A stretch of DNA of 63,603 nucleotides, filler included, from Reticulomyxa filosa (taxonomy: Eukaryota; Protista; Foraminifera): assembly GCA_000512085.1 (NCBI GenBank). It is 18 parts of 18 records of this genome, joined end to end, with 100 filler letters (N's around TTAATTAATTAA, not from the genome) between each part and the next. Parts side by side here need not be neighbours in the genome. Positions count along the whole stretch, not along the records: positions 7,393 to 8,670 come from ASPP01029478.1; positions 8,771 to 14,384 come from ASPP01027561.1; 16 more parts are not named here. One strand, given 5' to 3'. Shown one piece after another: positions 1 through 63,603 of this stretch; positions within the stretch are counted from its first letter, which is position 1; every line of letters starts with the position of its first letter. Both the position numbers and the translations under genes were made by a program. The notes under the pieces were generated by a model. That model had not been told where the DNA came from. It saw nothing but the letters and a program-made list of their open reading frames with translations, and made no database searches.

Positions 1-1
1 A

Positions 2-34
<33 letters not shown>

Positions 35-111
35 TTATATAAATAATTTTTTTGGTTGTATGTTGTATCGATGAATAGTATGCATCTTGTGATGTATATC
101 GGATATAATGA

Positions 112-1239
112 GCTAATATTGTGGGACAAAGAAAAGAGATTAGATCGATTGTGTGGTTCCGGAGACACAAAGATAGAAGAACGATGGCCTTTGAACAGAA
201 CGAATGACAACACGGCAAGGAACGGAACAAACGAAGAAGAAGAAGGAGATAATGACAATAATGATGATGAAGGACAAGGACAAGTGCAGGTGCAAGGAAA
301 CGAAGACAACACAGTAGAGCAAGAAAACCAGGATGAAAACGATAAACAACAATCGAACCATAAACACAAGCAAAAGCAGAAGCAAAAAGACAAACAAAAG
401 GACAAACAAAAAGATAAACAAAAAGGCAAACAACAAAAAGACAAGCCCAAAGGCAAGGAAAAAAAATTGAAAGGAACGGAGCTAAGCAAAACCTTGTGTT
501 GGGTATTGCGCCATGGAGCAGGGGAACTGGGACTGCATATGGACAAGGAAGGGTACGTACAAATGTCGGAGCTGTTGGAAGTCAATGAATTGAAAAGCAA
601 GCACGTGACTTTGGCTGACATTGAAAATGTGGTTACTACGGATAAGAAGCAAAGATACACGATGAAACGCATTGACCCGGAATCGGAACAAAAACAAGAA
701 GAAAAGAAAAAGAAATACAAACACAGGATCAGACTTCTCGTTATTGGATCCGCACAAATCAAGGCCATTCATTGAAAAGTGAAGGAACGATACAACTAGA
801 TGCCGATCACTTGTTGCGCTCGTTGACGATTGAAGAAATTGAGCTGAACCGATGGGAGAAGATCATTTGCCACGGCACGTATTTGAACACGCTTGGAGAC
901 ATTTTCACCAGTGGCGGCCTCAATCGCATGTCGAGGACTCACATCCACTTTGCTTGTGGGGACGTGTTGCACCAAGGAGTCAAGTCAGGCATGCGTCAAA
1001 CGTGCGAGGTCTTGGTATACGTTGATGTCATCCAGTGCATCCGTGACGGACTCAAATTTCAAATCTCTGCCAACAATGTCATTCTTTCTCCTGGAGATCA
1101 ACAAGGATTTGTTCCCAAAAAGTACTTTTGGAAAATTACTCTGTTCAAAGATGGCAAGGCCGACAAAGTCCTGTGGGAGAGAGATATCTCCACTCTTCCA
1201 CTTGAACAGTGCTTGCAAGGCGTTTTGAAGGACAAATGA
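112..1239 (+). CDS. TRPT1: tRNA 2'-phosphotransferase (Tpt1/KptA), 5'-partial, with an apparent 1-nt frameshift near 701-712
   Basis: LSKTLCWVLRH and DKKQRY, then in a second frame WIRTNQGHS, HGT, GLNRMSRTHIHFA, SGMR, SANNVILSPG: the Tpt1 signature motifs. The frame switch lies in an A-rich run (GAAAAGAAAAAGAA). Confidence 0.93.
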
Positions 1240-3031
1240 AAGAGGAAAATAATTGGAGATGAAACAAAGATATGACAGAATTTAAAAAAACAAAGAAAGG
1301 GAACATCGTAGCGAAGGAGTTGGAAGCAAGATTAAACTGTTATACATCTTGCATGTTGAAAAGCATCTTAGAAAGAAAGGGTGGCACTTGCTTGCGAATA
1401 CTAAAAAAAATATGGAAAATCTCTTCCCGTTTTTGTACCCTTTTTAAAAATTTCTATGCAGGGCTATTTCGGTTTTTGTTAGCAAAATTTTGTTTTCTTG
1501 GAGATGTCAATTATGACATTCTTATTATTAACTTGTCATCCCAATCAACTACCAAGCTTTTTATTGAATATCTGCATTTTCTCTAGCGTTTTCGATCATG
1601 AACTGGGTGACCGGCCAACATAGACGACAGTATTTTTTTTGTTCAATTTACAAACGTTGAAAAAATACACGTTTAAGCGTGTCTATGTAGCCAATGCCTA
1701 AATTTGTGAATTTAATTTTTCAAATAACGGGAAAAAAGAGCTTAACTCGGAAAAATGATTGTATAATTGAATGAATAAATAAAGATGTCCAAAGTAAATG
1801 AAATTATTGTCATTTAGCGGCAAAATCAAAATAAATCAAAACATACATTAACAATGACTCATATGAGTGTATGACCAAAGAATAATAAAGACAATGAAAA
1901 TGATATTTAATAATTCATAGACATCAGTAGTTCATTTCAATGGAAAGAGATTATTTACGTAATGCAAAAGAAATAATTGATGAAAAAAGGACAGTTTACT
2001 AATGCTTTTGTATTGTTAAATCCAGATCAACCATGAATACATTTTTTTGGTTGATGTTTCATAATCGAATTTCAACTTTTCTTCTTGAGAATGATATGAT
2101 GATAGAATAAAATCACTTTGACCCATAAATTAATCTGCGTTTTTTTTAGCGAGAATAAATTGCACAACAATGTTTAATGAACTCATCATTTGTTTAAAAA
2201 AGAAATTACATTTACAAATGTATAAAATACGTGCAAACACGATTATGGAACTATTGTTCAAACGGATCAAGATTTATTGCAAAATAATTGTTATCAAGTA
2301 ATTTGGAATTATTATAACAACAAATACAATCTATCAAAACCATTCAAAAAGCATTGATAATAATAATTTGTATTTTTAACTCATTTTTTATTTTGAAGAG
2401 TTTTATTTTTGTAATATTAAATGTGAAAAAGAAAATATGATGTTTTTTCATAATTCTTATTTTTGTAGAACAAAATATAAAACATTTTCGACTAGTTGAT
2501 AAATATTTATAGTATATATTAAAATATTTTCAGTTGTAAAAAAAAAAAGAAAGTACATTTAGATACTTTCAACCACTTTCTGGAGTAGAATCTCTTCATC
2601 AACACATAAATGTAAAATTTCTTCTTATAAACCTTGAAAATAAGAAACTAAACGAATGATGCTAGATAAAAAAATAAAAAATCTGGAACTAGACCCTTTT
2701 TAAGGAACTCTTTGACCCACCATAATTTTATATTTGTCAAGCTAAAAATATGTTTTTATTTGTTTATTGCTGAATTTATAGTTATTGAGTTATTTTATCA
2801 AATCGGTTAAAATAATATGTTTCAAGTGGGCATTCAACAACATTCTAAATCGTGTTGCGAGTTTGTCAAAGACAAAACTTGATAAAGCTGTTTAGCTTCA
2901 AAACGACCAGTTATGTTTGTTTAGTGTTGATGTCACAACAACATAAAATGAGAAGTGAGCAAGGACTAGTATAATGAGGGTGTTTATTTTAAAAAAATCG
3001 TCGCATAATTGAAGAGTTACTATCCTAATTT

Positions 3032-3720
3032 TTGCAAAATGCTGGTTTGATTTATTTCTTTGGGAGAAATATTCTCGTTCATAAATGTCTGTTGTCTGTA
3101 TTTCAGTTTATCTTGTTTGCGGCAGTATTCCTGGTAGTGTCGTACTTTATCGACGCTGACTATATAACCTACGTGTCGCACTTTATCCGTAAAAAATATA
3201 TAAAAAACTCGTTCCAAAATAAAACAATTTGGGTGATTGGTGCTTCTTCGGGCATCGGCGAGTATTTGGTTTACGAATTGGCCAAGTAAAAAGGAAAAAA
3301 AAAAAGGAAGTTTAAAATATTTTTTTTTAAAAAAATGTGACCCCCCAAAAAAAAAGGGAAAACGCACAACGTGTGATAATATCATCTCGGCGTGAAGAAG
3401 AGTTGGAAAGAGTGAAGAAAGCAAGCAATGCGTTGAACAGCAAATGTGAAGTAGTGATTCGACCGTTGGATGCATTGAAATCTGCAAATGAAGCAACTGC
3501 GAACGTGAACCACGAAATCGTGCAACGTCTGTTCCAAGACTATGACGATATTGATATCATAGTGCTCAACTTGGGAAGTTCGCAAAGAGGTTTGGCGATG
3601 GACACTGAGTTATCTTTGTACAGCGCAATCTTTGAGGTAATGTTGATTCATATAACATTAGATTACAAATGAATAGGAAATACAATGAAAAGTTTGCAAA
3701 AGGGAAAAAAAAAAAAAAAA
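3032..3720 (+). CDS. Short-chain dehydrogenase/reductase, DHRS7-like, 3'-partial
   Basis: N-terminal hydrophobic segment and Rossmann motif WVIGASSGIG. GT-AG intron 3286-3356 joins ELAK to ENAQRVIISSRREEELERV; then DIDIIVLN.GSSQR. True start unresolved. Confidence 0.85.
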
Positions 3721-3820
3721 NNNNNNNNNNNNNNNNNNNNNNNNNNNNNNNNNNNNNNNNNNNNTTAATTAATTAANNNNNNNNNNNNNNNNNNNNNNNN
3801 NNNNNNNNNNNNNNNNNNNN
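3721..3820. other. Artificial contig linker (first of 17)
   Basis: Identical 100-nt N-run/TTAATTAATTAA/N-run (stops in six frames). Others start at about 7293, 8671, 14385, 18389, 25002, 30550, 36836, 39421, 40594, 43998, 45262, 55483, 58037, 59264, 60749 and 62183. Confidence 0.99.
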
Positions 3821-4401
3821 GTGGCATTTTATGTGTCAACTTTCTTTTTTATCCTACTGTATTTTTTCAAAAAAAAATCAAGTGTATTGTATAGTCAGCT
3901 TTAACACAGTTTCTCATAAATATACTGTTTGCTGCTTACATTACTGTGAAGTTCACTTCTCCTTTTTAAATAAGAAAAAGTGATCTCAGTATGTAACTGA
4001 AATATGTAAATTTTGAAATATTTCAAATATTCATTATTTTTTTTGTAATTATTCTTAAATATTTTTAATGAAATATGCAAGCATTGCTCATTATTTAAAA
4101 TATTAAATAATAATTTCAAGAACAATAAAACAGTCATTAAACAAAACAAAAAGTTCAAAGTGAAATGTTTATGTTGTTGTTCGTTGATAGTTGAAATAGC
4201 TTTGAAGCGTTGTGTTTTAGTTTTTTAATTTGTATAAGTATAATCAAAAAGATTGTTGCCGAATAAAGTTGTATTATTTTTCTTAATTGCAATAATCACT
4301 ATTGTAATTAATAAATTTGACTTTTCAAACGTTTCAGGCTGAAGTTAACTTACAAAAGGCAGTTGAGATGAAAGTTTTGGATTCAAAAATAGTACCAAGC
4401 G

Positions 4402-5421
4402 ATGTCAAAATCTGATTCTACATCATTAAAACTTGGTCGTTCTTATGTGGTGCAACCCACCAAAAAGCATACAGCGACAGTAATTTTTCTTCATGGATTG
4501 GGCGATTCTGGAGAAGGTTGGCTTACAGCGATGGAAAAATGTAGCGAGTTTTTTCCGCACATTAAATTCATATGCCCAACCGCGCCAACCCAACCAGTGC
4601 ATGTAATGGTGGTATAAAAATGGCAAGCTGGCATGATATACAATCTTTGCGAGAGATAACAAAAAATGACTTTAAAGGTAGAGACGAAGCTGTGGCCCTA
4701 ATTTGGAAAGATATTATCCATAAAGAGATTACCGAAAGCCGTATACCTCCGCGTCGAATCGTTTTGTGTGGTTTTAGCCAAGTTACAAAATGTCACATCC
4801 CTATATAATGCATATACATATATGTATATATTTACATATTTGCGTTATTTTGTTTCCTTTGCCTCTATTGATCCGCAAATAGATGTGTACATATATATAT
4901 ACGTATACGTAAATAAATTATATGTGAATGTTACAAAGGGCGGGGCGATTAGTATTTTTATGGCATTGATGAATGAAGAACACTTGTTTGGAGGCGTGAT
5001 TTCTTTGTCAGGATACCTGTGTGATCAACCACCGGCATTTTTGACCAAGTTTGAAAAACTCTCCACTGAATTGAAGATAAAAAAACAAAAACATTTGCCT
5101 ATTTTAATGTGTCATGGCCAAAAAGACATGGTTGTTCCCATCGCTTATGGTTTGCATCCAAACTTTTTTTCTCTTTTTTTTTTTTTATTCAAACAAAAAA
5201 GTTAAAAAAAAATTATCGAAATTGAAAGCCATAATTAATTGGAAAAACGGATAGGTAAAATGTCAATGGAATTGTTAAAAGATCAAATGCGATTCAATGT
5301 TGGTTGGAAAGAAGCAAATATCCCTTGTGCTCCCAATACCAACTTTGGACATAGCTTTAATAAAGAGGAGTTAAAATGGATGATTTTGTTCTTGGCACTC
5401 ACCGTCGGAAAGCCATCTTAA
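4402..5421 (+). CDS. Acyl-protein thioesterase / lysophospholipase (LYPLA1/2 family)
   Basis: VIFLHGLGDSG, ICPTAP, NGGIKMASWHD, GFSQ|GG nucleophile motif split by intron 4782-4938, CHGQKDMVVP, second intron 5150-5254, GHS. One 1-nt frameshift near 4597-4601. Confidence 0.92.
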
Positions 5422-6345
5422 TATTTTTCTTTAAGAAACAAACTAATCTCTAAATGCTTTTTTTGGTTAAAAAGTTGAATATCATTGCTTGAAGCACCTT
5501 CGTAATTTATTATTTATAAAGTACACTATTGCCATTTTGGGCACATGACGAGAATATTACCTTTCTTTGCACATAAACATTCGTGAGTTGGCAAAACACA
5601 AGCCAGTTTTTTAAAAGTTAAAGCATTTCATACTCGAAATGCAAATATGCTTTTTTAATAAATGCATGTATTGTTAAACATAGCGTAATAAAATGTTGTA
5701 GCAATTGCATTATGCTGTTTTGACAAAGATTGCATTTATTTCATATTTGTTAGCATTAACTAACAAAACGCACTCCACGTTGAATTGCTGGAACTGTTGT
5801 GGACAAGTTGCTAATGTAAAGGATGAATTAGCATTGTAGATAAAGCGATCCTTGAGGGAATTCCAGTACTATACCAAATCTATAAGAAAATGTTTATTAG
5901 CAAATAATTCAACTACACAAACAACATTATTGTAATTAATTAAAAAAAATAAACAAAAAAAGTTACAATATGTCAGTCAAGCATAACAAATCGAAGCTGA
6001 AAAGTCTGTTGGTTGTAGACAATACATGTGAATATGAAGTAAGAACATACACGCTATCAAATTGCAAAAACTTCAAAATTTTGTTTTGCTATTTTCGACT
6101 TTCATTAAGATAATTTGCACTTAGCTAAAGCGATAGCATAGATATGTCATATTATTGCTTCATATCTAAAATTGCTTTGCGCCTTCTGATTATCTTTTCT
6201 TATTGGAAATAGTTTTTGTTCAAAAAAGGAGAGCCAGTTTTTTGTTTATTACATTAAGAAGAAAAAATTCCTCGCATATAATCTATCTGCAACACAAATA
6301 ATCTCAATTCAAAGAAATATCCCATCTTTAGTTCCAATAAGCAAA

Positions 6346-7292
6346 ATGTCAAGTAATCCTCCTCATCTAGAGGACGATGGCGAAAAAAAAGAAAAAAGTG
6401 AAGAGAAGGAAAGCAATACAAACGCGAAGCCTAACCAATCGACAAACACCGAACGAAGAGTAAAATTTTTGGAAGAGCTTGACAAAAGCGACGAGCAACA
6501 AAGCAAGAGCAGCACGAAAGACGTGAGAAATGATACATCAACAAAGTCAGCTGGGATCAAACATAGCAGAAGCTCGTCCGAGGTGACGAGGATATCAACC
6601 GAAAATCAATCACAACCCGGCAAGAGCCTTCCTGTTCTAACCAAAAGCAGAACACTTTCTTCTCTGTCACCAAAGATGGATAATGATGGCGATGGTGCGT
6701 AACATATATGTATATGTATATATATATAATTTTTTTTTTAAATGTTAAATATATCTTCCTTCAGTCAATATAATGAAAAAAAAGAACTGAAAGGACAGAA
6801 AAAAAAAAAAAACAATTGACTCTAAATTTTATTTCGGTAGTTAGTTAAAAAAAAAAAAAGAATATAACACAACATTGCATAATAAGATGAGAGGGGTGGG
6901 TGGGTCGGAAGGACAGACTTTGAGCCATTTGCAGGCGATTGGGTAGACACGAAAGGCCAATGGGTGAAAATATCTCCTTGGGGCGTCATTCGATACCCAA
7001 ACAATCCCAAGTTACGCTTTGAGGCCGAGTTTGTGCAACCCAACAATCTGCAAGTTGTACTTGACAAAGATCCAACGAAAAAAAAGTTTATTGGGACATT
7101 AAGTGAGGATGGAAATACATTATCTTGGTCCAATGATACCAATTGGCATCGCAAATGTTATCATTTTTCTTCTCTTTTTTTTTTTATATTAAAAAAAAAA
7201 AAAATTATTTTTATTATGTTGTTATTATTTTATTATATTATTGTGACCATAAAAAAAAAAAAATCTAAAAGTGTATGCATACAAATACTATG
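6346..7292 (+). CDS. Hypothetical protein, 3'-partial (S/K-rich N-terminus, small globular domain in exon ~6884-7155)
   Basis: Coding-like ORFs bounded by GT/AG and AT-rich introns; no family recognised. Confidence 0.55.
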
Positions 7293-7396
7293 NNNNNNNN
7301 NNNNNNNNNNNNNNNNNNNNNNNNNNNNNNNNNNNNTTAATTAATTAANNNNNNNNNNNNNNNNNNNNNNNNNNNNNNNNNNNNNNNNNNNNCCCA

Positions 7397-7798
7397 CTAT
7401 GAGTCTCCGTCGATGCCTTTGAGAGGTAATGGGGGATGCACACGGCATTCTATACATTACGAGTCTCCGCCAATAAATAAAAAGAGCAGCTGGTTGAGAG
7501 GTAGATGCGGGCTCTATGAGTCTCCGGCTTTAATTATGGTGTCTGTTGAGAGGTAGGTGAAGATCCTATAAGTCTCCGGCTTTAATTATAGTGACTGTTG
7601 AGAGATAGGAGAAAGATCCTATAAGTCTCCGGCTATAATTCAAAGTGACTGTTGAGAGGTAGGAGAAGATCCTATAAGTCTCCGGCCAATAATTAAAAGC
7701 GACTGTTGAGAGGTATGAGTCAAGCACTACAATTCTCCTGGCGCACACGCGATGTTGAGAGGTAGTGAGTTGGTTTATCCAACTAACTACAAGTCTCC
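7397..7798 (+). repeat. Non-coding dual-motif array of hairpins (8 x YTAYRAKTCTCC alternating with 7 x TTGAGAGRTA)
   Basis: Motif A starts at 7397, 7457, 7514, 7566, 7619, 7672, 7727, 7787. Motif B at about 7419, 7494, 7546, 7598, 7652, 7706, 7755. Period 52-60 nt with variable intervening sequence. Confidence 0.95.
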
Positions 7799-10700
7799 AG
7801 CGTGAAAAAAAAAAGTTCCCCATCCATTCTCACTTCGTTCTTATTTTTTTTCCATTTGCAATTTACATCATATGTTGGTACATTCTCAATGCATCGTCGT
7901 CGGAGTACGTATCGTCCAATTCCGGGTATGTATACAAATGTGTTTTTTTTTTAGATTGATCTTTTTGTAATAATTTTTTTTTTTGGTAGGAGCTCCAACA
8001 ATAATGGTGCTAACAGTGTGATGGACATCATTGCGACTATTAATATCACATTCAGATTGTAATGATTGTGCACAAGATTTTTGCTGATTGTAATGACAAT
8101 AAAACAATAACTAAAGTTTGTGTTTGATATTCTGTCTGTTTATGTATTTATGAGATTTAATCTAAAAAAAAATAAAATTTTAACAAGATAAAACGAATCA
8201 ACTGTAAATTATTCCCAGCTTTATCAACAATGACAACGACAACAACATCTGATGGATTTGTACAAGAAATTGCAAATCTTTGAAACTTTGTTACCAAGAT
8301 AGATCGATATCCATGGAATTAGAGCCAGTCCAGAAACTATTTGTTCATGATCAAGAGTTGAAAAAGTAAGTCTTGAAAGAAGAAAAATTTGAATTGTGTT
8401 TCTAAAAATTGATTAATGATATGAATGATTTTTTTTTTTTTTTTTTTAAGTTACACTTTTCATCTCAAGAAAGAAGTTGTTTTAAAAATAATGAAGAATT
8501 GTCTCTTTTTGTCGTTTTGTATATTGCAATTTCACATTTTTCATTAGTAAAAAAGCGTAATGCTGCAAACTTTTCCTCTAAAGTATTTGCAAAAGCACTT
8601 GAAGTTATCACACTTTTTTTTCCAACGCTTCTTGCGATAATTCGACAAACCAGAAAAACACCTCCTTCACNNNNNNNNNNNNNNNNNNNNNNNNNNNNNN
8701 NNNNNNNNNNNNNNTTAATTAATTAANNNNNNNNNNNNNNNNNNNNNNNNNNNNNNNNNNNNNNNNNNNNGATTTGGATATTTGGTGCTATTTGTTGGTG
8801 TGATATCCAATTGTCATTATAATGGCGCAATTATTCCTGATTCCTGGTTTTCCTGTGATACTTTTCAGTTGGCTCCTTTGATTTTCTTTTGTGTTTATTC
8901 CGCACGCATGGCAGGCCGATTATATGATGCAATGTTTGCATCAATTCAGGGGTCGTGACGCCACCAGTCCTGCAAGCAAAAGAGTCCACATATGTGGACA
9001 AACATAATGATGACGACGACGACTCCAACAGACTCGATTTATCTATGGACAGCCATGTGGCGTGTGCCAGTAGATATTCACGCGCTTAGGGATGCATAGC
9101 ATCCCATTTTTAAGTGGCCTGCACTAATGAAATGATAGAGGATATATGCAAGCAATCACCTGGATGGTGTAATTGCTCCCAATCCTCTACAATCAACACT
9201 ACTGTCATGGAAAAACGGCCGTCATAAGCGCAGCGGCTTCAATAATTCCAGTTCAGTCACTTCATGTTTTGTAAATATCATTATGTTTGAATTCAATCAC
9301 CACACACCCTTTTGTTTGGTTGACATAGTTGGAAATACATTTCGCATCATCAAGATTCCCAACTGCATTGCTCATTGCATGTAATCTCATTTTTGTGTGT
9401 GTGTTTGTGTTTTCTTGTTTGATTTGCTGTATTTGAAGTTATATTTATAATTTGATTTTTAATTTTGAAATAATAATATTAAGAATGACTTCCTCCTACA
9501 TTTTAGACACTATTCTCTCCTTCATATAAAATTTTCATCACTCATTCACTTTAGATTTATTTTTTTGGATATTGCATTCGTTCATGGCAAAGAATTACAG
9601 TCAGCAGGATTAAATCCGCAAAAGATTATTTTTTAAAAATAAAAAGAGAACTTAATGAAAGCAGTTTTTTATTCAAACTTCTAAAATAAGAGTATGTTCA
9701 ATGAAAGATAGCAACTCACAATTTAAATAATCTGTGCAAAGGGAGATAAAAAATAACAATTGTGCGTGCACAAAGTAAAAAAAAAGAAGACAAGCTTTAT
9801 AAAATTAATCCTAACACAGTTTCAAGAAAGACATTTTGTTGCAACTAAGTCCCATTCAAATTGTCACTCAAATTGCGGGTTTTTTATTTATATTAACAAA
9901 TCTTTGATTCCTGTCAAATAAATAACATAAACTTGTTGAAAATGCTTTGAATAAGGAGGCTACCTATCTATCAAATTTCAACATGTGCATAGTTAACACA
10001 ACAGAATCTGTTAGTTTCAATGATCATAAGATATTTCTACTTTTTGATAAATATCACTGTCTTTTCAGATACAGTAATATATTTTCATTTTTTTAAAATA
10101 GCTTCACACTTGTTTCCGCACTTGATGACATTATATCATGACATGTTTGCAAGTGTGCATAACCAAGCTGCCAGAAATGCTCTCAGTAAGATCGTGTAAC
10201 ATATAATGAAGCTGATATTTTGAATATTTTTGTTTTTGCATTTGCACATGCGACAATGGTGTTGAAGGTGATATGCAAGTGGTCAGTCTATCCTTCAGTT
10301 GACGATTTAAGACAATATAGACGAAGGATACATTGTGATATCAATCAACGATTTTGTATTATTTTTTGGTACGTGTGATTAAAAGGGCTAGAGTTAATGA
10401 TGTCCATCTTATTATTCACAATGAATTCCATAATTCTTTCTACTATTCATTAACCGCTTTATCTAAGCATGCCAGATAGTGTGTATTTCAGTCACCTCCA
10501 ATTGCACATAGATCTTTCTCCAATTATTAGAACAAATGACATTAGTGTATGCGATTTAGTCGTTATCACTTCCTTTATAAAGCAAATTCGTCTTGTGAAT
10601 ATTACAATAGAAGCTGCAGAACATAATTGGTTTCCTTTGTGTTAAAAAATGCATTTCTAAAAAAGACCCGCATCTTAATCTTGGAATTTGTCTTGATTGT

Positions 10701-11182
10701 TGATAAATGTCCTTTGTGCCGCATAGATATGTTATGACAAAATCTCTTTTCGGCTAGTCTTTATTTTACCTGCTATCTGATCTAAACACTACTGAAGGAG
10801 ACAGATATGTTGTTGAACTTCGTGAAGATCAATTTCCAGCAGTTGGGTTTTTGAGTAAAAACAGTTAACATTGTTTTGTAATATAACTAATTTAGTCATT
10901 GGTCATATTCCAAGAACTAGTTTCATGCTGTTTGCATAATTCTTCTTCATACTGAAGGATAGGCTTCAGCGTTGTGTAATTGCTGTAAAATCTTCTACAT
11001 ATACAAATTTCATTTCATTCAAAAAAAGAAAATGATATTCAAAGCTAATTGCAATTTTTGTGTTTTGTCCAATCATTTAAAGAAGTTTTTTTGCTGTGAG
11101 TAATATTTTTCAAGAACAAGCATCATTGAGAACAAATACTTATATTCTTTTTACAAGCAAATAGCAATAAATAAATAAAAAA

Positions 11183-14100
11183 TCAAAATATTCCACCACG
11201 TTGTTTCACAAGCAATTTTTGTAGAGATGTTAAACCTTTTGTATCTTTCCAAACACTACTTATCATTGACAAACCACGTTGGTTACCAGCTTTCCAAATA
11301 TAGTTTACTGAATTCCTTTCAGTTACATTAACAATTTTGCCATTATCACTACCCCATAATCGAATTGTTTTATCATTTGAACATGAAACTAATTTTGAAC
11401 CATCAGGTGATATGCAAATATCGTTAATAGCTCCATTATGTCCTTCCAATAATTGGATCTCCCTTTCTGAAGATACATCCCATATTCGAATAGTCTTGTC
11501 ATCCGAACACGAAAAAATTTTAGAACCATCTGGGGATAATTGTATTCCGAATATCCAATCTGAATGCCCTTCTAATATTTGGATATCGTCCCCAGTTAAT
11601 ATATTCCAAATTCGAATTGTATTATCTTTTGAGCAAGATACGATTTTAGCGCCATCTGGAAAAAATTGTGCGTCTAGTACATCAGCCTTATGTCCTTTTA
11701 ACAATTTAATTTGATTTCCAGATGATATGTCCCATATTCGAATCGTTTTATCACTTGAACATGACACGACTTTAGTACCATCTGGAGAAAATGATGCACT
11801 ATTCACAACTCCTGTATGCTTTTTTAATAATAAAATTTGGTCTCCAGATGATACATCCCATACTCGAACTGTTTTATCATCTGAACATGATACAATTTTA
11901 GATTCATCCGGAGAAATTGCTATTTCATTTACCTCATCAGAATGTCCTTCCAATAATTGGATCTGTCTTCCTGATGATATATCCCATATTCGAATTGTCT
12001 CATCCTTTGAGCATGATACAAGCTTGGAATTATCTGGTAAAAATTCTATGTTGTATATCACACCAGAATGTCCTTTTAATAGTTGGATCTGTTTTCCTGA
12101 TAGTATATCCCATATCCGAATCATATTGTCATCTGAATATGATATGATTTTGGAACCATCTGATGAAAATATCGCTCCACATACAATTTGTGAATGACCT
12201 TCAAACACTTGAATTTGTCTTCCTGATTGTACATCCCATAATCGAATAGTTTTATCCGCAGAACATGACGCAATTTTAGAACCATCAGGAGAAAACTTTA
12301 CGTCCATTATCATACCTAACTCTCCTCCTGTTAACTGAATTTTTTTTTCTAAAGCTATATCCCATACACGAATAGTGCTGTCAGCTGAGCATGACAAAAT
12401 TTTGCGTTCATTTGAAAAAAATTCCACTCCAGTTATTTTATTTGAATGTCCTTCTAATTCTTGAATCTGTTTTCCAGATGACACGTCCCATAATCGGACT
12501 GTATTATCATCCGAACCTGATACAATTTTAGAGCCATTAGATGAAAATCGTGCTATTATTACCGAATCTATATGTCCTTCTAACATTTGAAGTTGTTTTC
12601 CAGACAATAGATCCCATAATCGAATAGTATAATCATCTGAATATGACAATATTTTTGAACCATCTGGTGAAAATTGAATTCCATTTATATCATCCATATG
12701 TCCTTCTAATAATTGAATTTGTTTACCTGATACTACATCCCATATTCGAATAGTTTTATCATCTGAATATGATATAATATTTAATCCATTGGGTGTAAAG
12801 TGTACCCCAACTACATCATCTGAATGTCCTTCTAACAATTGAAGCTGTGTTCCAGATAATGCATCCCATATCCGTATACTTTTATCTTCTGAGCATGATA
12901 CAATTTTGGAATAATCTGGTGAAAATTGCACTGTATTCACAGAATTTGAATGTCCTTCTAATAACTTAACTTGTTCCCCAGATGACACATCCCATATTCT
13001 AATAGTTTTGTCCAATGAACTTGACACAATCTTAGAACAATCTAATGAAAATTGCGCAGCAGTTATAGTTGATGAGTGTCCTTTTAAAATTTGAATTTGT
13101 TGACCTGATAATACGTCCCATATTCTGATAGTCTTATCTCGTGAGCATGACATAATTTTAGATCCATCATGTGAAAACTGTATTTCATCTATTTTATCTG
13201 AATGCTCTTTCAATACACAAAGTTGGTTACTTGACGCTGTATCCCATATTCGAATAGTTTTATCATTTGAATAGGATGCTACTTTGGTTCTATCTGGTGA
13301 AAATTGAATTCCTATTACTTCATCTGAATGCCCTTCTAAATATATATATTCTCCAAAGTAAACATTGTTCATTGATGTATTTGTGAAATGGACTTTGGTT
13401 AAACAAGTTTGATAAAGACTCACATTATCTAAATTTGCATTACTAAAATTGGTTCCTTCAAGAAAAGCATGATCCAAAATTGCATAAGGGATTTTTACAT
13501 TGCTCCAATTTTGATAACTCATGTTGATATTAGCCGAATTGAGTATTGTAATTGCATTTGCTGCTGCAATACTAACATTTTCATTATTTTTTGATGATTC
13601 AATAATTCGAAATAACCTTGATTTTAAATTTACAAATATTAAATTATTGTCATGAATTCTTTCAGCAATAAACTGGATAATCCCCAATTCTTCATTTAAT
13701 AATTTGCAATTAATAGATAATTTTTGAACATATGTTTCAAATTGTTGTTGAAACTGTTGATTATTTATATCAACAATAATATTGGGTTTCCATGAAAGGA
13801 TATCAAGCATAATTTTTTGTGCTGCATAATATTCTTGACATGATTTATGTACAAATTGATATTTGTTATCACCAACTTTTCTTAATACATATTTTGCAAT
13901 ACTGTCACCATTGAAATATTGATCCCAAATATCTTGTTTTTTTGTAACTGTAGTATTAGATATATTCTCTTTTATTTTTAATCTTTCATATTCACTTTTG
14001 GTCTCTGCCTCTATTATTGGATCTAATTTACTCCAGATTTTATCTTTTTCATATTCTTTATAATCATGTTCTGTTGCAACTTGATTTCCTTGCATAAACA

Positions 14101-14384
14101 TTTCAAATCCTAAATCTTGACAATATTGTTGAAATGCAAATTTGATTTTTTTGGGAATTGATTGAATTCTTAACTCTGATAATTTATGTACAATATTTTT
14201 TACATGAATATCAATCCATTGTTCATTGAATGCTTCATAAATTTGGGATTTTGATATTTTGGTTCCAATGGAATGTCGTTTCATTAATGATGGTAATACA
14301 GTTAATATTATTTGAAGTAAAAATGGTTCTCCCATCATTGTATTTAAATTTGGATAATTTTTCAATGTTTCTTCATATTGTTGT
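11183..14384 (-). CDS. NACHT/STAND-type protein C-terminal half: winged-helix region, pentapeptide repeats, 16 WD40 repeats (5'-partial)
   Basis: FVHKSCQEYYAA matches the NACHT-associated FxHxSxQEYxAA motif. AFLEG/TNFSN/ANLDN pentapeptides. 16 tandem 42-aa GH...IRIWD units. Single uninterrupted 3.2-kb ORF; the P-loop would lie beyond the contig end. Confidence 0.9.
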
Positions 14385-16545
14385 NNNNNNNNNNNNNNNN
14401 NNNNNNNNNNNNNNNNNNNNNNNNNNNNTTAATTAATTAANNNNNNNNNNNNNNNNNNNNNNNNNNNNNNNNNNNNNNNNNNNNATATATATTAGAAATA
14501 CAAAATGAGACACGTAAAGTTACGGGGTTTAAAAGGAAGTATTGTATTTGTGTTGGATAGTTTCTATATAATCGAATTGGACAAGTGATTTTAAATAGTA
14601 CTAATTCAAGCATTAAACAATTTAATATAGGGTCATCTTTATTATATTGCTATTCATATTATACATTAATAACATCACACAAACATTCAGGCATCAAGGA
14701 AAATTAGTTATCTGACATTCATGTGTTCATACAAAGGGATCGGCTAATGTGATCACTACATTGCATCTATTGGAATTACGAAAAAACAAGGATAAATGAA
14801 ATTATTACAGAAATGTGTGAGATGAAGTGATAAGTCATCAGATCATAATTTAACTTTGGATACCAATTGTGGAAATCGAACAATGAATTCAAAGGAGATG
14901 AAATATGCGATTGGCGTGGGAAATTGTAACATTATTTCGAGCATATATTCATGGTGATGAAGCAGGAATATCAGCATAATCAATGCCCACATTGGAATAA
15001 ACCACTAAATCAGATTGCCAAGCTTCAACATTACCATTTGTGAAGTGACATCGTTGGATGGAACACTGTAGTTATTTTTGCAGTGAAATTTTTTTTTTTG
15101 CTAAGACAAGGTCTTTTCAAAAAAGAAATTAGTATGATGTACGCTGATTTTAACTTTGCTAAAAAGTTGCTTTTTTGAGGGAATTTGAGTCGAGGAAGTT
15201 GTATTTCAGTTCATCTTCCAGATTTTTAACTTATTTTGAAATTCACATTTAACGATTTCAGTTTGAAAATACTTCAGGAATTTTCCGGCGGAAAATTGGA
15301 GACCTTTATGGAGAATATTGGAAAATTATTGGACTAACTTTTTTTTAAAGAATTATTGAAAACACTATTTGAGTGCAGATTTAGTTGATTGACGGTTAAA
15401 TTTTGCTATTGGAACTATGGGAAAAAAGGAGCAAATAAGTACAAATTGTTGTAAAAAGTCGGGAGTGTCCAGATTTGAAAGATAGCACAGACTAGCGCAC
15501 AACATTTTTATTTTCAGGAATAGTGGATTTCACCTTGCAAAATTTTTTTCAGGTTTATTTGGAGTTCATGAAATTTTTTGGAGTTTTTTCAGAGTGCAAA
15601 ATCTTTCAATGTATCAACTTCTTGTGGTGATTCTTTTGATATATTCTTCAACAACACAAATCTAGCAGCAGACAGTGATGTCAGATGCAAGAATAGTAAA
15701 TATCATTCAACTTACAAGAGAATCCAAAATTCTAATTACCACCACAAACAACCTCAAGCAAAACTGCTACAACTTAAAACAAACAAAATGTTGAAGCATT
15801 TTTTCTTTGACCGCTTTTTCGACCGTTGCTTGTATCGGATTTTTCCAGTTGTTTCTCGGCCTCAGGGGGCCTTTTCTTTGATTTCCAGGCCTTCAGGGGC
15901 TTGCCTTCGGTTTCCGGCCCTTCAAAAATCTTTTCTTTGGTTTTCTGGCCTTGGGGCCTTTTCTTGATCGGGGCCTGCTCCTCGCACGTTGCTGACACGA
16001 GTGCTTTCATCGCATCTTAATGAGATAAAGAATCGCGATGAGTAGATGTATTTTGCATTCTTGTCACTCCTTTTCGCTCGGCTGTTACCCCTTGTTGGCT
16101 TTTAGCTAGCCAATGATGAATGGAATATTTTTTTTCCATTTTAACTTGCCAAATAGCGACTGAGAAAACGTATGTGTTTTCAAGTTCTTTGCAAATAATT
16201 TATCTTTAATTCGGATAATAATTCATTTACATACTAATGTAGGATTTATATTACAAAAGTAATTCTTTCGTAATTTTTTGGCCTTTCTTCAATTGTTCTG
16301 CTTTATTCTAAGATTTTTTTCTGAACTTTGAAGTTTTGTTTCTTATTTGATCTTTCATTTTAACGTTATTATCATCTGACTTGTTCTTTTCAAAGATTTT
16401 TTGTCACTTGGTTTGATATAATCTAACGACGTTCTGCTTCTTAAGTTAATATCATTATTTGTCAATGATCTTTTGTTACATTCTTTTTACTATTGCTGTC
16501 CATAGAAAGAAAATTCATTTTAACATCATTTATCTTTAATATCAA

Positions 16546-16791
16546 TTTTGCAAAAAAAGTTGTATTTTGAAGGAGATTGAAAACAAAAGCAACACATGTG
16601 AAGTCATTTGGTTGACTTGTTTAATAGCAAAGTGGCTTAATTTTGTTTGATATTTTTGATTGAGTGGCATGTTTCCTGCAACCTCGTTTGGACCGTTGAG
16701 TAGCTGACAGATCTATGACATTCCACAATATCCGCAGTATTTAGTTACTTTTATCTTCAATCTCCATCAAAATACAACTTTTTTTGCAAAA
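16546..16791. repeat. Inverted repeat with 48-bp arms (44/48 identical), MITE/TIR-like
   Basis: 16546-16593 TTTTGCAAAAAAAGTTGTATTTTGAAGGAGATTGAAAACAAAAGCAAC versus the reverse complement of 16744-16791. Confidence 0.85.
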
Positions 16792-16929
16792 GTTAATACA
16801 GTTTGAAGAAAACAAAGCAGTACACCTAAAAAAAAGGAGGCTTTTTTAGTATTGACTTGTATATCTTTATTGAAAAGAGATAAAGTAAAAATCATTATGT
16901 GCAATGTGATAAGTTTACAAAGGGAAGAG

Positions 16930-17165
16930 CTGTGCAAATGCTTTTGGATGAAAAGTCTATGTGATCTGAATCCAATTGGGAATTTTTGTTGGATTACTAA
17001 GCGCCGTACTTACAAAAATGGACCATTTTCCAGCAAATGTGAGCTCTTTGAGGAGTTTAGCAATGGTACTCGATTGAAGGTGATTTGTGCGACAGGCTTA
17101 TTTCTTCAATGCCTAAGCACATTTATGCTGTGATAAAGATTGAGGGCGATGTCACAAAGTGGTAA
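16930..17165 (+). mobile_element. Degenerate Tc1/mariner transposase C-terminus
   Basis: DLNPIGNFCWITKRRTYKN (cf. SPDLNPIENLW) and, after a frameshift, MPKHIYAVIKIEGDVTKW* (cf. MPxRxxxVIxxxGxxTKY). Confidence 0.75.
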
Positions 17166-18511
17166 ATTAAACATAAAAGCTTCTTTTAAACCCAAGTGTA
17201 AACGTTTGTTAAACTGATTATTTTTCTTTACAGTTTGATAGAGATGTAATAAAAAAATTTTTATTACAAAAAAAAGGCAAATGTAAAAGCAAGATAAATA
17301 AATTGAACGTATAACCTTTCAAATAAATGCAAGAGATAAGAGGAAAGATAGTCTGTGATTTGTTTTATGTATCTAATAAAGATATACAAATCAAAGACTA
17401 CTTTTTTTATGTATGGCCTTTTTTGCAAGTTACTATATTAATAATGAATTTTTTTAATTCAACATAATCAGTTCTCCAATTATTAATCAATGGAAGAATT
17501 GGTGATGAACATAATGTAATGTAAATGCTTGCAATCAAATAGCAATGTGTTAATAATATGTAATACTTTCTTTTTTAAAGCCTTTGCACGTGAGGGCGTA
17601 AAGGTGTCAGACTACTCCTTGCTTCGTTATTCAATCATCACTGTTATTCGCACCGACCCCTCTATCTCAAAACTTCTCATGTTCGATATCTTGACGTTGA
17701 AATGCAACAATGTCTTTATTGCTACTTGCCATGGTTTTTTTTTAGCAAGAATGAGATCTTATCCAAGTTAAAATGAGCACCTCGTCCCAAAAGGAACACA
17801 TTACTCTAATGAAAACAAACAAAAAAAGTAAAATATCAACAAGACATATCAAAAACTCACACAATCAACAACGTAAAAAAAAAATTTTAAGTTTTAATTT
17901 AGATATCTGAAAGTTTTCAACTAGTAAAAAGATTTTTTATCGATAAAAAAATTATTTTTTTTTGTAGTTTGAAAGTATTTTCTTTGTATCTTTGTCTTTG
18001 TTTCTGTTTTGCCATAATCTTGTTGAAGACGAAAATCGTTGTTGATAATCAAAATTAACTTCGAACTTCTTTTAGATACTGCTAGATGTTGCAGTAGCTA
18101 GTTGTTCTGCGCTTGTCTTCAGCTTTTTTTTCAAAAGTTTATATAGATGATGAAGGATTAAGTATTCACTATATTCCACATTAAATCCAGTGCAAATGAT
18201 CTTTTATTGTATTGTTTGTTTGATATTATTTTTAGTTGAAAAAGTTACATTGACAATAGTCAATCATTTAAATCTTTCAACTATGTAATTTCATTTCTAC
18301 AATAGTTTCTTGATCTGTTCTCAATATATATTCTTGAACAAATGCTGTTTATTTCTATATTTGATATTACTTCATTTCTACTTTGTTTNNNNNNNNNNNN
18401 NNNNNNNNNNNNNNNNNNNNNNNNNNNNNNNNTTAATTAATTAANNNNNNNNNNNNNNNNNNNNNNNNNNNNNNNNNNNNNNNNNNNNCGCATGTGAATA
18501 CAAATATAATG

Positions 18512-18548
<37 letters not shown>

Positions 18549-18551
<3 letters not shown>

Positions 18552-20068
18552 AAAGGGCAAGAAACGGAAAAAAAGTTAAACGAATTGAAAAATGAAATGA
18601 AAGAAATGGAAGTGGAAAAATACCAAAAGAAGGAGCAGGCGCTGGCGCTGGACCAAGACATTCACAAAAAAAACAAGAGTTGAGCGCGCAGGATTTCCAA
18701 ATGCAATGGAAATCGAAGCAAATGGAGGAAGAGATGCAAATCAAACTGGAAGAAATGAACGCGTCCATTGCGGTGAAACACGAAGAGTTTTCCAAACTCA
18801 CCAACGAATGTGCACAGCAGCAATCGCAATTAAAGGCTTTGCAAGACAGTGTTGCGCCACAAATGGCCTTGCTTAAAGAACTCGAATTGAAACTTCAATG
18901 CAAAGTCTGTATTTGTATTTGTATTTGTATTTGTATGTATGTGTATAAGGCATTGATATTGATATTGACATTGACATTGACAAAAAAAAAAAAAAAATAA
19001 ATTACAAACAGCAAAAGGAGCTGAAGAATGAAAGCGAGAAATTAGATGCGATGCGAGAAGAGCTGCGAACGTTGGAACACGCGAGGTTAGGAAAATACAA
19101 AGAAGTGAAACATATCGAAGAGGAAATGCTGTGCAAGTGCAGCGAACTCGAGAAAACTAACGGGCAATTCGAGGAATCCATCAAGCATTTAAAAGAATCC
19201 AAAACGAGTTTGCAGCAAGTCCAACAAGATCTTGGTTACGTTGTTTTTTTCCAATTGCCATATTGATGGTGTTTCATTGCAATAACAATTTTTTTTTTTT
19301 AATTCGACTAAAGACATTCGCAATGAAGAGTTGAAATCCATTTTGGATCGTGTAAACGCAGCAAAGAACGAATTACAGACGTGCGTTAACAGTAATGCCA
19401 ATAACAAAACAAGCAATTCGCAAGCTCGAAGTGAAGAAGCCACTCCAAACCAGCAAAAGAAGTGGCTCTCCAGGTCGACATCACTACCTTCTCCTGAAAT
19501 GCAAAAAACCTTTGATACACCACCGCCTCCAGAACCTCGTATCAATGATGGTTTGTCAAATGACTCCACAAATTTGTTTCTATATGTTTTTTTTTTCCTT
19601 TTCCTCTCCCCTCCCCCCATCTTGTATCCTAATTTATTGTGTATGTATGGGTGATTTTCAAACTAACTTTGTTGGGCATCTCGTGATTCGATCCCTCAGT
19701 CATTTCGTTCAGTCCGTTGCAGCTCTCATTGGAAGAGTTCCAGCAAATTGGCAAGAATTGGACCATGAACGATACAAGTGGCCTGGCCAATATGGAAAGC
19801 GCATCACCGGAAAAAGTGTTGCAGTCGGTGGAAAAGTTGAGACGCATTTTGGATGCAATGTGCTATCCACAAGGAGGATGCGTATTTTCCTTGCAGGCGT
19901 CGATACGTCACTGCAAGTCTATACAACAAAGTTTGGAACATAGAAACGTTCAACTCATCTCCTTGTTGAAACATTCCAGTCATATTACTGGAAACGAAAA
20001 CATTTCAGAATTGTCCGCGACTTCTGGTGTATTTTTATTTATTTTTTTAAGTGGTGTATTAGGAGAAA

Positions 20069-20099
<31 letters not shown>

Positions 20100-22391
20100 T
20101 AACAGAACAATCAAGAGCAGTGAATGACTTAGCACCGACCTATGAAAGCTTACAAGTAATAAAAAAGCAATTAAACAGACTGCATACTGAGCGACAGCAC
20201 TTGGAGAAATCTTTGCAATATGCTTTGTCCCTCGTCAGCAGGTAAACATAAAAACGAATTAGTATGTGTGTATACGTAGTTTCATTGGCAGTGGATCATT
20301 TTTTTTATTTCCGATTTAAAAAGAAAATGAATAAATACATAAAGCAATGACGACAAAGAAGAAGCATCAGCAAGTACGGTTGCATCATCCAATGCCTCTG
20401 TGAAATCCGGCAAAGAGTTACGAGATATGAAAGGCGAACTGCACGAGTTGAAACAACAGTTGCTACAATTGCGACACTTATGCGATGATCAAAAACACAA
20501 ATTGAAAATATGTCTGTCGAGAAATCGCAACTGCAAAAGAAACAGTTTGCACAGACACAAAGTGAAATAAATTTGCATCATTTACAATTTAAATTCAAAA
20601 TTGAAAATCTGCTCAGTTTGATGAGCAACCAACAGTCACAATGGTCTGTGCGCTTATCCAAATGTAGCAAAAAGCTTCATGGGATTGAGGGTAATCTTCA
20701 ATTGCTGACTAAGACATGGAAACAAACCTTGGAACATGACAGCAACGAAATCGAACAGAAAGAAATAGCTGACGCAGCCAAAAATTCAAAAAAACGCTTG
20801 GAAGATATAGAAACGCAATGGAAACGTAAAAACGAGGAATTAAAACAAGTTGAAAAAGATTTGGATTATCAACGAAAAGTGTTGAGAGAATTAAAGGACC
20901 AATCTGAATTGATGAAACAAAAAGCAATACAAGGAGAAATTTATGAGGTTATATCTCTTTTTTGTTTTATTCACACTTGTTCTTAATTAGAGACAAGACT
21001 ACACTTTGAATTTTGTAAATATATAATTGTAAGGCTTCTGGCCCTACTTTGGCTCGGCAAATTAGCAACAAAGTTCGTATTCAAAAAGAGTTGCAAGAAT
21101 TAAGTGATGAGCTAGCAGCAAAAAAAATTCAATTGGAACAAATTAATCACAAGTTGCAGCAGTCTCAATCAACCGAACCTCAACATCTTCGAAACGAAAA
21201 TCTTTTCAAACCGTCATCTTCGAGTCAAAAAGACCAAGAACTGGAGCAAGAGCAAAAACTCCATGATCTGCAAGAATTGTACAAAAACAAGGAAAAACAA
21301 TTGCGCAAACGAGTTACCTTTTTTTAGTTTTTTAAATATTGTGGATATTTTATATGCATCAAGTACTTTCAATATTTGCATTATCTTTTTTTATTTTTTT
21401 ATTTTTTATGAAAAAAGATTGATCGCTACAAAAAGGAGCTGCAAAAACGAGATGAAGAATTACATCGAATTGAATCACTATTGAGCCAATCACACCCTGC
21501 AAAAGATCAGCTTACCAGAAATATGGAAAGGTAAAATGTTATTTACCATCAAATTGAATACAATCTGTTTACAATTGCGTTCATACAGAGAAACAATAGA
21601 TGCATTGAAACAACTGCAGTTAGAAAGAGCATGTCAACTGCATGAAAGCGAATTAAAAGATCAGTTAGCAAATCGTGATGCACAGATTCGTTTTTTGATT
21701 GAACATTTTGGCCAAGCAAAGCAACAGGAACCTCTTCGCAAAGAAAAGGATATCAATCTTCCTGACAATGAGACGTCTATGTTATCTTTGCCATCAATGC
21801 GATCTCGAAAACCAGCTTTAGAAAAACTTACCAATAAACTGGAAGATGGGTCTACATCACATAGAAAAGATAAAGTATCAAAACAATCAGCTTCGCAAAA
21901 GGATTCCAATCAATTCATTTCCTTTCCATCGACACAGCAGCACAAGTTAACAATTGGCTTATTTATGTAATTTTTTTTGTTACTTTCACACAGGTGTGCT
22001 TTTTTTTTATGTGATATTTACAACATTCATTTTAAAAAATCAAAAAAGAGAGGAAGTGCTAACAGATACCACATCAAGTTTGGACAACTCCTTTTCAGTA
22101 CAATATGTGAGCTCTTCTGACGGTGTTAAAAGTTCCAAGAAAAAACCCAACGCGAGCAGGTCGCCAAAAGACATTTCTTTGGCTGACATGATCAAAGAAG
22201 ATGTATGGAGCAAGAAAATGAAATACAAACACAAACAACATGAAAAAACGCAAAGGTATGTATATTTTCACAATATCGTTGTATTTCTTCGTTCAAATGA
22301 TTTGCTTTCTTTTTGCAGGAAACAAGAATTAAATGACAGTGCAGATGAAAACGACCGCAGATATGAAGAACTTGCAAAAATTTATACATGA
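18549..22391 (+). CDS. Large multi-exon coiled-coil protein, 5'-partial
   Basis: Series of E/Q/K/L heptad-rich exons on + separated by GT-AG introns, ending in TGA at 22391. No family recognised. Confidence 0.7.
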
Positions 22392-22921
22392 CAAACACAA
22401 TTTGTTCCAAATTTTTTTGTATTCTTTGTTGGGAAGGGAATTCAAATTTACTTTGTAATGGGTATTTAATTAAAAGGCAGAAAATGGCTATTTACATAAA
22501 AAGAAGAAATCCGGCTAAATAAATTTTTCAAAGGCTGGATAAATCCTTTGCAGCTTCAGTTAATCAAAGCATTCGTTCATAATCTAGTGCACCTTTTCAA
22601 AAGCATTCTCATTTTTTGTTTAGTTTCTTAGTAATATTTTCTAATTAAATTTTCAATAATGAAAAAATAAATGGCATGTTAACGAAAACAAATTACGGAA
22701 GCACAAGTGCACGTAATAAAAGACATCCTTTAAAAGTGTATTCATTTAAAATTGATCGTGTACGAGTTTGCCAACAGCTTGAAAAGTTGCTGCTCGTTCA
22801 CAATTGAGAAAAAGGAGTGCCATATTTGGCTTTCAAATAATAGAGTACTCTTAAAAAGAATTACTTATCGACTCTGATTTTGCTTGGAGTTTTAGTCTTA
22901 TATTTGGATGCACGAGTTTTA

Positions 22922-25001
22922 TCAATATGAATCTAAGAATGAAGTGAAAATCTTCAGTGCATCGTCAATAAAAGATCGAGAGTTGTGCATCCATCCCGAT
23001 CCAAGAACGATATTGCACTTGTATTCCTGACTTTTGGCAGACACTGTCAATGCTTCCTCGTATGTTGCTCCACCCACCATAAAAATTATTAAATCCCTTG
23101 GACTGATTCATCACAACAACACAAACAAGGTAAATTGTATAAATACAATAAAAAGACAACATAAAGTATATTACCTCTCTTTGAATGTTTTTCCGGAGAT
23201 GGAAGGGTATTGTTCTAATTTCAATTGATTCTTCATCACATCGTCAATAACACGACTTAACAATGGCTTGTGTTGAGTAAACACACACTCCACATCGCTC
23301 ACTTTGAATTTTGCGAAAGCGGTCAATTTGCCAATCAGGTTGCTCTTTTCGTCATCAAATAATGGAGTTGAACGGCTTCCAGTGCCAAAATATTTTGTTA
23401 TCGAATTCAACAACTGAAAACGATACAAGCATTACACTTTTAGTTTGAGAAGGGGGGAGGAAAAAAAAATACGGCAAAAAAGCCTCAACTTCCACTTCTC
23501 TCCCTTCAAATTTACAATTTTGTCGTAACAAATCTCTCAATCTTGGTAAACGATCTTGTAACTTGTGTTCATAACGTAAAACGTAGATCAATGCCAATCT
23601 TAACTTGTCAAAATCTTGAATGCTGGCATCTTTGATATGTTTTTCCAATTCATTGAAATGTTGAGTGGATTTGTTTTCGCAGACCATCTCTTGTTCCAAC
23701 AGAGATATATCCATCATTTTTCGTCGAGCTACAACATCTCGCAATTCATGAACAACAGCCAAATGTTTGGAAACGGATCCTTGTTCTGCTAAAAACTCAG
23801 GATAATTTTCCACAAATTTTTGCATATCTTCAATGGTTTTCAGTCCACATGTTTCTTTGCGTTTTGCTGCAAATTGTTGCACATAACGTTGAGTTGTCTC
23901 AGCAAATTCACCATAGTTTTTCATTAAGTTTTCCTCAAAGAATTTATCATTAAACGGATTCATTACCACTTCCTGTACATTTAACCCATCAATCGGAGTA
24001 GACAAACAAAACGTCGCATTATGATATCTTTGTCTTCAATTTTTTGGGTATCGTAACAAAAAAAAAAAAGGGGAGGGAGTGCTGAATATACGTATACGTA
24101 TGTCCATTTGAGAAAGCAAGAAAGTAAAGTATAGCTCACAACAACAAATAAATAATAGCAAAAAACACAAAACATCAATGGTCGCTTCACCGATACTTTT
24201 CTTTTCCTCTTCTTTTTCCTTGGTTTTGGAAGGCAAGTGCACTCTGGAATTGGTAATGGTGAGTAATTCATGAACCATTGCTTGATACGTCCATTGTGAC
24301 AACAATGGAGTGACCGGATCATCTTTTCGATCTAATATCAGTAGCAATGGCTTATTTTCTGATTCTTGCCAAGCAAACAACTCTTTTTCATTCGATATTG
24401 CTCTCTGTCCCATTATTATTATTATTATTATTATTTATTATTATCATTTTTATCATTATTGTTATTTTTTTAAATTACAACAAATAAAATAAAATAAAAT
24501 AATTTGTTGTGAGTCATTGTTATTTTAGAAAAGATTGATATTTTTAACATCAATTTCTTTGGCCATTTTAGTTGCCAAGTGTGACATCTTTTGATATCGA
24601 ACGAGAGGGTTTTTTTTCACGGCTAATAAAAAAGCCACCAATGCATCCACTTGTCGTTGCCATTTTACTACGTCTGTCGCCAGCCAATCTCTTTCTTCTT
24701 TGTAAAATCCAAATTGCCCCTCACATTGCAAGCTCCAAAGATCTCTGTTAATTGGATAGATATCTCCAAACAATTCCTTTTTTTTTTTTTTTTTTTATTG
24801 TATTGTGCCGTATGTTTTCAGCTTCCTAACAACCCAATGTTTAAAAAAAACTCTTCCTTCTTCCCTCTTTTGCGTTTTTTCTTAAGTTTTGTACCTGCAC
24901 TTGTTTAACGACTTGGTATTCATCAGCTTGGGCCAAGCGTGACAATTTGTGCTCTTCTAATCGATTGCTGAAAACTAATTCATACAGCATACACGCAAAT
25001 C
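22922..25001 (-). CDS. VPS45: Sec1/Munc18-family protein VPS45, 5'-partial, multi-exon
   Basis: [70 protein letters not shown]. Confidence 0.95.
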
Positions 25002-25101
25002 NNNNNNNNNNNNNNNNNNNNNNNNNNNNNNNNNNNNNNNNNNNNTTAATTAATTAANNNNNNNNNNNNNNNNNNNNNNNNNNNNNNNNNNNNNNNNNNN
25101 N

Positions 25102-26991
25102 CTTCGAGGCTCGTTGGAAAAAGAGACATTCAATATCCTTTGATTCCCATCATCGAAATTAAGTTTGGAGTGTTTGGAGCCGTAAAAGATGTAAATGGAA
25201 AGACCGACAAAGAACCAAGCCACAACACGGGCGAAAGAATCCCATTTGAGAGAGGCAATCATATAGGAATTGGAGAAGATGCCTAGAGCGGGGACGACAG
25301 GACACCAAGGACACAAAAAGACATTGTCACCGAGATAAGGAGTGGTACAAGTGTAATCGATGTAGAGGAAATAGAAGAAGAAGGCGATGACAAATACGGA
25401 TAAGGCAATGATGAGATAGAGATCGGGGAACTCGAAATTGAGTTCATCCAGAGCAAAGCCGAGACCAATGCAGCAGATCGCGTAGAACACGACGGCCCAG
25501 ACGAGAAAGGGATTTGTGGTGACCACACTCTGTGTGAGATGTGTGACTTTGAGAGGATAGCGCAGAATGATGACCCCACTGCAGATTAGGATGTACGCCA
25601 TGAGCGTGCCCACGGATATCATTTCCGCGAGCAGACTGAAGTTGATAAAGGTACCGATCAAGGCAGCGATGACGCCGGACAGCAGAGACCCGTACACCAG
25701 AGTGCGGAGATGCTTGTGCACGCGTCCGAACACCGAGAAGAACAGGCCATCTTTAGACATTCGATAGAAGATTCTCGGCTGTCCGAGTAACGACGTTAGC
25801 GTGGTCGCGCACGTGGTCGTCAAGGCCCCGAACGAGACGATCGCGGCAATTACGCTTTGGTTATGCGACTTGAACGCGTCTGCCAGTGGCGAGCTCTGAT
25901 CTAGTGCCGTGAAGGGCACCATTCCCAGCAACACCAGTGACACCCCAACGTACAGACATGTTGCTATTGTCAGCGTGCCCAATATGCCCAGCGCCATGTT
26001 GCGACGCACGTTCTTGGTCTCCTCGGCCAGGCAGCTGACTGCGTCGAACCCCACGTAACTGAAGAATACGATTCCTGCGCCTCGAACCACGCCACGAAAG
26101 CCCTGCGGGAAAAACGCGTTGTGTTGATCGCTGCTGCAGCTCGATCCGTACTTTGTGTTGGAGCACGGGTGGAACCAATTCTCCGTGTCCACATAAAATG
26201 CACCAGCTATTGTGTAAAATGCTATCAGCAGTATGTTCCACAGCGTCACAAAATTCGTGAACGTCGCTGATTCGCGGATCCCTTTGATCAGCAACACCGT
26301 ACAACCCATTATCAACAGTCCTGCCATTATATTGATCGTAAAGTACTCATTTAGGTTGTGTCCAAACAATATCGACGGCAAATACTTGTCTGGCACTCCG
26401 CAACTCGATAAAAATATCTGCAAGTAACTGGACCAGCCTTTTTGTTCGCAAGTCACATACACACATAAAAGCACATGGATTGTTTTTCAGACTACTTGAA
26501 GGAATATTCTGAGGAAAATGCTTAAAAAAAAGAGTTGCCAACACATTACCTTGGGCCACTGCTGCCGCACTGATCCCATACTCCAATGTCAGGTCCCAAC
26601 CAATCAAAAAGCCAACAATCTCGCCCAACGCACAATAAGTGTATGTATACGCGCTCCCTGAGACTGGCACGCGCGTGGCAAATTCGCAATAGCACAGTCC
26701 ACAAAACAAACAACTCACACCTCCTATGACAAACGACAAAAATAGTCCTGCTCCTGCATACTGTCCCGCCACTCCGGCAATCACAAATATCCCTGACCCC
26801 ACACATGATGCTATTCCAAATGCCATCAAATCCAGCGCTCCAAGCACTCGGTCCAGGTTTTTTGAATCGTCTACTTCCTCCACAATACTGCTCGGCCGTC
26901 GTGTTATTTCTACTGTCCGTCCTATTGGTTTTCGACGAAACATTTTCTGAAACAAGGTCAGGCCTTTGCCACCAACAAGGCTTTTCTTCAT
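25102..26991 (-). CDS. Cationic amino-acid transporter (APC superfamily, CAT/SLC7A1-4-like), 3'-partial
   Basis: GSGIFVIAG, CYCEFATRVPVSGSAYTY, FLIGWDLTLEY, FFSYVGFDAV..LAEE, GQPRIFYRMSKDGL, C-terminal FLCPWCPVVP. One intron at ~26438-26549. Confidence 0.95.
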
Positions 26992-27390
26992 TGTCTTTGT
27001 TTTGTCGCTTCTAAGAGGTATTGTTTTGCTTAGAGAAAAAACTCTTGTTTCGTGAAGTTTTTTTTTTACGGTGAACTCCTTAGTTTGTGTCAATATTTTG
27101 CTGAGAAATAAGTTGTGGAAATATTTTTAATTACAAAACTGAAATTCTGCTGATCGTGAATATGTCCATTTCTAATAAATTTTTTTATGTGGACAATCGT
27201 GCAGTACTGTCTTTAAATAGATGATCATTCTCAAGAAAGTTACTCTGGCATTTTTGTGTAGAAGACTAGAAAAAGAGTGGTTCTCGTCATTCAACGAAAT
27301 ACATGATCAAAGAACAAGAAAAAAAAAGATGTGATTGTCGTTTTTGTGAAACAGGCGAACAAAACCAGGAAGAAAAAAAGACCGAGTTGA

Positions 27391-28889
27391 TTACTTTTCC
27401 GTTTCCAACTCTTGAACCATTTGAATATACTGTTCAGTAAGTTCACTAATCCCTTGAAAAGATTTCATAGACCCCATGGCGGACAGTCTTCGGGTTTTTT
27501 TATTGGGAAGGGATTGAACTCCAACTGGAATTTGGCCTTTGACGAATTCGACGAGCTGACCAGATCGATCAATGGAACGTCGACAAGCATCGAGAACTTT
27601 CTCAGTCAGCAACGTGACATGCGGCCAAATGGTCTCATTTTTCCCCGTTTGATGGATCCTCGACATCCGATGGACCATTTCGACATCTTGTCTACAATTA
27701 TTAAATCTTGCCGTTATTATATGTTCCGTGCAGTCAAATGAGTCCAATGTCGAGTATTGCATCGTATAAAAGCACTGTTTTTCGTTGGGAAGACTCCACT
27801 GGCGAATTTCGATCGTGCCTTTTTCGCCAACAATTTCTGCCTAATGGTGAGTGTGACAGAGGCGACACAATCCACACCACATAGTATATGCGTAGGTGTG
27901 TATATGCATGCGAATACATCCAAATATACAAAACGTTTTGTCGCAAAGGGTTGTGATAAGAACAATCAAAGGAAGCAACTCGGTCCTGATCAAAAAAGAT
28001 CCAACACGATACATCTTGAATCGCTCCTTCTTTACTGCGTTTGTGGCAAATGGCTTTCACGTACAATGGCTGTTCATAGTCAAATGCCCACAAACTCAAT
28101 CGAATATTATGACTTCCCAAATCACCCAACACTCCTAATGGCTCTGTGTCGGGGTTATTGCGAATATTGCTCTCTTCCAAACTTCAAAGTCAACACACAT
28201 CGGACAAACAAGCAAATCAACCAATCGATCCAAAAAGAGCAAAAGTACACACAAATGAAACAGACGACAAATGATTACCATGGAACGCTCAGGCTGCTAT
28301 TAACTCGCAACACTTGTCCGAGTATTTTTTTTGATGAATTTTTTCATTCAAATCTTTGAATCTTGGATGATGCATAAATTGAATTCCATCCATAAATTGC
28401 ACTTTTTTTGCGACACACGATGGAATTATTACTTCCACTGCCTTTGGACTTCCCATTGGCCGTTCACATAATACGTGCTTTCGCTTTTGTTTATTAAAAA
28501 AAAAAAGGGGATGTAAAATATGTTCATATGTTGTACGTAGAGATGTGCAATAAAACTTGTTCAATGGCTTTAATAACCCACGGCAAACGCAATGCCGTCG
28601 GTATTGGAATGTATACTATATCTACATCTTTGTTATTGATCAAATCTTTATAAGAACAGGGCAAGGCACCTTCCGGACAGTTTCTGTCAATAAACCTTTT
28701 CGCTTTGGCTATATCGCGACTAGCAACTGCAACTATCTTTGAATTTGGGTCCAAGTTAATTGCTCTCGCTATTTTGCTCGACACTGCCGCACAGCCCAAT
28801 ATACCATAACGGGCTTTGGGCAGATTCGTGTCAGCATCGCGGGGATTGTCGATCACACTTGTTTTGGACTCTTCTCCTTGCGAAGACAT
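27391..28889 (-). CDS. Gfo/Idh/MocA-family oxidoreductase, multi-exon
   Basis: YGILGCA, VAVASR, DVDIVYIPIPT, KHVLCERP, FMDGIQFMHHPR, NIR..PDTEPLGVLGDLG. Confidence 0.92.
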
Positions 28890-29479
28890 ACAGTTTTTTT
28901 TTAACACGTCGAAAAATCTGGGGTCTTACCCGAAACTGTTGTACACACGTACGTTAGCTCAACTCTTCCGTAACAAGAAATCTGAATCAAAAGCAATTGT
29001 ATTATTTTAATTGTATATACATCATATCAAAGACAAACAAATGGAACAAATCTTTTTGCTTTTCTACCTATCAAAACGTAAACATCAAAAAAATGATCAA
29101 AACTTTTTAATTCATAAACTGCTTCTATTTATCTCCTAAAATACTGAAAATAAAAAAGCACTGAATTTTTAAGCGATATTCCACAGATTCGAATTGTACA
29201 GTACACATACTTCCATCTGGTGAAATGTATACACGTTGCATTAACCAGAGTGTTCAACATGAAAAAAATTTACTTCTTTAAAAAAAACGACTGAAGAGGA
29301 CTTTGTAGGGTAAGTCCATATTATGAATGCCAAAGTTCTAAGGGAACACTGGAGCCACCAGTGGGCTAAACTTTCTTTACAAATAAAACTCTTGTATGTT
29401 GCTATTTTCTTTATTTCATTGTAATTATTCTTATTTATTTAATTTCTTTTTACTGAGATTTACTTTCGGAACTACATTT

Positions 29480-29931
29480 TTCGTATTACACTTAGTTGCC
29501 ATGCGATCGGAAATTATAAGTTGCATTTATTGACAAGTCATGCACCTCCAATTCCAGGATTTGGGAACGTACTTCTATCACCAAATATTACAATGCAATC
29601 AAAGTCCAATAATAACAAAATTTCATCTGATGTTGGCTCATCGAAGATCGCAAATAATGATTTATTTTATTGTGGCATTATTGCAATTGCAACATTTGGT
29701 ATTGGATGTGAATCTGGTTCAATGATCGGTACTCCAGCATAAGCTTTATTGACCCACCTTATGAGTGTCTGCTGCACCATTCCAAAATGCAGATGCGTAC
29801 TCAAGACTAGGACGAATGATGATCTTGTATATGTGGATAAACTTGTCTGTCAAATATACAAGTTTCCTCGCAAAGAAACAATCCAAGATACAGTATATTG
29901 CAAAATAAAGTTGAAACATAAAACGGCACAT
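29480..29931 (-). mobile_element. Decayed non-LTR retrotransposon (RT C-terminal region plus start of RNase H)
   Basis: IYKIIIRPSLEYASAFW (typical post-RT LINE motif), followed by VIFGDRSTFPNPGIGGA* (cf. RNase HI IxTDGSxxxNPGxGG). Internal stops and deletions. Confidence 0.75.
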
Positions 29932-30179
29932 TATAGAGATGACCTAATTTTTTTAAAAAATATCTATAAATAGTGTATTTTTTAAATATCGTTTTGGTTT
30001 TTTATTGCATCTTTACTAATTATTTCAATATTTTATCCTTATTTTTTTTAGCTAAATGTAGTTCAATATTTGAGTTTTTAATTTTTTTTTTTGAAAATTG
30101 CTAAAGGATTGAGAACTTTAACAAAGACGTGCTGTTGAGCTATTGCATTAGGGCTGGAGTTTGCGCAAAGTTGAAAAAC

Positions 30180-30549
30180 AATTTTGTGTAAGTCATGAAT
30201 GTGTGCGTAAATGGAAGCTGACGTTCATCATAAAAACATCAAAAATTGGTAGAAGCATAATCGTTGATCTTACTTTGGAGTTTTAGGACCTGATCATGCA
30301 TTTGACATTAATTGATGTGTCAATACAGATATTTACAAAGAAATTTTATGTGATGAAATGCTCAGAAAGCATTAATTATGGTTTAGAAGATAATGGAAAT
30401 TAGATATTTCAGCGAGATAATGCCTAGCCACACAGCAATTAAAGAAAAAGAATGTTTGAACAAAATGCTATCAAAGTATTGAATTTCACACCAAATTCTC
30501 CAGACATGAACCAAATCGAAAAGTTGGAACCGAAAGGGTTTGAATTCCG
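30180..30549 (+). mobile_element. Degenerate Tc1-family DDE transposase
   Basis: IYKEILCDEML, IFQRDNA*PH (30404-30433) and KVLNFTPNSPDMNQIEKL match the FQQDNAxxH and WPxxSPDLNPIE motifs. Stops and frameshifts present. Confidence 0.85.
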
Positions 30550-31000
30550 NNNNNNNNNNNNNNNNNNNNNNNNNNNNNNNNNNNNNNNNNNNNTTAATTA
30601 ATTAANNNNNNNNNNNNNNNNNNNNNNNNNNNNNNNNNNNNNNNNNNNNCGGAGACAAAATTCTCTTATGTCCGAAATAATGGGCAATGGCAAAGATTTT
30701 AGTTCTTATGATTTTTTGAATGAGAACATGGATGAAACGATGATCAAAAAACAATTTGACAATGTCGGCAAATTTTAATAATATTTGCAAATAGATAGGA
30801 ACAGTTTAATTGTACTAATACATGTTCGGTTATATGCATTCCTGCAAAATTTTCAAAATCATGTGAAAAACAATTTCCTTAACCAACATAAAGAAAAATA
30901 TTTTAAAACCAATTTCATATTTAAAAACTACAACATTTGTCAATATTTTTAAAAATTATATTTAAACGTTTGTTTTTATGGAGAAAATTGATTATCTTAT

Positions 31001-31225
31001 GGGGAGTCTACAGTGAAGAGCTTCACTAAATGTAATACGAAAGAGTGTTACCCTCAATGAGAGCGACTTTCAGTAAACAAAGTAAATTAAAGAATAAATC
31101 AGAAGACAAAAGAAGTAAGAGAAAAACAAGTAAGAGGTAGTTTGTTGAGGAGGTTTAACCCAAAGGGAGCTCCTCAGTTCCATAGGCGTTCAGCCATGTG
31201 TGATAAGGGCTTGCCCTACAAATCT
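31001..31225 (+). ncRNA. Candidate structured RNA (two multibranch domains); family not recognised
   Basis: Stems GGGAGUC/GACUUUC, AGUGAAG/CUUCACU, GUAAUAC/GUGUUAC, UGAGGAG/CUCCUCA, CAU-GGC/GCC-AUG and a G(CUUG)C loop. G-U wobbles favour the + strand. Confidence 0.4.
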
Positions 31226-31380
31226 AAGCAATGTTGAGTCCTCTTTGTGATTATTATTATTTTAAAAAACTGGCTACAAGCACATTCCAGGGAATCAATT
31301 GTGTAGACAATCCAAGGCACAAAAATAAAAGACTAACAATTTGTGTGCACAAATGTAAAAAAAAGTGATACTATAAACAA

Positions 31381-32900
31381 GTGAGTTCATATATCGGAAA
31401 CGTGAAGCCAAAGTCGGCAGTGAGCGAAGATGAAATAGTGATGAGCAGAATGAAGGAAAACTCAAATCGAATATCTGGACATAATCTCGTGGCGAGCAAA
31501 TTGATGTCGAATCCTTCGCAAGTGTCTTCTTGGCCACAATCGTCGGGGTCCCAATCTTATTTTAATAATAATAACAATAATAATAATGGATACTCACCAC
31601 AAAGTATCGGTCAATCGGGATATCAATCTTCCAACAATATCAATGACAGTCGCTACGAATCAGTGAATCAACTCCCTTCCAGCAACCACAACAGCAACAA
31701 AATTCATAATACTTACAATCCAAGCAATAATAATAATTACAAATACAATAGCAGCAACCATATGGCTTGCATAGCTATGACAGCATCAGCAATAATAATA
31801 ATAATACAAACATATACTTATATATGTATATACTTATCAAATACTTGTGGAATGTACATAACTTGTCGAAATGTGAATTTGCAATATGCACTTTCATGAA
31901 TTCCATGCAAGTCTAAATCTGCGATGTGTGCAGCAAGCCAAGGCCTGATTCAGTGTCTGTTCATGTTCCAGTTTCTCAACAATCATTTTTTAATCTGACA
32001 CACAAAAAAAAATTTGCTTTTTTTTTGATTGAAAAGTGAAACTAAATATTCCAAACATCAAAGTTTTTTTTAAAAAAACTTTGATGTTTGAATGAATATC
32101 TTAATACAAAAAAAAATGTAAGAAAGTGGCAGAGACTAGAAACAATTCGAACAGAAACATTGTGAATGTGGAAAGCGAGTTGCAGCTGTCGTACACGAAG
32201 TCGATGCTGAACGTGTTGAACTGTCACGAGTGAACATTTCAAAACGGCGCAGAGGACCAGTAGGTCACTCGCACAAGCATGAAGGCTTCAGCAAGAAGCA
32301 ACACAATATTGATAGCCACAAGCCATTCTAAGATTTGCATCAATCATTCGAGCTCAAGCACATTCACAATAACTCTGGTGAATGAGTAGTAGTTAAATAA
32401 TAATAATAATACGTCAGTTAAGTATCACTATATACTATTGTGTCCATTTACCTATTTTTTTAAAAATAAAGTTTGATAGAAAAGTGGTCTTTTATTTGTT
32501 GAAAAAAGACAATACTATCGACTTCGAAACGACGACATAGACATATTGAAGCTTGCATTGGCGCATGCTCGAGTTCGAACGCAAAGAGAAGAAGATATTT
32601 TGCACGATCAGTAAGATCGGAAACTTGCTATTGAGCTTGAAAGACTAGAATGCGATCGATTATAAAGAGAACGAGTAGAAAGTGAAAGATTATATAAAGA
32701 TAAAGTGAAATATTGTAAAATGAGATAAAATGAAAATATAGTGGAAAATTTGAAATGAACCACATATGAATGAATATGACAAGTTGTAAGTCATATTGCT
32801 AATAGTAATAGCACCAGTGCAAACAATGTGAATTTGGATCAATTGGAGGACAAAAATCGTCGTTCAATGTCGTCGTAAGTAGAATTTGCACTTTGATAAA
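31381..32900 (+). pseudogene. Decayed N/S-rich gene with a RanBP2-type zinc-finger relic
   Basis: ~31880-31950 reads AICTFMNSMQV*ICDVCSKPRP (CxxN...CxxC..PRP) with an in-frame stop. Downstream coding-like segments are interrupted by stops. Confidence 0.45.
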
Positions 32901-33768
32901 TGACTTAGCAATGTACAAAAAAAAATTATGAGAAACAGACAAACCTAGATTAATTGACCAAGTTAAGTTTTTTTTCTTTTTTTAAAAAAAATCAGAACTT
33001 TTTTTTTTGGAAAGGAGAAAGTAAAAACATTGTAAATTGTAAATTTTGTTTGTATCACAAAAACGAATAGCTCTTTGTCACTAGGCAAAGTGAACAAACC
33101 TAGCACAGTCAACAGCATTAGATAACAAATTATAATAACAATGTTGCTACAACTTGTTGTACATTTATTCGACATATTAAATAAAAAATAATAATTAACA
33201 TAAAATAATAATAACAATAATATAATAACAACAGTAACAATCACAAAAATAGTAAAAGTTAGGTCATCATGATCAATCACAAAAATAGTAACAATTACAA
33301 CAACAGTATCAATCACAACAATATGAGAAATTAAGTTAATATCAATCACAAGAATATGTATAATCACAACAACATGAACAATAACAAATAATATTATATT
33401 ATATACAATAACAATATATAATTTATTATAATTAACAATATACAAATATCCGAATTTAATGAGAATTCAACAAGTTGTTGCAATCAGTCTATAATTATTT
33501 GAAATACAAAATGTGCAATCGTTACTATAATTTTGTGCTGACAATATAATAACAAAACTTTACACTAGTATAGTTCACACACTTGTACTAACAAAAACCA
33601 AGAGAAAAAAGTCATATTTCAAAGTCTTGATGAACATAAAAATAACAACTGTCAGTAGTTTGTAAATATTGTGCAATTTTTACCATTTGACAGAAGTTGC
33701 ACAATTTGTATTGCTTCTGATGAACCCATTCTTACGATAAAAGCACCAGTTGCAAATCTTGGTTTAAT

Positions 33769-33960
33769 ATGTTTACTTTTAATAATGGCACATCTTCTGC
33801 TTGTGATGTATATGTCATTTGCTCTGGATCTTCTGATAAAACCATTCGCTTTTGGGATTTGCGAACCACAAAAGAATTAACTGTTTTCAATGGACACAGC
33901 GGCGCGGTTAATGCTATTTACTTTTCGCAATTGCGAGTCAGTATTATTTCTGATTATAGC
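33769..33960 (+). pseudogene. WD40 gene fragment
   Basis: VICSGSSDKTIRFWDLRTTKELTVFNGHSGAVNAIYFS, same family as 56942-58027 but only about one repeat. Confidence 0.7.
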
Positions 33961-34374
33961 TCGAAAAATGATGAAAATGATGCCAACACTGACTCAAGAT
34001 CTCGTTTATATTGTAAGTATATCCAACAAATCACTTCATTTCATCCATTGTTTTTATGTCCACAGAAGCTGCACAGTTGTTTCTTGTTCGAAGAAAAAAT
34101 AGAAGGAAAAGCAAAGGAAAATTCTTTGTTGGACTACTGTCGGTATTAATTTTGCGATCATTGTTAGTTTGACCAATGTTCATTTGTTAATTGAAAGTTT
34201 GAATTCGTTGTTTCAATTCTTCCACTTGTCTTTGTTTTTATTGGGTCTTTTCTTTCAGAGCAATCACTTGTGCATTTTTGTCTGATATTACATTACCTTT
34301 CGTCGCAATTTGCTTATTCTTTTTTTCGATTTCTCTCCAGTTGCGAATTTCCTTCTGTCACCAATGTAAGTGTG

Positions 34375-34791
34375 ATGATAAAAATCAACATCGAAAAATG
34401 GTCAATATCAGCGACTGAAGAATTGAAAGAAAAAGAACATTTTATGGAAACACAGGTAGATCAGGTGCGATCAGTGTTTCTGGTGATGAAGGCGTTCCCG
34501 CACATGCGATGTCAATTGTTCGACAATCCCAAACTTATTTTGGCGGAGGATTTTCAACGCAAAGTCGAGCAACTTAAAGATCAAATCCCACTTCAAAGCC
34601 ATCAGCCTGTGACACTATTGGAAACAAAAGGGGATCCTTTTCAACCTACCTGCTCACCTGACGAAAAGCAAGATACTGTTGTTGCAGAAGGATGGGATCA
34701 ACGGGGGCTTCTGAGGTCTCTCAAGAAGGATGACATTGCAAACAAAACAAAATTATACGTTCACTCTCACATTCAACGTAATGTCCATTAA
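34375..34791 (+). CDS. Hypothetical protein
   Basis: Coding-like composition over about 140 codons; no motif recognised. Confidence 0.45.
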   Translation: MIKINIEKWSISATEELKEKEHFMETQVDQVRSVFLVMKAFPHMRCQLFDNPKLILAEDFQRKVEQLKDQIPLQSHQPVTLLETKGDPFQPTCSPDEKQDTVVAEGWDQRGLLRSLKKDDIANKTKLYVHSHIQRNVH

Positions 34792-35871
34792 GAAGGAAGA
34801 ATTGAATGCATTGATTTTGTAAAAAATTTCTCTTTTGTTAATTGTAACACTACTCTCGTCCTTTCTGTCGAGTATTATTTGGATGAGTGCAAACAGTTGG
34901 ACAAACGCTTGTAATTTGATGCAAATTCAAACAAGGTCATCTTAGACTAGTCACTACAATATTGAAGATTATACTTTAAAATGTATCCAAATGCATTGCT
35001 ATTCTTGTGGAAACACAACTCCTTTTGCTTTATTGCGTAAATAGCAAAGATCAGCCGCTTTTAATCGTTGTAGATTTTTGCAGAATGTTCTAAAGAATCT
35101 TGCGAAATAAAATATAATATTTTACGGAAAAGTCTTTTAGACTGTGGTCAATTTTAATGAAATTTTGCTCATGGGTCTCGGAAATGGGATGTAAGTTAAG
35201 ATTATTTTGCAAAAAGTCGTTGTTGCCATTGTATTTGCGCAAAGTAAAAAGTTCGCTTCAAGTTGTCACGCAAAAACGTTACAAGACAACTTTCAGTGAT
35301 TCGATCTGAGCAATGCTAAGAAGAAGATATGACAAAAAAGCAGAAACATTTTTATTGATTTACACAATTATTAAGAAAATTTTTGAGGAAAAGTTCATGT
35401 GTAGGTATACTATTGTGTTCACGCATTTTTAAAAAATAAGACACAACATTATGTTTAATGTTAAGTTTAATATTCCCTGATTTTATTTCTTATAGAAAAT
35501 CACTTTTGATTATTTACAGTTTTTAGATAGATCTATCCAGTCTGATTAATTTTTTTAAATTTGTTTCGAGACAATTGTTTGATGGGAGTCAAAAAGTTGT
35601 CATTATGCACTTCAACAAAAATTAATGATGAGCAGCAAATGAGAACAGCAATTTAAGGATACTTTTCACATTACAAGAATAAATAAGGGAACAAAAATAA
35701 ACAAAGTTTCACAACATCGACTTGGCATTTAAACTTGCGATAATATTTCAAGACAAAATTAAATGGTCAATAATAATAAAGAACTTCAAATGTCAGTATA
35801 TTTTTTTGAAATCTGTTAATTTCCAAAAGAAAGAAAAGTGTGAAATAAATGTTATGAAATTCTACTCACAG

Positions 35872-36835
35872 ATGGATAAAAGGATTAAGACGAACATATT
35901 TGTGCTCTGTACAAATGGATGACGAAATCCAAGTACTTAAGAATATGATTTACGACGTTGAAGGAGTGGCTCCACATTTGCAGACTATTCAGTACGGAGG
36001 CAAACATTTATCGTCCAAACACCAATTTAGAGACTATTTTGGTAACAGCTATGCCTCCCCTGGTGGACTCCAAATGGTGTTGTTATCATTGCATCTGCCG
36101 TTAAAGGGTGGAAGTAAACCAAATAAAAAGACAACAACAAAAAAAAATAAAACCACTTCCGAAGAAGAGTTACCAATGGATACATTTGATACTATGAATG
36201 CGGAAGAGTTGAAACAAACGCAATCTCTTTTGCAAACTGCTTTATCCAAAGGCCAAGAGAAAAGAGCTTTTTTTCAATTGGAACGAGTAAGTCCTACTTT
36301 CTATAACTCGCTCCATGTTTTTTTTTTTTTGCTACCTTTCTTTCACTCTCAGCTCCCTTTTTTTTAGCTGTCAATTAAATACACTCGTAAAAAACCAAAA
36401 ACCAACCAATAAAAAAAAACAGGACCAAATTCACAAAATGTACACAATTGCACATGAAAAATGCAAGGAAAGTGAAAACCAAATCAAAAATATGGAGGCA
36501 GATATGGAATATATGCGATCCAATCATCGAAACAACATTCGAGTCACGTCATTTGTTAATCCTACCAATAAATCAAGAGACATTGCCTTTTGTGTATGTA
36601 TGTGTGTTAACGACACAGATGTACGTAGAGAAAGTGAAACACTTGGAATACGATCATCAAAACACGTTGAATGCGGTTACATTGGAAATGTCAACGTTGC
36701 AAGATGAAGAATGCAAACAACAGAAACAAAAACAAGAGAAACTTGTATGGCAAAAAGTTGTTTTGCAGCAAGGTATTGAACTTATTTCTTATTTTGCTTT
36801 GCTTATGTTTATTTAGATATAATATCAATAATATT
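35872..36835 (+). CDS. GAS8: Ubiquitin-like domain fused to GAS8/DRC4 (trypanin), 3'-partial
   Basis: Ubl: WIKGLRRTYLCSVQMDDEIQVLKNMIYDVEGV...QYGGKHL...LHLPLKGG. Then RAFFQLER|DQIHKMYTI...RNNIR|MYVEKVKHLEYDHQN, matching the GAS8 motifs RNYFQLERDKI and YKQKVKHLLYEHQN. Start codon unresolved. Confidence 0.85.
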
Positions 36836-36935
36836 NNNNNNNNNNNNNNNNNNNNNNNNNNNNNNNNNNNNNNNNNNNNTTAATTAATTAANNNNNNNNN
36901 NNNNNNNNNNNNNNNNNNNNNNNNNNNNNNNNNNN

Positions 36936-37250
36936 AGTTTTGGAACTCATGCTAACTCTTGCTACATTGATTATTGTTTTTATATTTGCTGCAATATGCA
37001 CTTTTGACGATTGAATGAGCCGTAATAATCGTGATTTTAAATTTACAAATATCAAATTGTTATCATAAATTTTATCTTCAATTAATTGGATAATTCCAAC
37101 TTCTTCATTTAATAATTTATGATTGATAAGAAATTGTTGAGAATATATTTCAAATTGTTGTTGAAATTGTTGATTATTGATATTACTAACAATATTGGGT
37201 TTCCATGAAATGATATCAAATATAATTTTTTGTTCATCATAATATTCTTG
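36936..37250 (-). pseudogene. Paralogous fragment of the NACHT-type/WD40 gene
   Basis: QEYYDEQKIIFDIISWKPNI...QQFQQQFE...KLLNEEVGIIQ...NLIFVNLKSRL closely matches the 11183-14384 protein. Small in-frame deletions; begins abruptly at QEY. Confidence 0.8.
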
Positions 37251-37372
37251 CTACTATTTCTTCGTTTTTAATCTTTCTTTTTGTATTTTTATAATACAAT
37301 AAAATACAAACCAAAAAGAGTTGTGAAACCTGTCCTATTTCATTTTACGACTTTATTTCTTCTTCCGCTTCA

Positions 37373-37654
37373 TTAGTTACCTTTTGTTATTTTTATTAAA
37401 TTTTCAAATTTATTGAAAAGATAATTCAATTGAATTTGTGTTGACTTAACTGAGCTCGAACAGTTTTTTGAAGCAAGATATGATATGACAGATGATATAT
37501 TTCCATTAAATTCTTCCAATTTACTCCTCAGTTCGTTTTCATCTGTAATGTTACTATAAATGACCATCAATAAATCAATTTCTTTTGCATATCGATTATT
37601 ATCGACACTCCTATTATTTGTATCTTTGGTTTGCATACCTCCACGAGTGTTCAT
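37373..37654 (-). CDS. Small UBA-like helical domain exon
   Basis: EIDLLMVIY...ENELRSKLEEFNGNISSVISYL resembles the UBA helix 2-3 pattern (ALxxxNGNxxxAxxxL). Confidence 0.4.
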   Translation of the reverse strand: MNTRGGMQTKDTNNRSVDNNRYAKEIDLLMVIYSNITDENELRSKLEEFNGNISSVISYLASKNCSSSVKSTQIQLNYLFNKFENLIKITKGN

Positions 37655-39520
37655 TCTACCAATAAATACAAATCCATTTACTATCACCGACATTTTTTTT
37701 ATCCATCAACACGACGCGCACATTACGATTTTCATTGATATTGATATTCCAATAATTATCGGATGCGATTGCATTTGAATTATATTCAAAAAATATGGTA
37801 AGTTATAATAAATAACACCACCCGCACTCCAATCTCTCACATTTGCACCATATACGCGTTTTCTTTCGTTATACGGATAATCACACTGTAACGATCATCT
37901 TTGCTTTTTATTTCCTGGTAATCACAATCGAATATTAATTACATAGTGTATATTTGTTGTAAATTTTTAAAAATAAAAAATAAAAAGAATACTTGAGTCC
38001 TGGTTTCCGCATCATTCTTCACAAGCCTTTTATTGTTTGTATTTGGTGTTGCGAATGTGGTTCACATCATTTTCAACAAAACAATACGTTTTTTTGTTAT
38101 GTGACCATTAAAAACCTATGTTGTCCATACACCCTTTTTCAGACATAAATATAATCATCATACCCGAATACGTTTGGATTGGAAGCTTGTCTGTATAATC
38201 AACCAGCCATGAGGGAAAAAAAACAAAAAAATTTGATCATCTTTTACTCAAAAGATGTTAATTTTTTTTTGTCAAGTCGTCCCTTTTTTTTTCCTCCACT
38301 TCACCACCTTCCCTCCCCTTCAGTTCGAAAAACTTGAATTTATAAAAAGAAATATGGTATGTATGACTCCACTTTGGATACACACAACCATACTTTGATG
38401 ACCACTGATACTTGCTTTATTATTTTCATAGACACAGGTTTTTTGTTGTTCCAAATATACACAAAGACACATGTGTGTATCGCGAGTCTCTCGTTTTAAA
38501 TAAAAATAAAATAAAATAAAAGATACGTTGTTTTTTGTTTTGAACGGTGAAAAATTACATTAACTTTCTTCAATAATTGCATCGGACATAATAGACATAC
38601 TTTTCGCAAATACGATTTTTCCTGTGAATTATCGTTATTTGTGCAATTTTTTTTTAAGAATCGACAGAAAAATGTAGAAAAAAAAAAGAATGACTTAACT
38701 GTAGTAATAGATAGCCAAGCTAATCTAATCTGATGACGTTCGATTTAACAGCTTTTTGCTGCAAAGTTTGATGAGAAGCGCTATTTAAAAAAAAAAGCAT
38801 GTTCAGCAGCCCTACAAAATCTGAAAAAGGGTTTGTACGGTAAGTCGGAAAGAAAAGGTGCAATGATTTGTTTTTGTGTTTCGCAAAGCTGCTTGTGCGT
38901 TGTTTCCTTTTTGACAAAAAAAATCAGCTGATATTTAGCTTTTTTTTTTTTGTTTTTGCGAAAGGAAATACTTGTTTAAAAAAAAAGTGTTGTTGTGCAC
39001 GACCGAAAACATACGTTTACTGTATAAAAAAAAAGGGGTATTTCTTTACTCCTTCCATTGATTTGACGAGAAGGTAGAATTGATTTTTGATTGGTTGTTC
39101 AATAACAGTTAAAAAAGGTTTTCTGGCTCCATGTTTAAAGGCATTGAAAAATTTAATATGGTAAGTTGGATGTTTTTTTGTAAAATAGATATGATTTTTT
39201 TTTCCAATGAAATTTTGACAGTTTATAGTGACAATATGTTCAAAATTGGAAATTTAATTAAATTATAATATTCAAATTTGAGTCAAAATTGGTTAATTCT
39301 TTTTTTGCTCCTTCCCTATCAGCTCTTTAGATAAATTTTTTTTGTCTGTAGGTTTAAATAACGTGCGAATATATACATATGTATATATTACAAGGAGAAT
39401 GGATTTGTTTTCACTTCTTTNNNNNNNNNNNNNNNNNNNNNNNNNNNNNNNNNNNNNNNNNNNNTTAATTAATTAANNNNNNNNNNNNNNNNNNNNNNNN
39501 NNNNNNNNNNNNNNNNNNNN

Positions 39521-40245
39521 ATTGCTATTGCCAATGTTTTCATTATTATTGTTCTGACCCATCACTTCCTTTTGCTTGCGTATCCACTCATTCACTTCCG
39601 CATTCAGTTTTGCTATTGGGACCTACATTCACACAAACAATCACAAGACTAATAGCCCGACATACTAATATCCAACTTCGGAAATACGCAACTTTTTTTC
39701 CCCCCTTCCCTCTCCTCCCCTCTCTTCCTCTTTGTTACTCTATCAAATGAAAAGCTAGTGTTGAAAACAAACTGATGGCGTTGGGTTGCTGCTGTTTGGG
39801 ACATTCTCCGTGGTGCGCACAATTCTTTGGAAATTAAATTGAGGTGCGTTTGCAGGAGCTGTCGTTACTGGTAAATTGACACTAGTATTATTTAATGCGC
39901 CATGCGTATAGTTTGGAAGGGGGTATGGATAACTATAAGAGTAGCAATAACTAGGATAACCATATGCTCTGTTTCACATTTTTGTGTTTGTTATTTGTGG
40001 TTTGATTTTAATTTAGTTTGATCTTGTCTTATGTTGTGTTATGCTGTTTTTGGTTTTGGTTTTGGTTTTGGTTTTGTGCAGCTTTGGTACTTTACAAATT
40101 TTAAGAAATACATTAAAAAAAAAAGCTTGTGTGTGACTAACAAAGGCGTATAAAAAGGTTGATAGTTGGGGATTTGGGGGGTCAATGGCTGAGGGACTTG
40201 GCTTGGTTGGTTCGTCTGTTGTTGTTGCTCTTGTCGGTCCGTCAT
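39521..40245 (-). CDS. P/Q-rich hypothetical protein, 3'-partial
   Basis: MTDRQEQQQQTNQPSQVPQP followed by intron-like sequence and further P/T/N-rich exons. Confidence 0.45.
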
Positions 40246-40725
40246 TTATCCAATACAACAGAAAAAATAATTTGATGTTTAACTTATTCTCCAAATGACA
40301 AAAATGATGAAGCTATATAATTTTTTTTTAAATTTCCCTTTCTTTTAAAACTAGACATTAGAAGCTTAAAATCTTTCAGTTTCCAACAAAACAAAGGGAT
40401 AGCTTCCAATCTTTCGATTACACAAAGATTCTCTTGTAAAAAATATGGATTATTGCTGTGTTTATTTCTGAAGACATTTTGCCAATATTACAAAAGAGCG
40501 TAATAGACAATGAAAGAAAAGTCAATCGTGGCCAACATCCACAAAGCAGACAAGTGCTTTTTTTTTAGTATACTTTTAATTTTTTTTTTTTTTNNNNNNN
40601 NNNNNNNNNNNNNNNNNNNNNNNNNNNNNNNNNNNNNTTAATTAATTAANNNNNNNNNNNNNNNNNNNNNNNNNNNNNNNNNNNNNNNNNNNNAAAAAAA
40701 AAAAAAAAAAATTTGTCAATAGTTT

Positions 40726-41457
40726 TTAGAAACCTCGCAACAGGTAGTTCTTTGGATAAACAACTTGCCCTCCACATCCATTAATAGATTCAAGAATGAA
40801 AGTGCCGATTTTATCTCTTTGCCTGCTTCGTTCCAGAAATGTCTTCAATTCGTTGATGTAATGGTCACATATCTCCTCCTCGGACTTGCAATTGCGCATG
40901 TTGTACTTGCCGCGGAACATGTCCGGCATCGGAAGGATGTGTGTCGATTCTGGGATTGGCAAAGGTTGTCTCGGCTGGTCCTGCAGCTTGTATGACGAAA
41001 TGCTCACCAATGTTGTCGAATGACCGTGATAGCCGTGCTCGACCGATAAAATGTCCTTCTTGTTGTGGTTGTGGTATGCCTGTGCCATTCGGATTGCCAA
41101 CTCATTCGCTTCCGTCCCACTGTTCACAAAGATCACGTGCTTCAGCGGTTCCGGGAACGTGCTCGTCAGCTTCTTCGCGTACATTGCTATGTTCGGGTGC
41201 AAGTATCTCGTGTTTGTATTCAGCTTTGACAACTGCTCGTTCGTCGCTTTTACCACTGTCGGGTGACAGTGTCCGACGTGACATACGTTGTTCACACAGT
41301 CCAAGTATGCTGTGCCTTTCTCGTCGTACAAGTACTGCTTGTCACCTTTCACTATCAATAACGGATTCACGTCACCATATGCCACACTCAAGGACGGAGA
41401 TAAATGGCTGGATCGAAGATTCAAAATCTTTTTTTTTGGGTCACTAAAATCTAACAT
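40726..41457 (-). CDS. Class-III PLP aminotransferase, ETNPPL/PHYKPL (AGXT2L)-like, 3'-partial
   Basis: QYLYDEKG..YLDCVNNVCHVGHCHP, LNTNTRYLH, FVNSGTEANELAIR, GYHGH, FILESINGCGGQV. Confidence 0.92.
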   Translation of the reverse strand: MLDFSDPKKKILNLRSSHLSPSLSVAYGDVNPLLIVKGDKQYLYDEKGTAYLDCVNNVCHVGHCHPTVVKATNEQLSKLNTNTRYLHPNIAMYAKKLTSTFPEPLKHVIFVNSGTEANELAIRMAQAYHNHNKKDILSVEHGYHGHSTTLVSISSYKLQDQPRQPLPIPESTHILPMPDMFRGKYNMRNCKSEEEICDHYINELKTFLERSRQRDKIGTFILESINGCGGQVVYPKNYLLRGF

Positions 41458-41845
41458 CTACTATTACTTTTCTATTTTTATTACAACTGCCCTTTCCCTC
41501 TATTCCCTTCTTTCTTTAAGGTCCTTCCTTTCAACCAAAGATTCTAACCAAATTCTTTTCCCTTCACATTTCCTTCACTTGAGCTAAAGAGATAACTAAA
41601 ATTTTTAATCTGTCTTTTTTTAAAATTAATTCAGTTAGTGCTGGACATTTTTAGAAACTCAAGTAAAACACTCGTACGTGCACTGCGAGCGTGACCACAC
41701 TTTACAAACACCTCTAAACCAAAGCACACAGCCAACCTTTTAAAATTTTTTTGAATATGGGTAACAACTGCAAGCAACTGCGGTTCTTGTGGCCATTTTT
41801 TTTTGCTGTTGGTAAATTGTGGTCTAAGCACATGCTTTTCGTTCG

Positions 41846-42988
41846 ATGTCGTCATGGTTGAACATTTCATATCAAATAGTTTCTGCACTTTCCAGCTTGA
41901 CAATTTTGATCATTTTGGGATTGTACGTTTATCACTGGAAAAAACAGTCGGACAAACCCAAAGAGAACTGCAAGGCGAGAATTCCATGGCTCTCAATATG
42001 CACATGTTTATGTTTCATGAGTAATATTTGTACAGGAGTATTAGCACTGATGGAAATGAACATGAGGGAGGAGTGGTGTAAAACGAGAATCCAAGTAACC
42101 GTAGTTTTCCTAATATCTTCTCGTTTTTTTTTGTATAACCTGTTGATTTTACGCCTTGAAATAATTTTTGAAGGATCTGCGTACGGCTATTCTAAAGGTT
42201 TTCTGAATTGTCTGAGGATTATTACAGTCATATATTGGGTGACGTATGTCTCGTTGGGTCCTTGGTTCGCACATGGCCGAAAGACGTCCTGGAGTTCGTG
42301 TACGTTCAGCACGGAACTTTATTTGGTCATCCTGGTTGCTCTGATGGACCTTTTTTCTAATTTTTTTTGTTTAGGATTGTTCATAAGGTAAGGTCCAAGT
42401 CAAAACTTTTTTTATTTTTTTTTTTAAAATAAAACGAATACTTAAAAGATGGACACTTTTTTTTTTAAAGTACTTTAAAAAAAAAAGTGTCCATCTTTTA
42501 AGTATTCGTTTTGTTTTAAAAATAAAAATTAAAAAAAGGCCCTTGTTCAGAGTACTACACGGTAGCGATAGCAAAAGACTTCAGGACGTAACAATCAAAT
42601 GCACTGTATTAACGGCAACAGCGACATTAACAAGTGTGGCAGCAATCTTGTTATTTTTGCCTGGTTGGCCTATTTATCATATCAATCGGATTGATGAAGT
42701 TATTTTTTTTTTCAAAAAAAAAAAAAAAGGTATTGATATCTCTGTTTGCAAAATTTTTAGGCGGTAAATTGCACATGCTTGCTATTGATGAGCAACACTT
42801 ATCATCGGTGGTATAAGTGCTTGTGTGTGTGGTGCATCTTTTGCTGGAGATCGCCAATTCAAACAGTCGAAAGAATGGCCACTATCACGTCTGAAACAAG
42901 TGCAAATGCGAGCAATCCGGCCATCAACTTATCCTTGCGAAAAGCAGAAGAAGTCCCAGAATCCTTTAACATTGATGGGACGGCATAA
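41846..42988 (+). CDS. Seven-transmembrane, GPCR-like protein (exons 41846-42387, 42539-42698, 42761-42988)
   Basis: Spliced product has seven hydrophobic segments, a Cys at the start of TM3 (EEWC) and in the TM4-5 loop (SSC), and an LRL motif ending TM3. Confidence 0.7.
42431..42512. repeat. Perfect 82-bp palindrome inside intron 42388-42538
   Basis: AAAACGAATACTTAAAAGATGGACAC-T10-AAAGT|ACTTT-A10-GTGTCCATCTTTTAAGTATTCGTTTT. Confidence 0.97.
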
Positions 42989-43579
42989 CTAAACTTGGGG
43001 TTTTGTGTGCACAACAAATGTACGTTTTTATTTTCTTACATTATTAATTAAAACTTTGGAGATATACGATTTTGTAAATCTTCAGATTTTGTGTACACAT
43101 CACTTTGGGTAACCTCCACTTCTTCCCTTCTCCTCTTCCCTCTTTTTTTCTTGGACTTTTTTTTGAAGAAATTGGAATGCTGATATTTCTTTCCCCGTTT
43201 GCGTTTGTGGGTGTTTATGTTTGACATTTTTGCATCACTTTATGCAAAGTTAACATCGTTCTAAGCCTCTTGTATATGCATCAAAAATATATATATACTT
43301 TCGGTTTTTTAATTAAGCTTTTTTTGGCTCCTTATAATTGGCAGAAGCAAACAAGAGCTGTGTGACTGATTGTCATTTGCTCGAGGTAACTTGAACAATT
43401 TTCCATTGGGGGTAACCCCTTCATAGTGCTTGCTTATAGGACGAGAGTAAAAAAAAAATAAAATAATAGCAAAAAGCAAGTCTACAATATATGAAAAGGT
43501 GTAATTTCGTTGAAGCTGTTGAAGAAAGATGAAGGGGATGCAACATATGAGAAAAAAAGTGGAAAAGGAAATGAAAAGA

Positions 43580-43997
43580 TTAAGGGGATCGTAAGACATC
43601 ATCTTTGGGAGAAAAAGAAACATTACAACCACATTTGGATTGAACATTGGGGTTATTTGAAATAACAAAAGATTTTTGAAGTAAATCTTGAACATAATCC
43701 AAAGTAGAACCTTTTAAAAAGATTAAAGATTGTTTATCAATAACAATATCAACATTAATATTAATATCATGAATAATAATATCTTGATCATTTTCAATAT
43801 CTTGATCATTAATTAATTCAAATACATATTGAAAACCTGAACATCCACCACTACTAACACTAACACGTAATTTTAAATCTTTTTCTTTCTTTTTTTCTTT
43901 TAATTCTTTTATTCTTTCTTTTACATTTTTTGTTATAATTAATGGATATTCTTTTTCATTTGTAATTATATTTTTATGTAATGGTGATGATGATGAT
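43580..43997 (-). CDS. ISCA2: A-type Fe-S cluster carrier (IscA/HesB family, ISCA2/ErpA-like), 5'-partial; absent from the ORF track
   Basis: Manual translation: KLRVSVSSGGCSGFQYVF...IVIDKQSLIFLKGSTLDYVQDLLQKSFVISNNPNVQSKCGCNVSFSPKDDVLRSP*. All three conserved Cys present. Confidence 0.92.
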
Positions 43998-45438
43998 NNN
44001 NNNNNNNNNNNNNNNNNNNNNNNNNNNNNNNNNNNNNNNNNTTAATTAATTAANNNNNNNNNNNNNNNNNNNNNNNNNNNNNNNNNNNNNNNNNNNNTAA
44101 ATATTTATTTTTATTGTTTATTGAATTGTTTTATGCAAACGTCAAAATGTTTAATACATCTTTAAAATTAGACAGCTTAAAAAATTTTGTATATATCTTT
44201 GATAAAATTGTTTGAGAACAACTAGAAAGAAAAACAAACAATTATTAAAAACATTTTTTGTTCGTCTCCTTCCTCTTCCACCTTCCAACAAGATAACTAG
44301 TTCTTTAACCACACAAACAAACAATGATATCATTTTCCTCTTAGGCATTACTTGTCGTTTCAAGCTTCTTGTCATTTTTGTCATCATTTGTGCTGAGAAA
44401 GAAATGGGAAAACAAATCGAATGTCGAAATTAAGCAATTAACAGAAGAAATTGTACATTATAATTTGCATAAACTCGCTCTATTTAACATAAAATTTCAT
44501 TGATTTTTATCTTTCCAAAGATCAAGTTTCAAACGTCTTAATATTATAATATGTATATTATTTAATTGAATAAATTTCAAGAGTTTCTTGGGTCGAAAGG
44601 GTGACATTTTTTTATTATAGATTAGTTGTGCAAAATCTTGTTTTGATCTTTTTTTATTATATTAACATTATTATACTATATTCGAAAAATTTGATAAACA
44701 CTTGATCACTATTTCTTTCAGTTTAATAAGATTTCAATCATTCAAAATAACTTTTTTGTAATAATATGAAACTATAATTACTGTAAAAAAAAAAGTAAAG
44801 ATATTTTGTTAAATTATGAAAAGTTTTATTGAAAAAGTTTAATTATTTTGAAGGAAGAAAAAAATTTAATTGTATACGATTAATTTTCAAACGCTTTTAT
44901 ATCAAATGCAAGCTTGCGCATAGATACAACATCGCTCATTCTCTAAATCACATGAAATACTAATTCAAGTAACGTAATTATATAGTTATAAAAGTTTCTT
45001 GGAAAAATGAAAACATCTTATGCGCAGCAAATAAAGTTATACAGTGCAGCATTGGCTGTTTTTTTTGTTTAAAAAACTTTTTATAACCATCAGAGCGAGT
45101 GTTGTTGGCTATCAAGAAATTAAATTGAGTAATATTTCATTCAATTAAATCAAAAAAGAGTTTTACTTTTTCCAAGGTATCTGTTTTTTGTGTTATCCCC
45201 AAATATGAATGAGACCCTTCCATGAACCATAACACAAATTGACATTGCAAACACTGTCATCNNNNNNNNNNNNNNNNNNNNNNNNNNNNNNNNNNNNNNN
45301 NNNNNTTAATTAATTAANNNNNNNNNNNNNNNNNNNNNNNNNNNNNNNNNNNNNNNNNNNNAAAAAAAAAATGAGTAGTTGCGGATCTGTATCTGTATAC
45401 GTATGTGTTTGTTGTATTGATCATCAAAAAAAAGTTAG

Positions 45439-47050
45439 AGTACGTAGACCTTTCAATGAATACGTTTAACAAGGATACATTTACACTTTTTTGCGATGCT
45501 TTGGGCGCAAAAAAATGCTTACAAGTATTCAAATGTCAGTGCCTTTGTGATGAAAAAAATGAAGCGATGATCTTTCCAACGTGCGTTACAACAGAAAATA
45601 TATGCTCCCTTGTACAGCTGCTATCCTTTGATAGCTCAGTGTCAGAGTGCGTTGACATCCTACCTATCAAACAACTGCATCTCAAAGATTTAAATTTACC
45701 ATCGGCAGTACTCGAAGCTGTCTTGGGACATTTTCATCGCAATTGTGAGAAATACACCGAATTGGAGTCCCTATTGTTTGGAGGCACTCCGTTTTCTGTG
45801 CAAGCATGGAAGGACGTAGTATTTCTTGCGGATTATTGCAAATGTTATTTATTGTTTTGATTTATAAGTTGCAAAAAAAAAAAAAATTGATATTCCAAAC
45901 ATTTTTATTGTGTCGCTTATTTTATCCTACAGTAAAGCAGTTGGAGGTGTCCACATGTGAAATGACCGATGCTGCTACATTTTCAGAACTCTTGGCCTCC
46001 AACTCTGTCCAGAAAACTTTGGAGTACCTAACCATAGACTTTGTTTTGTGTGTGTGCTTTTTTCCTTCCTCTCTCCTTTTTATTTCATACTTTTGTGGAA
46101 ATGTTGGTTTGTTCTTGTGTTTTTTCCTCCCCTTCTCCTTGCACTAGACTCCGAGTAAAGCTGCTGACGACATTGGAGCCATTTTTGATGATCAATGGAC
46201 GTCTTTGTCAGATCGGCAGACTTCTCCAGAAGTTCCAAAAATGCATCTAACTTTAATTAGTCCAAAAGTGTTTGCGAAAGTGTCTCTTGTGAAGTTATTA
46301 AACTTCTGCACGTACCGAAATGTCCACACGTTGTGCGTGACTCCAATTATACAAAAAGACACTGTTTTGTGAGAAAACTGAAAGCACTCCATATTTTTTT
46401 AAAATTCAAATTGAAAATATCATTCCTTTTTTTTCTTATTATTATGTTTTGTTGCAGGGATATGGATTGGAAGAACTACTTTTTGACTGTATTGAACAAC
46501 TAGTCGAAGAAAATTCAACACTCCGAGTAATTAAAGAAGTATCCATTCATGGAAAACTGTCGAGACGATTAGAATTGACTGAGATAAATAAATTAAATAA
46601 ATTATCCGCATTGAGTCTTAAAAAATTTAGTTGGCCCGTTTTTCAGTTTAGATATAAAAAAAATTCAATCTACCCCTTTTCTTAGCACAACTGAATATAT
46701 ATAATTTTAGAGAAGAGAATGTGTTTGATGCGCTCGTGGCTTCTTTGCAAAGTCGAATTGAATGTGTTGTAATTTCAAACGTGATTACCACTACAATCAT
46801 TGAAAAAATTGCAACACTACTGGACGAGTTGTGCACTATTGAAGATTGGAGGGTAGGTCTTCACCGGTTGCAGGTTTCTGACATTCAAGTAAGTTGAAAA
46901 GCTCTTTTAATTTCAAAGATATCTTTGTCATTTAGCCATCCGCACAGTTCTTTTTAGCAATATGTGTGCATTGACTATTTCAATATAGGGATGGGAACGG
47001 CAAGACTGTGACCTATTTTGGAATAAATTTGCTGTTGTTTGTGCTATTAA
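45439..47050 (+). CDS. Leucine-rich-repeat (RNI-like) protein, 5'-partial, multi-exon
   Basis: LEYVDLSMN, IKQLHLKD, LESLLFGG, VKQLEVST, LEYLTID, LRRLELTE: LxxLxL patterns. Confidence 0.6.
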
Positions 47051-47766
47051 TACTGTGAAAAACGGATAGCCCAACAGTAGAAATTGCTCACTGCAAAATC
47101 ATTTTTTCATTTTACAAATGTCTTTTAATTTAAAGTGATTGTATATACTCTTTGTTGCGCAGCCTAAAATTTAATTGTATTTTTAGAGAAAATAAATCAA
47201 CAGAATGAGTTACATTTTGAGAAACTCTTTCGCTCATGCTTATAGTTAGTGAAGGCAAATATTCAAAAAGAATCAAGTTAAACAAGCAAGAGAGTTTGAA
47301 AGCACCTTTTTCTGTTTGTTTTGGGTTATAATTTTTTTGGTTTCAACTCACAGCCTTGAATGTGTTACAAAAAATTCCATCAATCCAACCAAATTGAAGG
47401 ACACCATATACAAGTGAGCAAAAAAAAAAAAGCAACATTAAACAACAGGGAGGAGTTGCAAATTGGAAATAAGCTCTGTAATGAAACCAAACAAAACTAA
47501 GGCCAACAAACGATCCAAAAAGAATCTATAAATTTTTTTTTATACAGAAAAACTCCCAACTGAAGGAGAGAGGAAAAATAAACGTTTTTTTTTAAAAAAG
47601 CAAAGATCTGAAAACAAGCAATTAAAAAAATGAAAACAGATGAAATGGGAAGAATGAAATTTTTTGAAATGTGCAATTTGTCTGTTTGCCTTCGTACTTT
47701 TGTCATAGTTTTTTTCGTGTTGTGTCTTGAAGGAGGGGGGAGAGATTTTGTAACAAAAGGAGATGT

Positions 47767-50742
47767 TTAAACTCCTGAATTGTTTCTCATGTAAGCCATG
47801 CCGACAGCTCCAATGTCGGATTCTTTTTTATCCAAATCCGACTCTTTTTTGCCCATGTCGGAATCTTTCTTTTCAGGGACGTCTTCAATAGTTTCCAGCT
47901 TCTGAGCTTTGACTTCCACGTAGCCGTTGTGTTTCTTGTCCATGGATATTCTTCGAATTTCTTCTTGCTTGCGTTCTTCATGTATTTTTTCTGCGGCCGC
48001 TCGGAACTTTTCGGCGCGTGCTTTGTACATCTTCTCCAGCTTTTCTTGATTCTTCTTCACTTGCTCTTGCATTTCACTGCTCATCGCTTCTGGAATTGCC
48101 ATCATTCCAATGAATGATAATAACCTGCCATCGTTACCTTAGTACATACAACATCATCCATTCACAAATCAAGTTGGACCCCATGTTATTGTTATATACT
48201 ACATACATACGTATACACATATATAAATATACATATATATATATATACATGTATATAACAAACCTGAGCGCAATCTCTTGGTGTAATCAAAATGCAAGGA
48301 AGGACGAAGCAAGTTGACCTCTTGTTCAACTTCGTCACTGCTAAATGCCAACTTTTGTTCTTCTTCTTTGCGGACATAAGCAGCATAAACTAGAAAAGCA
48401 ATGTGATAGAGAATCAACAGATCAAAAAGATGATGAAAAAGTAAAAATCCAAATCTGGATTGAAAGTGATTACAAATGCGCTTTCCAACATCAATGCGAC
48501 TAAATATCCGTATGAAAATAATATGTACTTGTCCTTTTTTTTTTTTTTTTTTAAGACAATGGTTTTGAATAACACATACAAATAGATACACACAGTTCTT
48601 TAAAAAAAATATGTGTATGCATATATACATGTATATATAGTTTAACCATGTAAGTGAGATATGGGACATTTGGCAGATTATCGAAGACGACAAAAGTGAA
48701 AGCCACAGCAGTTAAGATAAGAGTGATGAGCAAGTTCAGCCTGTTTCCCAAATTGTCAAGTCCAGATAGCGAAAACGCCGTCAAGGCAAGCCCACAAATG
48801 CATGCCATTAAGAACTGGATATTCCATAAAAATACCTTCCATCCTTTAATCATTTTTCCCCCCCCCCCCCCCCCACCACATACAAAGTTCAAAAATATGT
48901 TTCTTTTTTAAAAAAAAAGCAAACAGATTGAACAAGTGTGAGCACGTAAACGTGCAAACAAAAGGATGTAAACAAATATTTGCAAAAAAGGGAGGGTACG
49001 CACGTCGTTTGACTTTGAGACGAAGCACGATCATGGCGTAGCTGGAGCCGGCCCTGGACGACTTGGCATCTGCGTCGCCAAACTCGAGAATAGCCGTTTC
49101 CAAGTCCCATTCGTCAATGACACTATAGCGAGGATCAATTGACGCAAAGTTGGGGTTTCTTAATTCCGGCAAAAATATGCAGCGCACGCCACCCGTGGTT
49201 CTCTCATGGATCACACAAGACAAATCCTGGCACTGTAATGTTATTTTTATTCATTTTGTTGTTGTTAAATTATATTTTGAGTATTCCACGTGTTTGCATT
49301 ATATATACATATATGTATATATAATAAAGAAATTGTAGATTATAGTGTGGGATAGTAGGGGTATGATTCCAAAAAAAAAAAAAAAAGGGGGATTGACATA
49401 ACATCGAAAGGGAAAGCTTGCAATTCCAATTCTTCGGCAAAGGTCATTTCGCATTCTAACTTGGCGCGAATAAACTTGGCACAGGAGGAGTCGAATTGAT
49501 CCGACGGGATCTTGTCACTTTTTTCTTTCCCAAAGTCTGCAAATGTTTGAATTCGGAATCGTCCTTCTTCTGGATACTCTTCCCATTCACGGAGTTGTTC
49601 TTCGATTGCATTTTGAAATTCCAAGTGAGGATACCTTTTTTTTTTTGAAAAAAAAAAAAGTGATATAAAAAAAAAGTTTAAAAAAAAAAAAAAAGGGGAC
49701 CATTTGGGCTCCCAACGAATCAATTTTTCAACGTCTCCAGCGTTCGCAGCATCTTTGGCAACGCAATACATTAAATAGTCTTCTTTTGTTGCAAGCCAAT
49801 TGAAGTAAATATGAAACCTCATTTTGTACTAACCAAAAAAAAAAAAAAAAAATTTGAAATGATTATATGAATAGTATCACAAACATATTTACATGTAAAA
49901 AAAAAAAAGGGGGGGAGGAAACCTTAAAAAAAAAAAAACTTAACAGTTTCGCCAACATTGTCTACTTCACTCACTCGTTTGATTTTGATAGCGACAAAGA
50001 CTTTGCGAACAGACCCTTCTTTTGGAAACCAAAGCTCTTCGATTTTGCCTTTTGGCGTCTTGATTTTCCACTTTTCGACATCTCCAATGGTGATGTTGTA
50101 TCTCCACTTCGGATCTTTTTCGTGGATCGTTTTCGAGTTCGTCTTGTCTTTATCTGAGAGCAGACACTTGGCGGGGATGTTTTGGTTTTCCTCCAACACT
50201 GTAAATAACAATTTCTCCTCGCTTCTGTCTATTTTCACTTCTTCCACTTTTTCTTTCACCACTGGTGGAATGTCTACTGATGCATGTTCTTTCTTTTCTT
50301 TTTTAATGCTGCTTGCCCGTCGGTCCTTTTTTTTTTTTTTTTTAATTTAAAAAAAAAAATCAATATGCCAAAGGTACGTACAAATCTCCCCCTTCTCGTC
50401 TTTCAACCAACCTCTCTTCTCTTACATATAACATGTACATAACTGATCCTTTTGTTGCGCTCTCCTTTTTTGTTGTACTCTCCTTTCTTGCTGTGTTCTC
50501 CTTTTTCGTTGTGCTCTCCTTTCTATTTCTGGACTCGCTTTTTGGACGCTGTCAACTCCAACATTAAAACATTCGGATATACACCAAACTAACTTTTTTT
50601 TTTTTTGGTTGACTGAGGTTTGAAGCCCAATGCAACTGAGATTATGTACTAGGTTTTTTACCGTGGCAAAATTTAATTCTTTGGAAAGATGTCGCTCTAA
50701 TTCTGCAACTGGGATATCTGGAAGTAACTCGGGTTGGGCCAT
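47767..50742 (-). CDS. Pentameric ligand-gated ion channel-like subunit (Cys-less / Pro-loop type), multi-exon
   Basis: IKRVSEVDNVGET, WYPHLEFQNA, ELELQAFPFD|CQDL, EWDL, pre-M1 LKVKR, M2 NRLNLLITLILTAVAF, M2-M3 LPNVPYLT. Confidence 0.88.
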
Positions 50743-51871
50743 GATGCTTACGGCAAATTCTTCCAAGATTTTTTTTATTGTCACAATTAACCCCTCACTG
50801 TTCTCATATCGCTATTTTGCGTGGCAACTAGTTCGAATTAAATAACTGACTTTTAAAAAAGTAAACAAAGTATCATATAATTCAATTTTACTACAATAAT
50901 CGCAAGTCGTTGTTATAACTTGTTCATTTTCATAATTTGCTTCTGTTTGTTTTCTTTCTTTCGAGTTACTTTGATTTTCTAATTTTTGTCTTTTATTTTG
51001 TTCTTTGGATTGATAAATATTTCCTTAATTTTGTGATTGTAGATCAATGTACATTCTAATATATATCTTCAAATATTTTTCCAAAAAAATTCTTGTTATA
51101 TATTTTAAAGCAAAGCTTCAAGAGCTAGTTGCTTGAGAAAAGTTGAACAGTATATCGATGAACATTATAGCATAACAATGTTATGTTTTTTGGACTTTCA
51201 TGACAACAATAAAACAGCCAACCGGTTGGAAAGAAAGGAAAAATGTTCAATTTGATATCATCATTTGTTCTTTTTAAAACGTTTTTAATTTATTTTACGT
51301 TTTTGTTAATGTGGTATGCCATTTTGGAGTTCTAAATTTAAAACTCATAAGGAATATTGCAGAAGTTGAGAATTTATTGTCTTGCAAGATGCTGTTCCTA
51401 CTGGCTGTCATAAACTAAGACATTTCAATTTTTTTTTAAATTCGGGTTTTACGGTTATAATAATCGTTTTCTGAGCAAATAAATTAAAACTCCAAATCTA
51501 AGTTAATATTACAAAATTAATTGGAGCTTTATCAAAAAGTATTCGATCTACATGCTCAACACAAAGTTCACTCGGGACGTCTTTTCAAAAGTTGGACTTC
51601 AATTAAAAAAATTTTATAGTATTTTTTATGCAACGAAAAACAGATTAAAATAGGCATACACTCATGAATCTACCTTTTTTTGTCACAAACTGTGAATGTC
51701 ACTCATTCCAGTTCCAAGAATTAATGAAAAAAAACAGCAAAAAAAAAAAGAAAGGGCTTTAACCCATATAAAAAAACTATCCCAAATTGTTGAGCTTCAA
51801 AAGGCCCTTTTTTTTTAGACCAAAAAATAAGATAGCACCGATTACATCCATAAAAAAATATGGATTGATAC

Positions 51872-52075
51872 TCATTTTCGTGTCATAAATGAGTAATAAA
51901 TGATGGGAATGAGAATACACAGGATTAAAAGTAGAACGATGGTCCATTTCATGCATGGCGGTTGATACGATGCTTTCATGCTTTTCACTGAGGGGCTTCC
52001 TATCCTTGCTGCTTTCAGTGCGGTACGAGAAAACATTGGAACGGTCTCTTCGTCATTGATTTGTTGGGGATCCAT
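51872..52075 (-). CDS. Small C-terminally anchored membrane protein (67 aa)
   Basis: ATG-initiated, more GC-rich than its flanks, single C-terminal hydrophobic helix followed by TRK. Confidence 0.5.
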   Translation of the reverse strand: MDPQQINDEETVPMFSRTALKAARIGSPSVKSMKASYQPPCMKWTIVLLLILCILIPIIYYSFMTRK

Positions 52076-52575
52076 TCGTCTTCGACGTTGAATGTGAAAC
52101 TCTTATTGACTTGCTGATTTTATAATATACAAGCCGTTATAACAAATTCAGTTTTACGAGTTTTTTTGAATTATTTTCCCCTGTCCCTTTAATTCTTTTG
52201 TTCGTCGGTGTTGATATTTTACCTCTTTTTCTTTGACATTTTCAGATTACAAATAACAACATGTTAATTTCAGTAAGTCTTAACAGTTACGTGTGATTTA
52301 AGGAAGGAAAAAGAAAATTGAGAACATTGGAATGCATTATCACAAAATAATGACTAGCTTGTGTGAGTTATCACAAATCTTTTTTGAGTCAAAAACTTAC
52401 TTGAAAAATTATCCAAAAAGCAGACATTAAATGTACTGCAACAGATTGAGGTAAATAGTTTTGATATCATAAAGCAGATATCAACGACTCTCAGATTTTT
52501 AAAATACAGAAAAGTTCGCCACTTTGTACCGTTTTTTTTTTAAAAAAAGAAACTATAAGGCAAAGAAATAACGAA

Positions 52576-52954
52576 ATGAGCCTTCGTTTCAAAGCGAAAT
52601 GTCCTTACTTGGGGCTGTCACCTCGGCAAATGAAGGATCTGGTGGCAGCAATTCGGGACAATGTGAATGTAGGAACTCACAAGCAGTTTTTCAAAACGTA
52701 CGCCAACTCGTTTGTTGGAGCAGAGTGCGTAACATGGATGATGGAAGCAGGATTAGTCCAAAAGCGTGAAGAAGCTGTAGAACTGGGAAACCGTTTGTTG
52801 GAAGTACGTTTGATTTTGCATGTAAAAGCAAACGACGTCTTCAAAGACGACCAAGACTTGTATTACCTTATCGACCCTGTTGCCGGAACTGACTTGGCCC
52901 CAGTTTTGTATGTGTCATCAATTTCATTAGATTAATTTTTTATTTTATTTTGGA

Positions 52955-52991
<37 letters not shown>

Positions 52992-53415
52992 TTAAAAAAA
53001 CTTGAAAAAAGATTCAAGTGGATGTGGAAAGAGCCCGTTCCTTGATAGAGGTACGTCAATCGTTGCCAAAGAATGAAGGCGAAATGCGACAATTGTTAAA
53101 AGAGCTAAGTAGCAAAGGCATAGAGGCAGCAGAAGTAAGTCGGGCGTTATGTTTAGTCAAGTATGCGTCAATTTTAACCTCAAATGGTCACACATCCAAT
53201 CCAAGCATTAGCGTAGTTTTGAAGCGAAATCTTTGTTTATTTGTTTTTTTGGTTTTGTGTTACGTTTTGATTATTGCCATCTCCTCCTCTTCCTCCTCCT
53301 CCTCCAATCGCAAACAAATCGAAGGGGTTTCTTATATGTGACAATTCAATGTAACGTATTATCATTTACAACAAATAATATAACCAAACTTGTTTATACA
53401 TACACACATACATAC

Positions 53416-53453
<38 letters not shown>

Positions 53454-53840
53454 TGTATAATGTGTATGTTAATAAAATGTCAATAAACCAATAGGACGGT
53501 GACGACATTTTGCAAGTGCGACATGACAGTATGAAGGGCGATGAGGTGAGCCACGGCAAGAAGAAGTCGCAACAGAGAGTGGATGGAGACAACAACAGCG
53601 ATATAGACGACAATGAGCCATCGAATAACAACAACAATGAGAATGACAATGACAACAACAATGAGGACAACAGCGGTAATGTGGCAAATACCACGCACAA
53701 AAATTCGTACTCTTTCAACCATAGTCATAGCAACAGCAAAACAGCACGACATCATAAGAATAGCAATGCGAATGATAACAACAACAACAATAACAACATT
53801 GAACAATAGTAGCAACGCAGAGCATAATAATGTAAACAAC

Positions 53841-53884
<44 letters not shown>

Positions 53885-55482
53885 TCACAATAATGACAAC
53901 AGTAATAATAATGCAAATAACAACTCCAATGACAATGCAAACAAAAATACAATCGGCAGTGTCGAAGAGCTTGTCAACATTCGCAAGAAGATCAACGCAC
54001 TGTTGAAGACGGCATTCAAAGAGGCGGATGTGAACAATAGCAACGACTTGGACATTGAAGAGTTTGGCAATCTGTTGGTAAACTTGGGGATTCGAGTGAG
54101 TGACAAGGGAGGCGATGCTATTGTTCAGTGAAATCCTGGACCGACATCGGAAGACGTATTTGGGTTTTTACGAGTTTAAACAGGCATTTGCGGTGTCGGA
54201 CCCAAGCATTTACATATCTTCGCCGGTCGATATGGATCCGTCGATCATCTTGCGAAAGCATGTGAAAACGTATTATGAAAAAGTAGCGAAAAATCACCGT
54301 CGTAAAAAAAACAAAACGTTGGAAACGGCATGGAATTTGTTTGCGTCGGAAGCGCAAACTCTGAACAGAATCCAATTCAAAGAGGGCGTCTTGTGGCTCG
54401 GCATCCCCTTATCCAACGAAGAGAGCAACTTTGTCTTTGATTGCATCAACATATCCAAATCGGGCTTGTTGACCCTGCAAGAATTCAAAAAGGACGTCAG
54501 TCATGACATTCCTATTCCCATTGCCAGTGTGGTCAATGTGCGTGACATTTTAATGAATACTTTGGATCGACACTTGGCCAAATATCCAGGCAAGCGAACA
54601 GCCATTCCAAATAACAATAACAATAACAATAATAACACTGCCGTCAATAGTCAACATGTGATTCAAATCAGTGGCGATATAGGCAATAATGAACACTCTG
54701 CAAGTCGTGACCCCGATGAAGAAGATGAAGACAGTCGCTCGCAACCCTCTACTAATGCTAATGCCAATGCCAATGCCAATACCAATACCAATACCAATGC
54801 TAATGCAAAATCAAGCTCTTCCAGGTCCTTGACCAAAGGCACATCTAAACGCTTTTTGACCAAGGCCCAAGGCAAGGAAGAACTCGGACAAGACGGAACC
54901 AAGTCGGGTGTCAAGGGTGGTTTGGCGTCGTCGGGTGCTGCCTCACCTGCTGTCGCCTCGTCATCTTCCTCATCGTCTGCGGGCGGCGCGACGGGGGCCG
55001 CAAATGCGGGTGCAGGTGCAGGCGCGGCCGCACAAAACTTGAAAAAACCAACGATCAAAGCAGATACGGTCTCGCCTTTTGGCAGTGCGCTGTTGGAGTT
55101 TGCAGACTTGCAAGACGAGGTCCTCAGTGACATTGTCACCACCATGGCCCAGGACAAGGACGATCCCACTGAAAGCTCGAAAAAACAAACTGATAATGCC
55201 AAGCCCAATACCAATGACAATAATAATGATAAGAAGAAGAAGAAAGAAGAAGAAGAAAAAGAAAAAGAAAAAGAAAGAAAAAAAAAGAGGAGGAAGACAA
55301 AAATAAAAAGGGACAAGACAAAAAACAAAAAACTCGGTCGCGAATGAATATGACGATGAAGAGGAAGAAAAACAGATTCAGCCAGATAAAAAAGCCACTG
55401 AAAAAGCAAAGACGACGGTCGTTGCGAATGATACAAAAAACAAAGGCATTGCTAATAATAATAATAATAATAATAATAATAA
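52576..55482 (+). CDS. DEP-domain and EF-hand protein with poly-N tracts, 3'-partial
   Basis: DEP: KTYANSFVGAECVTWM...REEAVELGNRLL...HV...FKDD.DLY. EF loops DVNNSNDLDIEEF, DRHRKTYLGFYEF, NISKSGLLTLQEF. Frameshifts near 53800, 54105 and 55290. Confidence 0.85.
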
Positions 55483-55582
55483 NNNNNNNNNNNNNNNNNN
55501 NNNNNNNNNNNNNNNNNNNNNNNNNNTTAATTAATTAANNNNNNNNNNNNNNNNNNNNNNNNNNNNNNNNNNNNNNNNNNNN

Positions 55583-56116
55583 TGATTGGTTATATCATTT
55601 ATATATGTATTTATTTATATAGTTTGTTTCATTAAACAACAAAATAAACACACACATAATTAATACGTGATTTGTTGATAAATCCAATACTTGTACAATC
55701 CCCACAGATATGATATTTGAATATGGTTATATCGGTAATACCAATTGTCATCATTTTCTTTTATGAATCCAAAGTATTGCAACTGCTTTTCCATATCTTC
55801 AAATGCTTGTTTCAAATTTACATTTAATTGATGACATTTCTGAAATAAATAGTTATATAAAGCTTGCTTGTTAATTTGACGATATTTGATATGTTTAGGA
55901 TATTTCAAAATATTCCATAAAATATGCAAACACATTTCTCTTTTTATTTTCAATTCATTTTCTTCTTTCAATCTATCATTTTACAAATTTTAGTTTACAC
56001 CTATGTCTTTTTTGTTGTATATTTCATTTACATTTAACTCATTCAAGTTGGACGTTACACAAATTTCTTTTAATTTCTCGAGTGTATCAGTATAAATTTG
56101 ATTGCAATTTTTCCAT
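55583..56116 (-). CDS. PUB-like domain protein, 3'-partial
   Basis: LHILWNILKYPKHIKYRQIN...LQYFGF matches the PUB/PUG pattern NIxxxPxxxKYRxI...LxxxGF. Confidence 0.75.
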
Positions 56117-56941
56117 GTTTTTCAAAATAATTCCTTTGCTTATTTTATTATCAAATTTTTTTATTAATTCCATTAAATGCAATTGTTGTTGAAGAGTTGT
56201 GCTAGAAGTTATTTGTGTATTGTAAAAAGGATATTTGAACAAAATTATCTCAAATGTGTTTGTATGAGCTTAACTTATTCTCCACAAAGAATCTCAGGAT
56301 AATTTGGAGTTGTTCCATTTGAGATAGAAAAAGTAAAATAATTTTTTTTCTGAAATGGAGTGAAGAACCTTGAACTTTAATGACGTATGAAAAAGGTTTA
56401 CATTTTGTGTTCATTTTGTACATTAAGAAATAATATGTGTTATTCTTCTTCAAAATGGGAAAAATAAATAATTAGTGTTTATAAAATACATTCTACCTTC
56501 TACGGTCAAAAATAGAACTATTCAACATGTAAAGAAAAAACAAATAGTATAAAATTTTATGTTGTAGAAATAAAACTTAACAAAATACTCACAAATTAAT
56601 AATTAACAAGTTTAATTTCTTCAAATAAAATATCTGACAGCAAAAAAGGCCTTCAATCGTTGTCTAATTTTTTACTCCAAAAAAACTGAATGTTATCTTA
56701 AAAAATTCAGCAAAACTGGAGAAAAAAAAAAAGAAATCTTACCCTTTAGTAAAAATTTGTTTTTATGTTTTAATTGAAAGATTAGCAATATTTAATAATC
56801 ACTCTATGAATTTAATTACTTATTGCAAAATTCACAAAAATATGTGATAAAATACAATATGTCAATTGAGCCATATCATAACACTCCAGATTTTAAAGTG
56901 AATGAATTGAAAAAAATTTAAATTAAAACAAATTCATGTAT

Positions 56942-58036
56942 TTATCCCCAAATACAAATTGGGCCTTTGCCTAAACCATAACATAAATTAAAACAATCAT
57001 TCGATCTTTGTTTATTATTGTTTACTTTCTTTTTTAATGAAAAAAGTTTAAGACAATATATTCCACTATATTCATCTCCTTCGATCACAAATAATTCTTT
57101 ATTATCTGATCGAATATCCCAAAAACGAATGGTATTATCTTTTGATCCAGAACATATTACATTTGAACTACCACCAATTTCGATATTATCCGTCACAAAT
57201 GGAGAATATTCAGCAGCAAATACATAATCTGTATGTCCATCGAACATTTGAATTTGTTGACCAGAACGAATATCCCACAAACGAACACTTGCATCATTTG
57301 ATCCAGATAATATTGTATTTGCACCGCTAATAATACCTGAGTCATTTGATCCGTATTTTACACTATTTACAGAACTTCCATGTCCTTCAAATACATTCAA
57401 TTGTTTGGTTGTTTCAATATCCCATGTACGAATAGTTGTATCATTTGATCCAGAACAAATTGTATATCCATTTCCACCAATCACACCAATATTATTACTT
57501 TGATCACCATTCTTGTTACTATTGCTTTGCATTGGTGAAATATTCACACAACGAACAAAACTTGTATGTCCATTAAAAGTATGCAATGATTTATATGTTT
57601 TAATATCCCATAAACGAATAGTTGCATCACGTGATCCAGAGCACAAATATCTACCACTATTAAATGGTGAGCATTCAACGACATAAACTCCTCTTGTGTG
57701 TCCACTCAATATCCTCAATTGTTGATTATCTTTGAAATCCCAAAAACGAATAGTATTGTCATGCGATGAAGAACAAATGACACTTTGATGATAATTATGA
57801 TAATGATATCGTGAAAATTTCACACAATACACAAGACTTGTATGTTCTTCGAATAATCTTATTTGTTTTCTAGTATCCACATCCCATACACGAACTGTGC
57901 TATCACTCGATCCAGAACAAATGAATTGATCACCATCGAATGTTGAATAATCAATACTGTTTACATAGCTAATGTGTCCAATAAGTGTTTTGAGTAACTT
58001 GGATGATGAACAAAATTCATCAAACATTTGTGCTGC
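56942..58036 (-). CDS. WD40-repeat protein of an expanded family, 5'-partial
   Basis: Six GH...ICSGSxDxTIRxWD repeats, ending GPICIWG. Confidence 0.93.
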   Translation of the reverse strand, partial: AAQMFDEFCSSSKLLKTLIGHISYVNSIDYSTFDGDQFICSGSSDSTVRVWDVDTRKQIRLFEEHTSLVYCVKFSRYHYHNYHQSVICSSSHDNTIRFWDFKDNQQLRILSGHTRGVYVVECSPFNSGRYLCSGSRDATIRLWDIKTYKSLHTFNGHTSFVRCVNISPMQSNSNKNGDQSNNIGVIGGNGYTICSGSNDTTIRTWDIETTKQLNVFEGHGSSVNSVKYGSNDSGIISGANTILSGSNDASVRLWDIRSGQQIQMFDGHTDYVFAAEYSPFVTDNIEIGGSSNVICSGSKDNTIRFWDIRSDNKELFVIEGDEYSGIYCLKLFSLKKKVNNNKQRSNDCFNLCYGLGKGPICIWG

Positions 58037-59363
58037 NNNNNNNNNNNNNNNNNNNNNNNNNNNNNNNNNNNNNNNNNNNNTTAATTAATTAANNNNNNNN
58101 NNNNNNNNNNNNNNNNNNNNNNNNNNNNNNNNNNNNCGTTCAAGAAAAAGGTAGTAATGATTTTGTCGCAATTTGGTGAATAATGAAAGAAAATAAAATG
58201 GATAATTTTTCACTGTTCATCCAATCTCTCAAAAGTACAAAATGTTAACATTTTAATACACTTTATCTTTGCCAATAATTTCCAAAAATACAAAAAGAGG
58301 AAACAAAAATTCAGTGTAATCATCAGTCTCTCAGGAACGTTTTTCCTTTAAAATGTAACTCAGTAAAGAAAATATTCTGCTCAGTCAAGATGTGTGAAAG
58401 AAACTAATTTTTGATTTGTTTGTATTTACAACAAACATTCAAGTTATATTGCAAACTTTTTATAAAATCTTTCTAAAGAGTGCATCTACCAACTATGTTT
58501 TTTTTTCCTAAAAAAAAATTCTATATATTAACTTCATTGTTGAACTCTATTACGTAATGAACATATAACATAATTTTTTTTTACAAACAAGCAGATTATC
58601 AAATTTCTTAAATGAATTGTACAAAGATCAATTTGCATAGTTTTAATAGCTTTAAACATTTTCAATTTTTTTAAAGAAAACTATGTTTTGATTTAAAAAA
58701 AATGGAGAATCCTTCCTTTTTTATTTTTGACATCAAATCTTCACATACAGATTTTTTTTGAAGAAAATTTTGAATTTGCTATAGACTCTGAAAAAGGAAT
58801 GTATTTTTTGTTGTGTATACTCAAATATTCATTGTTTTTTGTATATCTCATTTGTTTATTTTTTAAATTTGTCAGTCTATCTCCGTTTTTTAAATTAAAA
58901 AACGAAAAAGGTGAAGTAAAGAAATTTCAAAGGGATCCATTGGTTGTAATTGCTTAATTCATTTGACTTGAAAGAAAAAAATTAAAAGAAGTAAGTAGAT
59001 TTCATGGCATAAATTAAAAATAATTAAACAAATAAAGCAAATTTTTAATTTAGCATAAAAAAAAAACTACTCACAAATGGGCAAAATAATAGTTTCGAGA
59101 AATTGTAGAAACCAAAAAAACTACAACTTTATTAGAGTCTGTTTTGATTGTGTTTGCAAGGATTTCATAGATCCCATTGCCTTTGAAGAAACTTAACAAT
59201 TAATTGGTAATCTCTGAACGATAACTTTTTGTCAATTGCTCTGTTCATTCAAGTTTGACTTTTNNNNNNNNNNNNNNNNNNNNNNNNNNNNNNNNNNNNN
59301 NNNNNNNTTAATTAATTAANNNNNNNNNNNNNNNNNNNNNNNNNNNNNNNNNNNNNNNNNNNN

Positions 59364-60366
59364 CTGGGATGCCGAGTACGCGCAATCGGCCCTGGTCCTG
59401 CCGGCGCACGGAGCCCCGACCCTCGCCATCGGCAACATCTTCTCGGTCATGAGGGCGCGCGAACAAGCCTGGATCAGCGACATCCGGTTCGGAAAGGGGC
59501 CAGGCCTCGGGAAGGAAATCATCGCGCTGCTTCCCGCAGCGGCGAGCCGGGTCGGAATCGTCGGGCGCGAGGAAATCCCCATGGCGGTCTGGGACGAACT
59601 GGCAGCCGCCGGCGCTGCCGGGTGGATCGACTGTTCGCCCGAACTGGCGCGGCGTCGCGCGACCAAGGACGCGGTCGAGATTGCCTATCATCGTGAAGCC
59701 GGACGGATCTGCGATGAGATATTCGAACGCCTCGGACCGGCACTGCGCGCGGGGAAGGCCGTCTTCCAGATCCAGGCCGAGCTCGAGCACCATGCCCGTT
59801 CGCGCGGCTGTGAGTTGTGCAAGACCTGGCTGACGGTTGCGCCGGTGCCCGACCGCTGCCGTTACAGCCGCGACGAAAACTACAACGTGCCGCAGGAGGG
59901 GGATCAGGTTCTCCTCGGCATCATGTTGATCCTGCACGGGCATTGGGGTCATGCCATTCGTACCGGCGCGATCGGACGCAGCAGCCGCGATGCCGAGCGC
60001 ATCTTCGCGCGCGTTGCCGCCATGCACACTGCCATGTTCGACAGCCTTCGCCCGAACACCGAGATTTCGGTCGTCGGCAATGCGGGTGTTGTTCCAGCCG
60101 AGGAAGGCGTCTTCCAGTTTCGCTCCGGCCATGCCCTGGGTCACAGCTACGAAGATCCGTCCGGCACAAGCGAGTTTCCGCAGCCCTACGAAGCGGGGCA
60201 AGTGGCCAGCAGGCCGGCTCTCGTCCAGGCTGGGATGCTGTTCGAGCTTCATCCCAACCTGTTCATCAAGGATGTCGGCGCAGCATCGATTGGTGACATG
60301 GTCCTGGTGACTGACCAGGGCGCCGAGTACCTCACGACCTTTCCGCGTCACCTCCTGATTTTCTAG
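59364..60366 (+). CDS. Bacterial M24 / creatinase-fold (pita-bread) protein, 5'-partial
   Basis: LARRRATKDAVEI, GDQVLL...GHWGHAIRT, GHALG, GMLFELHP, IGDMVLVT..GAEYLT. High-GC bacterial codon usage. Confidence 0.85.
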
Positions 60367-60367
60367 T

Positions 60368-60748
60368 CTAGCGAAGGGGCGTTGGCCTTCGCCGATGGCG
60401 CATGGCGTTGGTCAAGTGCGTCCGCATGAGTTCCGAGGCTTCGGTCGCAGAGCCGCCGACCATCGCATCCATGATATCGAGATGTTCCTTCAGCCAGATC
60501 ACCATGCGGCTTTCGTCGGGAGCATCCCTATACTCGAGAAGCTGACGCAGGCGATTGTGTTGGACGACACCAGAATGGAAGAACGGATTCTCGGCGCAGG
60601 TGGCGATCACTTCGTGGAAAGTGGCATCCACCTTGAAAGCGAGCCGACCCGTTCGCTGCTCTGTGGGCAAGGTCAAGAGTCGAATGTGTTCGTCACGGCA
60701 GGCGCGGACCAGATCGCGGCGCACAGAAAAAGTAGGCAGCAAGAAGAG
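60368..60748 (-). CDS. Bacterial GntR-family regulator, FCD domain, 5'-partial
   Basis: DATFHEVIATCAENPFF...EHLDIMDAM..G...EASELMRTHL. Confidence 0.9.
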   Translation of the reverse strand, partial: LFLLPTFSVRRDLVRACRDEHIRLLTLPTEQRTGRLAFKVDATFHEVIATCAENPFFHSGVVQHNRLRQLLEYRDAPDESRMVIWLKEHLDIMDAMVGGSATEASELMRTHLTNAMRHRRRPTPLR

Positions 60749-60889
60749 NNNNNNNNNNNNNNNNNNNNNNNNNNNNNNNNNNNNNNNNNNNNTTAATTAA
60801 TTAANNNNNNNNNNNNNNNNNNNNNNNNNNNNNNNNNNNNNNNNNNNNTGTGTGTGTATGTGTGTGCTCAGAGAATATTTTCATATTGA

Positions 60890-62182
60890 TTAATGATTCC
60901 AATGCACAAAATTCCAATATTTTCACACGCTTGAAACATGCATTAAGTTGGCGACAAGTTTCGATATCTTTGCCTTTGTTTATTCTTCATTTGTTTCTTC
61001 ATGCCGCAAGTATTTGATACATGTAACAAAAAATGGAAGGTGAAAGAATTTGGAACAGAATGATTGGTGACGGAGGAATTGCTATTACAAACAGAAAAAA
61101 AAAGGAAGTTGAGAGTGTTATTGCACGTTTTGGGGACTCCAAAGCAAGGGGCAATAAACATCTACAAAAAAGTGAAAGAAGAAGAAAAAGTTGAAGAAAA
61201 AAAAGATGCCTAGCAAATACAGAGACAGGAAATCTGCATGATCAAATTGTGAACAAGTTATGCAATGGCGAAGAATGGTCAAATTTGGACAATTTTCTGA
61301 AAATGATTGCCATTTGTATGAAAATTCGAACTGATACTTCTATCATTTTGATGGGTGAAACGGAATGTGGAAAGACATCTATCATCAAATTTTTGGCACA
61401 TGTTGCAAATGTGAACCTGATTGCAATAGATGTCCATGGGGGATTTGGAAGTGATGAACTCACTCAAATAATGAAAGAGTGTAACATAGAAATCTCCAGA
61501 AACAATATAATGGAGTTGTGGGTATTTTTAAATGAAGTAAATACATCTCCAGATATTGGATGGTTCAAAGAATTGATTTACGATCATAGTTTGGATGGAG
61601 TAAAAATCAGCAATCAAATAAAGGTGATTGCAGCATACAACCCTTATCGACCACGAAAAATATAGAATGATGAAAATGTAAATATAAATGATCCATTAAG
61701 CAAATGGGTATATCGTGTATTTCCATTGTGTGAAACCATGAAAGAATATGCTTGGCACTTTGGTCAGTTATCTCAATTGGATGAAAAACAATACATTCAA
61801 GCCATGGTCAGACAATTGAAAGAGAAATTTGACAAACAAAGTTCTGTTTACGAAAAAATTCAAAAGTGGGAACCAAAGATTACAGAATATATTGTGGCAT
61901 CACAACAATTCTTACGTAAACACTTGAAAAATGAATTCATTGTATCATTGCGTGATGTGAGTAGATGTCTCAAGTTTTTTCATTGGTTAATGCAACAACC
62001 TCAGACAGATAAACCAGTAGAATGGACAGAAAGGGCATTAAAAATTGCATTGGGCTTGTGTTATTACTTTCGATTGGATAAAAGAAAAAGAAAAGAATAT
62101 GATACAATGATGTTGGAAAGAAATCAATGTTCATTTGTAAAAGTGTTGAACGAAGAAATAGACAATTTATCCAAACCCTTTG
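60890..62182 (+). pseudogene. RNF213 (mysterin)-like dynein-type AAA+ fragment, inactivated
   Basis: ILMGETECGKT, DVHGG, WVFLNEVNT, IAAYNPYR, VYRVFPL, WHFGQL, VSLRDVSRC match the RNF213 AAA core. In-frame TAG at 61663-61665 and altered Walker A/B. Confidence 0.85.
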
Positions 62183-62282
62183 NNNNNNNNNNNNNNNNNN
62201 NNNNNNNNNNNNNNNNNNNNNNNNNNTTAATTAATTAANNNNNNNNNNNNNNNNNNNNNNNNNNNNNNNNNNNNNNNNNNNN

Positions 62283-63603
62283 TTGAAGGCGAAGAAAAAA
62301 AGTTGGAAAATCAAATAGAAACGTTTCTCTTTCTGGATGCTTCAAGAAAGAGTGGCTTTCGTTGACCAACAAACCACAGAAATTGAACACGTTAATTTGC
62401 TGCATTTGTAATCAAATTGCAAACAATGCAATGGAACTGCATTGTGATGAACATGAAAATGCAGATCAAGTTTATGTGGTTGGAGAACAATGCTTACAAA
62501 ATTATTTGAAACAGAATAATGGAAAATGTCCAATTCAACAACATCAACATTGCGAATTTTCGCAAAATAAAATTGTGAAAAAATCTGTGTCTAAGTTATT
62601 GGCAATTTGTCCTCGACAATTTAGTTTGAATAAAAAACAATCAAATGAAGGAACAAAATTTGGAGGAGATGAAGAATATTGGAATGAATCAAATTTAAAT
62701 TTAAATTTAAATTCAAATTCAAAAAAGAATTGCAATTGCAATTATAAAGGAAAAATGAAAGATTTGAAAGATCATTTGGATAAGTCATGCAATTTCATTT
62801 CAATCAAACAAAATATTTCATATGAAACTGTAAATGAATTAAATGTGATGAGTGGACAAATTAAAGAATTACAGAATGCAGTCAAATCACAAACAGTTTT
62901 GCTATTCTATTTTTGTGTTTGCTTGCTTAAATAAATAATGGAAAAAAGATAAACAAATAAAAAAAAAGGAGCAGGTTGAGAATTTAAAAACAGAGTCATT
63001 GAAGAAAGATGAACAAATATTTGGATTAACAAAAGATATCCAACAATTCAAAATAGAGATTGTCAATTTAAAAAAACAACAAAATGAGCAAAATAAACAA
63101 ATTGACAATTTAAAATATGAATTACAAGAAAAAGGTCAAATCATAACTGCATTAACAAACAGCATTCAACAATTAAAAACAGATAATACTGAATTCAAAA
63201 AACAATTGAAACAGTATCAAATCAAATTTGATCAATACAAACAAAACATAACTAAAGTAGAAAATCAAAATACAAATATTCAACAACTTCAACTTCAAAT
63301 TAAAACACAATCTAAAGAAGAACAAAAAAATGAACAAAGGACAACAAGAACAAGAACAAGAAAAACAACGACTACAACAATTGTGAGAATATGTTGTCAT
63401 TCATTCAAAGTTCGAATTTGAAAAATGGAGTTGATTTTTTATTGGTCACTGAAAATCAACAAACAATACATTTAAAAAACAATACATGGAATATTTATAA
63501 ATTTGGAATATTTTTACTTGGAAAAAATATCACTTTAACTCTTAATTGTAACAGAGAGAAATTCAAAGAAGAACTTGGACATCTAAAAATTAAAACAAGT
63601 CAT
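62283..63603 (+). CDS. Atypical RING plus TRAF-type zinc finger and coiled-coil protein (partial)
   Basis: LICCICNQIA...LHCDEH...GEQCL...KCPI; ICPRQF...CNYKGK..DL.DHL..SC; then a Q/K/E coiled coil. Confidence 0.75.

Follow-up and report, generated by a model that had tools for sequence, protein, structure and literature searches.

RNAs such as CsrB/RsmZ, Xist repeat A, roX and the engineered MS2/PP7 cassettes act through the number of their binding sites. Another kind of array, TIGR, is defined by two repeats of 8–12 nt and by unique spacers whose length is fixed, at 9–12 nt, per locus (PMC12045711). On the scale of a single site, the arginine-sandwich motif of TAR and 7SK is a pyrimidine bulge followed by a G-C and an A-U pair (PMC6189040). 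We analyzed a hairpin array of the foraminiferan Reticulomyxa filosa, located in a stretch of 63,603 nt (the window, along which all positions are counted) joined from 18 parts of assembly GCA_000512085.1. Like multivalent repeat RNAs, the array has a short conserved structured motif, 7–8 or more copies of it and AU-rich variable linkers. However, it has no sequence relation to these RNAs, and it conserves the bulge-helix-internal loop part of the stem rather than the apical loop. In its mode of action it would come closest to repeat RNAs of the CsrB or Xist-A type while belonging to neither, and it is a selected-looking, apparently undescribed hairpin array whose architecture is of a familiar type. 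A literature search found no description of the motif, which is weak evidence.

The array occupies positions 7393–7804 (+ strand) of a contig piece of 1278 nt (ASPP01029478.1), in which the CpG observed/expected ratio was 0.83, a value that speaks against vertebrate DNA; an AT-rich, intron-bearing protist would fit. Its GC content was 44%, compared to 30% for the remainder of the piece. As the original prediction had stated, two motifs, B (which carries GAGA) and A (which carries UCUC), alternate and form 7 B-A pairs. The motifs are 10 and 11 nt in length. We located 7 B motifs (starting at 7419, 7494, 7546, 7598, 7652, 7706 and 7755) and 8 A motifs (7398, 7458, 7515, 7567, 7620, 7673, 7728 and 7788), strictly alternating and without a gap. 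The A-to-A periods were 60, 57, 52, 53, 53, 55 and 60 nt and the B-to-B periods were 75, 52, 52, 54, 54 and 49 nt; Tandem Repeats Finder detected the central four units only. The array consists of seven complete units and one partial unit clipped at the contig start, where unit 0 (7393–7408, +) keeps only its 3' arm with the A motif at 7398, so that the array indeed runs off the contig as had been claimed.

All core hairpins lie on the + strand. In unit 1 (7419–7468), the apex spans 29 nt and contains an extra stem of 7 bp, two of them G-U, and the outer stem is broken. Unit 2 (7494–7525) has an 11-nt apex and an outer stem extending from approximately 7488 to 7529. Unit 3 (7546–7577) is a member of a central, recently duplicated group; unit 4 (7598–7630) has the longest outer stem and an A-U loop-closing pair in place of G-Y; and unit 5 is found at 7652–7683. 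Unit 6 (7706–7738) is degenerate, with a weak upper stem. Unit 7 (7755–7798) has a 23-nt apex with a 6-bp extra stem, and is closed by a 5-bp outer stem (7746–7750 with 7800–7804). Linker 1 (7469–7493, +) is 25 nt long with an AU-rich center and two AAUAAA sequences; the remaining linkers (+) are at 7409–7418, 7526–7545, 7578–7597, 7631–7651, 7684–7705 and 7739–7754, and the outer stems are formed by linker ends. An A10 run (7805–7814, +) does follow the last unit on its 3' side, but it was given no weight, being one of seven A/T runs of at least 8 nt on the contig and probably ordinary in this genome. No further copy was found on the contig. Mis-assembly would not produce compensatory pairs, and could alter the number of central units.

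Conservation was restricted to the motifs. In the unit alignment, 17 of 21 motif columns were invariant versus none of the 27 other gap-free columns, a contrast that is somewhat inflated by anchoring the alignment on the motifs; the minimal numbers of substitutions in the same columns were 4 and 50, respectively. Invariant columns were clustered (p = 0.0002, with the choice of window left free). In the outer units, motif identity was 0.86–1.00 and apex identity 0.28–0.52, with a shuffled level of 0.43, in agreement with the claim that the central units are near-identical and the outer ones differ in everything except the motifs and their pairing. The invariant letters include the unpaired UU, the loop G and the loop A, which argues against palindrome-correcting mutation because such a process would erase them.

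We ran RNAalifold on the aligned units and obtained a consensus hairpin with covariation, the score of which was reached by 0 of 500 shuffles. From its base, the fold comprises 3 outer bp, a 1x1 loop, another 3 bp, the UU bulge, the GAGA/UCUC helix, the G/RAG loop and a 5-bp upper stem (RUAG/CUAY) that leads into a free apex. The GAGA/UCUC, U-A and A-U pairs are invariant (7 of 7 units), two-sided changes occurred at 6 of the 15 consensus pairs, and 89.5% of alignment cells were paired in the consensus structure. The 500-shuffle control ignores relatedness, and stricter permutations were added, in which the non-motif columns were permuted, the motifs and relatedness were retained and the structure was re-derived every time. 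Under this scheme, the consensus energy was -7.3 versus -2.0 +/- 1.1 (p = 0.0013) and covariation remained significant (p = 0.009); by part, the apex alone gave p = 0.005 and the outer stem alone p = 0.02. When units 3–5 were collapsed to one, leaving five lineages, the permutation p was 0.002. Shuffling of individual apices (11–29 nt) in units 1–7 gave p values of 0.009, 0.28, 0.025, 0.0007, 0.002, 0.70 and 0.001, which combined to 2.6e-5 over five independent lineages, part of this signal being contributed by one semi-conserved G-C pair.

These results agree with the proposal that the variable B-A segments pair via compensatory change (motif-fixed p of about 0.001), and the four stems quoted in its favor were present at 7426–7460, 7605–7622, 7659–7675 and 7762–7790. 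The 1x3 G/RAG loop, which had been assigned to all seven units, was found in six; unit 6 has a U.C mismatch and a G/AAU loop, and has kept neither the loop G nor most of its upper stem, which implies that tight constraint does not act on every copy. The core stems of the predicted fold were borne out, but that fold was incomplete, having missed both the outer stem and the invariant UU bulge. Evidence for the outer stem is weaker than for the remaining fold, and this stem is also broken in unit 1. Overall, the data support the view that a single-stranded hairpin whose bulge and loop letters are fixed has been under selection.

A second register, in which UCUC pairs with the GAGA of the next unit, had been suggested as a further possibility, which would allow a two-register switch. 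Pairing of the segments enclosed in this register gave a Fisher p of 0.67 versus 2.6e-5 for the main register, and its pair probability was near zero except at linker 1, so the switch was not supported; from the same difference between apex shuffles, we conclude that selection acts on the B-to-A hairpin. With regard to strand, the covariation term was 0.84 on + versus 0.08 on -, and 8 types of G-U pair were counted versus no A-C (3 versus 0 in the core stems alone), consistent with the + strand molecule deduced earlier from wobble asymmetry. Because the structure was derived from these very sequences on the + strand, both the number of pairs and the tally of G-U are biased towards +; the + strand is modestly favored.

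Folding stability was marginal. The whole array folded no better than shuffles (z = -0.84), units folded alone ranged from z = +0.4 to -1.8 except for unit 7 (z = -3.9), which folds equally well on both strands, and units 2 and 6 folded alone did not prefer the consensus fold. In local folding, the hairpin probability was 0.4–0.9 in units 3–7 and poor in units 1–2, and unconstrained prediction for the full array misfolded across units. Holding the hairpins would presumably require the binding of a protein or folding during transcription.

Units 3–5 and linkers 2–5 form a similarity gradient in which nearest neighbors are most alike (apices 83–92%), which suggests recent stepwise duplication in the middle of the array; the linkers are related by descent. 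Units 1, 2, 6 and 7 appear to be older or separately evolved. Such a history could also be that of a functionless minisatellite that arose from a palindromic founder unit, with decayed outer copies and new arms introduced via template switching. A homogeneous center with ragged ends and most similar neighbors are typical of minisatellites, the lack of excess folding stability fits, and the extra arm of unit 7 is a near-perfect inverted repeat. We nevertheless consider this explanation unlikely, as decay is uneven between motif and other columns, the bulge and loop letters survive, and the extra arms occur only between B and A and never between A and B.

The array shares with TIGR arrays two alternating motifs of 10–11 nt, two classes of variable segment and at least seven units. 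In contrast to TIGR spacers, its segments vary from 11 to 29 and from 10 to 25 nt and are either self-paired or near-identical, and their context is eukaryote-like. The assignment was rejected, as spacer length and uniqueness both fail and CCA/UG boxes are not shared by both motifs. A Nop-domain Tas gene was absent from the 856 nt downstream of the array (the upstream side lies beyond the contig). The proposed TIGR-like guide-RNA precursor was not supported, because the variable segments are length-variable and pair with themselves or match their neighbors; no variable strand is left free to act as a guide. A different type of precursor may be considered, a polycistronic transcript in which a nuclease or protecting protein recognizes the hairpins and the linkers are cut, releasing hairpin RNAs of 45–65 nt that would represent a new small-RNA class. 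The units are self-contained and closed by an outer stem, the linkers are single-stranded and AU-rich, and processing of stem-loop TIGR arrays takes place at their linkers (PMC12045711). Transcription by Pol III would also be compatible with the absence of T5 from the array on the + strand. On the other hand, there is no unpaired variable guide region and neighboring apices are highly similar; linker 0 is only 10 nt long; and C/D, Sm and Pol III boxes are absent from the array. Such a precursor is, in our view, rather unlikely.

Several long T runs are present downstream of the array; the first T8 on the + strand (7844–7851) is a weak candidate for a Pol III end. An intron-like sequence (7926–7989, +) begins 120 nt past the array with a GTATGT donor and has T-run acceptors at 7954 and 7989; these signals suggest + strand Pol II transcription nearby. 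A second one (8366–8450, +) extends for 85 nt from a GTAAGT donor to a T19-AAG acceptor, a length compatible with the mean intron of 87 nt reported for R. filosa (PMC13746701).

Arrayed imperfect inverted repeats with fixed extrahelical bases and variable terminal structure are also a feature of attC sites. The array could accordingly consist of single-stranded DNA hairpins at which a mobile element or an endogenous virus would recombine, be nicked or start replication, similar to attC, REP/REPIN or baculovirus hr. Besides the attC-like design, DNA tolerates G-T pairs, the GC content of the array exceeds that of the surrounding sequence and unit 7 folds alike on either strand. However, an integron attC array was rejected in the absence of RYYYAAC/GTTRRRY at the arms (the attC R boxes), of cassettes between sites and of an integrase; HUH and transposase genes were likewise not found on the contig, no relatives occurred in viral, phage and plasmid sets, and the linkers share descent, unlike captured cassettes. 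We regard a DNA-level role as quite unlikely. Other candidates of this kind were CACTA termini, rejected for lack of a 3-bp target duplication, and resemblances to REP GTAG feet and, on the - strand, to the GDF codons of the L1 endonuclease, both dropped as chance.

Bulge-helix-bulge substrates resemble the array in that a 4-bp helix is flanked by two asymmetric loops. They differ in that the + strand loops of the array lie 5' of the helix strands, the inverse arrangement, with sizes of 2 and 1x3 instead of 3 and 3. The - strand has the correct geometry, but its sizes are 2 and 3x1, covariation is lost and the sequence is neither tRNA nor rRNA, and this candidate was rejected.

A splicing-related cassette was considered in view of the donor-like GAG/GUA of B and the acceptor-like RAG of A, in which case the apices would be mini-introns of 20–38 nt or relics of spliced-leader RNA. 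A GU is located at the 1x3 loop in 6 of 7 units, as compared with spliced-leader donors; SL RNAs typically carry their donor in a stem, next to a small bulge (PMC6053224), and 5 of 7 B-to-A segments (7426–7793) run from GT to AG. Yet unit 4 begins with AT and unit 6 finishes with AT, the donor G is not fixed but covaries with the base opposite it, and the would-be exons (22–37 nt, mostly not multiples of three) contain stops. Spliceosomal mini-introns were rejected on these grounds, as were spliced-leader RNA genes, whose would-be exons vary in both length and sequence and which lack an RAU3-6GR Sm site. This explanation is highly improbable.

Equally improbable is a small self-cleaving or ligand-binding RNA of a new type in tandem. 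Its unpaired nucleotides are invariant and CUGUUGA is reminiscent of the hammerhead CUGANGA, but hammerhead, hairpin, twister and HDV cores are absent, and only about six unpaired letters are conserved with no pseudoknot or junction seen, which argues against a catalytic core. The ribozyme or retrozyme option of the original prediction fell on the same absence of core motifs and of Rfam matches: CUGANGA itself does not occur, and GAAA occurs only twice rather than once per unit. Other known RNA families were also rejected: a box C/D snoRNA cluster (no CUGA on either array strand and no Rfam match), box H/ACA (the array internal loop is the fixed part and is 1x3; no Rfam match), a tRNA array or tRNA-derived SINE (no cloverleaf and no Pol III A/B boxes), SECIS elements (AUGA in some units only) and kink-turns (no tandem GA). 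Resemblances to human U3 near boxes C'/B and to group I R/S elements were dropped as chance.

The Rfam comparison proposed earlier yielded no match to the array, ARAGORN identified no tRNA in it, and BLAST against phages and plasmids gave no match. Scanning for the B-A pattern returned 5 viral, 5 prokaryote genome and 15 metagenome matches; B-A-B was matched 0 times in metagenomes and once in viral sequences, A-B-A twice and B-B 50 times in viral sequences. All were rejected as isolated chance matches or coding repeats, never arrays, and they scored no more than 22 bits on the unit model versus 47–65 bits for the units, which are self-scores since the model was built from these units. One chance match, at 8781–8832 of a viral contig (L005; also L019 and L023), folded as a long hairpin in coding-like sequence and was a single copy with 19 bits. 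No relatives were found in viral, prokaryote and metagenome collections, in which eukaryote genomes are few and which say little about kin.

The original prediction had held that the periods exclude a coding repeat. This argument failed in part, as some periods are divisible by three and, on the - strand, a frame of 85 codons with a YLSTV repeat runs over units 4–7 (7566–7823), which is explained by two B-to-B periods of 54 nt; there are two stops in the entire array in this frame, no TGA occurs and no homologue was found. However, the motifs occupy different reading frames along the array, so the non-coding interpretation still holds. Two overlapping frames of 67 (8468–8668, -) and 73 codons (8451–8669, +) leave the contig end; neither had a credible homologue, Atlas recognition was low, and two protein matches of the former were dismissed, each adding up weak similarities to repetitive proteins. 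The region 8229–8547 (+) has the look of a broken spliced gene, with protein-like pieces in shifting frames and 31 open codons after the acceptor, and searches with its exons individually found no homologues. For the frames of the contig, nothing was returned by homologue searches, exact look-ups, Pfam or Atlas; no frame had a credible homologue or domain, confirming that no partner protein is visible on it.

What the units retain is a surface: the two unpaired U and a 4-bp helix of purines against pyrimidines, followed by an asymmetric loop of purines and three more pairs. Apex length and linkers are free to vary. Such a distribution is characteristic of protein-binding sites on single-stranded nucleic acid; a dimer on double-stranded DNA is argued against by the spacing of the half-motifs, which varies by 18 nt. 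Among the four options offered in the original prediction, multimeric protein-binding hairpins fit best. The intron-like signals downstream, which share the + strand, are in line with an RNA. With one locus and seven related units, about five of them independent, as the evidence base, we tentatively favor an RNA of repeated protein-binding hairpins that serves as a multivalent scaffold, a reading that we place just short of an even chance. We infer each of its elements, namely RNA rather than single-stranded DNA, expression, protein binding and purpose. In the proposed mechanism, the array would be transcribed from the + strand and every unit would fold alone into a long irregular hairpin, whose fixed bulge-helix-loop surface would be read by a protein or small complex, perhaps via an arginine-rich arm. 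The apex would be needed only for stem closure, and the role of the AU-rich linkers would be confined to spacing the units. Local tandem duplication would have multiplied the sites into a multivalent landing pad, its copies giving avidity or titration; the pad may serve as a scaffold or decoy RNA or, within a longer transcript, as a cis element that directs export, localization or packaging.

The arginine-sandwich letters are present in the array, UU followed by GA/UC in 7 of 7 units and the closing G-C in 6 of 7. As in TAR and 7SK, the UU bulge precedes GA/UC and a U.A-U triple may be possible in principle; unlike them, the array adds a 1x3 purine loop and tandem repetition. This pattern comprises five letters and could be due to chance, and would serve as a lead only.

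It is also possible, albeit distinctly on the doubtful side, that with this array a class of modular non-coding RNA not yet described in eukaryotes has come into view for the first time. Its lineage-specific, protein-binding bulge-helix-loop module, repeated in tandem, would act as a scaffold or be cut into hairpin RNPs and would have copies elsewhere in the genome and in relatives. As a compact aptamer that is repeated and leaves its apex free, the unit would be a natural counterpart to MS2/PP7 tags, and if the array is instead a DNA-level site, it would indicate an unknown site-specific element in a eukaryote. Non-coding RNAs of AT-rich protists are barely catalogued, and a covarying hairpin cassette is a bait for its protein that could reveal an unknown RNP or RNA-transport signal.
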